Shown: piece by piece, positions 1 to 64,000 of the stretch
How positions within the stretch are numbered: position 1 is the stretch's first letter
Layout of the letters: each line of letters starts with the position of its first letter
Origin: Candidatus Krumholzibacteriia bacterium
GTDB lineage: Bacteria; Krumholzibacteriota; Krumholzibacteriia; JAJRXK01
DNA length: 64,000 nucleotides
Assembly: GCA_041484665.1 (NCBI GenBank)
Contig: JBGPIA010000018.1
Span: forward strand, 32,545 to 96,544
Reading direction: 5' to 3'
The notes under the pieces: generated by a model
What the model was told of the DNA's origin: nothing
Databases searched by the model: none
What the model saw: the letters and a program-made list of their open reading frames with translations, nothing else
Position numbers and translations under genes: made by a program

Positions 1-924
1 GAGGTACAGGCCGAACTGGCGCTGCGGTGGACGGCTGCGGCCGGCGCGCGTCTGGACTACGTGCACTACATCAGCGAGAACCACCAGGACCCCACGGTCG
101 ACGACCAGCGCACGCTCGACCACGTGTCGCCGCGGGTCTCGCTCTCGTTCAGGCCCAACCCTGATCACACGCTGTACGCGGCTGTCAACGGAGGGATCGA
201 AACGCCGGCCTTCAACGAGATCGACCCACCCCCGCCGTTCGACGCCCAGACTTCGCTCAACCCGTTCCTGGACCCCTCATACAGCCTCACCTTCGAGGTG
301 GGGGCCAAGGGAGAGCATCGCCTCGGCGACCGCTTCGACCGCGTCGGCTACGACCTGGCGCTGTACACGCTGGAAGTCCGCAACGACATCATCCCGTGGG
401 ACGGAGGCGCCTACTATCGGACGGCGGGCAAGTCGCGGCGCAGCGGCATCGAGCTGGGCCTCACCGGGGGCATGGACAACGGCTTCTCGGTGCGCCTGGC
501 CGGGACGTTCAGCCGCAATCGCTACATCGACTACGAGACGGGCGCCCCCGACGCGAACGACGTGCTGGTCGCGGTGCGCTACGACGACAACGAGACCGCC
601 GGCATCCCGTCGACGGCCGTGCGGGCCGCCGTGCGATACGAGCACCAGCGGGGCCCCTTCGCCGAGCTGGAGGGGCAGCGGGTGGGGAAGTACTGGGCCA
701 ACGACGCGAACACCGACCGCGTCGCAGCGTACACGCTGCTCGACGCCACGGTGGGAAGCACGATCCACGTCGCCGGGCGCAGCGCGCGCGTGTTCGTCTC
801 GGGCCGAAACCTGACCGACGAGAAGTACGCGGCGTCGGTCTACATCAACGGCGTCAACGGCCGCTACCTGGAGCCGGGCATGGAGCGCAATGTGTTGGCG
901 GGGATCACACTCGGCACGGAGTAG
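1..924 (+). CDS. TonB-dependent receptor, C-terminal barrel (5' partial)
   Basis: Frame is open from base 1. Motifs ARLDY, VSPRVSLSF, ETPAFNE, FEVGAKG, SRRSGIELG, AYTLLDA, GRNLTDEKY and PGMERNVLAG are typical of TBDR C-termini. Confidence 0.9.
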   Translation, partial: EVQAELALRWTAAAGARLDYVHYISENHQDPTVDDQRTLDHVSPRVSLSFRPNPDHTLYAAVNGGIETPAFNEIDPPPPFDAQTSLNPFLDPSYSLTFEVGAKGEHRLGDRFDRVGYDLALYTLEVRNDIIPWDGGAYYRTAGKSRRSGIELGLTGGMDNGFSVRLAGTFSRNRYIDYETGAPDANDVLVAVRYDDNETAGIPSTAVRAAVRYEHQRGPFAELEGQRVGKYWANDANTDRVAAYTLLDATVGSTIHVAGRSARVFVSGRNLTDEKYAASVYINGVNGRYLEPGMERNVLAGITLGTE

Positions 925-985
925 GCCGGCGCGCTGAGCGCCGCTCGACGACGCGGCGTGGCCCCTCGACCACGCCGCGGGCATT

Positions 986-1405
986 TCACGCCCACAGGCC
1001 CGCCGTGGCCGCCAGCGCCGCGGCCCACATCGCCGTCTCCCGCAGCCCCAGGAGCGGCAGCAGGATCAGGCCTCCGATCACCGCGGCCACGCTCCCGCCC
1101 AGCAGGTCGGCCCCATATAGCAGCCTGGCGGCTTGGGGCCTGTCTTCCAGCGCGCGCGCCACGCTGGCGAACGTGGCACCCGCCCCCGTCAGCCACAGAT
1201 TCCACGCGATCCCCGTGCGCATGCAGAATGCCGTCGTCGCGGCCACGGCGACCAGGGTCGCAAGCGCCGCGAGAATGCGCCGGCGATCCGGCGCCCTCCC
1301 ACCCACGTGCGCCCCAAGCGCCAGGCCCGCCATGAACGCCATCAACAGGGCACCGAGATCCTGGTACAGGACGCCGTTGCTGGCCTGGTACGCCAGTAAC
1401 AGCCA
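986..1405 (-). pseudogene. C-terminal membrane fragment of a fused MFS/spermidine-synthase-like protein
   Basis: Reads LLLAYQASNGVLYQDLGALLMAFMAGLALG...LYGADLLGGSVAAVIGGLILLPLLG. It has no 5' part and abuts the truncated transposase at about 1405. Confidence 0.6.
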
Positions 1406-2300
1406 GGGCCTTCACCTCTGGTGCTCGATCCAGGCCCAGGATGCGCCCCAGATTCTCGGGTGGGTGCTCCTTGAACCCCTCGGGTCGCTTGATCCGCAGC
1501 AGAGCCATCAGCAGCAGGGCGACGATCGTGGTGCGCAGGCCGTAGAACGCTGGGCCGATGCTGCCGTAGATCTCGCGGACACAGTCGAGCGCGCCGCTTT
1601 CCAGCAGAGGCGAGATGGCCAGCAGCACCCCCGCGCCCGGCACGCGCACGCCAGGTCGGAACAGGGGCGCTGCGTCATCGAGCCCTGCGAGATAGGTCAT
1701 CAGCCGGTCGAGGCGTCGGTCGGAGGGATCGGTGTCCATCGAGGGCACCGGCGACGGCTCCGGCGATGAAAAAGCGGACAGGTTTGGGTCCGCACCCTGC
1801 ATGGGCAATGGCGGGGCCAGCGACGGCTGCGGCCGCGTCCACCCCAGTCGCCGCAGCGTCTTGCGAACGGCCTTCTCGCTGACACCCAGCCGGACGGCGA
1901 TCTGGCGATTGGACAGCCCCTGCGTCTTCAGCCGAGTCACCTGGCGCGTGCGCGACGCAAGCGCGCGCGGATGGCCCTTCGGATATCCGCCGTCGCGGCC
2001 CAGCGCCGCCAAGCCGCCCTCTGCGAAGCGCTCCTGGTGGCGCCGCAGCGTCCTGGCGGAGTAGCCGAACGCGCGGGCGACGTCATTCTGGTCGGCCCAG
2101 CCCTGCTCGATGAGCATGACCATGACGTGTGCCTCGGCCATGCGATCGCCGAGCCCGTACTGCGCACGAGGGACGCCGGCGACGAGCACCAACCGGTGCG
2201 CATCCTGAGTGCGTACCAGGCACCGCTCGTTGACGAAGACGGTGCCCTGGGGCGTGTCGGATGGACGGAAGAGCTCCCCGGGCGGCGTGGTCGCGGCCAT
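1406..2300 (-). mobile_element. Truncated putative transposase (two HTH regions, catalytic C-terminus missing)
   Basis: QNDVARAFGYSARTLRR, SNRQIAVRLGVSEKAVRK, FYGLRTT..LLLMALLRIKRPE..K..LGRILGLDRAPEVK. Protein-like sequence ends at APEVK. Confidence 0.75.
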
Positions 2301-2354
2301 GGGGGAGACGATAGGCCAGCCGCCGAAAAAGCGGACAGGTTTGGGTCCGCACCC
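1768..2354. repeat. 30-bp exact direct repeat (1768-1797 and 2325-2354) with an internal palindrome
   Basis: GAAAAAGCGGACAGGTTTGGGTCCGCACCC occurs twice and contains GCGGAC-N8-GTCCGC. Confidence 0.9.
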
Positions 2355-2660
2355 CTGGCAGCCCAGGGACGCGGCTTCAGAGCCAAAAACCCGGGAAACC
2401 GCGAGGCCCTATGTCAGGAGATCTGGAGTCGTTTCCGGCGACGGGTGTGTTTTCTGTTCGCGCACTACGGCACCGTGGAATCGCGCGGGGCAGCGTGAGC
2501 ATCGTAGGATCCTCCTCGCAGCGGGACTCCATCGCACGATCACCGATCCATTCGGACCCTGCGGTGCTACTGCTTGCGACAAGCGGTCTGCGCAGGCGGA
2601 CCGCAGCCTGGCCGGACCGAACGCGATGGGCTCATCGGCGTGTCATCGGCGAGGCGCGGC

Positions 2661-4478
2661 TCAGCGTATCAGCACGAGTGAGCGCTCCAGCACGGCTCGA
2701 TCGGACCGCAGCCGCACGCGGTAGACGCCCGTGGCGACCCTCTCGCCGGCGGCATCCCTGCCGTCCCAGAGCCAGGCATGCCGCCCGACCCCAAGGTCGC
2801 CATCGAAGATCCGACACACACGGCGGCCGCGCAGGTCGAACACGGCTAGCTCAACGGGCTGCGCGAGGCCGGCGATGGTCTGGAACACCGCATGCGTACG
2901 TGCGGGATTGGAGCCGGCCAGTACGAGCCGCAGGCCCCCGGACAAAGAGCCTTCCCGCGCCGCGGACCCGAGGGCGTCCGGCGAGCCGGGGTCCACACCC
3001 GTGCCATCGCCAAAGAGCGTCCCCACCAAGGACACGCGCTGCGCGTAGATATCGTTCACGGCACCGGGGCGCGCGTCGGTCCAAGCCAGGGTTGCCCCGC
3101 CACGGAGGTCGGGCTCGAGCACCACCTCGGACTGCTGGCCTGGCGCGGTGCACACGGCGACGCCGCCGGCGTCCCACAGGGCGCCGCCCCCTGAGTCCAG
3201 CTTCTGGATGTAGACGTCTCCCGGGCCCGCGCGCAGGTCCTGCCACGCGCACAACCATCCCCCACCCACGGCAGGCACGACTGCGGGGGCCACCTGGAAC
3301 TGCGCGGCCTGGCACACCGCGCTGCCCCCGACTCCCCACAGGCCCGCGCCGGAGGCATCCACGCGCTGCGCATAGATGTCGCTGTCGGTGGACCCGCCGC
3401 GGAAGTCCCGCCAGACCAGGACGCAGCCGGTGGCGCCGTCCACGGTCATCGCGGGGGTATCCTGCGTCCCGGCCGCAGTGCAGATCCCGGCTCCGTTCGT
3501 CCCCCACTGGGGTGCTCCCGTAACGGACAGTCGCTGGGCGTAGATGTCCTCGGGGGTGCTGCGCAGATCGGTCCACGCAACGATGACACCGCCGGCGCCG
3601 TCGGGGGCCATGACGGGGTCCTTCTGCGTGCCGGGCGCGGGGCAAGCCACGGTGCCGTCCGAGCCCCATTGGCGCGCGCCGTTGGCGCCCACCCGCTGGA
3701 CTCGCAGGTCGTACCCTCCGCTGCCGGTGAAGCTCATGGCGCAGAAAGCCCCGCCTGCGCCGTCGCCGACGACTGGAAACGGCTTGAATCTGGGCGCGGA
3801 CCAACTGAGTCCCACGCTGAGCTCGAGGCCATCCGCGGCCCACTGGCGCTGGCCGGTGCCGTTCAAGCGCTGCCCGTACAAGTCGTAGTGCGGGAATCGC
3901 CGATCGATCCACGTAACGATCACTCCCCCCGCCCCGTCGCCGCAAATGCTCGGGAAGAGCACGATGGTCGGCGAAGAGGTCGCGACCGGCACGCCGGCCG
4001 GATCCCAGAGCGGCTGCCCGTCGGCGCCCAGGCGCTGCGCGTAGATGTCGCCGAGCGCGTCGCTGCGCAGGTCGGTCCAAGCCACGAATACGCCACCCTG
4101 CTCATCGGCGAGCACGCTGGGGTCGATCTGGTCGTTGGCCGCGCTGCAGACGGGTACGCCGTCCGCCGCCCACAGGGGGTTTCCCGCCGAATCGACCCGC
4201 TGGGCGTAGATGTCGGTCTTCGCGCCGGCCGCTCGTTGGTCGACCCACACCACGATCCAGCCTCCCAGTCCGTCCGCCACGATGCGAGGCGACGACTGGT
4301 TGTGGAACTCGCTGCACAGGGGGAGGTTCACCAGCGGGTCGGTCGACCAGCTCGCGTGGGCCGGCGGCGGAGCCATGCCGAACACGAGTGCCACCATCGA
4401 CGCCAGCACGATCGACACCAGCGTGAACAGCCCGGCGCGCACAGCGGTGCGCGAACTCTGGCCAGCGGTGGATGGCAT
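2661..4478 (-). CDS. Secreted beta-repeat protein with C-terminal FlgD-Ig/CTD domain
   Basis: GGAGG lies upstream of ATG 4478. Signal peptide ends PAHA. Repeats VxWxDxR...DIYAQRxxxxGxxxWxxxGVxVC. C-terminus VFDLRGRRV...WDGRDAAGERVATGVY. Confidence 0.85.
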   Translation of the reverse strand: MPSTAGQSSRTAVRAGLFTLVSIVLASMVALVFGMAPPPAHASWSTDPLVNLPLCSEFHNQSSPRIVADGLGGWIVVWVDQRAAGAKTDIYAQRVDSAGNPLWAADGVPVCSAANDQIDPSVLADEQGGVFVAWTDLRSDALGDIYAQRLGADGQPLWDPAGVPVATSSPTIVLFPSICGDGAGGVIVTWIDRRFPHYDLYGQRLNGTGQRQWAADGLELSVGLSWSAPRFKPFPVVGDGAGGAFCAMSFTGSGGYDLRVQRVGANGARQWGSDGTVACPAPGTQKDPVMAPDGAGGVIVAWTDLRSTPEDIYAQRLSVTGAPQWGTNGAGICTAAGTQDTPAMTVDGATGCVLVWRDFRGGSTDSDIYAQRVDASGAGLWGVGGSAVCQAAQFQVAPAVVPAVGGGWLCAWQDLRAGPGDVYIQKLDSGGGALWDAGGVAVCTAPGQQSEVVLEPDLRGGATLAWTDARPGAVNDIYAQRVSLVGTLFGDGTGVDPGSPDALGSAAREGSLSGGLRLVLAGSNPARTHAVFQTIAGLAQPVELAVFDLRGRRVCRIFDGDLGVGRHAWLWDGRDAAGERVATGVYRVRLRSDRAVLERSLVLIR

Positions 4479-4608
4479 GGGACGGCCTCCGAGGGTATGC
4501 GGCAGCGCGTGAATAGGAAGATCCGTTGGGGGGGCGGGTGTCACACGCGGCGGCGTGAATTGCTCGAACCCGGGTCGAATCCCGGCGCCGCGGGGGGAAC
4601 CGTTCTAG

Positions 4609-6449
4609 CCCTGAAACAAGCGAGTGGGGGGGACACGTGATGTAGATGAGCTGGTGAGAAGCGGACGCCGCGAAGGGCAATGCACCGTAGCCGATCGGCC
4701 GCGCCACCCCGATCGTCCCCCCTTCCCGCCGCCATCCGTGTCCTGCGCTCCCCGTCTCTTTGCGATCGTCCTTGCCTCGTCCGCTCCTCGTCCCCACCGC
4801 TTCCCCGTTCACTGCGGTCACGCGCTGCTGAGTCGCGCCGTCACCTGCATGCTCTGCAGCAAATAGTGCGCGCGGTCCGTCCAGGCCAACAGCCGCAGCT
4901 CCAAGCCACGCGCGGTGCGTACCACCTGGCACGGAATCCGGATCACCGCATGGTAGAAGCGCTTGAATTCCATCCGCAACACGTCTGCCTTCGCCTCCGG
5001 CTCCGGCAGCCTCATCCCAAACCACGCCTTCAGCGTCCACGCCAAGGAAGCGATCACCATGTACGCCCAGTTCGACTGCAAGTCGTACGCAGGCACCCGC
5101 AGCGCATTCACGCCGTTCTTCAGCTGCTCGATCACGTTCTCCTGGTCGCAGCGGCCGTTGGCCAGAGCCACGATCTCCCGCGCCGTGAGGTCCCCGTCGT
5201 TGGTGATGTAGAAGAAGTAGCGCAGGTCGTCGAACAGCACCTGGTCGCCCCGCTCCACCGACAGGTTCTTGCGTACGACCACCATCCGGTACGCACGCTT
5301 GCACTTGCCCGGCCGGTAGGGGAACTGCGCCACCCACTCCGCCTTCAGCTTGATGTTCACGTACCCGTTCTCCACCACGATCTGCTCTTTGACGTTCTCG
5401 CGCTTGGTCCGTCGTTCCCTGCTGCGGTCCCGTCGACGCTCCAGCGGTTCCCACGCCTTTTGCGGCAGATTCGCCGCAAATTCCACCAGCTTGGGCGCCG
5501 CGTCGTAGCCGAATACGAAGTGCACTCCGCGCTCGTCCCAACGATCCAGCTCCGTCGTCAGCGAAAAATCCGTGTCGCCGCGCAGCACCACCCGCTCAAA
5601 CTCCGGCTGGCACAGATCCAGCGCCTTGTCGATCCACTTCGCCGCGCCATCGTGGCTCGGCCGGTTGCCAGGACGATTCACCACGAACAGCGGCTCACGG
5701 GTGTTGGCCAACGTCACCAGCAACGGGGCATACCCCCAGATCCCCTTGTAGGAGATCCCCATCCCACGCTTCTTCTGCCCCACCGTCGGCGCCAGCGTCC
5801 CGTCCACGTCGATGAGCGCGCAACGACGAAAGTCCTCAGGTTGATCCCGCCATACCTGCACCCGCGTTTCGTTGGTCAGGTCCATCAGCCGCTCCACGTC
5901 CCGCGCTCCCAACCGCCGCACGAAGTCGCCGGCCGTCGTCGGATCTGGGATGCGCTCGGCGCCCAGCAGGTCCATGTACCCCTCGTCCTGCCGCAATACC
6001 TCCAGATCCTCCAGCTTCGTCCCCCCGGCCATCAGGTTGTAGGCGATGTTGAGCACGTGGTCCGACTCGTGGTAGGGCAAGTGGCGCTTCAGCAAGTGCA
6101 GGGCCTCGTCGATGGCACGGTCCAGGCCCAGCTCCCGCACCATCGTGTGGATCGCTCCGATCCCGCCCACCGCCGTAGCCGTCGCACGGTCCGAGACCGT
6201 GTACACCGGGCGCGGCCCGCGGAACATGGGCACCGGGCGATCCGCGCCCGCCTCGTGCCGCAGCCGCTCCTGGATTCTCTGCTTGCGTCGGCGCAGCGAT
6301 GCGTGGTTAAACTTCTTCACTCGAAATGCCCTCCTTGGCGGTCGGGAGTATGCTTATTACACCTCCTCAATAGCCGCTTTCGTAGGGCATTTCGAGCTTT
6401 TTCTTATCCCTTCACACCACATTCCGCCCGGGGCTCGCTTTTTCTGGGG
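4609..6449 (-). mobile_element. IS1380-family insertion sequence, apparently complete
   Basis: Imperfect 16-bp inverted repeats (12/16): CCCTGAAACAAGCGAG at 4609-4624 and CTCGCTTTTTCTGGGG at 6434-6449. Flanks are CTAG and CTGG, a probable 4-bp target duplication with one change. Confidence 0.75.
4818..6320 (-). CDS. IS1380-family DDE transposase
   Basis: PYHESDHVLNIAYN, IPDPTTAGDF, IDVDGT, ISYKGIWGYAPL, NRPGNRPSH, LRGDTDFS, RCDQENVIEQLKNG. Confidence 0.92.
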   Translation of the reverse strand: MKKFNHASLRRRKQRIQERLRHEAGADRPVPMFRGPRPVYTVSDRATATAVGGIGAIHTMVRELGLDRAIDEALHLLKRHLPYHESDHVLNIAYNLMAGGTKLEDLEVLRQDEGYMDLLGAERIPDPTTAGDFVRRLGARDVERLMDLTNETRVQVWRDQPEDFRRCALIDVDGTLAPTVGQKKRGMGISYKGIWGYAPLLVTLANTREPLFVVNRPGNRPSHDGAAKWIDKALDLCQPEFERVVLRGDTDFSLTTELDRWDERGVHFVFGYDAAPKLVEFAANLPQKAWEPLERRRDRSRERRTKRENVKEQIVVENGYVNIKLKAEWVAQFPYRPGKCKRAYRMVVVRKNLSVERGDQVLFDDLRYFFYITNDGDLTAREIVALANGRCDQENVIEQLKNGVNALRVPAYDLQSNWAYMVIASLAWTLKAWFGMRLPEPEAKADVLRMEFKRFYHAVIRIPCQVVRTARGLELRLLAWTDRAHYLLQSMQVTARLSSA

Positions 6450-6555
6450 CTGGCCCCCTGGCCTACTCCGGATCAACGGGGCCGCCCCACTTTCTCATGG
6501 AAAGTATGCTGCAGCGCCCGTCTGCGCTGCGAACCCCGACCGGGCTGGTGCGCTT
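6450..6555 (-). promoter_or_regulatory. Duplicated promoter cassette, copy 1 (-10 box interrupted by IS1380)
   Basis: First 52 bp are 50/52 identical to 12807-12858. Minus strand reads TTGATC-N18-[TAGAAC once the IS is removed]. Confidence 0.65.
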
Positions 6556-9500
6556 ACTTCAGGAGCACCAGCCGCTGCACCTGGCCCACGACGTTCCCCT
6601 CCAGCGAGAGCCTCGCGAAGTAGACGCCGCTGGCCACGGTGCGGCCGGCCGCATCCAGGCCGTGCCAGGCGATCTCGTGCGTGCCCGCCTCGAGGCGGAC
6701 GCTGCCCAGCAACTCCGTCACGCGCCGCCCGCGGACGTCGTACACCGCCAGCGCCGCCTTCCCCGGCTGCGCCAGGTCAAAGCGCAGCACGGTGGACGGG
6801 TTGAAGGGGTTGGGCGCGGGGGCATAAAGCCGCGTGCTCGCCGGAGGGGGCGGCGGCTGCACGGCGGTCAACACCGGCGCACACGGCGGGCCGTCGATGC
6901 CGATGATCGCGATGCTGCACATCGCAGCCGGGTGCAAGAGCGGGGAGTCGTCCCGCAGCGCGTAGTTGAACCCCAGTGGCTGACAGTAGCGCGGGTCCAC
7001 CATCATCACGCCGGTGGTATCCATCAGTCCGCCGGCCAGGGAGATCGGCTGGGCGTTGCCGAACAGTGCGCCGCAGATGAACGACACGTGCCCGGTCGCC
7101 TCGGCCGCCAGCGGCGGACCGTTGGGGCCATTGGTGGCCGTCACGAAAAACACGTCGAACGAAGTCCCGGCGCTGTGGATGGCGCTCGCCCCCAGACCCC
7201 AGGTGACGTTGCGGTCGAAGACGCACTGCTGGACCACAGAGGAGCCCGAACCACCACCGTACACCGCCCCCCCGCGCGCGCCCGCGTCGTTGAGCACGAA
7301 CAGACTGCGCTCCACGTCCAGCGCGCCGCCCAACAGCGCGATCGCTCCGCCGTCGAGCAGCGCGCCGTTCTCCAGGAAGAAACAGCCGTCGATGGTCGGC
7401 CCGCCGCCGGTCACCGCAATGGCCCCCCCGCGCTGCGTGGCCCGGTTGCTCTCAAACCGTACATTGCGCACGTGCGGCGTACCGTTGTTGCTGACCAGCA
7501 GACCCGCGCCGTTGGCCGCGCTGCCGCCCCGCACGGTGACCCCAGCCAGCACCGCGCTCGCATCCACACCGTTGGCGGTCACGATCGGATTGCCGCCGGC
7601 GCCACCGGTGATGACGATGGAAGCAGGATTGCCGCCCGCACCGACGATCTCGACTCCGTTTCTCAATGCAATGGACTCATTGTAGGTGCCTGGACGCACC
7701 AGCACGCGCGTGCCCGATGCCACAGCCGCCAGCGCTGCGTTGATGGTCAGGTAATTGCCCCCACCGCTCTTGTCCACGACGACCTGCGCAACGCCGGGCT
7801 GCGCGTTGGGCTCACCCGGCGTGCGGGGACCGTACACCAGCACATTACCGCCGCCGCACTCGGGCCAGTTCGCGCCTTTGTTGCCCAGATAGACCGCCAG
7901 GCCGTCGGGGACGCGCGTCAGCGCGTCGTTGGGCGCCGGAGGTGGAACGGGACCTCCGCTCCAACCCACCTGGTCGACGCGCTGGTACTGGCCGTCGGAC
8001 GTGATCTTGTACAGGTACAGCAGGTTGGAGTTGATGTTCTGGGTGAACGATCCGGCCGCGCCCTGCTGCAACAGGCGGATCTGCCCCGGTCCCAGATTCA
8101 GCCCGCCGCCCAAGGTCGTCAGGAAGTTCACGCCATCGCTGAGCGCGAACTGGCTGAGCACGACCGTGCTGCCCAGCGGGTTGTACAATTCCACGTAGTC
8201 ACTGCCGGAGCTGCTGGTGTACAGCACCTCGTTGAGCAGGATCGACTGCCCCAAGGCCGGCGCTGGCACCGTGTTGGTTTGGGCCAGTGTCTGGGCGCTG
8301 GCCTCGAAGCTGCTTTGGTCGGAGGCGTCACGGCCGGTGCCCTCGACGCGACTGACCGTGAATCCGGCCGGAACGGTCGGCGCTCCGCCCTGCGAGCCGT
8401 AACCGACGATGTCGAGGGTGAACCCCGTGCCCGCCGGCGGCAGCAGCTCCAGCGTCCCGCCCTCGTTGGGCAGGTCGATCACCGTGAGTGTGTGCACGAG
8501 CAGCCCGCCGCCAGGAATGACGCCCGAGAGCGACTCCTCGTCCGGCGACGGGGCACCCGGGCCGTTGCTTAGCCGGAACCCGGTCAAGTCGAGAGCGGTG
8601 CTGGACAGATTGCGGATCTCGACCGCCTCGCCAACCTTGGCGACCCCGGCAGCAGCGGAGCCGCCCAGCTTGGGCACGCCGCCTGACGGCGCGAACTCGT
8701 TGATCAGCAGATTGGGGAAGGCAAACGCCGGACCGGCAAACAGCGTGGTCACCGTGTGCGTCTTGGCGACACCGATGGCCCGCACCCCATAGTAGTAGGC
8801 CGTGAAGTCGGTGGCGGTGGGGTCCACGTACGTCGCGGGCGCGGTGCCCGAGACCGTGGCGATGGGCGCCAACGCTGCGTCCGTCAGCTCGCACGGATCC
8901 TTCGAGCGCAGGATCTCGTATTGCGCCACCGGCTCGGCCGGCACGTAGGCGCTCCAGTCCAGCCGCACGTGCCCGCCGCCATCTTGAGGGAGGTCGACAG
9001 CGGTGAGCTCCGGAGTGGCGGTCACGCACGGGTACATGGCCAGCCCCTGGCCATAGGTACCCGTAGCCGTCAAGAGTGAGTGGCCGTCGACGATCGATCC
9101 GGTCAGGGGGTCGATCCGCTGCACCGCGTTCAATTCGGTCCCCATGGCCCACAGCTCATCGCCGAAGAACTCCATATCGTCGAATGCCCAGGCAGCGCCG
9201 CTCGTTTGGCCGATGAATGTAACTTGCAGAGTGTTCGCGTTGATTCGGTAGAGACCCTGATCGCTCGGCGAGGTTGTGAGGCCGTAGAGCAGTCCCGAGG
9301 GCGAGAACGCCAGCGTTACGATGCTCGTGTGGGGTTGGGCCGCGAACTGCAGCGTGCCCAACGACGCAAACGTCCCGGTCGCCGCGTCGATCCGGCCCAG
9401 CTGCTGCGCTCCGGTGGGTCCGCGCAGTGTGTAGAGGCCAGTGCCGAACGGGTCCAGCGCAAGGCCATTCAGCGGATTCCATGCGGATACGTCCACGTTA

Positions 9501-11155
9501 TCCACCAATGTCGACGGGCCTACGGGCCCATTGTCGATGGTGAGAAGCCGCTGGGCGGAGGGTTGTCCCGGCGGGGCCACGAGGGCGAACACGCGTGACC
9601 GCAGCGGGTCCGACGTGACCGACGGCGACGCGAAGCACCCAATGGACCCCCGAGCCACGCCCAGGTCCAGGTGCAGGTCGATCTGCCACGTCTCGAAGCA
9701 AGCTTGGGCGTTGCCAAAGGTGAGACCGTTCATCAGCGCTGACGAGTTGGAGATGCTGAAATCGGCGTCGCTGGCATCCACCGTGGACTTGTTGGCGATG
9801 TCGCGGGCCCGCACGCGGATCTTCGCGACCGTGGCCACTGGCCCACTGACCGTCCAGACGAACGATCCGCTGTTGGGAATCCCCTGCGCCAGCGCTTCGA
9901 TGAAGTTCACGCCGTCACGGGCTAACTCGACGTCCACCGAGGTCACGACGTTGTCGTCGGAAGCCGTCCACTGGATGGTGACGTTGCGGCCGATCACCAG
10001 ATGGTCGCAGCAATTGGGATAGATCAGGGTGACCGCCGGAGCGGACGTATCGGTGAGATAGGCCCAGCGCAGATTGGAGGCCGTTTGATCGTAGTAGGCG
10101 ATGGCCGGCAGCCCGGCCGGCCGATGCGTGATGTCCGCGTAGCGCCCGCGCCCAGCCGTGGTGTCGGCGAACTGGACGGTCCACCGGTACCCATCGAAGT
10201 ATGCCGTCTTGAGCTTTGTGGTCAGCTGATCGTAGTACGCGACGCGGGGATGGCCTCCGGCGTCCACGTTGAGGGACGTGTAGAGCGCGTCGCAGCTGCT
10301 GTCGACGAGATCCTTGGCCCAGTTGTTGGGGCCGAGGCGGCGGGCGTGCCACAGGAACCCCGTCGCGGCGTCGCGGTAGCAGACGTGGCGGACCAGGTCG
10401 GACCCGATCCCAAGACCGCAGTACTGGCCGATGGGCAGGGCGGCGGTACCCGCGTCGATGGTCTCGCTGATCCAACTGGGGGGAATTCCCGGGGTCGCCT
10501 GCTTCAGCGCTCCATTGGTGGCGTCGAAATAAACCACAACCGGGTTGTTGCCGCTGAGGGCGAGGGAAGCGAAACGGCCCACGTCGCCGGTGGTCGCCAC
10601 GTTCGCCGTCGTCCAGCCGGACACGGAGTTGCCACCGGCGATTCGGCAATCCGCCCCTCCAACGTCGTAGTAGGTGACGTAGATCGTGCCCGTCGCGGTG
10701 ATCGCCGTCGACGTGTAGTAGCCGGTGTTGCCGCCGGGCGGGTCGTCGACGCTATCGGTAGCCCACACGCCGCCCGGGAATCCGCTGACCAAGAGACGCT
10801 GCCCGGATGCATCGTAGAAGCTGATGACCGTGAGGCCGCTCAGCACGCGGGTCGAACAGAACGCACCGACGGTCCCGGTCTGGGGATGCAGGGCCGTGGT
10901 CCACACGTTCCCTGCGCTCGCCGAACCGTAGTAGAGGCGCCGGCCGCTGGAGTTGTAGTAGGCGATGGCCGTCTGGCTGCCTGAACCGGGGGCGATCGAG
11001 ATCGAGCGCTCGGTTCCCCCCGCCCCGGTGGTCGCGTCGACGATCGCATTGTTCCAGCCCGAGATCGCGGGAGTAACGATCGCCAACAGCCATCCCGCCA
11101 GCGCGAGCGCTTTGAGCAGACCGACCGGGGGCCGGAGCGGCTTCCTTGGATCCAT
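6554..11155 (-). CDS. Large secreted multidomain protein (propeller repeats, Ig/FN3-like, two lamin-tail-like domains, beta-helix, FlgD-Ig CTD)
   Basis: Signal peptide after MDPRKPL. Repeats GxYxSL...PxIAYYD...LxxA. LLINEF/ILLNEV...VELYN. YLTINAAL..GTRVLVRPGTYNESI and GGAI repeats. APNPFNPST...YDVRGRRV...ASGVYF. Start codon inferred. Confidence 0.85.
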   Translation of the reverse strand: MDPRKPLRPPVGLLKALALAGWLLAIVTPAISGWNNAIVDATTGAGGTERSISIAPGSGSQTAIAYYNSSGRRLYYGSASAGNVWTTALHPQTGTVGAFCSTRVLSGLTVISFYDASGQRLLVSGFPGGVWATDSVDDPPGGNTGYYTSTAITATGTIYVTYYDVGGADCRIAGGNSVSGWTTANVATTGDVGRFASLALSGNNPVVVYFDATNGALKQATPGIPPSWISETIDAGTAALPIGQYCGLGIGSDLVRHVCYRDAATGFLWHARRLGPNNWAKDLVDSSCDALYTSLNVDAGGHPRVAYYDQLTTKLKTAYFDGYRWTVQFADTTAGRGRYADITHRPAGLPAIAYYDQTASNLRWAYLTDTSAPAVTLIYPNCCDHLVIGRNVTIQWTASDDNVVTSVDVELARDGVNFIEALAQGIPNSGSFVWTVSGPVATVAKIRVRARDIANKSTVDASDADFSISNSSALMNGLTFGNAQACFETWQIDLHLDLGVARGSIGCFASPSVTSDPLRSRVFALVAPPGQPSAQRLLTIDNGPVGPSTLVDNVDVSAWNPLNGLALDPFGTGLYTLRGPTGAQQLGRIDAATGTFASLGTLQFAAQPHTSIVTLAFSPSGLLYGLTTSPSDQGLYRINANTLQVTFIGQTSGAAWAFDDMEFFGDELWAMGTELNAVQRIDPLTGSIVDGHSLLTATGTYGQGLAMYPCVTATPELTAVDLPQDGGGHVRLDWSAYVPAEPVAQYEILRSKDPCELTDAALAPIATVSGTAPATYVDPTATDFTAYYYGVRAIGVAKTHTVTTLFAGPAFAFPNLLINEFAPSGGVPKLGGSAAAGVAKVGEAVEIRNLSSTALDLTGFRLSNGPGAPSPDEESLSGVIPGGGLLVHTLTVIDLPNEGGTLELLPPAGTGFTLDIVGYGSQGGAPTVPAGFTVSRVEGTGRDASDQSSFEASAQTLAQTNTVPAPALGQSILLNEVLYTSSSGSDYVELYNPLGSTVVLSQFALSDGVNFLTTLGGGLNLGPGQIRLLQQGAAGSFTQNINSNLLYLYKITSDGQYQRVDQVGWSGGPVPPPAPNDALTRVPDGLAVYLGNKGANWPECGGGNVLVYGPRTPGEPNAQPGVAQVVVDKSGGGNYLTINAALAAVASGTRVLVRPGTYNESIALRNGVEIVGAGGNPASIVITGGAGGNPIVTANGVDASAVLAGVTVRGGSAANGAGLLVSNNGTPHVRNVRFESNRATQRGGAIAVTGGGPTIDGCFFLENGALLDGGAIALLGGALDVERSLFVLNDAGARGGAVYGGGSGSSVVQQCVFDRNVTWGLGASAIHSAGTSFDVFFVTATNGPNGPPLAAEATGHVSFICGALFGNAQPISLAGGLMDTTGVMMVDPRYCQPLGFNYALRDDSPLLHPAAMCSIAIIGIDGPPCAPVLTAVQPPPPPASTRLYAPAPNPFNPSTVLRFDLAQPGKAALAVYDVRGRRVTELLGSVRLEAGTHEIAWHGLDAAGRTVASGVYFARLSLEGNVVGQVQRLVLLK

Positions 11156-11589
11156 GGGTACACTTCCAGTCCAATGATCCGCGGGAGTGAACGCTGGGAC
11201 TGCGGAACGGGGCTCCGGGCGCACCGGTAACGATCTTACCATGTCCGCACCCGCGATCGGCGCAGCTGCCCGATGCCCAGGCGCCCGCCATTGCCGAATC
11301 GTCCCGCCGCCGAGACTCCTACCGGTGACGCGGCGCGCGGGGCTGCGTTCAAGAGCACGAGCATGCGACGCACGCGCCAACACGATCGGTTCGCGGGTTG
11401 TCGATATAAAGCACTGCGCTCAAACAAGATACAACTCTGATGTTGCAAGTGCTGCGCCGGGGATTGGCCGCTAGAACTGGCGGTCCCGTCCCGGACGCGG
11501 ATTCAACGTGATGTGCGCGCTGCGAGGCCCACACTGACATCCTACGATGCACACGCAGCGGACGAACAACCGCGCCGCCTTCGCCCGCC

Positions 11590-11760
11590 CTCCAGGACGA
11601 GCGCGGCCCCGCTGACCCGCACCCATGGGCTCGCGCGATCGGGCCTTCGCCGCCGAGACGGTCTACGGGTGCCTGCGCCGCGCGCGGACGCTGGAGCATG
11701 TCCTCGCGTCGGGTGCACCCCGCCCTGGCGACTACGTGGCGGCCTATCCACTCCCCTCGC
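11590..11760 (+). pseudogene. Possible N-terminal remnant of an RsmB/NOP-family methyltransferase
   Basis: LQDERGPAD followed, in another frame, by MGSRDRAFAAETVYGCLRRARTLEH. This resembles the NusB-like N-terminus; there is no catalytic domain. Confidence 0.4.
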
Positions 11761-11906
11761 CAGCCTCGCCGCCGGCCACCTCGGGCCCGGGCGTGCCCGT
11801 GGTGGCCGGGGCGCAGCACACGATCTCAACGGGGCTCTGGGCGGCGCACCACCCTGCGGCCCGGCGGTCACGTGGGACCAACGCGCTGGGGAGCCCAGCC
11901 GCGGTC

Positions 11907-12722
11907 CTACTGGTAGCTGGCCTTCAGGGCCCCCCAGGTCGACGGGCCCTCCGGAACCGGCCCGCCGCCCGGAGTCCACTGCAAGAGCAGGTGGGTGAAC
12001 GGCCCGACCAACGGGGCCGTAACCACTTGCGTGCCTCCGACGACCGTCGGCCGGAAGTTGCTGCTGCAGCTGGGATGTTGGAGGGTGGCGGGCCCGCTGT
12101 GGCTCCAGGGAATATCGACCTCGAAGAAGACGTCGAAGAAGCTAGAGGCGCCGAAGTCCATCACGCGGGGTGGCTCGGGCTGCGGCTGCACCTTGTTGAA
12201 CGTAAAGAGCGGCTGAACGTAGAACTGCGAGTCGAATGTCCCGCCCACCGGATCGGTGTGACGCGGGGTCATCGACCCTGATGGCGGAGGCGGCCCGGTG
12301 GACGAGAGTTCCATCTTGACGTTCCACTGCTGCGGGTTCTGGCCGCCGTTGTAGGTGACGACGATCGGCTCGATGCTGACCAGCGAGAGCGCCACGATCT
12401 CGATGGGGACCGTGTCGGTGGCCGGCGGCACGGGCAGCTGTGCGGACAGCGGGCGCCGCATCAACACCGCGGTGTTGCCCAGCGGCTCGGGGCAGCTGGG
12501 CTGCGGGGCCAAAGGTAGGCCACTCAAGTTCACGGTCCCCACGAACGGATCCGATCCCGGTCCGAAGAAATCTGCTGGGATCGCGTAGGGGCCTCCAAAC
12601 GTGTGGCTGCTTCCGGGCTGGATCTCGAACAGGTCATCTCCCGGGAGCACATTGTCGGCGGTGGCGGGTCGGGCGCACAAGAGGGCCGCACCGACCAGCA
12701 GGACGGTGGCCGTGGGACGCAT
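11907..12722 (-). CDS. Secreted protein with C-terminal TWGxLKxxY motif
   Basis: AAGGAGG RBS, signal peptide ending ATA, PIEIVALSLVS and SFFDVFFEVD motifs, ends PSTWGALKASYQ. Confidence 0.85.
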   Translation of the reverse strand: MRPTATVLLVGAALLCARPATADNVLPGDDLFEIQPGSSHTFGGPYAIPADFFGPGSDPFVGTVNLSGLPLAPQPSCPEPLGNTAVLMRRPLSAQLPVPPATDTVPIEIVALSLVSIEPIVVTYNGGQNPQQWNVKMELSSTGPPPPSGSMTPRHTDPVGGTFDSQFYVQPLFTFNKVQPQPEPPRVMDFGASSFFDVFFEVDIPWSHSGPATLQHPSCSSNFRPTVVGGTQVVTAPLVGPFTHLLLQWTPGGGPVPEGPSTWGALKASYQ

Positions 12723-12803
12723 GGCGTCCTCCTTCCTTATCGGGTGGCGTTGCGCCGCGGTGCTCGCAACGGGCGTGGCGAGGGGTTCCGCGGCGGCAGG
12801 ACC

Positions 12804-12912
12804 AGGCTAGCCCCCTGGCCTACTCCGGGTCAACGGGGCCGCCCCACTTTCTCATGGAGCGGGTGCCGCAAGCCCATCTGCGCTGCGGGCCCCGTCCGGG
12901 GATGGTGGCGCT
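12804..12912 (-). promoter_or_regulatory. Duplicated promoter cassette, copy 2 (intact)
   Basis: Minus strand TTGACC (12828-12833)-N18-TAGCCT (12804-12809), about 80 bp upstream of ATG 12722. Confidence 0.65.
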
Positions 12913-13891
12913 AAGGCTGCGGGGACAGGCTGATCGCCACCTGCACACGCTGCCCCAGCTTCAGGGGCGTCGGGAGGTCGAGGGCGACCTTCACCAGCAG
13001 CACGCGCGTGTCGGTGGGGCGGCCTGGGTCCTGCGGCTTCAGCGCTCGGTGGGTGACCGCCTCGGGGATCTCCTCGACGTGCCCGCGCCAGGTCCGGCCC
13101 TCGTATCCTTCGGCCGTGACCTCGACCGGCGCGCCCAGTGCCACGCGATCGGCGTCGAACTCGTCGACCTCGGCCTCGATGCGCAGGTGCGCCAGGTCCG
13201 CGATCGTCAGAATCGGATCGCCACGCTCCAGGGTCTCGCCGGCATCGGCCTGGCGCTCCACGACGGCCCCGTCGATCGGCGCGACGATCCGGGTCTTCTC
13301 CAGGAGCGCGTTCAGTCGCGCGATCGAAGCGACCGCCGTGTCGTGGCGCGCCTGCGCCGCGTCGCGGTCGCGCAGGCGCCGGTCCAGCTCCTGACTCGGC
13401 GTTACGCCGGCGTCGACCAGCTTGCGCGCTCGATCGATCTCGATCGCGGCGAGCTTTAGCTCGGCGTCGGATTCGGCCAGCCGCGCACGCGACTCCTGCC
13501 ATTCGGCGCGGAGATCGTCGGCAAGGATCGATGCCAACGGCTGCCCGCGTCGGACCCTGTCGCGCTCCTGGACGGCCACGTTGGTCAGGGTGCCGGCAAT
13601 GTCGGTGCCGACAGCGACCTCGCCGCCCGGATAGGTCACGACCCGCCCCTCGGCGTGAAGGGCGCGTGCGTCCGCACCGCCGGGGCCGGCGGTGGGGGCG
13701 ACACCCGCGGCACTGGTAGCACCTGCACTACCAGCAGCCCCAATGGCACCAGCGGCGCTCGAGGCGGCGGCGGTCGCTTCGGCCCCCGGATCGCGTGCCG
13801 AGGAGGCGCGGCGTGTCTGGGCCACCAGCGCTGCAGTCAGCGCCAGGCTGAGCATTGGAAGCGCGATGCGAAAGATCACATTGCGATTCAC
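12911..13891 (-). CDS. Efflux membrane-fusion (HlyD/RND adaptor) subunit
   Basis: GTG start with GAAGGAG RBS. AEGRVV, V.EGDRVRRGQPLA-like, IVAPIDGAV, EAEVDEFD. Confidence 0.9.
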   Translation of the reverse strand: MNRNVIFRIALPMLSLALTAALVAQTRRASSARDPGAEATAAASSAAGAIGAAGSAGATSAAGVAPTAGPGGADARALHAEGRVVTYPGGEVAVGTDIAGTLTNVAVQERDRVRRGQPLASILADDLRAEWQESRARLAESDAELKLAAIEIDRARKLVDAGVTPSQELDRRLRDRDAAQARHDTAVASIARLNALLEKTRIVAPIDGAVVERQADAGETLERGDPILTIADLAHLRIEAEVDEFDADRVALGAPVEVTAEGYEGRTWRGHVEEIPEAVTHRALKPQDPGRPTDTRVLLVKVALDLPTPLKLGQRVQVAISLSPQP

Positions 13892-13943
13892 GGCAGACTC
13901 CTTCTTTCCCCTGCTCTGCGTAGTGTGCTGGATCTCGCGCGCG

Positions 13944-14615
13944 TCAAGCCGCCAAACGGCCGTCGCGGATCGCCAGCACGCGATCGGAGATGTCGCGGAC
14001 CTTGGGATCGTGGGTGACGATGAGCACGGCGCGGTCCTCGCGCTTGGCCAGATCGCGAAACAGATCGAGTGCCTGCGCTCCCACCTGCGAGTCGAGGTTG
14101 GCCGTCGGCTCATCCGCCAGCACGATGGGCGGCCGCCCCGCCAGGGCGCGCGCCAGCGCCACACGTTGTTTCTGGCCGCCGGACAGGTCGCGTGGCAGGA
14201 AGTGCTTGCGGTCGCCCATGCCCACCGCCTCCAGCACGCGCTCGGCCTCGCGCCGCGCCGCAGTCTTGCGCGCGCCCTTGACCTGCAAGGCGTAGGCGAC
14301 GTTCTCGAGCGCGGTCAGCGACGGGAACAGATTGAACTGCTGGAATACGAACCCGATCGACCGGCGGCGCACCTCCCGCAGGCGCGCCTCGCTGCGACCG
14401 TCCACGGGTTTGCCCTCGATCAGCACGTCGCCCGTCGAGGGCGACAATATACAGCCCAGGATCGAGAGCAGCGTCGTCTTGCCCGAGCCCGACGGCCCCT
14501 CCAGAGCCACGATCTCGCCCGGCACCACGCTCAGCGAGACGCCGCGCAGCACCGGGACGGGTTCGCTGCCCTCGCGGAAGGTCTTCGTTACGTTGCGTGC
14601 TTCCAGGACTTCCAT
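13944..14615 (-). CDS. ABC transporter ATP-binding protein (LolD/MacB-like)
   Basis: Walker A GPSGSGKTT, signature LSGGQKQRV, LADEPTANLD, VTHD. Confidence 0.95.
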   Translation of the reverse strand: MEVLEARNVTKTFREGSEPVPVLRGVSLSVVPGEIVALEGPSGSGKTTLLSILGCILSPSTGDVLIEGKPVDGRSEARLREVRRRSIGFVFQQFNLFPSLTALENVAYALQVKGARKTAARREAERVLEAVGMGDRKHFLPRDLSGGQKQRVALARALAGRPPIVLADEPTANLDSQVGAQALDLFRDLAKREDRAVLIVTHDPKVRDISDRVLAIRDGRLAA

Positions 14616-14638
14616 GGTTCTCCCCTCCTTCGCGGCGC

Positions 14639-15766
14639 TCAAGTGCGGAACACCAGCGCCGGGTCAATCCGTGCGATGCGGCGAAAGCTCACCATGGCCG
14701 AGGCCAGGCACAGCGCCAGCGCTCCGGCGAACACCCACGCGTTCAGCGCTCGTGGGATCACCAGCCTCAGATCCATGTGCGCCAGGAGTTCCCGCGTCGC
14801 GTACGCCATCCCCGCTCCCAGCGCGAAGCCCGCCACGGCGGCGATCGCCGCCTGCTTGGCTAGGATGGCGTAGATGTCGCCGTTGCTGCCGCCGATCGCC
14901 TTGACCGTGCCGAACTCCTTGAGGTGCTCCATCGTGGACGTGTAGAGCGTCTGTGCCACGACCACGATGCCGACCAGGCAACCCAGGAATACCGTCAGGC
15001 CCATGTTGATCCCCAGGCCGGTGCTGACGATCCAGTAGGTGCGCGAGCGGCGGGCCCATTCCTCGCGCGTGAACACGTCATTGTGAGGCAGGCGGCGGGC
15101 GATCTCGGCGCGGACTGCTTCGCGATCGGCGCCCGGCGCCAGCTTGACGAGGATGTAGCTGGTGCGCGAACGGGCATCGGCGGACATCAGGGCCTGCGCC
15201 TGCTCGTAGTCCATGAAGGCCAGCGGCGTGGTCGTGAACGACCGCGCGCCGTGCGTGATCCCGACGATCTGCAGGCGCCGGCCGTTGACCTCGCGGTAAT
15301 CGCCGGCCTGGAAGGGGCCGAAGCGCTTGGCGGCCGAGGCGTCCAGGAAGAAGTACGGGCCGCGGCGGAGATCATCGACGTTCCCCTGGTCGATGTTCCA
15401 GGGCAGGCCCCACGCGGTGAGGTCTTCCGCCGCGTAGGTCACCATCGACTCCTCGGCGCCGCTGGGCAGGGCCACTTGCAGGAATGCCACGATGAGGTTG
15501 TCCGCTCGCTGCACCCCGGGCACGGCGCGCACGCGCTGCACGTAGCCTTCGGGGAAGAGCCGGGCGAAATCCACGTTGGGCGTATTGCGCGTCGTCACCC
15601 ACAGGTCGGCCGTGGCCTTCTCGATGCTGATCGAGGCGTTGCCCAAGAGCCCGAGGAACAGGCCCACCTGCACGAACACCAGCGTCACCGCGAACGCAAC
15701 ACCGGATACGGTGATGGCAAAGCGGAGCTTGTCGTGCAACAGGCTCTTGAGCGCGAGGTCGGTCAT
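14639..15766 (-). CDS. ABC permease (FtsX/DevC-like)
   Basis: MTDLALKSLLHDKLRF..GVAFAVTLVFVQVGLF and EHLKEFGTVKAIG; MacB-type membrane layout. Confidence 0.92.
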   Translation of the reverse strand: MTDLALKSLLHDKLRFAITVSGVAFAVTLVFVQVGLFLGLLGNASISIEKATADLWVTTRNTPNVDFARLFPEGYVQRVRAVPGVQRADNLIVAFLQVALPSGAEESMVTYAAEDLTAWGLPWNIDQGNVDDLRRGPYFFLDASAAKRFGPFQAGDYREVNGRRLQIVGITHGARSFTTTPLAFMDYEQAQALMSADARSRTSYILVKLAPGADREAVRAEIARRLPHNDVFTREEWARRSRTYWIVSTGLGINMGLTVFLGCLVGIVVVAQTLYTSTMEHLKEFGTVKAIGGSNGDIYAILAKQAAIAAVAGFALGAGMAYATRELLAHMDLRLVIPRALNAWVFAGALALCLASAMVSFRRIARIDPALVFRT

Positions 15767-16512
15767 GGCCGGGGCCTCGGGGACCGCGAGGACCGCGGCG
15801 ACTTGCGGACCGGCCCGCCCGTCTTGGCCGCAGCGACCGGTGGGGCCTTGCCGGCGTGGGCGTCCGCGGCGCCCGGTGCGGCCGCGCCTTCCCGGCGGAT
15901 TCCGCGCATCAGGGCCTGCGTCATGTGGGTGGCCAGCACGTCGGGGTCGTGCATCTGGATCCAGGATTCCTTGCGGTCGATGCAGAGGGCGGCCACCCCA
16001 TGCACACCTGCCCACAGCGTCTGCGCGAGCAGGTCCGCGTCGTGGAGGTCGTCGCGCACCTGGCCGGCGGCGATGGCCTCCGCGCACGAGGCGCGCAGAA
16101 ACGCGTAGGCATCCTTCTCGGGGTCACCCTTCGTGCACTGCTGCTGATCGTCGAGCGGCACGTCTGGGTGCTCGGTCATGAACATAAATCGGTAGTGATT
16201 AGGGTGCTCGACGGCGAAGCGCACGTACGCCTCGCCCATGCGCCGGATGCGCTCCAGCGGATCGCGCACGGGCGCCAGCTCGTTGAGGTGGAGGGCCAGC
16301 CCGGCGAAGTCGCTACGGCACAGCTCCCGGAACAGTGACTCCTTGTCGGGGAAATGGAGGTAGAGGGCTGTCGGGGAGTACTCGATGCGCTCGGCGATGC
16401 GGCGCATCGAGACCGCCTCGATCCCCTCCTTGGCGAACAGCTCGCGGGCCGCGTCGAGGATCTTCGTCCTGCGCTCGTGGCGCTCTCGCTCCCGGCGTTC
16501 CTGCGTTCCCAT
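15763..16512 (-). CDS. TetR/AcrR-family regulator
   Basis: ILDAARELFAKEGIEAVSMRRIAERIEYSPTALYLHF; WAGVHG in the C-domain. Confidence 0.95.
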   Translation of the reverse strand: MGTQERRERERHERRTKILDAARELFAKEGIEAVSMRRIAERIEYSPTALYLHFPDKESLFRELCRSDFAGLALHLNELAPVRDPLERIRRMGEAYVRFAVEHPNHYRFMFMTEHPDVPLDDQQQCTKGDPEKDAYAFLRASCAEAIAAGQVRDDLHDADLLAQTLWAGVHGVAALCIDRKESWIQMHDPDVLATHMTQALMRGIRREGAAAPGAADAHAGKAPPVAAAKTGGPVRKSPRSSRSPRPRP

Positions 16513-16527
16513 AACGGCACACTCTTT

Positions 16528-16569
16528 CTGAACAGTGTTAAGTATATGCTGACTGTTCTGTGATGTCAA
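16528..16569 (-). promoter_or_regulatory. Sigma70 promoter with probable TetR operator
   Basis: TTGACA (16564-16569)-N17-TATACT (16541-16546). Near-palindrome CTGAACAGTGTTAAG at 16528-16542. Confidence 0.8.
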
Positions 16570-16682
16570 GGGGGGGACTCGAGAATCGCCGGTGTGGGCG
16601 GCCGGTCGAACCGTCAACTGATTCTATCTACGGTTTGAGCTCGCAAGGGCTGACGCGGGTTGGGGTTGGCTGGGATGGGGCC

Positions 16683-16755
16683 CCTCGCGATCTACGACGT
16701 GCGCGGACAGTTGGTGGCGACGCTGGCAAGCGGCGCGCTGGCGGCGGGGCCGCAT
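16683..16755 (+). pseudogene. Orphan FlgD-Ig/CTD fragment
   Basis: LAIYDVRGQLVATLASGALAAGPH, with no passenger domain and no WDG/SGVY tail. Confidence 0.6.
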
Positions 16756-16884
16756 TTCGAAATGAGAGCGCAAAGGGCGGGAGCGATTCCGGCCAGCCGC
16801 TTTGCGGGACCGGTCACCCGGCGGTCCGGACCGAATAGGAACGGGTCGTGTCAATGGACGGACCCGCCGGAGACCGGATCGCCG

Positions 16885-18021
16885 CTACTTCGCGAGCACG
16901 AGCGTTTGGCTCTGCATCGCCTCACCGGCGAGCAGTCTCGCCACGTACACCCCGGATGAGACCCGCAGTCCGCTCGCGTCTCGACCGTCCCAGAATACGG
17001 ACCCCTCCCCGGGCGGAAGCATCCGATCGACCAGGGTCGCCACCCAGCGGCCGCGCACGTCGTGGACCGTCAGGCGCACCGGACCTGCGAGCGGAGTGGA
17101 GTAGCGGATCGTCGTCCCGGGGTTGAAGGGGTTCGGGAACGCACCCCTCAGAAGGAGTCGGACCCGCGGGGCCGCCTCCGCCACAGCGGTCGAGATGTCG
17201 AGCAGCGACACCTCCACGACGAGGCGGGCCGGCACGAACGCGCTGCAAGTATAGAGCTGGACGTCGCCCGATCCCGTCGAGGTGGCCTCCATCCTGAAAC
17301 GAGCGCTGATCGTGATCTCGTCGCCGACGTGACGGCTCGGCAGCAGGACGGTGTTGCCGACGCCGGCGGGGAACGCGACGTAGCGCGACGCGCTCAGCTG
17401 GCGCACCAGCGAGTCCTCCGCGACGGTCGCCCCGTTCAGCCGGACAGAATAGCGAGCCTCGATCCGAGCTGCGGCCGTACCTCCGGAAGCCTCGACGATC
17501 GCGTTGCAGCACACGCTCGGAGCGATGCGGACGTCGAAGACGAGGGGGAGCTGATCCGACGCCTCGGGGTCGATCCGGAAGACGAACGGGTTGGTCTCCC
17601 CATCCAGCTCCGCCCATGCATGGCCAAAGGTGCAGAAGCTCGAGATCGCCGATACCTGCTGGATGTAGGTGAGACCGGGCGTAGGCGTGACGGACCAGTT
17701 GAGGCTGCCGCCCATGCCGGCTGAGCTCCCGCAACCTATGCCCGTGATGAGGCCGCCGACGGATGCCTGGTCGATGCAACAACTGAAGTCGGCGCAGCTG
17801 CTGGAGACCGTCCCCGAGCCCGTGGTGACCACCTGCTCCCAAGCGCCGGTCAGATGGGCACCGCTGCCGCTGCCGACCAGCGTGAAGGTCAGGGCGCTGG
17901 CGGGAGTGGCGAGAGCGGCGAGAGCGGCGACCAGCGCCACCGAGGCATTCGGGATTTTCAGCGGGCCGCCGGACAAACCGCAAGAGCGGATCCTGCGGCA
18001 GAGATGCGACAGTTGGATCAT
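16885..18021 (-). CDS. Secreted Cys-containing protein with FlgD-Ig CTD
   Basis: Signal-like VALVAALAALATPASA. C-terminus FPNPFNPGT...HDVRGRWV...WDGRDASGLRVSSGVY. Start uncertain. Confidence 0.8.
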   Translation of the reverse strand: MIQLSHLCRRIRSCGLSGGPLKIPNASVALVAALAALATPASALTFTLVGSGSGAHLTGAWEQVVTTGSGTVSSSCADFSCCIDQASVGGLITGIGCGSSAGMGGSLNWSVTPTPGLTYIQQVSAISSFCTFGHAWAELDGETNPFVFRIDPEASDQLPLVFDVRIAPSVCCNAIVEASGGTAAARIEARYSVRLNGATVAEDSLVRQLSASRYVAFPAGVGNTVLLPSRHVGDEITISARFRMEATSTGSGDVQLYTCSAFVPARLVVEVSLLDISTAVAEAAPRVRLLLRGAFPNPFNPGTTIRYSTPLAGPVRLTVHDVRGRWVATLVDRMLPPGEGSVFWDGRDASGLRVSSGVYVARLLAGEAMQSQTLVLAK

Positions 18022-18637
18022 GGTGACCGACCTCACGATCTTACAGCGGTGGGCCCCTGAAATGGTGTCGTGCAGCATCGCACGGCGGCCGGTCGCCGTC
18101 AAATCGTGGATCAGGGCGCTGCGCCGCTGGACCCCCAGCTTCGAGCGGATGGGGCATTGGGTTTTGCCGCTGCCCTCAGCGAGCGGCACCACGCTGGGAT
18201 CGCTGGAGGAGCATGCCGGCACGATGCAGGTCGTGATCGTGCTACACATGGATCGCTCGGCCAACCGACCGGCGCCATTGCACACAGGCGCACCGCTCGT
18301 CATCTCTCTGAGACTTTTCCCTGCGATTTACAAGACCACGCAACGGCTCGAGCCGACGGACCCGAGCCAGCGGACCCAACTCCGGAGGATGCTTCATGAA
18401 CCCACAGATCTGCGCACGGCTGACTCGGCCATGCGGGTCCGCTCCCGGTGATTTGACTCCTGAGGGGCAAAAGGTGTCGAATTGCAGGAATTTTGACCCC
18501 AGCGGAGGGTCGCGCGCTCAATTGGAGCACCCCCAGGGCGCCGTCGTGCGGTAGATTCTCGGGGCTCGCAAAACAACTCGGGCGCCAATCACCTTTTCGC
18601 AGCACCCGACCGCGGACTCTTCCGAAGGAGCTGTTCC

Positions 18638-20044
18638 ATGCGCTTCCCGCTGACGTTTCCAACGATGCCCCGCACCACCGAGAGCGCGTTCGTCGGCACC
18701 GAGTCGCGCGTCCTCCCCCAGACAGGGACCCCCCGGGCGCGGGAGCGCGCGGGGCTTGGCCTGCTGACGGTTGCGTGCCTGCTCTTTGGCCTGGCGCCAA
18801 TGAGCCGTGCGCAGTGCGTCGGCCTGAGCATCGACGCCAGCCGCTGGTGCTCACCGTTGGACATTAACTTCTATTGGGCAGAGGGACTGAATGCCTGCGG
18901 GACATCCACGCAGTGCACGGCCTTCCAGGGCGCAATTCGGGCCGCCGTGCTAGAGTTCAACCTGACCGCGGTCAGCGAGCTGACCGCCCCGATCTTCCTC
19001 CTGGAGGCGGGGCCGATCGGGCCCAGCGATCCGCAGCCGGCCAGGGGTATCGTGTTCGCACTCCTGGCGGCGACGCCGCTCAGCTGCGCTGACACCACCG
19101 CCACGACGCAGGAAATGATCGGCGCAACACACACGTTCTACGCCGAGCAGACGGGATCGCCGCTGTTGGCAATCGGCGGCGCCAACGTAGGATTCAATGC
19201 ATCGGTCCCGTGGGGGAACAATCAGGCGGGCCGGTTCGACCGCAAGACAGCCGCGCTCCACGAGCTCTTGCACGCCTTGGGTGTGGGGCACGCCTCCGGG
19301 GATTGCTTGATGGCCACCACCGTCTCCTGCGGCCAGACGCACGACCTCGATGGCGACGCCCTGCTCGCGCTCCAGTGCCTGTACGGCGACCCGAACGGCG
19401 GGTGCTTCCCGATGATCGGGATCTTCATCGAGGCCAGCGTGGACGGTGCCGTCACGACCTACTTCGGTCAGTGCGATTGCTCCGGCGGAGGTTGCATGCC
19501 CAAAGTGGCGCATGCTTCCAGCCCCGCCGCTTTCGATTACGAATTCGCCGTGAGCGAGTCGGGTGGGCCGTACACCGTTTTCGCGCTTTTGCAGGAGAGC
19601 AATTTGCTGGATCACCGGTATACCCATCAATTCACACAGGCGTACTCGTCGGCGCTGATCCGCCTGCGCGTCCTCAGTGGCGCCGATGTCGTGGACGAGG
19701 CCTTCGCGCGGACCCCAATCGCCATCCAGCCCACGTCCACTGCAGGCCCTCCGGCCTTGCAGCCGCAGCAGCCGCTGCGGGTGCTGACTGCCCCCAACCC
19801 CTTCACGGGCCAGACGGCGATCTCCTTCAAGCTTGCCGTGGAGCAGAGTGTCGAACTGGCAGTGTACGACGTGGCCGGGCGCCGCGTGGCCACGTTGCAC
19901 GACGGCTTGCTGGGGGCCGGCGAGCACCGGATCGTCTGGGACGGCCGGACCTCGGCGGGCGGCCCCGCGGCGAGCGGGATCTACCACTGCGTCGTGCGGG
20001 TGGCCGGGGTCATCGCCAGCAGCACGCTGGCAAAGGTGCGCTGA
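18638..20044 (+). CDS. Matrixin-like (metzincin) metalloprotease with FlgD-Ig CTD
   Basis: HELLHALGVGH zinc motif followed by CLM (Met-turn). Signal-like LLTVACLLFGLAPMSRA. APNPF...YDVAGRRV...WDGR...SGIY. Start uncertain. Confidence 0.85.
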   Translation: MRFPLTFPTMPRTTESAFVGTESRVLPQTGTPRARERAGLGLLTVACLLFGLAPMSRAQCVGLSIDASRWCSPLDINFYWAEGLNACGTSTQCTAFQGAIRAAVLEFNLTAVSELTAPIFLLEAGPIGPSDPQPARGIVFALLAATPLSCADTTATTQEMIGATHTFYAEQTGSPLLAIGGANVGFNASVPWGNNQAGRFDRKTAALHELLHALGVGHASGDCLMATTVSCGQTHDLDGDALLALQCLYGDPNGGCFPMIGIFIEASVDGAVTTYFGQCDCSGGGCMPKVAHASSPAAFDYEFAVSESGGPYTVFALLQESNLLDHRYTHQFTQAYSSALIRLRVLSGADVVDEAFARTPIAIQPTSTAGPPALQPQQPLRVLTAPNPFTGQTAISFKLAVEQSVELAVYDVAGRRVATLHDGLLGAGEHRIVWDGRTSAGGPAASGIYHCVVRVAGVIASSTLAKVR

Positions 20045-20080
20045 TGGCGGGTCGAGCCCGCGCGCGCCTGCGCGGACCCC

Positions 20081-20572
20081 TCAGGCGAGCCGCTTCTCCA
20101 GGCACAGGACAGGCGCCGGTCGGAAGCCCTCGCTGCCCAGGAAGCCGATCAGGTCCAAGAGCTGCCAGTCCACCTGGGTCTGGACCACCTCGATGCCCAC
20201 GGCCCGGAGATTCATCTCGAGCTGGCGCAGCATGGCCTTGCCCACGTGTCGGCCGCGCAGCTCGGGCTCCACGCCGATCGTGTCGATGATCGCCGTGGGC
20301 TCGGGCAGGCCGAACTCGCCGTAGTACAAACGGCCCAGCAAGAACCCGGCGAACGTCCCAGCGCTCTCGGCGGCGAGCGAGACGCGGATCCCCGACTCGC
20401 GGGTCGCCTCGTCGATCTTGCGGCGGAAGTACTCATGGCGCGGCCGGCCGCTCAGGCGCGCGTCGATGCGCACGACCGCATCGAGATCGCGGGGATCCAG
20501 CTCGCGCACGAGCACGTGCTCCAGCCCGGTCAGCCCGGGCTCACGGAAGAGGTCGTCGGCATCGGAAGCCAT
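20081..20572 (-). CDS. GNAT-family N-acetyltransferase
   Basis: IDTIGVEPELRGRHVGKAML (motif A) and EGF near the C-terminus. Confidence 0.9.
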   Translation of the reverse strand: MASDADDLFREPGLTGLEHVLVRELDPRDLDAVVRIDARLSGRPRHEYFRRKIDEATRESGIRVSLAAESAGTFAGFLLGRLYYGEFGLPEPTAIIDTIGVEPELRGRHVGKAMLRQLEMNLRAVGIEVVQTQVDWQLLDLIGFLGSEGFRPAPVLCLEKRLA

Positions 20573-20769
20573 GGGTCACCTCGGTGGGTTGCTCCAGCGC
20601 CAACGATGTGACGCCGCTCGGCACGCCGCAACGTCGGTTGCGGCATGGCTCTGGGAGCGGGCTGCCGTGGCGGGAGCGGGCAGAGCGGACGGGACAGGGC
20701 GCCCGTGATCGCCCTCAACGTGGGCCATCCGATCTCGAACCGGTGGAGGAGCGCAATGGGGATCCCGCG

Positions 20770-21117
20770 TTCATGCGTGATCCGGTCCCAGCCGGCGCCG
20801 CGCTTGTCACAAGCGTGGCCGCGGGCGCGGTCGACGAGAATCCGGCGCATGAGGCGCGCCGCGATGGCAAAGAAGTGCGAACGGTCCTGCCACTCAATGC
20901 GCGTCTGGTCCACCAGGCGCAGATAGGCCTCGTGGACCAGAGCGGTGGGCTGAAGCGTGTGGTCGCTGCGCTCGGATCGCATCAAACGCGACGCGATCTG
21001 GTGTAGTTCCTGGTAGACGGCCGCAATCAGTTCCTCGCGCGCGGCGTCGGCCGACTGCGGGGACGCTCTGAGCTGCTGGAGCAGTACCGTGATGTCCGGG
21101 CGCGAGGCATCTGCCAA
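20770..21117 (-). pseudogene. Truncated ECF sigma factor (kinase-associated type, region 4 lost)
   Basis: ITVLL...VYQELHQIA...ERSDHTLQPTALVHEAYLRL...WQDRSHFFAIAARLMRRILVD.AR...KRG, after which the sequence is unrelated. Confidence 0.8.
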
Positions 21118-21219
21118 GGACGCACCGTCCTACGCTGGGCCGCCGGGGACGCGACGACGAATCACCCTGGAGATTGTACCAAATAAGTCCGCTCGGGGAG
21201 CGACGTGAGCGTGATGGTA

Positions 21220-23975
21220 CTACTTGATTAGAGCCACGCGGATGTGATCGTTCCCGGTCTCGCTGTGCATCTGCACGAGATACACCCCGCTCGACACCGG
21301 GTGATCCTCACCGTCACGGCCGTCCCATTCCGCCGCCCCTCGGCCGGCCGTGTGCGACCCGAGATCCATCTCCCGGATCAGCCGCCCCGCGAGGTCGTAA
21401 ATCCCCAGGGTGATCCGTCCGGCCCTCGCGAGCTGGTACTCCAACCGGGTCGATGGATTGAACGGATTTGGAACCGCGCTGATAAGATGGGATCGACCGA
21501 GGACGCTTCGGACCACCTCCACCACGACTTCCGGTGAACTGAGCTGTACCCGAAGGATCTGCCCCACCAACCGGTAGCGGAACCGTCCCCCCGTGAGAGC
21601 ATCCGCGTCCAGCCACGAGCCGGCCGCAGCGGTCTGGGCGCCGACCCAGTTCGCCACCGCCAACTCCTGCCCTCGCGCATCACCGCGCAGGATGGTCAGT
21701 CGATCGAGGGACTTCGCACCGTGGATGTCCCACTTCAGCCGCACGCCCTCGACCGTCAGCTCGGCCTCCAAATTCGCAGCGAGCGCCGGCACCGGAAAGT
21801 CCTGAGCGGAGATCGCAGCGATGCCGCGCGCGGGAGTCTCACCCATCCCAGAGAAATAGCCCCCCGCGTACACCGTCGTCGGGCTCACGGCAAAACTGGT
21901 GACGAGGTCGTTCGAATTCGGGTCCCAGCCTGTCGCCAGGCCGGTCGCCGCATCCAGGGCGGCGATCCGGTTGCGTGGCTGCCCGCCGATGTGGATGAAG
22001 AACCCCCCCGCATAGATCATCGATCCGCTCACCGCCAGGGCGTCGATCGAACCGAATCCCGCATCCGGGTCCCAGCCTGTCGCCAGGCCGGTCGCCGCAT
22101 CCAGGGCGGCGATGCTATTCGTGACTGCCCACCGACGTCGAAGAAGAACCCACCGACGTAGACCGTCGTCCCGCTCAACGCGATTGCATTGATCGAGCCG
22201 CCCGCATCCGGGTCCCAGATCGTCGCCAGGCCGGTCGCCGCATCGAGTGCCGCCAGCCCGCCGCGCGACTGCCCGCCGATGCTCGTGAAGTCCCCGGCGG
22301 CGTACACCGTCGCCCCGCTCACCGCCAGGACGCGGATGATGCTGTAAAGACCTGGGCTCGCATCCCAACCGGTCGCCAGCCCCGTCGCCGCGTCCAGTGC
22401 GGCAACGCCGACGCGCGCCTGGCCACCGATACTGGAGAAGTCCCCGCTCGCGTAGATGATCGTCCCGCTGGTCGCCAAGGCGTGGACCCAGGTCGCAAAC
22501 CCACCGCTCGGATTCGGATCCCAAGCGGTAGCATTCCCCGTGGTGCAATCGAGCGCGGCGAGGCCAGAGCGGGGCTGCCCACCGATGCTGGTGAACAGCC
22601 CGCCCGCGTATACGGTCGCGCCATCGACGGCGATCGCGGAGACCGCGCCGTTCGCGTCGGGATTCCAACTATCCAGAGCGCCGGTCGTGGCGTTGAGTGC
22701 GGCAATACCGTTGCGCACCTGACCGCCCACACTCGACAGGTCGCCACCAGTAACGACGGTTGGGCCATCGATCGCCAGGACGGAGACTCCACCGAACGAG
22801 TACGGGTCCCAGCTCGTCGCAAGGCCGGTTGTCGCGTCGATTGCGGCGAGATTGTTGCGCGGTTGGCCACCCATCCCGGTGAAGTACCCACCCGCGTAGA
22901 CGGTCGACCCGCCCACGGCCAGCGCGTTGACACCGCCGAAGTACGAGACCGTATTGGGGTCCCAGCTCGTCGCCGCGCCCGTGGTCGCATCCAGCGCTGC
23001 GATCTGGCTGCGTGGTTGGCCACCGATCGTGGAGAACTGACCCCCGGCATACACGGTCGACCCACTCATCGCGAGGGCCAGGACCCGGTTGTCCGGACTC
23101 GGGTCGAAGCTCGTCGCGAGTCCCGTCGTTGCATCGACCGCGGCGAGACTGAAGCGGGTCTGTCCGCCGGCGGCGTAGAAGCTCCCTCCCATGTAGACGG
23201 TCGGCCCGTCCAATGCCAGCGCATAGACGCCGTCGTAACCGCCCAGCTGCGCATCCCAGCTGGTCGGCATGCCGGTCGTGGCATCGAGAGCGGCGATCAG
23301 GGTGCGGGCGTTACCGCCGACGTCGGAGAAGGCTCCGCCCGCGTACACCGTAGTTCCGCTCACGGCCAGAGCATACACCGCAGAGTTGGGCTGCGGGTTC
23401 CAACTCGTCGCCAAGCCCGTGCTCGCATCGAGCGCAGCGAGGTACGCGCGAGCCTGGCCGCCAGCCTGACTGAAATACCCGCCCGCGTAGACGGTCGTTC
23501 CGCTCACCGCCACGGCGAGCACGTAGCTGTCTGTCCCCGGGTTCCACGCATCGAGGGAGTGATCGGCGAGGATGTGCGCGAGGTTGTTTCTCGGCAACCC
23601 GCCCACACCGGTGAAGAACCCGCCCACGTACCAACCGCCCGCGCCGTCGGAGGCCACCGCGCGCACCGAGCCATTCACTTTGGGCCAGCCGGGAAGGACG
23701 CCTCCGCTGGTGGCATGGATCGGCACGAAGTTGCCGGTCTGCGGCCCCACGTGGGTGAAGGGCCCGCCGATGTAGAGCGTGTTCCCCGACAGAGTGGTGA
23801 CCGTCACGATACCATCCGTGACAGAGAAGTCCGGATCCACCTCCTGCGCTCGCACGGAGACGGTCGCCACCATCAGCAGCGCGAGGAATGCCGTGCCGGT
23901 GGTGGCGGAATGGGAACGGGCGGGCAACGCGGTGCAACGCGTCAACTCCGCAAAATGGCGTGCACAAGACCACAT
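21220..23975 (-). pseudogene. Secreted beta-propeller repeat protein with FlgD-Ig CTD, one frameshift near 22120
   Basis: About 49-aa repeats V.ALAVSGxTVYAGGxFxxxGGQxRxxLAALDAxTGxATxWDP. The frame switches at GQSR/NSI (one base missing). CTD VPNPFNPST...SSGVY. Confidence 0.85.
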
Positions 23976-24318
23976 GAGTTGGGACCTCCAGCGAGTTGCA
24001 GAGCCCACCTGCTTCCGGGTCGGTGGATGGGCGCCATCCGGCCGACCGCGACAGTACACAATTTTGGGCCCGGCGTCTTCAAGCTGCCGACTGCTTCCGT
24101 TTCGTAACCGTGAGTACCTCGCCCGCGTTCGGTACCGCCGCGTGTCGTGGTTGGAAACCTCCCTCAGCCACGTCTGGAAAACCACCGAGTCCGCGGCCCA
24201 AGCTCGCGAGTGGCACGACGGGATCACACCGAGTCGAATCACGTTTGCGCGGCGGATTGCGTGTACAATGACATGGAAACTCCGGCGGTGCTTCAACGGT
24301 CCCGACGATGGAGGCGCG

Positions 24319-25750
24319 ATGAAGGCGCTCTGCGGTTTGGCCCTCTGTGGGGCGTTGCTCGTGGGTCCTTCTCTGGCCCCCGCCGCTGCGATCCAGGGTG
24401 TCGACACAGGTACCGCAGGCTTCGTCGGCATGTCGGAGTACGGCCCTCTCGATCAGCCGGTGTTCGTGGGGAGTTTCGCGGAATTCCTGGCGGCCTTCGG
24501 CAGTTCGACTGCCGGACTCCCCCACCCCTACCTTGCCTCGTCGGTCGCCGCCTTCTTCGCGAACGGCGGGCAGCGCCTCTACGTGGTGCGCGTGGCCGGC
24601 GGCGACGATGCCTCTTTCATCGGCGTAGACGGTGGGGCGCTCGGTCTGCGGACCGGACTGCAAGCGCTTCGAGACGTCGATGAGGTCAGCGTGGTCGCTA
24701 TCCCGGGGGCGGTCTCCGGGGCCGGTCCAAGCCGCCATGATCTCGCAGTGCGAGGCCATGCGCGATCGTATGGCGGTGCTCGACCCGGCCACCGCGGTCG
24801 ACATCGATGGGGTCCTGCAGCAGCGTGCAAGCCTGACCTCCACGCTGGGGCACGCTGCTCTCTACTTCCCCTGGATCCAGGCCGCGCCGATGGGTGTCTC
24901 GCTGCTGTTGCCGCCCAGCGGCTTTGTCGCCGGCGCGTACGCGCGCACGGCCCCCCCACAGTCCCCGGCTGGCAACGTGGTGACGGCCACAGGCGTGAGC
25001 GTCAATCTCACGACCCAGCAGCTGGACACGCTCAATCTGGCGGGGGTCGACGCCATCCGGACCTTTGTCGGACTCGGGGTCCAGATCTGGGGCGTACGCA
25101 CCATCTCGAGCGACAGCGACTGGAGATACGTCTTGGTCCGGCGTATGGGTCTGTTTCTCGAGGAGTCCATCTACGAGGGAACGCAGTGGGCGGTGCTCGA
25201 GCCGAACGACGCGATCCTGTGGTCGAGCCTACAACAGTGCGTGGAGAGTTTCATGTACGGGCTCTTCCAGGGTGGCTGGTTCCAGGGCACGACGCCGCAG
25301 CAAACGTTCTTCGTCCGGGTGGACCAGACGACCATGACCCAGCAAGACATCGACGAGGGGCGCACGATCATTGTGGTGGGCTTCGCGCCGGTGCGACCTG
25401 GCGAGTTCGTCATCCTCCAGATCGTGCAGCAGCGGAACTCCAGCACGGGCGCCCCCCCGAGCGCCCCGCAGTCCTACAGCCTGTATCCAGCGGCCCCCAA
25501 TCCGTTCAATCCGAGCACGTCCATCCGGTTCGACCTTTCCGAGGCTGGGCGTGTCGATCTTCGGATCTACGACGTTGCCGGACGCCTGCTCGCAACGCTG
25601 CAGCGCAGCGATCGCATGGAGGCCGGAGCTCATCGGGTGGTCTGGGATGGCCGCGATGGCGAGGGCGCACCGGTGGCTTCGGGCGTGTACCTCTATCGGC
25701 TCGACGCCGGCCCCTTCGCAGAGACGCGCCGGATGACGCTTCTAAAATGA
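24319..25750 (+). CDS. Contractile tail-sheath homologue with signal peptide and FlgD-Ig CTD (extra G at 24718-24721)
   Basis: GGAGG RBS; MKALCGLALCGALLVGPSLAPAAA. Sheath motifs IQGVDT.TAGFVG, FFANGG.RLYVVRV, AALYFPWI, PPSGFVAG.YAR, IWG.RT, WRYV.VRR, QWAV.EPND, FFVRVD, VGFAPVRP.EF.I. Then APNPFNPSTSIRF...ASGVYLYRL. Confidence 0.88.
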
Positions 25751-25965
25751 AGGAGTTCGCTGTCCCTACCGGACCGCCGGTCGGAGAGTCTGCGGCAGGC
25801 GTGATGCCGGCCACACCCGGCCGTACGCATGGGGAATCTCCGCGGCGATCAGACATGGGGCTGGCCGCGGGTTTCCAACGGTGGCCTCAGCCGGTCGCTT
25901 CGGTCAATTGCTTCCGACCACGCCCGCAAGGCGATCGTTCCCGACGATCGCTGCGGGCGATGGGC

Positions 25966-26508
25966 TCACCAGCGTGCAGCCTTCTTGCGCGACCGCGGCC
26001 GCGCCGGCGCTAACTTGGGCGGGTTTGGGGTCGGACGCCTCGGCCGCTGTTTGGCGGACACCGACTTGATCACGGTATAGCCCTTCCCGCTGGCAAGCAG
26101 CGGGGTCTTGCCCTGCGCAATGGCCGCGCGAAGCAGAGACGCGACCGCCGGCTCGTCGAGCTGGGCGATGCTCTCGAGCCGGATGAAGCGCCCCTGGTTG
26201 CCGCTTCCCTCCAGCAGCTTGTGGGGATCGGGGAGCTTGGCCCCCTGCATGAAGTAGAGACTGATCCCCCTGGCGAAGACGGCCAGCGAGACGAAGGCCT
26301 CGGATGTCCGCTCGTTGGGCCCAAAGCCAATGGCGAGGGCGTTATAGTTGTCGTAGACCAGCTCGACTGCGGTCGGGAATCGTCTGCGCAAGACCGCGCG
26401 CGCCGAGCGCACCAGCCTCCCGATGGACGGGTCGAATTTGGCGATGAACCCTGCCAGCTGCTTGGCTGGCGACTCCGGCCGATCCGACTTGGGTGATTTT
26501 TGCGTCAT
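25966..26508 (-). CDS. DUF1801/YdhG-like protein
   Basis: ELVYDNYNALAIGF and GAKLPDPHKLLEGSG..RFI. Confidence 0.75.
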   Translation of the reverse strand: MTQKSPKSDRPESPAKQLAGFIAKFDPSIGRLVRSARAVLRRRFPTAVELVYDNYNALAIGFGPNERTSEAFVSLAVFARGISLYFMQGAKLPDPHKLLEGSGNQGRFIRLESIAQLDEPAVASLLRAAIAQGKTPLLASGKGYTVIKSVSAKQRPRRPTPNPPKLAPARPRSRKKAARW

Positions 26509-26728
26509 GAAGATCTCCATCAGGGGGCTTACCGGTTCGGCTCCGTTGCTGCCGTGTCAGGTCTGCGGTGCCGGCGCTGCCGTGTCAGGTTTCCGGTGCA
26601 GGCCCCGCGGCGTCGGCTTCAGCGTGACGACACCGCGGCGCGCGCCGGATTCCCGCGGCCACCGGAATTCGCAGCTGCGCGCCATCCATTGCGTGTAGAG
26701 TTCGCGCGGCGGGCGGCGCCAGAGCGAC

Positions 26729-27220
26729 TCAGTCGAACTCACGCCGCGCGGCAGCCTGCTCACGCCCAACGCGCCCGGGCTTGATCTCGGCGATGAAGTA
26801 GTTCTCGCCCCGTACGGGCGCTGCGGCCATCCGCCGCAGCATCGCGATCTGCCCGACGTGCGTTAACGCGTCTGCGACCGGACCCTGGAACAGCTCCTCT
26901 GGCGAGGCCACCAAGGGCTCCTGCGACGCCAGATAGGCGTCGAACCGCTCGAGCCCGCCGAAGAACCGCTCTACCTCCTGCTCCCATGTTCGGGTCGAAG
27001 TCTCTGGCCAGCGCTGCCGCCCTTGGGCCAGCGAGAGCGCCCACTCGAGCAGATCGCCGATGTGTCCGAGGATCTCGCGCGGCGTTCGCGTGGTCTCGCC
27101 GACTCGAAGCGCTCCGAAGTCGGGCGGCGCGTCCCGCAGCACCTTACCCCCGCGATAGGCGAGGGTCGCGATGGTATGCTGGAGCAACTCACGCTTTGGA
27201 TCTGGATCCTGTCGTGCCAT
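26729..27220 (-). CDS. DinB-like four-helix protein
   Basis: TPREILGHIGDL and DALTHVGQIAMLRR. Confidence 0.75.
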   Translation of the reverse strand: MARQDPDPKRELLQHTIATLAYRGGKVLRDAPPDFGALRVGETTRTPREILGHIGDLLEWALSLAQGRQRWPETSTRTWEQEVERFFGGLERFDAYLASQEPLVASPEELFQGPVADALTHVGQIAMLRRMAAAPVRGENYFIAEIKPGRVGREQAAARREFD

Positions 27221-27519
27221 GAGAAGTCCCCTGCGTCCCGTCACCGCGGCTAGACTGCGCCCAGACCACAGTCCTACCGCACTCGGACCGCCAAAGGCCG
27301 CCCGCCGCCGATCGTCGCTGGCCGCCAGACACCGGTACCGGCCAGGATCCTCGTCCGTCCGAGCTCGGTCCACCCTGCCGCGGCCACACTTCTTGGCCCC
27401 CCACTACGCGGGCGGTCATGATACTGGCCCTGATACTACGCTCCCGGGTAGCGAGACTCCAGACCCGCCACGTTGCGCGCGGGCCTCCCGGATTTCGTCG
27501 CCTCCCCACCCTTGACATG

Positions 27520-27670
27520 GCTCACGTATGGCCACTCGTTGGCCAACCCGCGCGCGACCTGGATTTCGGGATCCCCGAGGGGGTCGCCATTGAGGATGTC
27601 GGCCAGCACGCTCCATTCCACCCAACTCTTGCCATGATCCTCGCTGCGCAGGACGGCCCACGCGCTGGAG
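27520..27670 (-). pseudogene. Possible BNR/Asp-box protein fragment
   Basis: WAVLRSEDHGKSW is a single Asp-box with no surrounding gene. Confidence 0.3.
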
Positions 27671-27749
27671 GGCAGCGCCATGGCGGACAGGAACAGCCGC
27701 TAGAGCACGAGCACCGCGAGGTGACGCATGACGAAAGACCTCCGGGAAG

Positions 27750-28084
27750 ATTTGGGCTTGTCCGAGGATGTGTTGATGGGAGCCGTTGACGGCGCATGAA
27801 AAAAGGGGTTCACCCTCCGGTTGTTGCACAAGCCGAGAGGAGGAACCCCCATGGACGGGCAAAGGCGACTCGTGGTCACCCTCGCCACTACGATCACGAT
27901 ACCCCCCGGCGATCTCGATTTCAACTCGCTCATCGCAGCATTCCGGCAGTTCGGCGAGTTGAGCATCGGCCGGCTCTTCGAGGTGACCCTGGGCGCCTTC
28001 GAGCAGCGGCTGGGCGAGGAGTTCATCGCCTCGCAGCCCGGCCGCTTTGTCTGGTTTGGTCGCCCGGGGAGCAAGCCGAAGGAG
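27750..28084 (+). mobile_element. Probable IS left end and N-terminal transposase fragment
   Basis: Leader AAAAAAGGGGTTCACCCTCCGGTTG...GAGGAGGAACCCCC-ATG (27851) resembles IS transposase leaders. About 78 aa of non-kinase sequence follow, joined in frame to a kinase fragment. Family not assignable. Confidence 0.4.
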
Positions 28085-29975
28085 TGGGCGCTGGGGGTCC
28101 TGCTGTACGAGCTGCTGGCGGGGCGGCGTCCGTTCACGCTGGCGGGTCGTTCCCGCAGCGAGATCGATCGCATCGTCCAGCATGAGGAGGCTGTTCTGCC
28201 CAGCGCGGTTGCTTGTACGCCGGAGGTCGCGCGCGTGCTGCGCGGCGACCTCGACCGTATCGTGCAGAAGGCGCTCCGCAAGGAGCCCGAACGCCGCTAC
28301 GGCTCGGCGGACGACCTGGCGGAGGACGTCGACCGCTGGTTGGGGGGCCTGCCGGTGCACGCGACGCCCGACTCATTCCGGTACCGTTTGCACAAGTTCG
28401 TGCGCCGTAATCGTGCGGACCTGGCGGTCGCGGCAACTCTGTCGGTGTTGATCGTGGCATTCGCTGCAACGTCTGCATGGCAGGCGCGCCGCGTCGCGCA
28501 CGAGCGCGACAACGCAGTGGCTGAGCGCCAGGACGCGGAGGCCGCCATTGCCATGCTCGTGGACGTGTTCCGTGTCGCCGACCCGCAGACGACCCCCGGT
28601 GGCGATACGCTTCGTGTCAAGGATCTGGTGCGGATCGCCGAATCCAGGATCGAGTCGACGCGCGACCATCCCCGCATCGAGGCCAAGCTCTGGCAGACGA
28701 TGGCAGCGATCCGCGGTGCGCGCAGCCACTACGACGAGCAGCGCCATGCTCTGGATCGTGCGCTCGCCGATGCCGAGCGAGCGGGACTGACCGACGAGCT
28801 GCTGAGCCTCTCGCACGAGCGGGGAAGGCTCCTCTTGAGGCTGGACGGGCCACGCGCGGTGGAGCCGCTGTTCCGCGAATCGCTGGCGCGCCACGAGGCC
28901 CGATTTCGACCCAACGTCGCGGACGTTGCCATCGCGTGCCAGGACCTCTCGATCGTCGTTGAGGACGAGGCAGAACGCGAGCGTCTGCTCGAACGGGCGC
29001 TGCAGATTCGCCGCTCTCTAATGGCCGGCGGTGCGGACGCCGACTCGGTGGGATTCGCAGGGCTGCTCAACGCGCTGGGCTCGTTCCATTGGGCCCGGGG
29101 CGAGTGGAGTGCCGCGCAGGCCAACTTTGCAGAGGGCCTGGCAATCCTGGGAAGGCCGCTTCCGCGGGACCACCCCAACGTCCTCTCCATGCGCTCCAAC
29201 CTGGCGGTCTCGCTCCAGGTGACGGGAAGATTTGCCGAGGCGGAGCGGATGCACCGCGCTCTCCTCGAATCGCGCCGGCGCATTCTGGGAGAGGATTCGG
29301 AATCGGTCGCGGGAAGCCTGATGAACATCGGCGTGTCCCTCGTGAACGAGGGGCCACTCGACGAGGGGGTGGAGTCGCTGCGGAAGTCCTTCGCCCTGGC
29401 CCAGAAGATCTATGGTCCCCAGCACACCGAGACGCTGGCGATTGGCCGGGATCTAGGGCTCGCGCTGGTGCGCTCGGGCCGCGCGCAGGAGGGCCTTGCG
29501 CTCCTGGATCGCGCCCGCGACGCTGCGGCGGCAGGAGGGTCCGACCTCCGCGTCCGTGGCGGACGAGGACGTCAGCCGTGCCGGCGCCGAGCTCGCGATC
29601 GGGCGCCACGTGTCCCTCGATTCATTGCGGACGTACGTGGCCCACATCCGCACGCGGAGTCCCGACAAATCCGCGCAACTCGCGCATGCCCTCTCCGTCC
29701 TTTAGGTGGCCGCGCTGGCGTCCCCCCAGGAGGCCCAAGCCGCCGAGGCCGAGGACACCCTCAGCGAGGCCGTCCAACTCCTGCGCAAGTCGGAGACCAA
29801 CCAGCATCCCAATTCTGCATTCGTCCGCTGCGCGCTGCACGTCGCGCGGGGGGCCGCGCGACAGCCGATCGATCGCGCGGAGCTGGCGGAAGTGCTGCAT
29901 GCGTGTGAAGGCTGGGGGCTGGCGGACCCCTCCATCGTACGCCGCGCACGGGAGCTGCTGACCGCCGCCCGCTGA
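28085..29975 (+). pseudogene. Ser/Thr kinase-TM-TPR protein: 5' truncated, frameshift near 29540, TAG at 29703
   Basis: WALGVLLYELLAGRRPF...LRGDLD.IV.KAL.KEPERRY.SA..LA.D, a TM helix, then TPR repeats (DHP...SNLA, AE...R.ALE). N-lobe, HRD and DFG are absent. Confidence 0.85.
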
Positions 29976-29989
29976 ATTCCGCCCGCTGA

Positions 29990-30052
29990 ATGTCCGCGGG
30001 CCCGGGATGTCCGGTGGCCCGGGATGTCCGCGGGCCCGGGATGTCCGCTGGC
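29990..30052. repeat. 17-bp tandem repeat, about 3.7 copies
   Basis: ATGTCCG(CG/GT)GGCCCGGG units. Confidence 0.85.
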
Positions 30053-30162
30053 GCGCCTGTTCGTCGCCATTGTCCTGCGGAGCCGAGCCACGACGACGAC
30101 CTGGAACCGGGCCCGTGGTGTCCACCGGGCTGAGCTTCGCGCCCGCGGGTGGCGCCCAGCGC

Positions 30163-33100
30163 CTACGGCTTCGGCTCGCGCAGCTGGATCCCCGCGCTCT
30201 GCAGCTGGTGCTCGAGCGTGGCGAGCCGGCGGCGCTCGAACTCCCGCCAGCGGGCCTGCGCGCGGCCGAGCCGTCCCTGCGCGTCGGCCAGCAGGCTGCG
30301 CTGCGGCGCGGTGGGCGCGACGTCCGCGCGCTCGAGTTGGGTGGCGAGCGAGGTGAGATCGCCCGCGATCGTCGCGGGCGTTTCGCCGTTGGGTCCACGC
30401 GCAGCGTCGAGGGCGGTGCGGGCGCTCTCGATCGATCGGCGTAGCCCCTTCGCTCGGGGATCCGCCGTGAGCGCGCTCAGCCGCTCACGGAGCGAGTCCT
30501 GGCTCTGCGCGAGCGGAACTGCGCGGGCGAGCGTCTCTCCCAGCTCGGTCTGGAAAGCGAGCAGGGCGGACAGATCATCCGTGGAAACGGTGGCGCGCGG
30601 ATCCATCGCTACGTCCAGCGTCCGCGAGACCGTGCGGGATCCAACCGTCAGCCGCAGCTCGTAGCGGCCCGGCAGCACGAATGCGCCTTGAGGCAGCGTT
30701 GGCGTCGGGCGTCCCGGAACGGCGGCGATCGAGTACTCGGACCGCAGCGTCGGCGGCTCCGGATACCGCAGATCCCATACGAAGCGGTGGTGGCCAGCAC
30801 CCGCTCGCAGCGACGGTGGATCACCCAGCCACAGGTCGGCGAAGTAGACCTCCGCTTTGGCCCGCGCGGGCTTCTCGTTGCTGGAGATGCGGCGGACGAG
30901 TCTGCCGCCGGAATCGACGATCTCGAGCACGACGGGCGGCGCGGTCTCGGCGCTTGCCGCCCCCACGGCACCGCCGGCACTCCTGGCTTCTCCGGCGGCG
31001 CCAGCCGCTGGCGCGCCGGCGCTGCCGAGCACGTAGTCGATGATCGCTCCCACCGGCGGATTCTCGCCGCGCGGCTCCTCGGGGGGCAACGGCGTGTCCC
31101 GGTTCTGGTTCGGGCGAAGCCTGTACGCGATCGGGGGCGGCACGAGGAGGATTCCGGCCCCGAGCTCCTCCGCTGCGAAGTGGCGCAAGGGCTCGATGGC
31201 ATCGAGCACCCAGATCGCTCGTCCCTGCGTTGCCGCGATCAGGTCGCCGTGGTGGACCAGCAGGTCATTGATGCCGGTAGTCGGCAGGTTCAACTGCAGG
31301 CTCTGCCAGTGGTCGCCATCATCGAAGGAGACGTGAACGCCGCGGCTCGTGCCAGCGAACAGTAGGCCCGCCCGTTGCGGGTCCTGGCGCACGACGCCGA
31401 CCCAGCCGCCGCCGGGCAAACCGTGGCCGATCTCGGCCCAGGTCTTCCCGCAGTCGTGCGTGCGCCAGGCGAGCGGCCGTGCGTCGTCGAGACGATTGCG
31501 ATCGGCGGCGACGTAGGCGGTCGCTGGGTCGCTTTGCGATGGGTCGATGGTGTTGACCTTGGTCCAGTCGGCGAGGTCGGGAGGCGTCACGTTCGTCCAC
31601 GATACGCCGTCGTCGCGGGTGACCTGCACGCGCCCGTTGTCGGTGCCCACCCACACCAGACCATCGGCCGCGGCGGACGGCGAGATGGCGAAGATCGTCC
31701 CCCATCCGCAGGCGGTGGCGCGCTCGACCGCAACGTCCCCCTCGCAGCGACGCGCGCCCTCCACGGCTCCAGTCAGATCCGGGCTCACGGTCTGCCAGCT
31801 CTGGCCGCCGTCGAGGGAGCGGAAGAGCACCTGGGCGCCCAGATAGATCGCGTGCGACGGACGCTTGGAGATCGCCAGCGGCGTGATCCAGTCGTAGCGG
31901 TAGCGGGCGGTGCCCGGCCGAGCAGCGTAGCTCGATACCGGCCACGGCGAGACGTCCTGCGTCTGGCCGGTGCGCGCGTTCCACTTCGACAGCTGTCCGC
32001 CCAGGCCCGCGCCGTACACGACATCCGGGTCGACGGGGTCGGGCACGTCGCCGTCGCGCTCCTCTCCGCCCACCGGGTGCCAATCGCGAAACGTGATCTG
32101 GCCATAGTCGCTACGGGACGCGATGGCCATCGTGCCGCTGTCCTGCTGCCCACCGTAGATCCAATACGGGAAGCGATCGTCGGCAGCCAGCCGGTAGAAT
32201 TGCCCCGTGGGTTGGTTGTACCAGCTGCTCCACGTGCGGCCGCCGTTGAGCGTCAGGACCGCGCCCTGGTCGGAGCCCGTGATCATCCGGTCCCGATCGG
32301 TCGGGTCGATCCACAGGAAGTGGTAATCGTCGCCTCCGGGAGAGCTGCGCACGTACGCGAAGCTCGCTCCGCCGTCGGTCGAGCGGCGCAGCCCCCGTCC
32401 CACCACCCAGACGACGTCGCGGTCGCGCGGATCGGGCGTGATCCCGCACGTGTAGCTCGACCCCAGGCTCGCGTCGGTGTTGACCCGGGTCCAGGAGCTC
32501 CCGCCATCGTCGGTCCGGTACAGGCCGCCGACCTCCGGCGCGTCGATGGCTGCCCACACCCGCCGCGCTTGCGTTGCGGGTGCCACCGCGAGCTCGATGC
32601 GTCCCAAGGGTCGCTGCGGCAGGCCGTCGCCCGCGACCGCCGACCAGGAGCGCCCGCCGTCGTTGGACTTGTAGATTCCACTGCCCGGCCCGATGGGTGG
32701 CTGGAAGTAGTCGAGCCACGGGTGCCGGCGGACCTGCCAGAGCGATGCGTACAGCACATCAGGAAACGCCGGATCACCGGTGACGTCTGCAGCACCGGTG
32801 TCGGCGTCGCGGTACAGCACGCTCGACCAGCTACGGCCCGCGTCCTCAGTGCGCAAGAGACCGCGCTCGTCGTTGGGCCCGAACACGTGACCGAGAGCGG
32901 CCACGATCGCGATGTCTGCGTTGCGGGGGTCGACCCAGATGGCTCCAATGTGCCGGGTGTCGGCGAGGCCCACGTGCGCCCAGGTCCCGCCGCCGTCGGT
33001 CGAGCGGTAGACACCGTCCCCTGAGACGATGTCCCATCGCTGGTGGATCTGACCGGTGCCCACCCAGATCACGCGCGGGTCGGACGGGGCCAGCGCCAGG

Positions 33101-33399
33101 GCACCGATCGAGGCGCTGCCCTGGCGATCGAACAGAGGCTGCCAGGTGACGCCCGCATCTCGCGTCCTCCAGACGCCGCCGTCCGCTGCGCCGAGGTAGA
33201 AGATGCGCGGGTCGCCGGGCACGCCGGCCGTGACCGTGGCCCAACCGGCCCGGAATGGACCCACGAGCCGCCAGCGCAGGTCGCCGTACGCCGATTCCGG
33301 CACCGCGGCGGCGGACGCATCTTGCGGCGTGACCGCAATGACCAGCGTGGCCAGCGCCCAGGCCATGACGATCGGGAGAGCAGTGCTTCGCAGCGACAC
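30163..33399 (-). CDS. Secreted BNR/VPS10 (sortilin-like) repeat glycosyl-hydrolase-like protein
   Basis: LRWRLVGPFRAG, several SxDGGxTW Asp-boxes, QPTGQFY, YGGQQDSG, ATQGRAIWVLD. Confidence 0.9.
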   Translation of the reverse strand: MSLRSTALPIVMAWALATLVIAVTPQDASAAAVPESAYGDLRWRLVGPFRAGWATVTAGVPGDPRIFYLGAADGGVWRTRDAGVTWQPLFDRQGSASIGALALAPSDPRVIWVGTGQIHQRWDIVSGDGVYRSTDGGGTWAHVGLADTRHIGAIWVDPRNADIAIVAALGHVFGPNDERGLLRTEDAGRSWSSVLYRDADTGAADVTGDPAFPDVLYASLWQVRRHPWLDYFQPPIGPGSGIYKSNDGGRSWSAVAGDGLPQRPLGRIELAVAPATQARRVWAAIDAPEVGGLYRTDDGGSSWTRVNTDASLGSSYTCGITPDPRDRDVVWVVGRGLRRSTDGGASFAYVRSSPGGDDYHFLWIDPTDRDRMITGSDQGAVLTLNGGRTWSSWYNQPTGQFYRLAADDRFPYWIYGGQQDSGTMAIASRSDYGQITFRDWHPVGGEERDGDVPDPVDPDVVYGAGLGGQLSKWNARTGQTQDVSPWPVSSYAARPGTARYRYDWITPLAISKRPSHAIYLGAQVLFRSLDGGQSWQTVSPDLTGAVEGARRCEGDVAVERATACGWGTIFAISPSAAADGLVWVGTDNGRVQVTRDDGVSWTNVTPPDLADWTKVNTIDPSQSDPATAYVAADRNRLDDARPLAWRTHDCGKTWAEIGHGLPGGGWVGVVRQDPQRAGLLFAGTSRGVHVSFDDGDHWQSLQLNLPTTGINDLLVHHGDLIAATQGRAIWVLDAIEPLRHFAAEELGAGILLVPPPIAYRLRPNQNRDTPLPPEEPRGENPPVGAIIDYVLGSAGAPAAGAAGEARSAGGAVGAASAETAPPVVLEIVDSGGRLVRRISSNEKPARAKAEVYFADLWLGDPPSLRAGAGHHRFVWDLRYPEPPTLRSEYSIAAVPGRPTPTLPQGAFVLPGRYELRLTVGSRTVSRTLDVAMDPRATVSTDDLSALLAFQTELGETLARAVPLAQSQDSLRERLSALTADPRAKGLRRSIESARTALDAARGPNGETPATIAGDLTSLATQLERADVAPTAPQRSLLADAQGRLGRAQARWREFERRRLATLEHQLQSAGIQLREPKP

Positions 33400-33575
33400 C
33401 GGGGTAGTTCGCAGACGCTTGGGGGAGCGCGCAGCTTAGGGCCGCGTGTGGCGCGCGTCAACGCGAAGAGGTAGTCTTCGCTCCGCGAGCGCAACGCAGG
33501 CCGGCCTCGACGCCGCGCACGCACCCGTCCGATCGGTTCAGAATCGAAAGAGAGCGCCGTCAGCTTGGGGGGCCC

Positions 33576-34499
33576 ATGAGGAAGATCGTGCGCATGAGCG
33601 TCACCGCGCAGAGCCTGCTGGCGCTCGCCTGCTGCTGCGCCGCCGTGTCAGCTAGGGCGGCCACGCAGACACCGTCCGCCGCGAGCACCCCTTCCAAGGC
33701 GACCGTTCCAACGTTCTATCAGGAGATCTCGTGGTCTCCCGACGGCAAACGGCTGGCCGTCACGGCGCACCGAGGCGGGCGCCAGTCGGTGTATCTCAGC
33801 GCGCTCGCGAGATCGGGCATGACGAAGCTGACCGCTGACACGACCGGCGACGACGGATGGACCTCCTGGTCCCCGGACGGCACAAGGATCGCCTTCAATT
33901 CAACGCGGGATGGCAACGGCGAGATCTACGTCATCCGCCCCGACGGCACCGCAGAGACGCGGCTCACCACGCATCCCGCCCGCGACTGGGCGCCGTCCTG
34001 GTCGCCCGATGGCTCCCGGATCGCATTCACCTCGAACCGGAACTCCCGGGGACAGATCTTCGTCATGAACGCGGACGGGTCGGGCCAGAAGGCGATCACC
34101 GACAGCGCGCTGGTCGCCTCCACCCCGGTCTGGTCGCCGCACGGGTCGCGCATCGTGTTCTACGCGAAGCGCCACGGACGCAAGGATGACGTCTATACGA
34201 TCAGTGCCGATGGATCGGACCGCGAGCGCCTGACCAGTGATGGCTCCTCCAACATCTATCCCGGATGGTCCGCCGATGGATCGCGGATCATCTTCTCGTC
34301 GGATCGCACCGGCGACCAGAGCATCTTCACCATGGCCGCGGACGGGTCGGGTCCGGCGAAGCTGGGTCCGGCCGGGTTCTTCGCCCGGTGGTCGCCCGAC
34401 GGTTCGGGGATCGCGGTGATCCGGGGAGGCTGGCCAGCCTCCGAGGTCGTGCTCGTCAAACCGGACGGATCGGGCGGGAGGCGCCTGCTCGGTCAGTGA
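33576..34499 (+). CDS. TolB-like PD40 beta-propeller protein
   Basis: Signal peptide and six WSPDG.RIAF-type repeats. Confidence 0.9.
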   Translation: MRKIVRMSVTAQSLLALACCCAAVSARAATQTPSAASTPSKATVPTFYQEISWSPDGKRLAVTAHRGGRQSVYLSALARSGMTKLTADTTGDDGWTSWSPDGTRIAFNSTRDGNGEIYVIRPDGTAETRLTTHPARDWAPSWSPDGSRIAFTSNRNSRGQIFVMNADGSGQKAITDSALVASTPVWSPHGSRIVFYAKRHGRKDDVYTISADGSDRERLTSDGSSNIYPGWSADGSRIIFSSDRTGDQSIFTMAADGSGPAKLGPAGFFARWSPDGSGIAVIRGGWPASEVVLVKPDGSGGRRLLGQ

Positions 34500-34584
34500 T
34501 CCAGACCGCGGCGAGCGGCGCCAGATTCCGGGTGGTGCCGGTCACCGCCACGCCCACGGGCTCCGTTTGCCGGCAGGAGCCTCC

Positions 34585-36000
34585 TCACCTGCGCATCCGG
34601 GCACGGCGCGCGTACGCCGCCGCGCCCGCCAGCGCGGCCAGCACCAACAACGCGGCGACCACGTGACGCTTGCGCAGGCGTGGCGGCGGGGGCTGTGCCT
34701 CGCGGGGGCGCGGCTGCGCGCGCTGGGTGTCCGCGAAGTCTGCGACCGCTGGCGCGCAGGCCAGGGCGAACGCGCGGGCCAGGCGCAGGTGCTCCGCGAC
34801 GGCTTCGCCCGGCTGCCAGACCGCATCGAGCGCGTCGAACGCCTGCGGCAGCGCTTCCGCCGGCAGCACGTCCTCGTGCAGCAGCTGCCGCGCGTCGTCC
34901 ACGGCCTGCCGCGCCGGAGCCGGGAGCGGGGACGGCGCGGCCTGCTCGGCGAGCAGCAGATGACGATCCGCCGTCATCCAGGACATGGTCACGCGCGCCA
35001 ACGCCTGGCTGCAGATGGCGCTCACGTCCTGAGCAGTGCGCCAGTAGTGCCCGCGCTTGCGTGAATCGATCCTCACGCGGCCGTCGCGGCGCAGCGCGAT
35101 GCGGCACGGCATCAGCTGCACGGGCGCTCCGGGCAGGCTCAGCGCGAGGGCGCACGCGTCGTCCAGGTTGGGGATGTAGGGCGCGTTGGGGTCGAGTCCC
35201 TGCCCGTAGAGCATGTAGAGCTCCTGCAGGGCGCGCACCAATGGCGTTGGCATCGCCCAGTAGCGGGCGCGCTCCTCGTAGGTCAGGTACGGCCGCTTTG
35301 CCCCGGCGCCGAGCATGTAGACCACCACGCCCGATGAGAGCAGCGCGCGCGCGGCGGCAGGGTCCAGCTCGATGGTGCGCGTACCCTCGTCGGGGCTGCC
35401 GCCCGTGAACGCCACGTACCGCACGCCGCGTACGAACTCGTCGCGCTTCCCCTCGCGCTTGGCCAACTCGAGAGCGGCCGCGAAGTTGGTGGCGGGGCCC
35501 GTGATCAGGATGGCGATCCGACCGGGCTGCCGCAGCACCTGGTCGACCAGGAACCGCGGCGCGGGCTCGGTTGCGGGCGGCAGCCCCGTGAAGGGCTCCC
35601 CCCACCCGGCCAATGCCGAGAGATCGTCGTGCGGGTTGGGCGGCGCAAGACCCAGGCACACCGGTACCTCGGGGCGCCCGGCGAGCCAGAGGATGCGGCG
35701 CGCGACGCGCGAGCGTAGCTCGTTGTGCTGGCCGGCGATGGTGATCCCGACCAGCTCCACGTCGGTGCTGTTGGCCGCCATCATGACCAGCACGCAGTCG
35801 TCGTAGCCCGCGCCGATGTCGCAATCGATGATGATCGGTCCCGGCTGTCCGGCCGGGGCCGCAGTTGCCGCCGGGGCGAAGGCCACCGCAGCCAGAGCGG
35901 CGGCCGCCGCGACGCCGATGCCCTTGCCGCTGCGCTCGTGGCACAGCGCCGCGCCGGCCGCGAACGCGAGCATACCGGCGGCAACGGTGCTACAGCGCAT
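34585..36000 (-). CDS. Nucleoside-hydrolase-like protein with N-terminal export signal and C-terminal TM anchor
   Basis: IIIDCDIGAGYDD...VELVGIT, ITGPATNFA, DPAAARALL. C-terminus VVAALLVLAALAGAAAYARRARMRR. Confidence 0.7.
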   Translation of the reverse strand: MRCSTVAAGMLAFAAGAALCHERSGKGIGVAAAAALAAVAFAPAATAAPAGQPGPIIIDCDIGAGYDDCVLVMMAANSTDVELVGITIAGQHNELRSRVARRILWLAGRPEVPVCLGLAPPNPHDDLSALAGWGEPFTGLPPATEPAPRFLVDQVLRQPGRIAILITGPATNFAAALELAKREGKRDEFVRGVRYVAFTGGSPDEGTRTIELDPAAARALLSSGVVVYMLGAGAKRPYLTYEERARYWAMPTPLVRALQELYMLYGQGLDPNAPYIPNLDDACALALSLPGAPVQLMPCRIALRRDGRVRIDSRKRGHYWRTAQDVSAICSQALARVTMSWMTADRHLLLAEQAAPSPLPAPARQAVDDARQLLHEDVLPAEALPQAFDALDAVWQPGEAVAEHLRLARAFALACAPAVADFADTQRAQPRPREAQPPPPRLRKRHVVAALLVLAALAGAAAYARRARMRR

Positions 36001-36035
36001 GGCGGCCTCTCGTGCAACGGATGCCGCGCGCCGCG

Positions 36036-37424
36036 TCACGCGCAGGGCGCCTCAGGCGGGCGGCGCTCCATCAGATAGAGGCGGCGGGTCGATCCAGGAA
36101 GCGCCACGGCCTCCCGCAGGTCGTAACGTCGCGCGAACGCGCGCTCGAACCCGTCGCGCGTATAGCCGGGGAACACGTCGGCGCGCGTGGCGAGCAGCCG
36201 CTGCACCTGCGGGTCGTCCTTGGGCACGAACTCCATGATGAGCCAGCGTCCCGCGTCGGCCATGAACTCCGTGACGCGCTCGAGGGGAACGTTGTTGCTG
36301 ATGGCCAGGTGGTGGAGCAGCGCCAGCGCCAGCACCAGGTCGGCGGGACCGCGCTCCAGGAGCGCCGTGCGCTCCCGATGGTGCCAGCCCAGGCCCGGGC
36401 TCGGATTGGCCAGATCCAGCACCAGCGGCAGCACCTGCGTCTCCTTCTGCCGCACCACCTCGCGGTAGTTCTTCTCCACCGCCGCGGGGTCCACGTCGAA
36501 GGAGATCACCTCCGCGCCCTGGCGCGCGGCGATCCGGCTGAACGCGCCGGTGTTGGCACCCAGGTCCCACACCGTCGCCGGCCGCACGCGGGCGAGCATG
36601 TCCTCCACCACGCGCTGCTTCTGCTGCAGGGCTGCCGGCGCGTAGCTCTCCTCCTTGGAGTAATCGCCCCACTCGGTTCCTGCCGGCTGCCAGCGCAACC
36701 CGGCCACCGCCCCGCGCAGGTTGTCCAGCAGGCCCAGCAATGCCGTCCTGCTCATGGCGCGGCCTGCCAAACGGACCGGCTTGCCGGCGTAGCGCTGCTG
36801 GCTGCGGGCGTGCAGGTGGACGTGCGTCGCCAACGCGAAGCTCAGGCGGGTGCGCCACGGCAGCAGCCGAGCCGCCAGGTCCAGCGGAATGCCGTCGATG
36901 TGTACGCGCAGCAGCTGTCCAAGGCGGACGTCGCGCCTGCTCATCAGCGCCAGCGGCGCCAGGAAGTGGGTGCAGAACTGCCGGTAGGCCACCCAGGGCC
37001 TAGCTTGCGGCGCTCGCTCGAAGGAGAGCGTGTCCAGGAGCACCGGGCGTCCGCGCGCGAATTGGATGTTGTAGGCGCTGGCGTCCTTGAGCGACATGCC
37101 GCGATCGAGCGCCATGCGCTGGATCGCGAGCGTGGCCAGCGCTGCGTCCCGCAGCTGGCTGAAGCACCACTCGTAGGGGTACGAGATGAACGGCACCCGC
37201 TGCGGAACGAGGACCTTGTACGCCACCGCGGGATCCTCGGGCGCCACGTCGGTCTCTCGGTGCGCAACGAGCAGGCCGGCCTCCGCCAGGTCGGCGTAGA
37301 GGCCACAAGACATCAGGTGGTCGTAGTCGGCCCGGTAGACCTGGTTGACCTGGCGGTAGACCACCCCGTCCCGGGCGAACACGAACCCGCTGGGATCGCG
37401 GAAAGAAGCGGGAAGTTGGCCCAC
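36036..37424 (-). CDS. NoeA-like class I SAM methyltransferase
   Basis: SFRDPSGFVF, ISYPYEWCFSQLRDAA, LKDASAYNIQF, WDLGANTG.FS, LALLHHL, EFVPKDDPQV. Confidence 0.88.
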   Translation of the reverse strand: MGQLPASFRDPSGFVFARDGVVYRQVNQVYRADYDHLMSCGLYADLAEAGLLVAHRETDVAPEDPAVAYKVLVPQRVPFISYPYEWCFSQLRDAALATLAIQRMALDRGMSLKDASAYNIQFARGRPVLLDTLSFERAPQARPWVAYRQFCTHFLAPLALMSRRDVRLGQLLRVHIDGIPLDLAARLLPWRTRLSFALATHVHLHARSQQRYAGKPVRLAGRAMSRTALLGLLDNLRGAVAGLRWQPAGTEWGDYSKEESYAPAALQQKQRVVEDMLARVRPATVWDLGANTGAFSRIAARQGAEVISFDVDPAAVEKNYREVVRQKETQVLPLVLDLANPSPGLGWHHRERTALLERGPADLVLALALLHHLAISNNVPLERVTEFMADAGRWLIMEFVPKDDPQVQRLLATRADVFPGYTRDGFERAFARRYDLREAVALPGSTRRLYLMERRPPEAPCA

Positions 37425-37652
37425 CTACTCTCCCGGGCCGGTGGGTCGACGCCCGTTTGATCGCCGGAAGACCGCAACGATGCGGGCCCAGAAGGTCTTC
37501 ACGGTGAAAAGCGCGCCCAGCAGCCCGGCAACGATCAGCTGCAGGACGTAACTCCCCGTCCCCGGGTCGAGATAGGCCCAGGCATTGGTGGGGGTCAGGA
37601 GCGCGAGGGACGCGAGGAGAAGCAACAGCTTGGACTTGGAGCCAGACCTCAT
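37425..37652 (-). CDS. Small exported/membrane protein with AYLDPGTGS motif
   Basis: Signal peptide, then YLDPGTGS, a hydrophobic helix and a basic tail. Its stop abuts the methyltransferase start. Confidence 0.8.
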   Translation of the reverse strand: MRSGSKSKLLLLLASLALLTPTNAWAYLDPGTGSYVLQLIVAGLLGALFTVKTFWARIVAVFRRSNGRRPTGPGE

Positions 37653-38095
37653 GCGAACTCCGTCGTGGGCCGGAGGTGACGTTGGTTCGGTCGCTGGTCG
37701 TCGCTACGAGGGGCTACGTGTCGGTCAACGGTTCGGTTGTCGCCAGAACGGCTGGGGGTCGGTGAACCGGTCGTCCGTCGCGATGCGGGCGGGGGGTCGG
37801 TCAACGAGCCGATCGCCAGTAGAGGATTTGATCGGTGCATCGGGGGTCGGAGTATCGGCACGGTCGCTGGGGGCGGCCGGTATCAGAGAAGCGCCCAGGC
37901 CCCGTCCCGCCGGTCCCTGGACACGAGGCAGCCCATTGACAAGGGGCGGTCCGATGGGCCATTTTTGATCCTAGCACAGTCAGGGCCGCGGCGGGAACCT
38001 TCCGTCGCGGGGCTGACCGGGTTCTGGCGGCCCGGGAAGCTTGGCAGGTTGGGTCCTGCCCCTCAGGTTGGGCACGCCTGGAAGGAGGTGATCCA

Positions 38096-38143
38096 GTGGG
38101 TTTATCTGATTTCTACGGTCTGGTGGAGGTGACGTACCCCTAG
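38096..38143 (+). CDS. Candidate 15-aa peptide MGLSDFYGLVEVTYP
   Basis: GTG start directly after AAGGAGGTGATCCA; TAG at 38141-38143. Confidence 0.4.
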   Translation: MGLSDFYGLVEVTYP

Positions 38144-38233
38144 AGGGGCTTCCTTCCAAGCGTGCTCGTGGCGCTCGACAAGGGTTGACCCGCTGAAGAG
38201 GGGTGACCCAACGCCACCAGAGACCGACCGTAT

Positions 38234-38274
38234 GGGCCCTGATCCCCACCGTGGGGTCAGGGCCCTCTGTTTTT
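38234..38274 (+). terminator. Intrinsic terminator
   Basis: GGGCCCTGATCCCCAC-C-GTGGGGTCAGGGCCC followed by TCTGTTTT. Confidence 0.8.
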
Positions 38275-38309
38275 CGGCCGGCGCGTGTGGCGTGCAGCCT
38301 CGCAGCCTG

Positions 38310-38420
38310 GCGATCACGTCGCAACGGTAGCCCTCCAGCGTCCTTCCGTTCACGAACTGGACGATGAGGTCGGGCGGAGTGGAGGGCGTCCCAGGCGTGC
38401 TTGCGCGACTCAGACCGCAT
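38310..38420 (-). pseudogene. HEPN/DUF86 toxin remnant
   Basis: MRSESRKHAWDAL, a frameshift, then DLIVQFVNGRTLEGYRCD. Start overlaps the MNT stop; no RX4-6H region. Confidence 0.6.
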
Positions 38421-38718
38421 CGATGGACTCGCGGCTGGCAGTGATACTGGCCTGGAAGTACGGATTGAGCACTGAGTCGGCTGTGACGAGTTCGACCGGT
38501 CGGACAAATAGCGTCTCCAACCCCTCCAGCAAGCCAAAGCAGGCGTCCGCGAATGCAGTCGGAGGCATCGGCTCGAACTCGACGAGAAAACCGAGGTCGC
38601 TGCTCTGCGGATCGAAGCGATCCTGCGTGGCCGATCCGAACACGTCCAGACGCTGCACTTGGTACGGGCGGCACAGTTTAGCCACCTCGGCACTTTTCGC
38701 CTGGATCATCGGCAACAT
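38410..38718 (-). CDS. Minimal nucleotidyltransferase (MNT antitoxin), possibly inactive
   Basis: LCRPYQVQRLDVFGSA...SDLGFLVEF...L.RPVELV...NPYF. The DxD motif reads DLG. Confidence 0.8.
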   Translation of the reverse strand: MLPMIQAKSAEVAKLCRPYQVQRLDVFGSATQDRFDPQSSDLGFLVEFEPMPPTAFADACFGLLEGLETLFVRPVELVTADSVLNPYFQASITASRESIDAV

Positions 38719-38798
38719 CGCGCTCGCCCCTGTCGAAGCGTCACTGGCTCTCGCGACCGTTCGTATCGTCGAGCCGGCCTCGCGATTTCGTCCCTTCT

Positions 38799-40919
38799 CT
38801 ACTCCGCCGGAGCCCCCCGGCTCAAGGGCCCGACCACTGGAAGGGCGGCCGGCGGGGCCGACGACGGGTGAGCGCCGCCGCGCCCCGTGCCGGCGGCTTC
38901 GGCCGGCGGGCCACCACCGGTGCCCGGCACCAGCGCGTCCGGCGCCAGGACGTCCAGCGCCAGGCGCGCCAGCTCGCCCACCGACCAGGCCTGAAAGAGG
39001 CAGCCGCGCGGCGTGTGGGGCGGCTCCGCGTCGGCGATCTCGGGCAAGTGGCCCAGACCCGCCATGCCAAGCTGTGCGAGCAACGGCTCGACGAAGCGCG
39101 CTCGCGCCTCCTGGATGGCGGCCGGCGTCGTTCCGCGCACGCGCAGCCACGCCTCGACGAACGGACCGGCCAGCCAGGGCCAGACCGTCCCCTGGTGGTA
39201 GGCCGCATCGCGCGCGCGCATGTCGCCCTCGTAGTGGGGCGCGTAGCCCGACTCCCCCGGGGCGAGCGACCGCAAACCCATGGGCGTCCAGAGTCGCTGC
39301 TCGACCACATCCACCACGCGGCGTGCGCGCTCGCCCTCCAGCAGCGCAAACGGCAGTCCACCGACGGCGAGGATCTGGTTGGGTCGGACCGTGGCGTCGA
39401 CGGTGCCGCTGCGATGGTCGACGTCGATCACGTCGAAGAGGCAGGTCGTGGCCTCGTTCCAGAAGCGCTCCTGCAGGCTGCGCAGCCCCAGAGCGTAGCG
39501 CTCCTGCCAGCGCTGCGCGCGCTCGGCAGAGCCGCTGAGCGTGGCGCCGATGCGCAAGGCATTGAGCCAGAGGGCCTGGACCTCCACGGGCTTGCCGATG
39601 CGTGGGGTAACCACCCAGTCGCCGATCTTGGCGTCCATCCACGTGAGCTGGACGCCGGGCTGACCCGCGGCGAGCAGCCCGTCGCCATCCATATGGATAT
39701 TGAAGCGCGTGCCGCGTGCGAAGCCCTCGAGGATGCGCTCGACCGCCGTGACCAGCCGGGCGCGGTCGGCCGCGGTCAGCAGGTCGTTGCGCGCTGCCTT
39801 CAGCGCGTCAAAACGACGCGCCGGCCGGGGACGCTTGTGCGCCTCCAGGAAATCGTGGACGGCGATCACGTACCACAGGGACGCGTCCACCGCGTTGAAC
39901 TCCGGTGTCCCGCCCTGCTCGACGAAGCGATTGGGCAACATCCCTTCGGAGACCGCGTCGGCCCAGGCCAGCAGGATCTCGCGCGCGTCCCGCAGGCGGC
40001 CCGTGGCCAGTGTGAGCCCGCGCATCGCGATGAAGGTGTCGCGCCCCCAGTCGGTGAACCACGGATAGCCGGCCACGATGGTGCGACCCGCGCCGCGCGC
40101 CACGATGTAGTCGTCGGCCGCGCGGTGCAGGGGGGTGGGAAAGGACTCGCGGCGGCGCCGCTCGGCGTGCGCCAGCTCGGCCGCCAGCGGGCGGGCAGCC
40201 GCGCTGGCCAGCGCTGCGAGTGTCTGCTCGTTGCGGGCGGCGAGGATCAGCACGGACTCGCCTTCGGACAGAGCGAACCGGAATTCCCCGGGCGAGGCCA
40301 GATCCTCCAGGAAGTCGAGCCCGCGGGCGCGCTCCTCCTCGTAGAGGAAGTTGCGGTACCACGCGGTGCCCTGCGCGTAGGTCCCGTTGCTGCACGCGAC
40401 CACCGCAGGCAGGTCGGCGTAGGGGCGCCACGTCACGCGCTCGCCGTCGGTTTGGGAATCGAAGCGAAAGGCCCCGTTTTCGTGGTGCAACGAATGGGTG
40501 TCGCGGCCCGACAGGAATGGCCGGACCGTGAGCGTCACCTGCACGATGGGCGCGAGAAGCCGCCAGCGGACCACCGTCAGCGGCAGGCCGTGGCGCACGA
40601 AGATCTCTTGCTGTACGCGGGTGCCGTCCTCCAGGCGGAAGCACCAGGTGGGCCAGGGCCCGACCGTGAACGACTCGATCCAGCGTTCTCCGTCCGGGTG
40701 CGTGACGTCCGGCGCGTAGCGTTGCGCGCTGAGGGCGAAGCTGCCGCCGGGAGTCTGCACCGTTGCGTCGAGCCCGTTCACCAGCGCCATTCGGCCGGCC
40801 GGCGGCTGGGTCGCGGTCAGCAGCAACGCGTGGTAGCGGCGCGTGCGGACGAGCCGTTCGGTCCCGCTGGCGAAGCCACCCAGACCGTCGGTCTCCAACC
40901 ACTCCCGTCGCACAGGCAT
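38799..40919 (-). CDS. Amylo-alpha-1,6-glucosidase (glycogen debranching enzyme)
   Basis: REWLETDGLGGFASGT, TRRYHALL, IVAGYPWFTDWGRDTFI, LTWMDAK, YHQGTVWPWL, QAWSV. Confidence 0.93.
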   Translation of the reverse strand: MPVRREWLETDGLGGFASGTERLVRTRRYHALLLTATQPPAGRMALVNGLDATVQTPGGSFALSAQRYAPDVTHPDGERWIESFTVGPWPTWCFRLEDGTRVQQEIFVRHGLPLTVVRWRLLAPIVQVTLTVRPFLSGRDTHSLHHENGAFRFDSQTDGERVTWRPYADLPAVVACSNGTYAQGTAWYRNFLYEEERARGLDFLEDLASPGEFRFALSEGESVLILAARNEQTLAALASAAARPLAAELAHAERRRRESFPTPLHRAADDYIVARGAGRTIVAGYPWFTDWGRDTFIAMRGLTLATGRLRDAREILLAWADAVSEGMLPNRFVEQGGTPEFNAVDASLWYVIAVHDFLEAHKRPRPARRFDALKAARNDLLTAADRARLVTAVERILEGFARGTRFNIHMDGDGLLAAGQPGVQLTWMDAKIGDWVVTPRIGKPVEVQALWLNALRIGATLSGSAERAQRWQERYALGLRSLQERFWNEATTCLFDVIDVDHRSGTVDATVRPNQILAVGGLPFALLEGERARRVVDVVEQRLWTPMGLRSLAPGESGYAPHYEGDMRARDAAYHQGTVWPWLAGPFVEAWLRVRGTTPAAIQEARARFVEPLLAQLGMAGLGHLPEIADAEPPHTPRGCLFQAWSVGELARLALDVLAPDALVPGTGGGPPAEAAGTGRGGAHPSSAPPAALPVVGPLSRGAPAE

Positions 40920-40950
40920 GGCGCTCGTCGTTCGGTTGCGATCGGACGAT

Positions 40951-43734
40951 TCAGACCCGAGTCGCGCGCCGCCGGGGGGCGGCGGCCTGCGGCGCCACAG
41001 TTCGCTGGCCGGGCGCCACGGTCTTCGCACCGGGCGCCACGGTTCGCTGGCCGGGCGCCCCGATCTTCGCATCGGACGCCGACTTCTCGATGCAGCGGGT
41101 CACCAGCGCGGTCCAGCCCGTCTGGTGGCTGGCTCCCACGCCGCGCCCGGTGTCGCCGTCGAAGGACTCGTAGAACAGCACGAGCTCGTTGTAATTCGGA
41201 TCGAGCGCGTAGCGCTGGTCGTCGCCGTGCACGGGCCGGCGCCCCTGCACGGGCAGAAAGATCCGCGCCAGGCGCCGGGATAGCTCCTGGGCCACCTCGC
41301 GCAGGTTCATCAGGCGTCCCGAGCCGGCCGGGCACTCCACCTTCAGGCTGTCGCCGTAGAAGTGGTGGTAGCGCTCCAGCGCCTCGATCAGCAGGTAGTT
41401 CACCGGGAACCACACCGGGCCACGCCAGTTGGAGTTGCCGCCGAACAACCCGGTGTTCGATTCGGCCGGCTGGTAGTCCACGGAGTAGTTCAGCCCGTTG
41501 ACGGGAAACACGTAGGGCTTGTCCTTGTGCACGCGCGAGAGCGCGCGGATGCCGTGGGGCGACAGGAACTCGTCTTCGGCCAGCAGGTAGCCCAGCACGC
41601 GCTCCAGCCGCTCGCGGGATGGAATGGCCAGCAGCCGTCGGTCCTGGCCGCCGTTCATGCTCGCCATGTAGGCGATGTTGCGCGCGAGATCCTGGCGGTT
41701 CTCCAGGAACCAGCGCATGCGCCGCGCGAAGCCGGGCAGCTTCTCGATCACCCGCTGCTCCAGGATTTCGCAAGCGAACAGCGGGATGAGTCCCACCATC
41801 GAGCGCACGCGCAGCGGGATGTGCTGATTGTCGACGTGGAGCTGGTCGTAGTAGAAGCCGTCCTGCTCGTCCCACAGGCCGCTGCCGCCCAGGGTGTTCA
41901 TCGCGTCGACGATGGCCACGAAGTGCTCGAAGAACTTGCTCGCCACGTCCTCGTACGCCGGATCCTCCTTGGCCAACTCCAGGGCAATGGAGAGCATCGT
42001 GCCGCAGTAGAACGCCATCCAGGCGGTTCCGTCGGCCTGCTCGAGATGCCCTCCGGTCGGCAGCGGGCTGGAGCGGTCGAACACCCCCACGTTGTCCAGA
42101 CCCAGGAAGCCACCGCCGAAGACGTTGTTGCCGTCCTCGTCCTTGCGGTTGACCCACCACGTGAAATTAATCAGGAGCTTCTGGAACATTCGCTTCAGGA
42201 AGAGCCGGTCACGCTGGCCGCGCTCGCCGGTGATCTTGTACACGCGCCACGCCGCCCAGGCGTGCACCGGTGGGTTGACGTCGCCCAGGGCCCACTCGTA
42301 GGCCGGGATCTGTCCGTTGGGATGCATGTACCACTCGCGCAGCAGCAACAGCAGCTGTTCCTTGGCGAACGTGGGGTCGATCTTGGCGAAGGGGATCATG
42401 TGGAATGCCAGGTCCCATGCCGCATACCACGGGTACTCCCACTTGTCGGGCATCGAGATCACGTCACGATTGTACAGGTGCCCCCACTCGCGGTTGCGCC
42501 CGCGCTTGCGATCCGGCGGCGGCTCGGGCTGCTCGGGATCGCCCTCCAGCCAGCGCTTGACCGCGTAGTGGTAGAACTGCTTGCTCCACAAGAGACCCGC
42601 ATAGGCCTGCCGCGCGGCGGTGCGCTCCTCTACGCTCACGCCGGCAGGGATCACGCCCCGGTAGAACTCGTCGGCCTCGCGCATGCGCTTTGCGAAGATC
42701 GCGTCGAAGGCGCCCCCGAAGAGCGTCGCACTTGCCTTGGTGGAGCCCTCCTCCCGCAGCAGGCGCAATCGCACCGTGAGCGTGCCGCGCGCCGGCACGG
42801 CGAGCACGTAGTGGAACGCGGCCTTGGTCCCGACCCTGGCTGGGTTGACGGCTGCGGCCCGGTTTCCAATCACGTAGTCGTGGAAGGCGTCCTTGACGTA
42901 GGGGCCCCGGTTGGGCGCGCCCCACAGCGACTGCGCGTTGCTCTCGTTCTCGGTGAACAGCAAGGTCGGCGCGGCACCCGCAGCCTGCGTTTCGGCGGCG
43001 AGGCGGAAGCGCTCCAACGTGGGGTGCTCCGCAGCGATCGCGTCCGTCCCGGCCGCCCGCAGCGTGGGCTTGCCCTCGCCGGCTGCAGCGGACGGTTCCC
43101 ACGACCAGGTGTTGCGGAACCACAGGGTCGGCAGAAGATGGAGCGTGGCGGCCTGAAGTCCCCGGTTGGCGACCGTGATGCGGATGAGTATGTCGTCCGG
43201 GCCGGCCTTGGCGTACTCGACCATCACGTCGAAGTAGCGGTCCTGCGCGAAGACGCCCGCGTCGGCCAGCTCGAACTCGGGTCTGCCGACGCCGCGCTGG
43301 CGTGCCTCCTCCACCAGGCGCGCGTAGGGATACTCCGCCTGCGGGTACTTGTAGAGCGCCTTCATATACGAGTGGGTGGGCGTGGAGTCGAGATAGTAAT
43401 ACTCCTCCTTCACGTCCTCCCCGTGATTGCCCTCGGGGCCCGTGAGCCCGAACAGGCGCTCCTTCAGGATGGGATCGCGCCCGTTCCACAGCGCCACGGA
43501 GAAGCAGAGCCGGCACTCGCGGTCGCAGATGCCCAGCAAGCCGTCCTCCCCCCAGCGGTAGGTCCGACGCCGCGCGTGATCGTGGGGGAAATAGTCCCAA
43601 GCGGTCCCGTTGGGCGAGTAGTCCTCGCGTACGGTTCCCCACTGCCGTTCCGACAGGTAGGGGCCCCACCGCTTCCAATTGGCCTGACGGCGGTCGTCCT
43701 GAGAGAGCCTCTGCGCCTCCGCTCCTCGCATCAT
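40951..43734 (-). CDS. GH63-like glucosidase
   Basis: [60 protein letters not shown]. Confidence 0.92.
40991..41074. repeat. 21-bp tandem repeat x4 in the 3' end of the GH63 gene
   Basis: Alternating GGCGCCAC.GTTCGCTGGCCG and GGCGCC.CG.TCTTCGCA.CG units. Confidence 0.8.
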
Positions 43735-44070
43735 CGCCCTCCCTGGGCCTGTGCCGCATGCTCGACCTGCGCCTGCGCCAGTTCGGGGACCCCCAGCTCG
43801 AAGTACTCGCGGTTGGCGTTGACCGTCCCCACCATCACCTTGTTCCCCTGCACGAACTCGAGGTTGATGCGGTCGGGGGGCACCTCGACCTTCCGATTGC
43901 CGCTGGTGACGCTGGCCAGCAGCAGGACGCCGTTCTTGCCCAGGGACTGCAGCGCCTCGAACACCAGCGGGGAGAACTCGGTCCCTTCGAACATCACGTC
44001 AAACGGTCCAAGGTCTTTGCCGCCGCCAGCAACGACATCTCCTGCGTTGACACGTAGCGCGCGCCGAGCG
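43731..44070 (-). pseudogene. Glucose 1-dehydrogenase (Zn-MDR) C-terminal fragment
   Basis: [31 protein letters not shown]...[24 protein letters not shown]-terminal domain absent. Confidence 0.7.
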
Positions 44071-44253
44071 CCTTGATCGCGCTGGGCGTGATCGGCGGCG
44101 CGTTGATCAGCCACCTGACCAAGCGAAGGATCGTCGTGAAGGACGACTTGAGGGCTGCTGTTCGGCCTGGCGGTCACGACTCTCGTGGCCAGCGCGCTGG
44201 TGCTGCTCATCCGGCGCTGCGAGATCCCGATCATCGGGGAGAAGCTCTTCTGA
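44070..44253 (+). pseudogene. DoxX-like membrane protein C-terminal fragment
   Basis: LIALGVIGGALISHLTK..IVVKDD, a frameshift, then GLLFGLAVTTLVASALVLLIRRCEIPIIG. Confidence 0.5.
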
Positions 44254-44304
44254 CGCTGCCGGCGGCGCACGCCCTGCCGACACACCCGACCGGATCCGGC
44301 CGGA

Positions 44305-45801
44305 TCAGCCCCACAGGAGCCGCCGCAGGCTCTCGTCCGCCATCGCCTTGAACGGCGACCAATACAGGCCCAGCAGCACCACCGGCAACGCCAGCAGCAC
44401 GAGGATCACGATGTGGGCGCGCGCCAGGCCGAGGCCGCCGGTCTCCTGCGTGGAGGCGAAGTACATGGCCTTGGGGATCCGCATATAGTAGTAGAGCGAG
44501 ATGACGCTGTTCATCACGCCCAGCAGCGCCAGCCACCACATTCCGCTCTTCACCACGGCGGCGAACAGGTAGAACTTCCCGATAAAGCCCGCCGTCGGCG
44601 GCAGCCCGGTGAGGCTCAGCAGGAAGATGGTCATCGCCACGGCGACCAGGGGCTCGCGCGAGCTCAGCCCGGCGTAGTCATCGATGTCCTCGCTGCCCAC
44701 GCGGTTGTTCAACGCGATCACCACCAGGAACGCCCCCAGGTTCATGATAGCGTAGACGATCAGGTAGAACAGGATCGCCTGCAGCCCCGCCTCGGTCAGC
44801 AGCACGAAACCCATCAGCAGATAGCCCACATGGGCGATGGAGCTGTAGGCGAGCATGCGCTTGATGTTCTGCTGGCGCAGCGCCGCCAGGTTGCCGTAGG
44901 TCATCGTTACAGCGCTCATGAGCGCCAGGAGCCACGGCCACTGGATCTGCTCGACAACGCGCAGGCCCTCCACGCCGTGGGTCTGCTGCACGAGGGTCGT
45001 ATAAAAGAAGCGGATGAGCAGGGCGAACCCCGCGGCCTTGGGCCCGGCTGCGAACAGCGCGGTGATCGGCGTGGGCGAGCCCTCGTAGACGTCGGGCGTC
45101 CAGAAGTGGAACGGCACGGCGGAGATCTTGTAGCCGATCCCCGCCAGCACGAACAGGGTCGCCACCAGCAGGGCCAGCCCGGTCTGCTGCGCCGGCAACG
45201 CGGCGAGCTTGGCGCTGATGGCCACGAACCCGGTCTGCCCCGTCAGCCCGAAGAAGATGGCGGCGCCGAACAGCATCACGCCGCTGGAGACGGAGCCGTA
45301 GAGCACGTACTTGAGCGAGGCTTCGGTGCTGCGCAGGCTGAACCGAGCGTAGCCGGCCATGATGTAGCTGATGACGCTCACCAGCTCGATGGAGAGCACC
45401 AGCATCAGCAAGTCGGTCGACTCGGCCATCACCATCATGCCAAAGCACAGCGCCGCCAGGAAGCTGTAGTACTCCCCTTTGTGCTCGCGGTCCTCGCCCA
45501 TGATCTCACGGCTGCTGTAGCTCATGGCGGTCACCAGCATGGTGACGATCAGGAACAAAACCCGGAAGAAGTGCGCAAACGGGTCGACCACGACCATTTG
45601 ACCGAAGATGGGGTGGCTGCCACGCGGCGGGTCGGCCAGGGCCAGCGCCAACGACAGCACGGTCCCCGACCACAGCGCGAGCACGGTCAGCCTGTTGCGG
45701 CGGCCCCGCGCAATGATGTCCAGCACGACGCACACGACGAACGTGAGCGCCATCACTGCCTCGGGGAGGAAGTAGACCGTGTCCGACCAGCGCAAGTTCA
45801 C
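44305..45801 (-). CDS. nuoN: NADH-quinone oxidoreductase subunit N
   Basis: EASLKY, YKISAVPFHFWTPDVYEGSPTP, KRMLAYSSIAH, GFIGKFYLF. Confidence 0.95.
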   Translation of the reverse strand: MNLRWSDTVYFLPEAVMALTFVVCVVLDIIARGRRNRLTVLALWSGTVLSLALALADPPRGSHPIFGQMVVVDPFAHFFRVLFLIVTMLVTAMSYSSREIMGEDREHKGEYYSFLAALCFGMMVMAESTDLLMLVLSIELVSVISYIMAGYARFSLRSTEASLKYVLYGSVSSGVMLFGAAIFFGLTGQTGFVAISAKLAALPAQQTGLALLVATLFVLAGIGYKISAVPFHFWTPDVYEGSPTPITALFAAGPKAAGFALLIRFFYTTLVQQTHGVEGLRVVEQIQWPWLLALMSAVTMTYGNLAALRQQNIKRMLAYSSIAHVGYLLMGFVLLTEAGLQAILFYLIVYAIMNLGAFLVVIALNNRVGSEDIDDYAGLSSREPLVAVAMTIFLLSLTGLPPTAGFIGKFYLFAAVVKSGMWWLALLGVMNSVISLYYYMRIPKAMYFASTQETGGLGLARAHIVILVLLALPVVLLGLYWSPFKAMADESLRRLLWG

Positions 45802-45819
45802 GCCCGCCTCCTCGCCCGC

Positions 45820-47337
45820 TCAGGCCGGGATGTGCCGCAGCAGGTTCACCAGCGAAACCTTGATCATGTCGATGATCGGCGGCGGGTAAACCCCCAGCAG
45901 CACCACGATGACTGCGATGGGCACCGCCGAGAGCATCTCGCGCAGGCTGATGTCCGGGAGCTTTTCGTACTTGGGGTTCAGGGGGCCCAGGAATACGCGC
46001 TGCAGCATCCACAGCACGTACGCTGCGCCGATGATGATCCCCAGGCCACTGATGATGGTCACCGTCTGGTAGACCCGGAACGCGCCGACGAACACCAGCG
46101 CCTCACCCACGAAGCCCGACAGCCCGGGCAGGCCCAGCGCTGCGAACAGCGCCAGGCTGAACAGCGACGAGTAACGCGGCATCTTCATCATCAGCCCGCC
46201 GAATCCACTGATCTCACGGTGGTGGGTCCGGTCGTAGATCACGCCCACCATCAAGAAGAGCATGGCTGTGATGCAGCCGTGGTTGAACATCTGCATCATC
46301 GCGCCGGTGAAACCGGCCTCGTTGAACACGGCCATCCCCAGGCAGACGTACCCCATGTGGCTCACCGAGCTGTAGGCCACCAGCTTCTTCATGTCCGTCT
46401 GGGCCATGGCCACGCACGCGCCGTAGACGATGTTGATCGCTCCCAGGATCGCCAGCGGCACCGAGAACCAGCGCGCGGCGTCGGGCAGCATCGGGTAGCA
46501 GACGCGGAAGATCCCGTAGGTGCCCATCTTCAGGAGCACCCCCGCCAGGATCACGCTGACCGCCGTCGGGGCCTCCACGTGGGCGTCGGGCAACCAGGTG
46601 TGGAACGGGAAGATGGGTACCTTGATGGCGAACCCGACGAACAGGCCCAAGAACAGGATGTGGCGGACGCCGGAGTTGAGCAGCCACGCGCTGTGGTTCG
46701 CCTGGTTCATCATGGCGAGCATGTTGAACGTGTGGCCACCGGTCACCGGGTCCTTCACGTTGAAGTACAGCGCGATCAGCGCCAGCAGCATCAGCACCGA
46801 GCCAAACAGCGTGTACAGGAAGAACTTGATCGCGGCGTACTCGCGCCGCGGTCCGCCCCAGATGCCGATCAGGAAGTACATCGGCAAGAGCATCACTTCC
46901 CAGAACACGTAGAACAGGAAGAAGTCCAGGGAGATGAAGACGCCCAGCATCCCGGTCTCCAGCAGCAGGAACAGCGCGAAGTAGCCCTTGGTCGCCTTCT
47001 CGATCCCCCAGCTCGCGATGATGCACAAAAACGACAGCAGGGCCGTCAGCAGCACCATCGTGACCGAGATGCCGTCGACCCCAACGAAGTACTGGATGTT
47101 GAAGCTCTTGATCCACTCGGCCTGCGTCGAGAACTGGATACCAGGGGTGGCGCGGTCGAAGGTCAGGAAGAGCTGGATCGCCAGCAGCAGGGGCACCGCG
47201 GCGGTCGTAAGCGCCACCCAGCGGTGCGCGCCGCGACTGGCGCGCGGCAAAGCGATGATAGCCGCGGCGCCGATCAGCGGAACGAACGCCATCCAGGTGA
47301 GCAGCGAGCTGCGACTGACGATTTCTAGCCCTGGCAT
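45820..47337 (-). CDS. nuoM: NADH-quinone oxidoreductase subunit M
   Basis: GVDGIS, FYVFWEVMLLPMYFLIGIWG, PFHTWLPDAHVEAPT, LKMGTYG. Confidence 0.95.
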   Translation of the reverse strand: MPGLEIVSRSSLLTWMAFVPLIGAAAIIALPRASRGAHRWVALTTAAVPLLLAIQLFLTFDRATPGIQFSTQAEWIKSFNIQYFVGVDGISVTMVLLTALLSFLCIIASWGIEKATKGYFALFLLLETGMLGVFISLDFFLFYVFWEVMLLPMYFLIGIWGGPRREYAAIKFFLYTLFGSVLMLLALIALYFNVKDPVTGGHTFNMLAMMNQANHSAWLLNSGVRHILFLGLFVGFAIKVPIFPFHTWLPDAHVEAPTAVSVILAGVLLKMGTYGIFRVCYPMLPDAARWFSVPLAILGAINIVYGACVAMAQTDMKKLVAYSSVSHMGYVCLGMAVFNEAGFTGAMMQMFNHGCITAMLFLMVGVIYDRTHHREISGFGGLMMKMPRYSSLFSLALFAALGLPGLSGFVGEALVFVGAFRVYQTVTIISGLGIIIGAAYVLWMLQRVFLGPLNPKYEKLPDISLREMLSAVPIAVIVVLLGVYPPPIIDMIKVSLVNLLRHIPA

Positions 47338-47402
47338 CGTACCGGTCTCCTTCAGTTGCCCGCACGCGGCGCCCGCCAAAGCGGTTGCGTCCGCGCAGCC
47401 GG

Positions 47403-49637
47403 TCAAGGCATGAGCACGGCCTTGTAGAGGATGATGAGGAGCACGAGCCCCGAGATGACTCCCAGGAAGTAGGTCTGGATGCGCCCGGTCTGCGCCTGGC
47501 GCGCCAAGGAGCCGAACTGCCGGATCAGCTCGCCGGTCCCGTTCACCAGCCCGTCGACGAAGTAGCGGTCGTACATCCCAAAGAGCCACGAGATGCCCCG
47601 CGTGGCGTAGCCTGCCCCGTTCACCAGCCCATCGATCACGTGCTTGTCGAAGGCAGCCAGGGCGGCGTTCCACAGGAACAGTCCCCGCCCGACCACGACC
47701 CCGTAGAACTCGTCGAAGTAGTACTTGCGGTTCAGGAGCTGGTAGACGCGCGGCAGCGCGGCCTGAGCGCCCGCGCTGGAGATCGACCGGCGCAGATAGG
47801 TCAACGTCGACAGCAGGATCCCCGTACCCGCCACCAGCAGCGAGAGCAGCATCGCGCGGCGGTGCGCGGTGTGGCGGATGTGCGCGGCGTGCGCGGCGTG
47901 CTCGGCGGCATCAGCGGTGGCGGCGCCCGCGGCCGGCGCGGCCTCACCCATCATCGTGTGGCCCTCATGGCCCGCGTGCTCGGAGCCCGTCGCTGGCGCC
48001 GCTGAGGTTGGCGCGCCGGATGTCGCGTCCGTCGCCAGCGCTGGAGCCGGCGACGGCGATGCGGGCATCTCGTGCATCCCGCCCATTCCGCTCGTCCCGC
48101 CCATTCCGCTCATCCCATGCATCCCGCCCATCGCGCCCATGCTGTGCGCCGCGTGGTCGATCACCACGGGCCCGGGCTTGGCGACGAAGCGGCCGAACCA
48201 GCCGCCCCAGCCCGCGCAGACCGAAAGCATGGCCAGCACGATCAGCGGCCCGGTGATGGCCCACGAGCCCTCGTGGGCGTGCTCGTACTTGTGCTGGTCG
48301 CGCGGCTTCCCCGCGAACGTCAGGTAGACCATCCGGAACATGTAGAATGCCGTGAGCGCCGCGGCGAGCAGCGCCAGCACGAACGGCAGGAAGTGTTGCG
48401 GCTTCTCCATGGCGAACGCCAGCGCGTCGCCCAGGATGGCATCCTTGGAGAAAAAGCCCGCGAACGGCGGCACACCGGCGATCGCCAGTGTGCCGAGCGT
48501 GAACGTGATGAAGGTGATCGGCAGCTTGCGCCGCAGGCCACCCATCTCGGGCATCTCCTGCGTGTGTACGGCGTGGATCACGGAGCCCGAGCCTAGGAAC
48601 AGCAGCGCCTTGAACGCGGCGTGGGTCGTGAGGTGGAACATGCCAGAGACGACGCCGCCCACACCCACGGCCATCACCATGTAGCCCAGCTGGCTGATCG
48701 TGGAATAGGCCAGCCCCTTCTTGATGTCGGTGGCCACCAGGGCGATGGTGGCGGCGAAGAACGCGGTGATGGCCCCCACGTAGGCGATCACCAGCAGCGC
48801 CGTGGGGGAGAACAGCGGAAACAGCCGCGCCGTCATGTAGACGCCGGCGGCCACCATGGTCGCGGCGTGGATCAGGGCCGAGACCGGCGTGGGGCCCTCC
48901 ATGGCGTCGGGCAGCCACACGTGCAGCGGCACCTGGGCGCTCTTGCCGACGCACCCCATGAACAACAGCACCCCGGCGATGGTGAGCGTCTTGCCGGCGA
49001 GCATCCCGGAGGCAACGCCGGTGAAGAGATCCAGGTAGCGGAAGCTCCCCACCGCGGTGAAGAAGAACAGGATCCCCAACCAGAAGCCGAAGTCGCCCAC
49101 GCGGTTGGTCAAGAAGGCCTTCTTGTTGGCGGCCGCGGCGCTGGGCTTGTGGAACCAGAAGCCGATGAGCAGGTAGCTGGCCAGCCCCACCAGCTCCCAG
49201 AACACGTACAGGAAGAACAGGCTGTTGCTCAGCACGATTCCCAGCATGGAGAACGTGAACCAGCCCAGGAAGGCGAAGTAACGGGAGTAACGCCGGTCGC
49301 CGTGCATGTAGCTGGTGCTGAACACGTGCACCAGGAAGCTGACCAGGGTCACCACCACGAGCATCACCGCCGTCATGCCGTCGATGAGGATGCCGGCGTC
49401 GATGTGGAGGCGGTCGATGGAGAGCCAGGTCCAGCCCTGCTCGATGCGGTAGGTCGGATCGTGCCGGCCCCAGAAGTGGCCGAAGATCACGAGCGCCAGG
49501 AGCAGGCAGACGCCCAGCGCCCCCACGCCCACCCAGTCGCCGCGCCGCGGCAACCGCTCCCCGAAGAAGAACAGCACCACGAAGCTGAGCAGCGGCAAGA
49601 GCAGGATGACCAGCGCTGTCGAGATGATGGGGTCCAT
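47403..49637 (-). CDS. nuoL: NADH-quinone oxidoreductase subunit L
   Basis: GKSAQVPLHVWLPDAMEGPTPVSALIHAATMV, THAAFKALLFL, QTGRIQTY. Confidence 0.95.
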   Translation of the reverse strand: MDPIISTALVILLLPLLSFVVLFFFGERLPRRGDWVGVGALGVCLLLALVIFGHFWGRHDPTYRIEQGWTWLSIDRLHIDAGILIDGMTAVMLVVVTLVSFLVHVFSTSYMHGDRRYSRYFAFLGWFTFSMLGIVLSNSLFFLYVFWELVGLASYLLIGFWFHKPSAAAANKKAFLTNRVGDFGFWLGILFFFTAVGSFRYLDLFTGVASGMLAGKTLTIAGVLLFMGCVGKSAQVPLHVWLPDAMEGPTPVSALIHAATMVAAGVYMTARLFPLFSPTALLVIAYVGAITAFFAATIALVATDIKKGLAYSTISQLGYMVMAVGVGGVVSGMFHLTTHAAFKALLFLGSGSVIHAVHTQEMPEMGGLRRKLPITFITFTLGTLAIAGVPPFAGFFSKDAILGDALAFAMEKPQHFLPFVLALLAAALTAFYMFRMVYLTFAGKPRDQHKYEHAHEGSWAITGPLIVLAMLSVCAGWGGWFGRFVAKPGPVVIDHAAHSMGAMGGMHGMSGMGGTSGMGGMHEMPASPSPAPALATDATSGAPTSAAPATGSEHAGHEGHTMMGEAAPAAGAATADAAEHAAHAAHIRHTAHRRAMLLSLLVAGTGILLSTLTYLRRSISSAGAQAALPRVYQLLNRKYYFDEFYGVVVGRGLFLWNAALAAFDKHVIDGLVNGAGYATRGISWLFGMYDRYFVDGLVNGTGELIRQFGSLARQAQTGRIQTYFLGVISGLVLLIILYKAVLMP

Positions 49638-49651
49638 GGTCTCCTGCTTCC

Positions 49652-49963
49652 CTACTTGCGCAGGCGGTCTACCTGGTTGACGTGCACCGTCTGGAAGTTG
49701 CGGAAGATCGCCAGCACGATGGCCAGGGCCACGGCCGCTTCGGCGGCCGCGACCACCACCACGAACACCGCCACCAGCTGGCCCACGATGCCGGTGGTGA
49801 CGTACCGGCTGAACGCCACGAAGCTGAGCGCGGCCGCGTTGAGGATGAGCTCGACGCCCATCAGGATGACGACGGCGTTGCGGCGGCTGATCACGGTGAA
49901 CACGCCTGCCGACAGCAGCAGCGCCGCCAGGGTCAGATAGTGCCGCAGGCCGATCTCGAGCAT
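49652..49963 (-). CDS. nuoK: NADH-quinone oxidoreductase subunit K
   Basis: RRNAVVILMGVELILNAA and AAAEAAVALAI. Confidence 0.95.
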   Translation of the reverse strand: MLEIGLRHYLTLAALLLSAGVFTVISRRNAVVILMGVELILNAAALSFVAFSRYVTTGIVGQLVAVFVVVVAAAEAAVALAIVLAIFRNFQTVHVNQVDRLRK

Positions 49964-49967
49964 GGCG

Positions 49968-50603
49968 CTACGCCCCTCCCTGCGCTTGGCCGGACGCACC
50001 GCCCGGCAAGCCTGTAGCGGGACCGCCCGGCAAGCCTGCAGCGGAGCCACCCGGCAAGCCTGCAGCGGGACCGCCCGGCACCTCTGCAGCAGAGTCGCCC
50101 GGCGAGGCCTCGCGCGGCTTGCGGTCGCGGATGATCATGGCCGCTCCCATCATCGCCACCAGCAACAGCACCGAGGCGAACTCGAAGGGGAATAGGAAGG
50201 TGGTGAGGAACTCGCGGCCGATCTGCGCCGTGGTGGGGGCAGGTTCGTGCCCGGCAGCCAGCGGCCAGGCCGTGCGGTGGACGACTAGCAGGATGAGGGC
50301 GAGCACCAGCAGGGCGGTGCCCAGGGCGGCGAAGGGCTGGATCAGCTCCTCGCGCAGCCGCACTGCCTGGACCTTGTGGGTCATCATGACCGCGAACAGC
50401 ACGAGCACCAGGATGCCGCCCACGTAGACGATCATCTGAGTGGCGGCCAGGAAATCCGCGCCCAGGAACGCGTACATGGCGCCGACGCCCAGCAGGGTGA
50501 AGAGCAGGGCGAAGCCACAGTGCACGACGTTCTTGTTGGCGGCGACCACGACGGCCGAGGCGCCGGCCATGACGGCGAACAGATACCAGATCATGCCCCC
50601 CAT
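49968..50603 (-). CDS. nuoJ: NADH-quinone oxidoreductase subunit J
   Basis: GADFLAATQMIVYVGGILVLVLFAVM and PFEFASVLLLVAM; repeat-extended C-terminus. Confidence 0.93.
   Translation of the reverse strand: MGGMIWYLFAVMAGASAVVVAANKNVVHCGFALLFTLLGVGAMYAFLGADFLAATQMIVYVGGILVLVLFAVMMTHKVQAVRLREELIQPFAALGTALLVLALILLVVHRTAWPLAAGHEPAPTTAQIGREFLTTFLFPFEFASVLLLVAMMGAAMIIRDRKPREASPGDSAAEVPGGPAAGLPGGSAAGLPGGPATGLPGGASGQAQGGA
49998..50090. repeat. 24-bp tandem repeat, about 4 copies, in the nuoJ tail
   Basis: ACCGCCCGGCAAGCCTG(T/C)AGCGGG units encoding PAAGLPGG-like repeats. Confidence 0.85.
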
Positions 50604-51058
50604 CACGCCTCCTCCCCTTCGGCAGCCTTGCCCTTCTTGGGCTCCCTGTACGGCACCACGGGCTCGTCGACGAACTCGTAGACCAGCTTCTCGCGGAAGT
50701 AGAGGGCGTGGTCGTAGTCGTGGCTCATCGTGATGCAGTTGGTGGGGCAGGGCTCGGTGCACAACGAGCACCAGATGCACTTGTTGTAGTCGATGGCGAA
50801 CCGCGTCATCAGACGGTCCTTGCCCTTGCCCTCGGTCACGATGTAGATGCAGTCCACGGGGCAGACCTTGGCGCACAGCAGGCACGCCGTGCAGCGCGGC
50901 ACGTCGTTGTGCACGAAGCCGCGGTAGCGGTCGGGGAGCGCCCAGCGCTCCTGGGGGTACTGCTGCGTCACCGGGCGCTTGCCCAGGTACTTGAAGGTGA
51001 TCCTCATCCCCTTCATTACCGAGCGCACGGTGTCGAAGATCTCGTGCACGTGCTGCAC
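50603..51058 (-). CDS. nuoI: NADH-quinone oxidoreductase subunit I
   Basis: TQQYP, CTACLLCAKVCP and CIWCSLCTEPCP (two 4Fe-4S motifs). Confidence 0.93.
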   Translation of the reverse strand: MQHVHEIFDTVRSVMKGMRITFKYLGKRPVTQQYPQERWALPDRYRGFVHNDVPRCTACLLCAKVCPVDCIYIVTEGKGKDRLMTRFAIDYNKCIWCSLCTEPCPTNCITMSHDYDHALYFREKLVYEFVDEPVVPYREPKKGKAAEGEEA

Positions 51059-51150
51059 GCTACCTGCCTCGCCGCACGCGCCCCCGAGTGCCGGCGGCCG
51101 CGCCGGGGGCGATTGGGTAGATTGCCGCGCCGCTGTGGTGCATCGGCCGC

Positions 51151-52197
51151 TCAGATCACGCTTCGAATCAAGCCGTAGAGGAGCAGATTGCCCAACGCAA
51201 TCGGGATGAAGATCTTCCAGCACAGGTGCATTAGTTGGTCGACGCGCAGACGCGGCAGCGTCCAGCGCAGCCACATCATGATGAACACCAGCGCCACGGC
51301 CTTCACGGTGAAAATGACCGGGGCGGGCACGAAGTGGTCGACCCGCGGGATCCCCGTCCACCAGCCGCCCAGGAAGACTGCCGTGGCGATCGTCGCGACC
51401 AGGAACATGTCGGCGTACTCGCCCAGCATCATGAACGCGAACTTCATTCCCGTGTACTCGGTGTGGTAGCCCGCCACCAGCTCCGACTCCGATTCGGGCA
51501 GGTCGAAGGGGATGCGGTTCACCTCGGCCATCGCGCTCACGAAGTACAGCACGAAGCTGATGGCGAACAGTGGGTTGAACACGTTCCAGTTCCACAGGAA
51601 GCCGGCCTGGCGCTGGACGATGCTGCCCATGTTGAGCGTGCCCGCGCCCATGATCACCGGCAGCACGGCCAGCCCCAGCGGGATCTCGTAGCTGATCACC
51701 TGGGCCGCGCCGCGCATGGCGCCGTACAGGGACCATTTGTTGTTGCTGCCCCAGCCGGCCATGATGATGCCCATCACCACGAGGCTGCTGGTGGCAAAGG
51801 CGTAGAACAGCCCCATGTCGAGCTTGGCGCCGACGAAGCTGGGTCCCCAGGGGATCACGGCGTAGCCCATGAAGGCGCCCGTGAACACCGCGATGGGCGC
51901 CGCCCGCCACAACAGCTTGTCGGCCGCCGCCGGCGCGATGTCCTCCTTGAGCAGGAACTTGATCCCGTCGGCCAGCGGTTGGAGGATCCCGTGCCAGCCG
52001 CCGACGTACATGGGGCCGTAGCGCGACTGCATGAAGCCGGCGACCTTGCGCTCGGCCAGGCTGAAGACCATGACCGCCAGCGCCACGATCACGAGCACCA
52101 CCGCGCCGTAGACCCCCATGGCCAGTCCGGCCTGGGCCGAATACGGCAGCCCGCCCAGGAGCGGCAGCGTGGAGAAGTGCGCCAGCAGCCAGTCCAA
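51151..52197 (-). CDS. nuoH: NADH-quinone oxidoreductase subunit H
   Basis: ERKVAGFMQSRYGP, QPLADGIK, AQVISYE, PFDLPESESELVAG, WTLPRLRVDQL. TTG start inferred. Confidence 0.93.
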   Translation of the reverse strand: MDWLLAHFSTLPLLGGLPYSAQAGLAMGVYGAVVLVIVALAVMVFSLAERKVAGFMQSRYGPMYVGGWHGILQPLADGIKFLLKEDIAPAAADKLLWRAAPIAVFTGAFMGYAVIPWGPSFVGAKLDMGLFYAFATSSLVVMGIIMAGWGSNNKWSLYGAMRGAAQVISYEIPLGLAVLPVIMGAGTLNMGSIVQRQAGFLWNWNVFNPLFAISFVLYFVSAMAEVNRIPFDLPESESELVAGYHTEYTGMKFAFMMLGEYADMFLVATIATAVFLGGWWTGIPRVDHFVPAPVIFTVKAVALVFIMMWLRWTLPRLRVDQLMHLCWKIFIPIALGNLLLYGLIRSVI

Positions 52198-52208
52198 GGG
52201 CGGCGCTC

Positions 52209-53417
52209 CTAGCGGTCGATCTCGCCCAGCACGAGGTCCAGCGACCCGACCGTGGCCACCAGGTCGCTGATCATCAGCCCCGGCGCGACCCGCTCGAGCA
52301 CGTGCAGGTTGTGGAAGGCGGGGCTGCGCGTCTTGCAGCGGAACGGCACTGCGCCGCCGTCGCTGATGATGTAGAAGCCGAGCTCGCCCTTGGGATTCTC
52401 GGCACGGAAGTAGAGCTCCCCCACCGGCGCCTTGAGATTCTTGGGCAAGGCTGCCATGACCTCGCCGCGCGCAGGCAATTTGTCCACGGCCTGCACGATG
52501 ATGCGCCAGGACTGCTCCATCTCCCTCATGCGGACCATGTAACGGTCCCAGCAGTCCCCCAGAGTCCCTTTCTCGCCCCGGCCCAAGCACACCTTCCAGT
52601 CGAAGCGGTCGTAGATCGAGTAGGGCTCGTGGCGGCGCACGTCCCAGTCCACCCCGGCAGCGCGCAGCACCGGGCCGGTGCATCCGAACGCCAGCGCCGT
52701 CTGGGCGTCGATCACGCCCACGTTGGCTGCGCGCTCGATGAAGATCGTGTTCTCCGACAAGAGCGTGTTGTACTCGTCGAGCTTGCGCTCGAACATCGCG
52801 CAGAACCGCTTGATGTCCTCCAGCGCCTCGTCGGGGATGTCCCACTTCACGCCGCCGACGTCGTAGTAGCTGTACATCAGCCGCGCGCCGCACACCTGCT
52901 CGAAGATATTGAGGATGACCTCGCGCTCGCGCAGGGCGTGGAAGAACGGAGTCATCGCGCCGAGGTCCAGTCCGTAGGTCCCGAACGCGATCAGGTGGCT
53001 GGCGATGCGGTTGAGCTCGCCGATGATCACGCGCACGTATTCGGCATATTCGGGGATCTCCACCTTCATACCGCCCGCGCGCAGCAGTGCCTCCACCGCC
53101 AAGCAGTACGTCCAGTTGCAGTTCATCGCTGCGAGGTAGTCCATGCGGTCGGTGTAGATCACGTACTGGTGGTAGGTGTTGCCCTCGGCGATCTTCTCGG
53201 CGCAGCGGTGCAGGTAGCCGATGTAGGGGATGGCGCTGCTGACGATCTCGCCGTCGGTGGTGATGAACAGGCGCAGCACGCCGTGGGTGGACGGGTGCTG
53301 CGGCCCCATGTTGATGTGCAGAAGCTCGCTCTTGAGCGTGCGCGCGATGTCGTCGTCGCGCTCCAGCCCCACGCCGGAGCCGGCGCGGGGAGGCGCCGGG
53401 GTCTGCCGCTGGATCAT
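52209..53417 (-). CDS. nuoD: NADH-quinone oxidoreductase subunit D
   Basis: NMGPQHPSTHGVLRL, GYLHR, DRMDY, ENPKGE, GSLDLVLGEIDR. Confidence 0.96.
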   Translation of the reverse strand: MIQRQTPAPPRAGSGVGLERDDDIARTLKSELLHINMGPQHPSTHGVLRLFITTDGEIVSSAIPYIGYLHRCAEKIAEGNTYHQYVIYTDRMDYLAAMNCNWTYCLAVEALLRAGGMKVEIPEYAEYVRVIIGELNRIASHLIAFGTYGLDLGAMTPFFHALREREVILNIFEQVCGARLMYSYYDVGGVKWDIPDEALEDIKRFCAMFERKLDEYNTLLSENTIFIERAANVGVIDAQTALAFGCTGPVLRAAGVDWDVRRHEPYSIYDRFDWKVCLGRGEKGTLGDCWDRYMVRMREMEQSWRIIVQAVDKLPARGEVMAALPKNLKAPVGELYFRAENPKGELGFYIISDGGAVPFRCKTRSPAFHNLHVLERVAPGLMISDLVATVGSLDLVLGEIDR

Positions 53418-54004
53418 CGCTTGAACCCTTCGCTATAGCCGAGTCCCTCCAGCGGAATGTCTCGGTAGCGGGAGGGCATCTGGTAGTCCTTGCGTAGGGG
53501 CCAGCCCTCCCAGTCCTCCGGCAGCAGGATGCGCCGCAAGTCCGGGTGCCCCAGGAACTCGATGCCGAACATGTCGTAGGTCTCGCGCTCGCCCCATAGC
53601 GCGGTGGGCCACACCGCCCCCACGGAGGCCACCTGGGGCTTGGCGCGCGGCACGCGCACCTTGAGCGCCAGCTTGTGGCGGTGCGCGAGCGACTCGAGGT
53701 GGTAGACGACGCCCAGGTCGGCGCTGGCCGTGAAGTCCACCGGACGGACCGTACCGTTCTCCTCGTACTGGTTGATCTCGCGGTGCTTGCCCTTACCGGC
53801 GGCGTCGTATCCCTCGTAGTCGACGCCGCTGATGCAGAGCGAGCGCTCGAACGCAAGGTCGTGCTCGTCGCGCAGGAAACGGGCAATCTCGTCCAGGCTC
53901 TGCGGGTCCACCAGGATCCATGGCTGGGCGATCCCGTCCTTGCTGTCCAGGATCGCGGCGCCGAATCGTTGCGCAAGTCGCTGATGGATCTGCTCGTGCG
54001 TCAT
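53414..54004 (-). CDS. nuoC: NADH-quinone oxidoreductase subunit C
   Basis: ISGVDY and ERETYDMFGIEFLGHPDLRRILLPEDWEGWPLRKDY. Confidence 0.95.
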   Translation of the reverse strand: MTHEQIHQRLAQRFGAAILDSKDGIAQPWILVDPQSLDEIARFLRDEHDLAFERSLCISGVDYEGYDAAGKGKHREINQYEENGTVRPVDFTASADLGVVYHLESLAHRHKLALKVRVPRAKPQVASVGAVWPTALWGERETYDMFGIEFLGHPDLRRILLPEDWEGWPLRKDYQMPSRYRDIPLEGLGYSEGFKR

Positions 54005-54076
54005 GGCGTTGTCCGCGTCAGGGCCTGGGGAGCGAGGCCGGCCGCCGGGCCGCCAGCCACTGCGTGACTTGGGAGA

Positions 54077-54689
<613 letters not shown>

Positions 54690-54706
<17 letters not shown>

Positions 54707-55169
54707 GCTCCGTGGCCTCCCTTCGCGTGGGCTGCACCGAGCCGGGCGAGCTGAGCCGCGACAGCGGCTGCAAGTCCGCCTCCTCGCGCACGGCCAGCTC
54801 CTTGACCCAGTCCAGGTCGCCCTTGGCCCACACGTAGGCCAGCCCCACGACCAGGATGACCACGAACACGGCCATCTCGACGAAGGCCAACGCGCCGATC
54901 GTCTGGCGCATCTCGTTGAACGCCACGGCCCAGGGGAGCATGAAGATGATCTCGACGTCGAACACGATGAAGAACAGCGCGATCAGGTAGAAGCGCACGT
55001 TGAACTGGATCCAGGTCGTCCCCTCGGCTTCCTCCCCGCACTCGTAGGTAGCCTCTTTGGCGGCGTACGGATGCTTGGGCCGCAGCAACCACGACACGGA
55101 GAGGCTGATGACAGCGAAGCCTACGGCCAGCGCCAGGAAGACGAACACCGTCGCGAACTGGAGATGCAC
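54690..55169 (-). CDS. nuoA: NADH-quinone oxidoreductase subunit A
   Basis: [30 protein letters not shown]. Confidence 0.95.
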
Positions 55170-55591
55170 GCGGAGCTCCTGGGGCGACCCGAGCGGACCG
55201 GCGCGAGGCGTCGCCGCCGTCCGGGAATCCTGCGGGAAGGGCTAGCTATAAGAACGACCCGTCCTAGGCCGTGTCAAGAAGCGTCCTGGGACGAGCCCCG
55301 CAGGGGGCGCCCGCCCGCGGTGGCCAGGTCTTGCGCACTCCATGGATCTATGGTTTGATAACTGTAGAAATGTAAAATCGATGGGCCCGGGCCCGGCCGT
55401 CGCTTCCGCTGCCGGATCGACGAGTTCCTTGCCTGGCCCAGCGTCCACGGACCGGCCCGGCGTCCGCGACCCAACCGCTGCGCCGGCTGCCCAACTGCTG
55501 CGTCGGCCGCCCACCCGCCGCGTTCGCGACCCGACCAAAGCGTCGGCCGCCGCGCTCGCCGCCCGGCCCCGCGCCTTGGAGGTCAGCCATC

Positions 55592-56176
55592 ATGGAGGCT
55601 TCCGCTCCGTCCATCCTGGCGCTCGCGACGACGTTCAAAGCCCTCGGCGACGAGAGTCGGCTGCAGATCGTGGGGCTGCTGGCCCGCCGGCCGCACTACG
55701 CCGAGGAGCTCGCCGATCTGTTGGAGCTGGCGCCACCCACCATCTCGCACCATCTGCGCGTCCTGGCGCACGCGGGCCTCGTGCGCCGGCGCAAGGACCC
55801 TCCCTACATCCGGTGCTCGCTCGATCTGGCGCGGGTGCGCTCCCTGGCCCAGGAGCTGGGCGATGTCCGGCTGCTGGCCGAGCGCCTCGAGTTACCGGGC
55901 GAGGAGAGCGCCTCGGCGCGCATCCTGCGCGAGTTGCTCGACGAGGATGGGCGCCTGAAGACTGTTCCGGTGCGCAAGCGCCCGCTGGCGGTGCTGTTGC
56001 GCTGGCTGGCACAGCGCTTCCAGTCCGGCCACATCTACCCCGAGCGGGAGGTCAACCGGATCCTGATGGAGGTCTACGACGACGTGCCCCTGCTACGGCA
56101 GCTGCTGCTCGAGCATGGCTGGATGCAGCGCGAAGGGGGAGTTTTCCGGCGCATCGAAGAGGTCGAAGCGCTGTGA
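55592..56176 (+). CDS. ArsR-family regulator with DUF2087-like C-domain
   Basis: FKALGDESRLQI...ELA..L.LAPPTISHHLRVL and YPEREVN.IL..YDD...LR..L. Confidence 0.88.
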   Translation: MEASAPSILALATTFKALGDESRLQIVGLLARRPHYAEELADLLELAPPTISHHLRVLAHAGLVRRRKDPPYIRCSLDLARVRSLAQELGDVRLLAERLELPGEESASARILRELLDEDGRLKTVPVRKRPLAVLLRWLAQRFQSGHIYPEREVNRILMEVYDDVPLLRQLLLEHGWMQREGGVFRRIEEVEAL

Positions 56177-56592
56177 TCCGGCTGTTGGCGGTGGGCAAGC
56201 TGCGCTCGACGGCGTTGCGCGCGGCGGCCGACGACTATGCCACTCGGATCGGCCGGTTCGCGAAGCTGCAGGTGCTGGAGGTCGACGACGACACACGCCA
56301 GGCCGAGGCGAAGGCGATCCTCGCGCGCCTGCAGGGCTCGCCCGTGATCGCCTGCGACCTGGGGGGTCGCGGCTGCGGGAGTGAGCAGTTTGCCGCGCTG
56401 CTCGGGCGCCAGGGCAGCCCGTGTTTCGTGATCGGGGGTCCGCAGGGGCTGGACGAGAGCGTGCGGCAGCGCGCCGACTCGCTGCTGCGCCTGAGCGACT
56501 TCACCCTGCCCCACGAGCTTGCGCGGGTGGTGCTGTTGGAGCAGATCTACCGGGCGCTGACCCTTCTCCACGGCCACCCGTACCACCGTTAG
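56173..56592 (+). CDS. rlmH: 23S rRNA (pseudouridine1915-N3)-methyltransferase
   Basis: IRLLAVGKL, FVIGGPQGL, LSDFTLPHELARVVLLEQIYRA, HPYHR. Confidence 0.93.
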   Translation: MIRLLAVGKLRSTALRAAADDYATRIGRFAKLQVLEVDDDTRQAEAKAILARLQGSPVIACDLGGRGCGSEQFAALLGRQGSPCFVIGGPQGLDESVRQRADSLLRLSDFTLPHELARVVLLEQIYRALTLLHGHPYHR

Positions 56593-56760
56593 GGGCGTTC
56601 CGGCCGTCGAGCTGGGTCGGGCCGCGGCCGGCGCGCGGAGCCCCTGCCCGGGACCGCTGTGAGGGGCATTCACCCGACGCCTTGCGGGCCGGCGGGCGGG
56701 GGCTACCCTTACCCCAACGCCGACCTGCCCGCAGCTGCTGTAGAGGCGCCCACCCACGCC

Positions 56761-57078
56761 ATGGACTGCCCGTACCGATATCACGTGCTGCCCTGCTCGG
56801 GCCCGCATTGCACGCCCGAGAAGGGGGAGGCGTTCAAGAGAGCGCTGAAGGATCTCCTGCCCGACCGCAAGGCTCTGGGGGTGCGGGTGAGCACCACCAG
56901 CTGCCAGGGGATGTGCGAGCGCGGCCCAAACGTGACCGTGTACCCCGAGGGGATCGCCTACCACCGGGTCACCCTCGAGGACCTGCCGCGGATCGTCGAC
57001 GAGCACTTGCGTCATGGCTGTCCGGTGCGCGAGATCGCCGATCGGACCCTGGACGAGCAGCTGCCCGAACTGGACTGA
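56761..57078 (+). CDS. Thioredoxin-like [2Fe-2S] ferredoxin
   Basis: HVLPCSGPHC...SCQGMCERGPNVTVYPEG..Y...IVDEHL. Confidence 0.88.
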   Translation: MDCPYRYHVLPCSGPHCTPEKGEAFKRALKDLLPDRKALGVRVSTTSCQGMCERGPNVTVYPEGIAYHRVTLEDLPRIVDEHLRHGCPVREIADRTLDEQLPELD

Positions 57079-57152
57079 CGCGCGGCTGACGGCGTCATCG
57101 ACCGGCGGGACCGACGGGCACGACCAGTCCGTGCGACCGGCAGGCGCTTCAC

Positions 57153-57296
57153 TTGTCCCCAATTCGTCCCCACGCGCACGCCGGATCGGGGGGCAAACAT
57201 GGGGAAAACCTGCGGGCGTTGACGGCCGAGGGTGCAACGTAACGCATTAAAGATCAATTACTTGAGTCGTTATCCCCAGATGGGGACTGTGGCAAC
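57153..57296. other. Cluster of DnaA-box-like 9-mers around an AT-rich patch
   Basis: TTGTCCCCA at 57153, TCGTCCCCA at 57164, TGGGGAAAA at 57200, TTATCCCCA at 57270, TGGGGACTG at 57281. Confidence 0.4.
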
Positions 57297-57314
57297 AGCA
57301 CCGTCGGTCGCGAA

Positions 57315-57623
57315 TCATCCGCCGGTCTTACCCATCTCGCGCAGCCGCTCGAACGTGAAGATCCCCGTATCGTGACCATCGGCCCAGCGGGGCTGGACCG
57401 CGTAGTGCCCGATGAACTCCCAGCCCGTCGGCTGGAAGCTGCGGTCGGTCAGCGCCGCGCGCTGATCGAGCACGTGCAGCCGGCCGGTCACGTCCACCTC
57501 CCCGGCACAGCGGGCGCAGGGGCAAGCGCGTCGCAGCTCCTGCAACGAGATGACGCTCTCCTCGCCGTCGTCCCAGCGGATGGCCAGGAAAGACCCAACC
57601 ACCTCGATTCGCTCTGGTCGCAC
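57315..57623 (-). CDS. DUF971 / GBBH-N-like small metal-binding protein
   Basis: [42 protein letters not shown]. Confidence 0.88.
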   Translation of the reverse strand: MRPERIEVVGSFLAIRWDDGEESVISLQELRRACPCARCAGEVDVTGRLHVLDQRAALTDRSFQPTGWEFIGHYAVQPRWADGHDTGIFTFERLREMGKTGG

Positions 57624-57866
57624 GCATCCTCCTTTGGACCGTTCCTTGCACGACGCGCCCGATTGGGCTCGCCCCCTGGCGGCGGCAGCGCGCGGGCCGG
57701 GCTGCCGGCCGCCGTGCAGCTGGGTCCGGGCGCGACGTTCGCCGCCGGGAGCAGGGTCCGCACGCGACCTCCGCCGCTGCCCGTGCAGGGCGCAGGACGA
57801 AGTAAGCGTATTTTGCACGAATCGCAGGGCCAGATCTCGCCTGCATCGTCCCGGCAGGCTCTTGCG

Positions 57867-59591
57867 ATGAACAAAGCACGACTTTACCGAGGCCTCGGCC
57901 GCACCGCCCACGGCGGCGCCGCAGCGGCGCGCGCGCGGCGCGGCGCAGCGCCGTCGGCTCTGGCGGTGTCCGCTTGGGCGATCTTCGCTCTCGCGTTGTC
58001 TGCGCTGCCCGGGTGCTACGGTCGCCACGACAACCCCCCGCCCGAGGCGCGGGAGATCCCGCGCAACGGCGGCTCGTTCCGGATGGCCCAGAGCTCCCCC
58101 GGGCACCTCGACCCGGCGTGCCTCGACGACGTGTACGAGGCGACTCTGGTCAACCAACTGTTCGACGGCCTGCTCAGCTTCGACGCCAATCTGAACGTGG
58201 TTCCCTGCCTCGCCGAGAGCTGGCAGATCTCTCGCGACGGCACGGTGTACACCTTCCACCTCAAGCACGGTGTCCTCTTCCACGACGGCAGCGAGGTGAC
58301 GGCCGACGACTTCGTCTATTCGTTCACGCGCGTCTTCGATCTCGATCCCCAGCTGACCAACTTGGCGCGCGAGTACCTCCGCCACATCCAGGGCACCGAG
58401 GAGTATGCCGCCAAGAAGGTGCCCCGCATCACAGGACTGGAGCCGATCTCGCCTTACGAGCTGCGCATCACCCTTGAGCGACCGTACGCATCGTTCCTGG
58501 CGGTCCTGGCCATGGAGATGTCGCGCGTCGTGCCCAAAGGCTACATCGAGCGGGTCGGCAGCGAGACGTTCTCGCGATCGCCCATCGGCTGCGGCCCGTT
58601 CCGGCTGGCCACCTGGGAGCCCGGCTCGCGCATCGTGCTCACGGCGTTCGAGAACTACCACCTGGGGCGGGCGCACCTGGACTCGCTGGTCTTCGAGCTG
58701 CCCAGCGACGATGCCCGCGACTACGCCGTCACGGGGTTCCTCAAGCACCGACTCGACGCGGCCGTGGTGCCCGAGGGACGGCTGCAGATGTTCCAGCGTC
58801 TCCCAACCGCCCGTGTGCTCACCCGTCAGGAGCTCAGCCTGACCTTCTTCGGCCTGAACCTGCAGCGCCCACCTTGCGACAACGTGCGCGTGCGCCGCGC
58901 GTTCGCCATGGCCATCGACCGGGCCCGGCTGGCGGTGGTCAGCGGGGAGAAGCTGGTGCTGCCGACGGGGATCATCCCGCCGGGGATGCCGGGGTACGCT
59001 CCGGAGCTGCGGCTGCTCCCCTACGATCCGGTCGGGGCGCGCAAGCTGCTGGCCGACGCCGGCTATGGCCCCGGCAAGCGCAAGCTCTCCACCATCGTGC
59101 ATACGACGTCCAACGAGTCGGAGACGGGCCGGCGCATCTACGACGAGATCGCCCGGCAGCTGGCCGAGGTCGGCATCGAGCTGCGAACCGAGTACATGGG
59201 CTGGCTGGAGTTCGACCGGCACCTGCGCGCCTTCGAGCTGCAGTGCTTCTCGCTCACGTGGGTCGCCGACATCCCCGACCCCGACTCGTTCCTGTTCCCC
59301 CTGTTCTACACCGGGGGCCCCGCCAATTTCGTCTACTACGACAATCCGGCGGTGAACGACCTGCTCAAGCAGGGTCGCCGCGTGCGCAGCACGCTGGAGC
59401 GGTGGGAGATCTACCGCGACGCGGAGCGGCGCATCCTGGAGGACGCGTCCGTGGTCCCGTTGTTCCATCCCCAGAGCGTGATCGCCGTCCAGGACGGCAT
59501 CCGCGACTTCAACATCACCCCGATGGGAGTGGGGAATCTGGCGATGGAGCACGTGTGGCTGCAGGCCCCCGCCCGGGAAAGGACCCGCTAG
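57867..59591 (+). CDS. Family-5 (OppA/DppA-like) substrate-binding lipoprotein
   Basis: Lipobox-like LPGC, LFDGLL, YTFHLKHGVLFHDG..VTADD, IGCGPF, VRRAFAMAIDR, WVADIPDPDSFL. Start uncertain. Confidence 0.9.
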   Translation: MNKARLYRGLGRTAHGGAAAARARRGAAPSALAVSAWAIFALALSALPGCYGRHDNPPPEAREIPRNGGSFRMAQSSPGHLDPACLDDVYEATLVNQLFDGLLSFDANLNVVPCLAESWQISRDGTVYTFHLKHGVLFHDGSEVTADDFVYSFTRVFDLDPQLTNLAREYLRHIQGTEEYAAKKVPRITGLEPISPYELRITLERPYASFLAVLAMEMSRVVPKGYIERVGSETFSRSPIGCGPFRLATWEPGSRIVLTAFENYHLGRAHLDSLVFELPSDDARDYAVTGFLKHRLDAAVVPEGRLQMFQRLPTARVLTRQELSLTFFGLNLQRPPCDNVRVRRAFAMAIDRARLAVVSGEKLVLPTGIIPPGMPGYAPELRLLPYDPVGARKLLADAGYGPGKRKLSTIVHTTSNESETGRRIYDEIARQLAEVGIELRTEYMGWLEFDRHLRAFELQCFSLTWVADIPDPDSFLFPLFYTGGPANFVYYDNPAVNDLLKQGRRVRSTLERWEIYRDAERRILEDASVVPLFHPQSVIAVQDGIRDFNITPMGVGNLAMEHVWLQAPARERTR

Positions 59592-59597
59592 GAACCC

Positions 59598-61814
59598 ATG
59601 TCATCGGCGACCCTGGACTGGCTGTATCGAGGACGGCGCGGGGCGCGCCTCCAGACGCGCTTCATGGTGTCGATCGGCGTCATCGTGGTCACGCTGATGA
59701 CCATGGTGATCCTGCTGGTGGAGAAGCGCCAGTCGACCACCATGCTGACCCAGACCGAGGGCCGCGGCGTCGCCGTGGCGCAGTCGATCGCGGCCGTGGT
59801 CAAGAACGCGCTGTACAGCTACGACTACGTTTGGCTGCAGCAGGCGGCCGAGACCGCCGTGAGCGACGAGGGCGTCCTCTACGTCGTGATCTACGACAAG
59901 GAGGGCGCGATCGCTGGCTACAGCGGCCGCCCCGAGCGCCAGGGGGAGTCGCCCTCCGACCCCGTGACCATGGACATCCTCAAGACCGCGCGGATCAGCG
60001 TGCGTCGCCAGAGCAGGCTGCCCGACGAGGGGATGCCCGGCCCGTACCTGGACGTGGCCGTGCCGGTGAACGTCGAGACCGTGAAGTGGGGCACGATCCG
60101 GGTCGGTCTCTCCCTGCAGTCGATGCGCTCCGAGCTGGCCGCGACGCGCCGGCTGCTCGGGCTGCTGGGCGTGGTGGCCGTGGGGATCGTGCTCCTGTCG
60201 GCCCGCTTCCTCTCGCGCATGATCACCCAGCCCCTGGAGGGGCTGGCGCGGGCCACGGCGGTGATCGCCAGCGGCGACCTCGACCACGCTGTCTCCGAGA
60301 ACCTGCCCGGCGAGCTGGGCGACCTGGCGCGCAGCTTCAACAAGATGACCAACGACCTCAAGCGCAGCCGCGACGCCATCAAGTACCAGAACCAACATCT
60401 GGAGAACATGGTGCAGGAGCGCACCGCCGCGCTGCGGGAGAAGGCTCGCGAGCTGGAGCGGGCCAACGCCGAGCTGAAGGAGCTCGACCGGCTCAAGAGC
60501 GATTTCTTGAGCAACGTGAGCCATGAGCTGCGTACCCCCCTGACCTCGATCCGCAGCTTCACCGAGATCATGCTCGATGCGGGCGTGGAGCTGGAGGACG
60601 TGCAGCGACGGGAGTTCCTGCAGATCGTTGCCGGACAGGCGGAGCGCCTCACGCGCTTGATCAGCGACCTGCTCGACCTGTCCAAGATCGAGGCCGGCGA
60701 GTTCCACTGCCAGCTGGAGCCGATGCACGTCGAGGACGTCATCGGGCCCTGCGTGGAGACCCTCAGGAAGCTGGCCGCCGACAAGGGCGTCATCTTGCGC
60801 GCGACCGTGGTCGACCGGCTGCCGCCGATCCTGGCCGACTCCGATCGCATCAGCCAGGTGCTCACCAACCTCATCGACAATGCCGTGAAATTCACGTCGT
60901 CGGGAGGCACCGTCGGGGTCTCGACCCTGCTCAGCGCGCACCGCCGCAGCGCTCCGGGGCTCTCGGGGGGCTTCGCCGGCATGGAGGCGGACACGCCCGA
61001 GTCGGGGGAGTACCTGGTGGTCGCCGTCCGCGACAGCGGCATGGGCATCCGCCCGGAGGACCAACAGCGCATTTTCGAGAAATTCGGCCAGGTGGGCAAC
61101 GTGCTCACAGAGAAGCCCCAGGGCACCGGGCTGGGGCTGACCATCTCCGGCACGATCATGGTGCAGCACGGGGGAGCGCTCTGGGTGGAGAGCACCCCGG
61201 GCAGTGGGTCGACGTTCGTCTTCTCGATTCCGGTGGCGAGTCGCGCGTACCAGCTTACCCCCGAGCGGGGGCATCCGAACGCGAACATGGCGGCGAGCGC
61301 AGGGGCGGGGGGGGCGGCTGGAGCGGGCGGGGCGGTCCGCGCGAACGGGGCGGCGCGCAGCGGCGGGGCGGCCCGCTCGGGCAGTACGGCCCACGCGGCC
61401 GGTGTGGCCGGCCCCGGGCACTCCGCGGACGATCTGGTCGACGTGCTGGAGAGAACCGCGGGCGGCAAGCGGATTCTCGTGGTCGATGACGAGCCGTCCA
61501 TCGTCGCGGCGATCACCGAGCTCTTGGAGCCCATGGGCTTCCGCACCGTCGGTTGCACGTCGGGCAGCCAGGCGGTGGGCAAGGCGCGGGAGCTGCACCC
61601 CGACGCCGTGATCCTGGACATCATGATGCCCGAGATCAACGGCTTCGACGTGTTGCGCCTGCTCAAGGGGGACGCAGAGACCGCGGGGATCCCAGTGATC
61701 GTCCTCTCCGTGCTCGAGGACTCCCAGAAGGCCTTCGAGCTTGGGGCGACCGAGTACATCTCCAAGCCGTTCGACAGCTCCGTGCTTCTGGAGAACGTGA
61801 GGGCGCTGGTATGA
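59598..61814 (+). CDS. Membrane hybrid sensor histidine kinase (HAMP, HisKA, HATPase, receiver)
   Basis: Two TM helices, HAMP, SHELRTPL, NLIDNAVKF, DSGMGI, GTGLGL, ILVVDDE...LDIMMP. Confidence 0.95.
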   Translation: MSSATLDWLYRGRRGARLQTRFMVSIGVIVVTLMTMVILLVEKRQSTTMLTQTEGRGVAVAQSIAAVVKNALYSYDYVWLQQAAETAVSDEGVLYVVIYDKEGAIAGYSGRPERQGESPSDPVTMDILKTARISVRRQSRLPDEGMPGPYLDVAVPVNVETVKWGTIRVGLSLQSMRSELAATRRLLGLLGVVAVGIVLLSARFLSRMITQPLEGLARATAVIASGDLDHAVSENLPGELGDLARSFNKMTNDLKRSRDAIKYQNQHLENMVQERTAALREKARELERANAELKELDRLKSDFLSNVSHELRTPLTSIRSFTEIMLDAGVELEDVQRREFLQIVAGQAERLTRLISDLLDLSKIEAGEFHCQLEPMHVEDVIGPCVETLRKLAADKGVILRATVVDRLPPILADSDRISQVLTNLIDNAVKFTSSGGTVGVSTLLSAHRRSAPGLSGGFAGMEADTPESGEYLVVAVRDSGMGIRPEDQQRIFEKFGQVGNVLTEKPQGTGLGLTISGTIMVQHGGALWVESTPGSGSTFVFSIPVASRAYQLTPERGHPNANMAASAGAGGAAGAGGAVRANGAARSGGAARSGSTAHAAGVAGPGHSADDLVDVLERTAGGKRILVVDDEPSIVAAITELLEPMGFRTVGCTSGSQAVGKARELHPDAVILDIMMPEINGFDVLRLLKGDAETAGIPVIVLSVLEDSQKAFELGATEYISKPFDSSVLLENVRALV

Positions 61815-62200
61815 GCCACGCCGAGCCCTACATCCTCGTTGCCGACGACGACGCGTTGGTCTTGAAGTCAATGCTGTTCATCCTGAGGGCAGCCGGTTAC
61901 CGCGTGGTCACCGTGGCCGACGGTGCTGCGGCCCTGGACCAGATCCACATGGAGAAGCCCAGACTCGCCCTGCTGGACGTCATGATGCCACGGCTCAACG
62001 GCCTGGACCTCTGCCGGACGATCAAGGCAGACGACGACCTCAAGGACATCAAGGTCTTCCTGGTCACCGCCCGGGCCATGGCCCAGGAGCGCGCGAGGGG
62101 CCTGCAGGCCGGAGCGGACGAGTACATCACCAAGCCTTTCTCCAATAAGGACCTGGTCGCCAAAGTTCAGGCGGCGTTTGCCGCTGTGCCCAACGCTTGA
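61811..62200 (+). CDS. Single-domain response regulator
   Basis: ILVADDD, LLDVMMP, YITKPF. ATGA overlap with the kinase stop. Confidence 0.93.
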   Translation: MSHAEPYILVADDDALVLKSMLFILRAAGYRVVTVADGAAALDQIHMEKPRLALLDVMMPRLNGLDLCRTIKADDDLKDIKVFLVTARAMAQERARGLQAGADEYITKPFSNKDLVAKVQAAFAAVPNA

Positions 62201-62579
62201 GCGGTCGCTCCGCGTGCCCCTATGGCCTAGAGCTCTTCAAAGCGTTGTATCATAACAAATTGTGAGTTTACTAAATGGTGAACTACTAAGTAGCGCTCCT
62301 CTAGTTAGAATATTTGTGGTTTCTGGTTTGACATAGCGCCATCGACTCACCGACCAGTTCCTGGGCGGATGGCACCTCTCCCTTGACTTTGTGCGGCTCG
62401 GGACAAATCCTTGCGCGGGAGGGCACCAGGCTGCTTTGACACTGGGTTCTGGGGATCCCGCATCGAGCTGCTGCAGGTTCACCAACCCTTCCAGCTGCGC
62501 CAGCACCCGAGCGTCCTTGCGCGCCAGCTGACCGGTTTTCCGACCCGCCGAAGACCCGGCTTGCCTCGGGAGTCCTGCC

Positions 62580-63599
62580 ATGCGCCGACCGGTCACGTTG
62601 ATCACGGGCGCCTCGGGTGAGATGGGCCACGGGCTCATCCAGCGCCTCAGCGAGCAGAACAACCACGCGATCGTGACCCTGGACGTCAAACCCATTGAGC
62701 CGCAGCTGGCTCGTTTCGTAACCCGGTCGGTGACCGGTTCGATCCTCGACCAGGGTCTGCTGGATCCCTTGCTGGCGGAGTACAAAGTCACACGGATCTA
62801 CCACCTGGCCGCGCTGCTCTCCACCCGCAGCGAGTTCACCCCGGTGACGGCGCACCAGGTCAACGTCGAGGGGACCCTCAAGCTGCTCGAGTTTGCCCAG
62901 AGCGAGGGGCGCAGTCATGGCGAGACGGTCGTATTCTTCTACCCGAGCTCCATCGCCTGTTACGGCCTCCCGGATCTCGGGACGAAGGTCGGCGCGGGGA
63001 AGGTGCGCGAAGACGCCTGGAACATCCCCATCACCATGTACGGGTGCAATAAGCTCAGCTGCGAGCTGCTGGGGCGGTACTATCAACAGCACTACCGGCA
63101 GCTCGACGCGGTCCCTCAGGCCGGTAAGGTGGACTTCCGGGTCATCCGCTTTCCGGGCTTGATCAGTGCGGTCACGGTCCCCTCGGGCGGCACCAGCGAT
63201 TACGCCCCCGAGATGCTCCACGCGGCGGCGCAGGGCCACCCATACGCCTGCTTCGTGCGGCCGGATACCCGGATCCCGTTCATGGCGATGCCGGACGCCG
63301 TCGACGCAGTCCTGCAGCTCGTGGAAGCGGAACGCTCGCGCCTGACGCAGACGGTGTACAACATCACCGCGTTCAATCCCTCGGCGGATGAGATCCGCGG
63401 GCTCGTGCTCAGGGCCTTCCCGAAAGCCGACATCACGTTTGCGCCGGACTTCAAGCGGCAGGCGATCGTGGATTCCTGGCCGGCGGACGTCGACGACTCG
63501 GCAGCGCGCCGGGACTGGGGTTTCTCGGCACAGCATGGCCTGCAGAGATGCTTCGAGGAGTACTTGATCCCCACGATCCGGGCCCGCTACCGCACTTGA
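62580..63599 (+). CDS. NAD-dependent epimerase-type SDR, likely L-threonine 3-dehydrogenase
   Basis: LITGASGEMG, YHLAALLS, PSSIA, MYGCNK, GGTSDYA, RQAIVDSWP...ARRDWG. Confidence 0.85.
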   Translation: MRRPVTLITGASGEMGHGLIQRLSEQNNHAIVTLDVKPIEPQLARFVTRSVTGSILDQGLLDPLLAEYKVTRIYHLAALLSTRSEFTPVTAHQVNVEGTLKLLEFAQSEGRSHGETVVFFYPSSIACYGLPDLGTKVGAGKVREDAWNIPITMYGCNKLSCELLGRYYQQHYRQLDAVPQAGKVDFRVIRFPGLISAVTVPSGGTSDYAPEMLHAAAQGHPYACFVRPDTRIPFMAMPDAVDAVLQLVEAERSRLTQTVYNITAFNPSADEIRGLVLRAFPKADITFAPDFKRQAIVDSWPADVDDSAARRDWGFSAQHGLQRCFEEYLIPTIRARYRT

Positions 63600-63729
63600 G
63601 CGCCGGGCGCGCGCGCCCAGCGAGCGCGCGTGGGTCGGATGGGCCCGGAGTAATCCCGCAGAAGTAGGGCTCGCGTCGGACCGCTGCGTGGCCGGTGAAC
63701 CCGTCAACAGCGGCCGCGCCGAGCGGGCG

Positions 63730-64000
63730 TCAGCGCGCGTCGTGCGCGGCAAGCGCCACCTCCTGCCGCTGCTCTCGCCCATCGCCTTGCAGGATCGTTT
63801 CCGGTCGTAGCTCTCGCCCATCGCCTTGCAGGATCGTGCCCGGCCGTTGCCGGCGCCCGTCGCCCACCAGCACATGGTCGCCGCGGTACACCCGCGCCGG
63901 CCGCCCCCGCGGGTCCAGACCCATCTCCCACACCAGCGCCGTGGCGTCGGGCAGGGCGCGACCGCGCACGCGCAGCGTTCCACCGTGCTCGCCCAGCCGG
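63730..64000 (-). CDS. 3' end of a hypothetical protein (partial)
   Basis: Frame is open from the window edge; tail contains TILQGDGRE twice. Confidence 0.4.
   Translation of the reverse strand, partial: RLGEHGGTLRVRGRALPDATALVWEMGLDPRGRPARVYRGDHVLVGDGRRQRPGTILQGDGRELRPETILQGDGREQRQEVALAAHDAR
63771..63837. repeat. 28-bp direct repeat x2, period 39
   Basis: GCTCTCGCCCATCGCCTTGCAGGATCGT at 63771-63798 and 63810-63837. Confidence 0.85.

Follow-up and report, generated by a model that had tools for sequence, protein, structure and literature searches.

The window analysed here is a 64,000-nt stretch of contig JBGPIA010000018.1 from a Candidatus Krumholzibacteriia bacterium. On its plus strand an element lies between two minus-strand genes, a divergent small-protein gene on its 5' side (37425-37652) and a convergent nucleotidyltransferase gene on its 3' side (38410-38730, PF01909). 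The features of the element, including those of the conserved fold described below, are as follows:

37936..37965, plus: sigma-70-type promoter, with -35 TTGACA at 37936-37941, an 18-nt spacer and a weak -10 CATTTT at 37960-37965
near 37972-37973, plus: predicted start site, placed from the promoter
37973..38274, plus: predicted transcript of ~300 nt, from promoter, terminator and RNA contigs
37986..38010, plus: core of P1, the 5' hairpin, variable in sequence with its structure kept (4/5 pairs changed on both sides)
38011..38042, plus: P2 hairpin, whose loop GGCG (38026-38029) forms pseudoknot PK1
38043..38060, plus: P3 hairpin GGCAGG/CCTGCC, 98.5% paired, whose loop TTGGGT (38049-38054) forms pseudoknot PK2
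38075..38078, plus: PK1 3' strand CGCC, ending 3 nt before the extended Shine-Dalgarno sequence (SD)
38080..38097, plus: extended SD overlapping the start codon, with 15 Watson-Crick pairs to the 16S tail (38082-38096, AAGGAGGTGATCCAG), or 18 with wobbles
38096..38143, plus: 15-codon ORF, GTG to TAG, peptide MGLSDFYGLVEVTYP, conserved in frame, length and stop position
38125-38132, plus: second SD-like motif GGAGGTGA, inside the ORF and also within the 5' strand of the long-range helix
38125..38139, plus: ORF helix 5' strand, in which 38128-38135 pairs with 38211-38218 and CCC 38137-38139 with GGG 38201-38203
38144..38199, plus: variable inner domain, holding CTTCCTTCC (38149-38157), which is able to pair with the SD
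38200..38232, plus: ORF helix 3' strand, whose bulge ACCCA (38206-38210) makes the kissing contact of PK2 with the P3 loop
38226-38232, plus: distal arm GACCGTA, which can pair with 38114-38120
38234..38274, plus: intrinsic terminator, with a 13-bp stem (38234-38265), a T-run (38268-38274) and a folding z of -5.4

The initial annotation had placed TTGACA, a 5' hairpin, AAGGAGGTGATCCAG, the ORF, the second GGAGGTGA, CTTCCTTCC and a terminator in this interval, and all of them are there. It had also described a self-contained structured RNA that serves no other gene. This is borne out by RNA contigs, by homologues and by the element's own promoter and terminator, and the neighbouring genes of the family are unrelated and occur in either orientation.

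Several further features surround the element. The intergenic region at 37660-37860, upstream of the promoter, contains several GGGGGTCGG / GGTCGGTCAAC-like repeats. On the minus strand, 36036-37652 encodes a small YLDPGTGS protein and a kinase-like/methyltransferase fusion, while 38282-38730 encodes a minimal nucleotidyltransferase (PF01909) and then an apparent frameshifted, truncated partner running from 38420 into the terminator. By eye we take these downstream frames to resemble a HEPN/DUF86-type partner, and a Pfam search of the two frames gave no match.

A strict consensus promoter scan found no promoter at the element because the -10 CATTTT is weak. Most homologues have their best promoter-like site at about this distance, and a promoter score of at least 9 was reached in 99/116 forward windows versus 16/116 and 5/116 in two reverse-strand windows, so that the weak -10 is supported by its position across the homologous sequences. 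Six RNA runs match part of the stretch, and four of these, from four studies, were examined over 37400-38800. Each of the four metatranscriptomes contained one RNA contig of 208-241 nt with 95-99% identity, covering the element from 37989 or 38021 to 38228 or 38229 without loose ends; these contigs are unstranded, carry no true ends or level, and have depths that cannot rank abundance. No RNA contig covered any other part of 37400-38800 in the four runs, and this lack of cover over the flanks, coding DNA included, argues against DNA carry-over. A second family member is present in one of the runs. The element is an expressed, stand-alone, near single-copy gene for a folded RNA of ~300 bases.

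The ribosome-binding site (RBS) was paired with the 16S tail of a class relative, the assembly of the window genome being without its own 16S end. Among the 1416 GGAGGTG sites of this 5.45-Mb genome, the site in the element is the strongest complement of the 16S tail, and AAGGAGGTGATCC has a single occurrence in the genome. Across the family, complementarity of at least 16 nt is found in 90/121 members when wobbles are counted and in 15/121 by Watson-Crick pairs alone. The SD of the members also carries a conserved (A/G)TCC extension.

For the ORF, 121 members were parsed from 123 loci, 49 of which came from a pattern that itself contains the in-ORF motif. The first start is in frame with the codons of the helix in 119/121, the other two being mis-anchored 14-codon frames. 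Among these 119 there are no in-frame internal stops (0/119), versus 46/119 and 84/119 in the other frames. ORF length is 13-16 codons in 116/119 and 20-21 codons in three Myxococcota members. The start codon is GTG in 106, TTG in 10 and ATG in 3 of the 119, with TAG, TGA and TAA all in use as stops; indels within the ORF come in threes, and the spacer varies from 4 to 9 nt. An ORF-blind metagenome pattern served as a repeat test and gave at least 120 matches, 114 of them unique among those listed. A P3 hairpin with a complete short frame was present in 92/114 of the unique matches listed; E-V was encoded in 89/92 of these, and the stop fell 3 codons past V in 84/89.

Within this fixed frame the peptide itself varies. 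Its N-terminal half drifts across members, E is replaced by K in 6/119, and in L096/L097 VEV has become AGG, matched by changes in the helix's 3' strand; the E-to-K and VEV-to-AGG variants retain an SD-like core. The V codon is always GTG in 70 members found by the covariance model, and the +2 codon encodes S, P, A or T through its first base, a base that shows covariation with the 3' strand. Among Krumholzibacteriota the third positions of the helix codons are fixed while the first positions covary with the 3' strand, which indicates selection at the RNA level. In distant members some changes after E-V are synonymous, and L434 has one compensated GTG-to-GTT change. The initial annotation had called for the conservation of the peptide to be weighed against that of the RNA. 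The frame is kept while the peptide varies as RNA pairing permits, and there may be some selection on the peptide.

The structure model comes from an unbiased helix scan of a 22-row alignment. The region folds far below its shuffles (z -4.93, 0/100), and the scan yields P1, P2, P3, a long helix linking the ORF's 3' half with the 3' UTR, plus two pseudoknots. In PK1 the P2 loop pairs with bases immediately preceding the SD, ending 2-4 nt ahead of it; in PK2 the P3 loop pairs with a bulge of the ORF helix and so staples the 5' domain to that helix. In the consensus fold the ORF is paired with the 3' UTR from codon ~8 through to its end, and the inner domain from the stop to the 3' strand ranges from ~30 to ~150 nt among homologues. 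The model comprises 49 pairs, is 92.4% paired and has 26 of its pairs changed on both sides, counts that ignore kinship; it beats shuffles 500/500, with slid controls at 38-47% paired. The ORF helix is 99.4% paired with 3 pairs changed on both sides, and the window copy has one A-C mismatch in it. An alternative helix, GTGGCG/CGCCAC, was rejected as part of the core: it is 87% paired, yet missing in distant members.

The pseudoknots were tested in a 93-row alignment that had been fitted to the nested helices only. PK2 has at least 4 bp in 93/93 rows and PK1 in 91/92, and for both the cognate pairing beats partner swaps 300/300. Where a loop varies, its cognate partner gives the better pairing in 7/7 cases for PK2 (the bulge) and 8/10 for PK1. 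By inspection both pseudoknots recur in most of 17 distant members, with PK1 unclear in L291 and PK2 not parsed in L202. An MI/APC ranking of the same 93-row alignment placed no pseudoknot pair in its top 45, the pseudoknot cores being mostly invariant G-C. The element carries a conserved, covarying two-pseudoknot scaffold.

Members also differ 3' of the ORF helix. Those of the Binatia and Myxococcota type have a conserved extra hairpin inside the terminator stem, with a loop containing TCACC, an anti-SD-like word; they are among the carriers of terminator-stem features L160, L182, L183, L193, L202, L290, L291, L297 and L360. Others have a GTCG(A/G)ACC motif at that place.

The initial annotation had instead folded the element into a rod in which sequence after the stop sequesters the SD. 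The rod is indeed the predicted minimum free energy (MFE) structure of the window copy, about 35 kcal/mol lower than the nested part of the consensus fold (-167 versus -132 kcal/mol), and the two pseudoknot duplexes contribute only about -15 (kcal/mol) in this copy. It is not the conserved fold, however, and the window copy is divergent within its family. The SD helix of the rod is 32% paired and complete in 0/21 other aligned homologues, while the ORF:3' helix is 100% paired and complete in 21/21. The GTTGGGTC/GACCCAAC stem, read as an outer stem of the rod in the initial annotation, is the core of the loop-bulge pseudoknot. Nested folding predicts the ORF helix in 55/88 homologues and pairs the SD with changing partners, leaving it mostly unpaired in only 10/88, without a common SD partner. 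In Krumholzibacteriota the SD and ORF pair with their own post-stop sequence at -33.2, compared with -30.9 for swapped (0/60) and -25.7 for shuffled sequences. In Acidobacteriota the own pairing is not better than swaps (19/60), and SD:post-stop pairing beats shuffles of a member's own sequence at p<=0.05 only in 12/72, 3/23 and 2/23 members. At most, these folding calculations would allow the rod as a lineage-level alternative or a co-transcriptional conformer.

A BLAST search gave a match in 22/60 relatives, one of them spurious; L030 (G031) was rejected as a member, being a 26-nt chance match. A covariance model built from 22 sequences found the element in 76/151 genomes of the class (Krumholzibacteriota), 74 with one match and two with a weak second match; these second matches (L100, L101) are without RBS or ORF and were set aside. 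Neither BLAST nor the covariance model found a second copy in the window genome. No member was found among the genomes searched of families f4 (0/35) and f7 (0/7), where the best 14 candidates per genome were scored. A loose RBS pattern run across the class was matched about as often by its reversed control; on follow-up, 19/20 regions proved to be ordinary genes or chance matches, while L334 added one member to the family. With a tighter pattern, 5/5 model-negative genomes gave no match. These searches thus yielded no divergent member among the f4 and f7 genomes covered, and because it is absent there the element is dispensable.

Outside the class, a GTDB-wide pattern search gave 80 loci among the matches listed, 35 of which score at least 69 bits, and eight more loci listed score 21-43 bits with the same anatomy. 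The members listed belong to Thermoanaerobaculia, other Acidobacteriota, Binatia, Deltaproteobacteria and Bradymonadia. Pattern searches by phylum matched 14/201 genomes in Acidobacteriota (10 real), 31/201 in the phylum to which the Bradymonadia record belongs (13 real) and 7/101 in that of the Binatia record (2 real), and the covariance model found the element in 9/10 and 2/9 genomes of two small phyla. Members span Krumholzibacteriota, Acidobacteriota, Myxococcota, Binatia and the two small phyla.

Some of these loci have other features of note. In L009 and L022 an RF-1-domain, GGQ-containing (ArfB-like) gene adjoins the element, lying upstream at one of the two loci and downstream at the second. 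A link to ribosome rescue was considered and rejected, as such a gene lies beside only 2/49 loci, both from one family, and reflects local synteny. The pattern searches also touched on two other extended SDs. One (L343, G105:C258, near 40366) precedes a 31-codon ORF with WWW and PPPPP runs and is unrelated to this family. The other (L441) precedes a 31-aa peptide with an E-x-x-x-Y end, which to us recalls PqqA precursors.

Several known RNAs resemble the element in part. A search that covered mostly open-access literature for the motif or a pseudoknotted version of it returned only rreB, and no later paper naming rre genes was found there. According to the accessible text of Hahn et al. (2016/17, RNA Biol 14:1353, PMC5711450), rreB and rreR are small mRNAs, described only in Alphaproteobacteria. 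rreB is described there as a 165-nt RNA with a ~25 nt 5' UTR, an SD inside a hairpin, and a 14-codon ORF with a GTG start; it co-sediments with 30S subunits, is weakly translated and is stabilised by removal of the start codon. [quoted passage not shown] Like the rre genes as set out in that text, it is a stand-alone transcript with a sigma-70-type promoter, a terminator and variable gene context, the rre ORFs being of 14-18 codons, and it has the rre type of RBS, for which complementarity of at least 16 nt to the 16S 3' end reaching into the start codon is the mark, and a short GTG ORF. It differs from rreB in its size of ~300 nt, a 110-125-nt 5' UTR with two pseudoknots, the long helix that its ORF forms with the 3' UTR, and a further SD-like motif in frame within the ORF. 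The rreB fold, with a short 5' UTR and the SD and start in a conserved hairpin, is not found in the element, where the SD has no conserved partner.

No Rfam family matched in the window at gathering score, even though a published kind of such RNA (rre) exists. The closest is CC2171 (RF01867), a weak match of 28.1 bits (E 7e-4) against a gathering score of 75, driven by the RBS and the terminator-like end; among homologues, 5/18 loci score 24-32 bits. The same RBS occurs in 14/15 alphaproteobacterial matches of the CC2171 type, ahead of a 22-32-codon ORF starting M-S. CC2171-type RNAs differ in having a ~15 nt 5' UTR without the P2/P3 domain, and they score at most 14.6 bits with model R1. Membership in CC2171 was rejected on both grounds, the window score lying far below the gathering score and the 5' pseudoknot domain being absent from CC2171-type RNAs. 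The loci L309-L322 comprise Rfam CC2171 and sub-threshold relatives, and the peptide of L322 starts SSGICG like that of the Krumholzibacteriota member L013. CC2171 is a Caulobacter sRNA that, in the accessible part of the report, is Northern-validated in Methylorubrum (bioRxiv 10.1101/2022.01.24.477521), and the accessible text of another study (PMC4117421) describes two earlier Caulobacter ncRNAs as translated, leaving them unnamed.

ARAGORN found no tmRNA in the window, the genome's own tmRNA lying elsewhere. In tmRNA a short ORF is framed by pseudoknots with a helix near the stop, and the element is alike in this respect; it differs in being without a tRNA-like domain and in that ribosome entry would be by SD and start codon. 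Judged by sequence, the element is rre-like in its RBS and ORF and represents a structurally distinct family, not rreB, rreR or CC2171.

We favour, with moderate confidence, the reading that the element is an rre-type ribosome-docking mini-mRNA built on a two-pseudoknot scaffold, in which the working unit is the RNA together with the act of translation. Binding to 30S is plausible since rreB shares this RBS and co-sediments with 30S. The SD, the start codon and ~7 initial codons would form a closed single-stranded loop of ~40-45 nt, about one ribosome footprint. A 30S subunit would dock there through 15-18 bp over the whole free 16S tail, with weak GUG initiation as for rreB. Elongation would then have to pull apart the over-long SD duplex and open the ORF helix that PK2 locks. 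The stop lies 3-4 codons past GAG GTG, and the second SD-like motif would there stand 6 nt from the P-site codon (5 at initiation). The unwound strands would be free for the SD-locked rod conformer or for decay, so that the ribosome-bound state and the lifetime of the RNA would report ribosome elongation.

An alternative that we regard as unlikely, though worth serious attention, is that the product is a functional peptide of 13-16 aa with a C-terminal E-V-[AV]-[SAT]-[PSL], the RNA structure serving to keep its synthesis low and conditional. The strict conservation of frame and length is what such a gene would show, as are the synonymous third-position changes after E-V in distant members, the compensated V codon of L434 and a Ser at residue 3 that is coded by both AGY and TCN. 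RreB and RreR are each conserved within their clades, yet they are also unalike and unstructured (in the accessible text of PMC5711450), and in the element the highly variable N-terminal half, the replacement of E by K, the VEV-to-AGG change matched in the 3' strand and a +2 residue that follows base pairing all speak against a conserved peptide function.

We give distinctly less credence to a dedicated ribosome cage or storage RNA, in which a 30S or stalled 70S is gripped by its whole 16S tail within the pseudoknot ring, so that the anti-SD is shielded or ribosomes are parked in stress. It would account for the strongest anti-SD complement in the genome preceding a throw-away peptide, and for the conserved (A/G)TCC extension, which should be kept from pairing as long as the start codon occupies the P site at normal spacing. 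The element also assembles from metatranscriptomes where neighbouring mRNAs do not, but the depth of contigs is no ranking of abundance. An open frame ending in a conserved stop would be superfluous in a pure cage, and 20-fold overexpression of rreB left growth unchanged, with ribosomes far outnumbering rreB (accessible text of PMC5711450).

The initial annotation had offered a type I toxin-like mRNA, and a translationally locked toxin with an antisense antitoxin, like timP or aapA, now appears very improbable. The accessible part of the timP study (PMC11228461) describes mutually exclusive folds of that mRNA, with a long structured 5' UTR whose pseudoknot marks the translatable form. The element too has a pseudoknot beside its RBS and alternative folds, with an SD-locked MFE structure in the window copy, and an apparently broken MNT-HEPN-like pair lies next door in the genome. 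TimP, however, is a membrane protein that is toxic and has an sRNA as its antitoxin, and neither trait is seen in the element. The peptides of 13-16 aa are too weakly hydrophobic for this role, with a GRAVY of 0.48 in the window copy, a family median of 0.17 and 5/119 above 1.0. No reverse promoter is conserved at the element (5/116 and 16/116, as above), it is near single copy, and 22 and 1 pattern matches in viral contigs included no member. A leader-peptide attenuator of a downstream gene shares the parts (short ORF, alternative folds, terminator) and is scarcely tenable, because the ORF closest on the downstream side shares the strand of the element at 28 and lies on the opposite strand at 19 of 47 loci, its Pfam families are unrelated, the downstream gene in the window is convergent, and the ORF has no regulatory codon run.

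Beyond the docking mini-mRNA reading, we suggest more tentatively, and as the less probable step, that the family may form a class of ribosome-binding RNA in at least six phyla, in which a ring closed around the RBS by the two pseudoknots is sized for one ribosome, the entire 16S tail is gripped first at initiation and then, via the in-ORF SD, at termination, and a single round of translation switches the RNA from an open to an SD-locked fold or back. Modelled this way, it might be the most elaborate form of an rre superfamily, and if so the RNA would be a translation-activity switch or ribosome cage rather than a message.

The rre mini-mRNAs have posed a question of function since 2016. The extended-SD micro-gene design is seen here far outside Alphaproteobacteria and inside a covarying tertiary fold. 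Its helices are separable from the peptide by mutation, and a compact pseudoknotted RNA of 250-300 nt, predicted to grip 30S over 15-18 bp, lends itself to toeprinting and cryo-EM. Should the RNA prove to be the active part, the family would add to the ribosome-associated regulatory RNAs a new kind, one that Rfam 15 does not contain.
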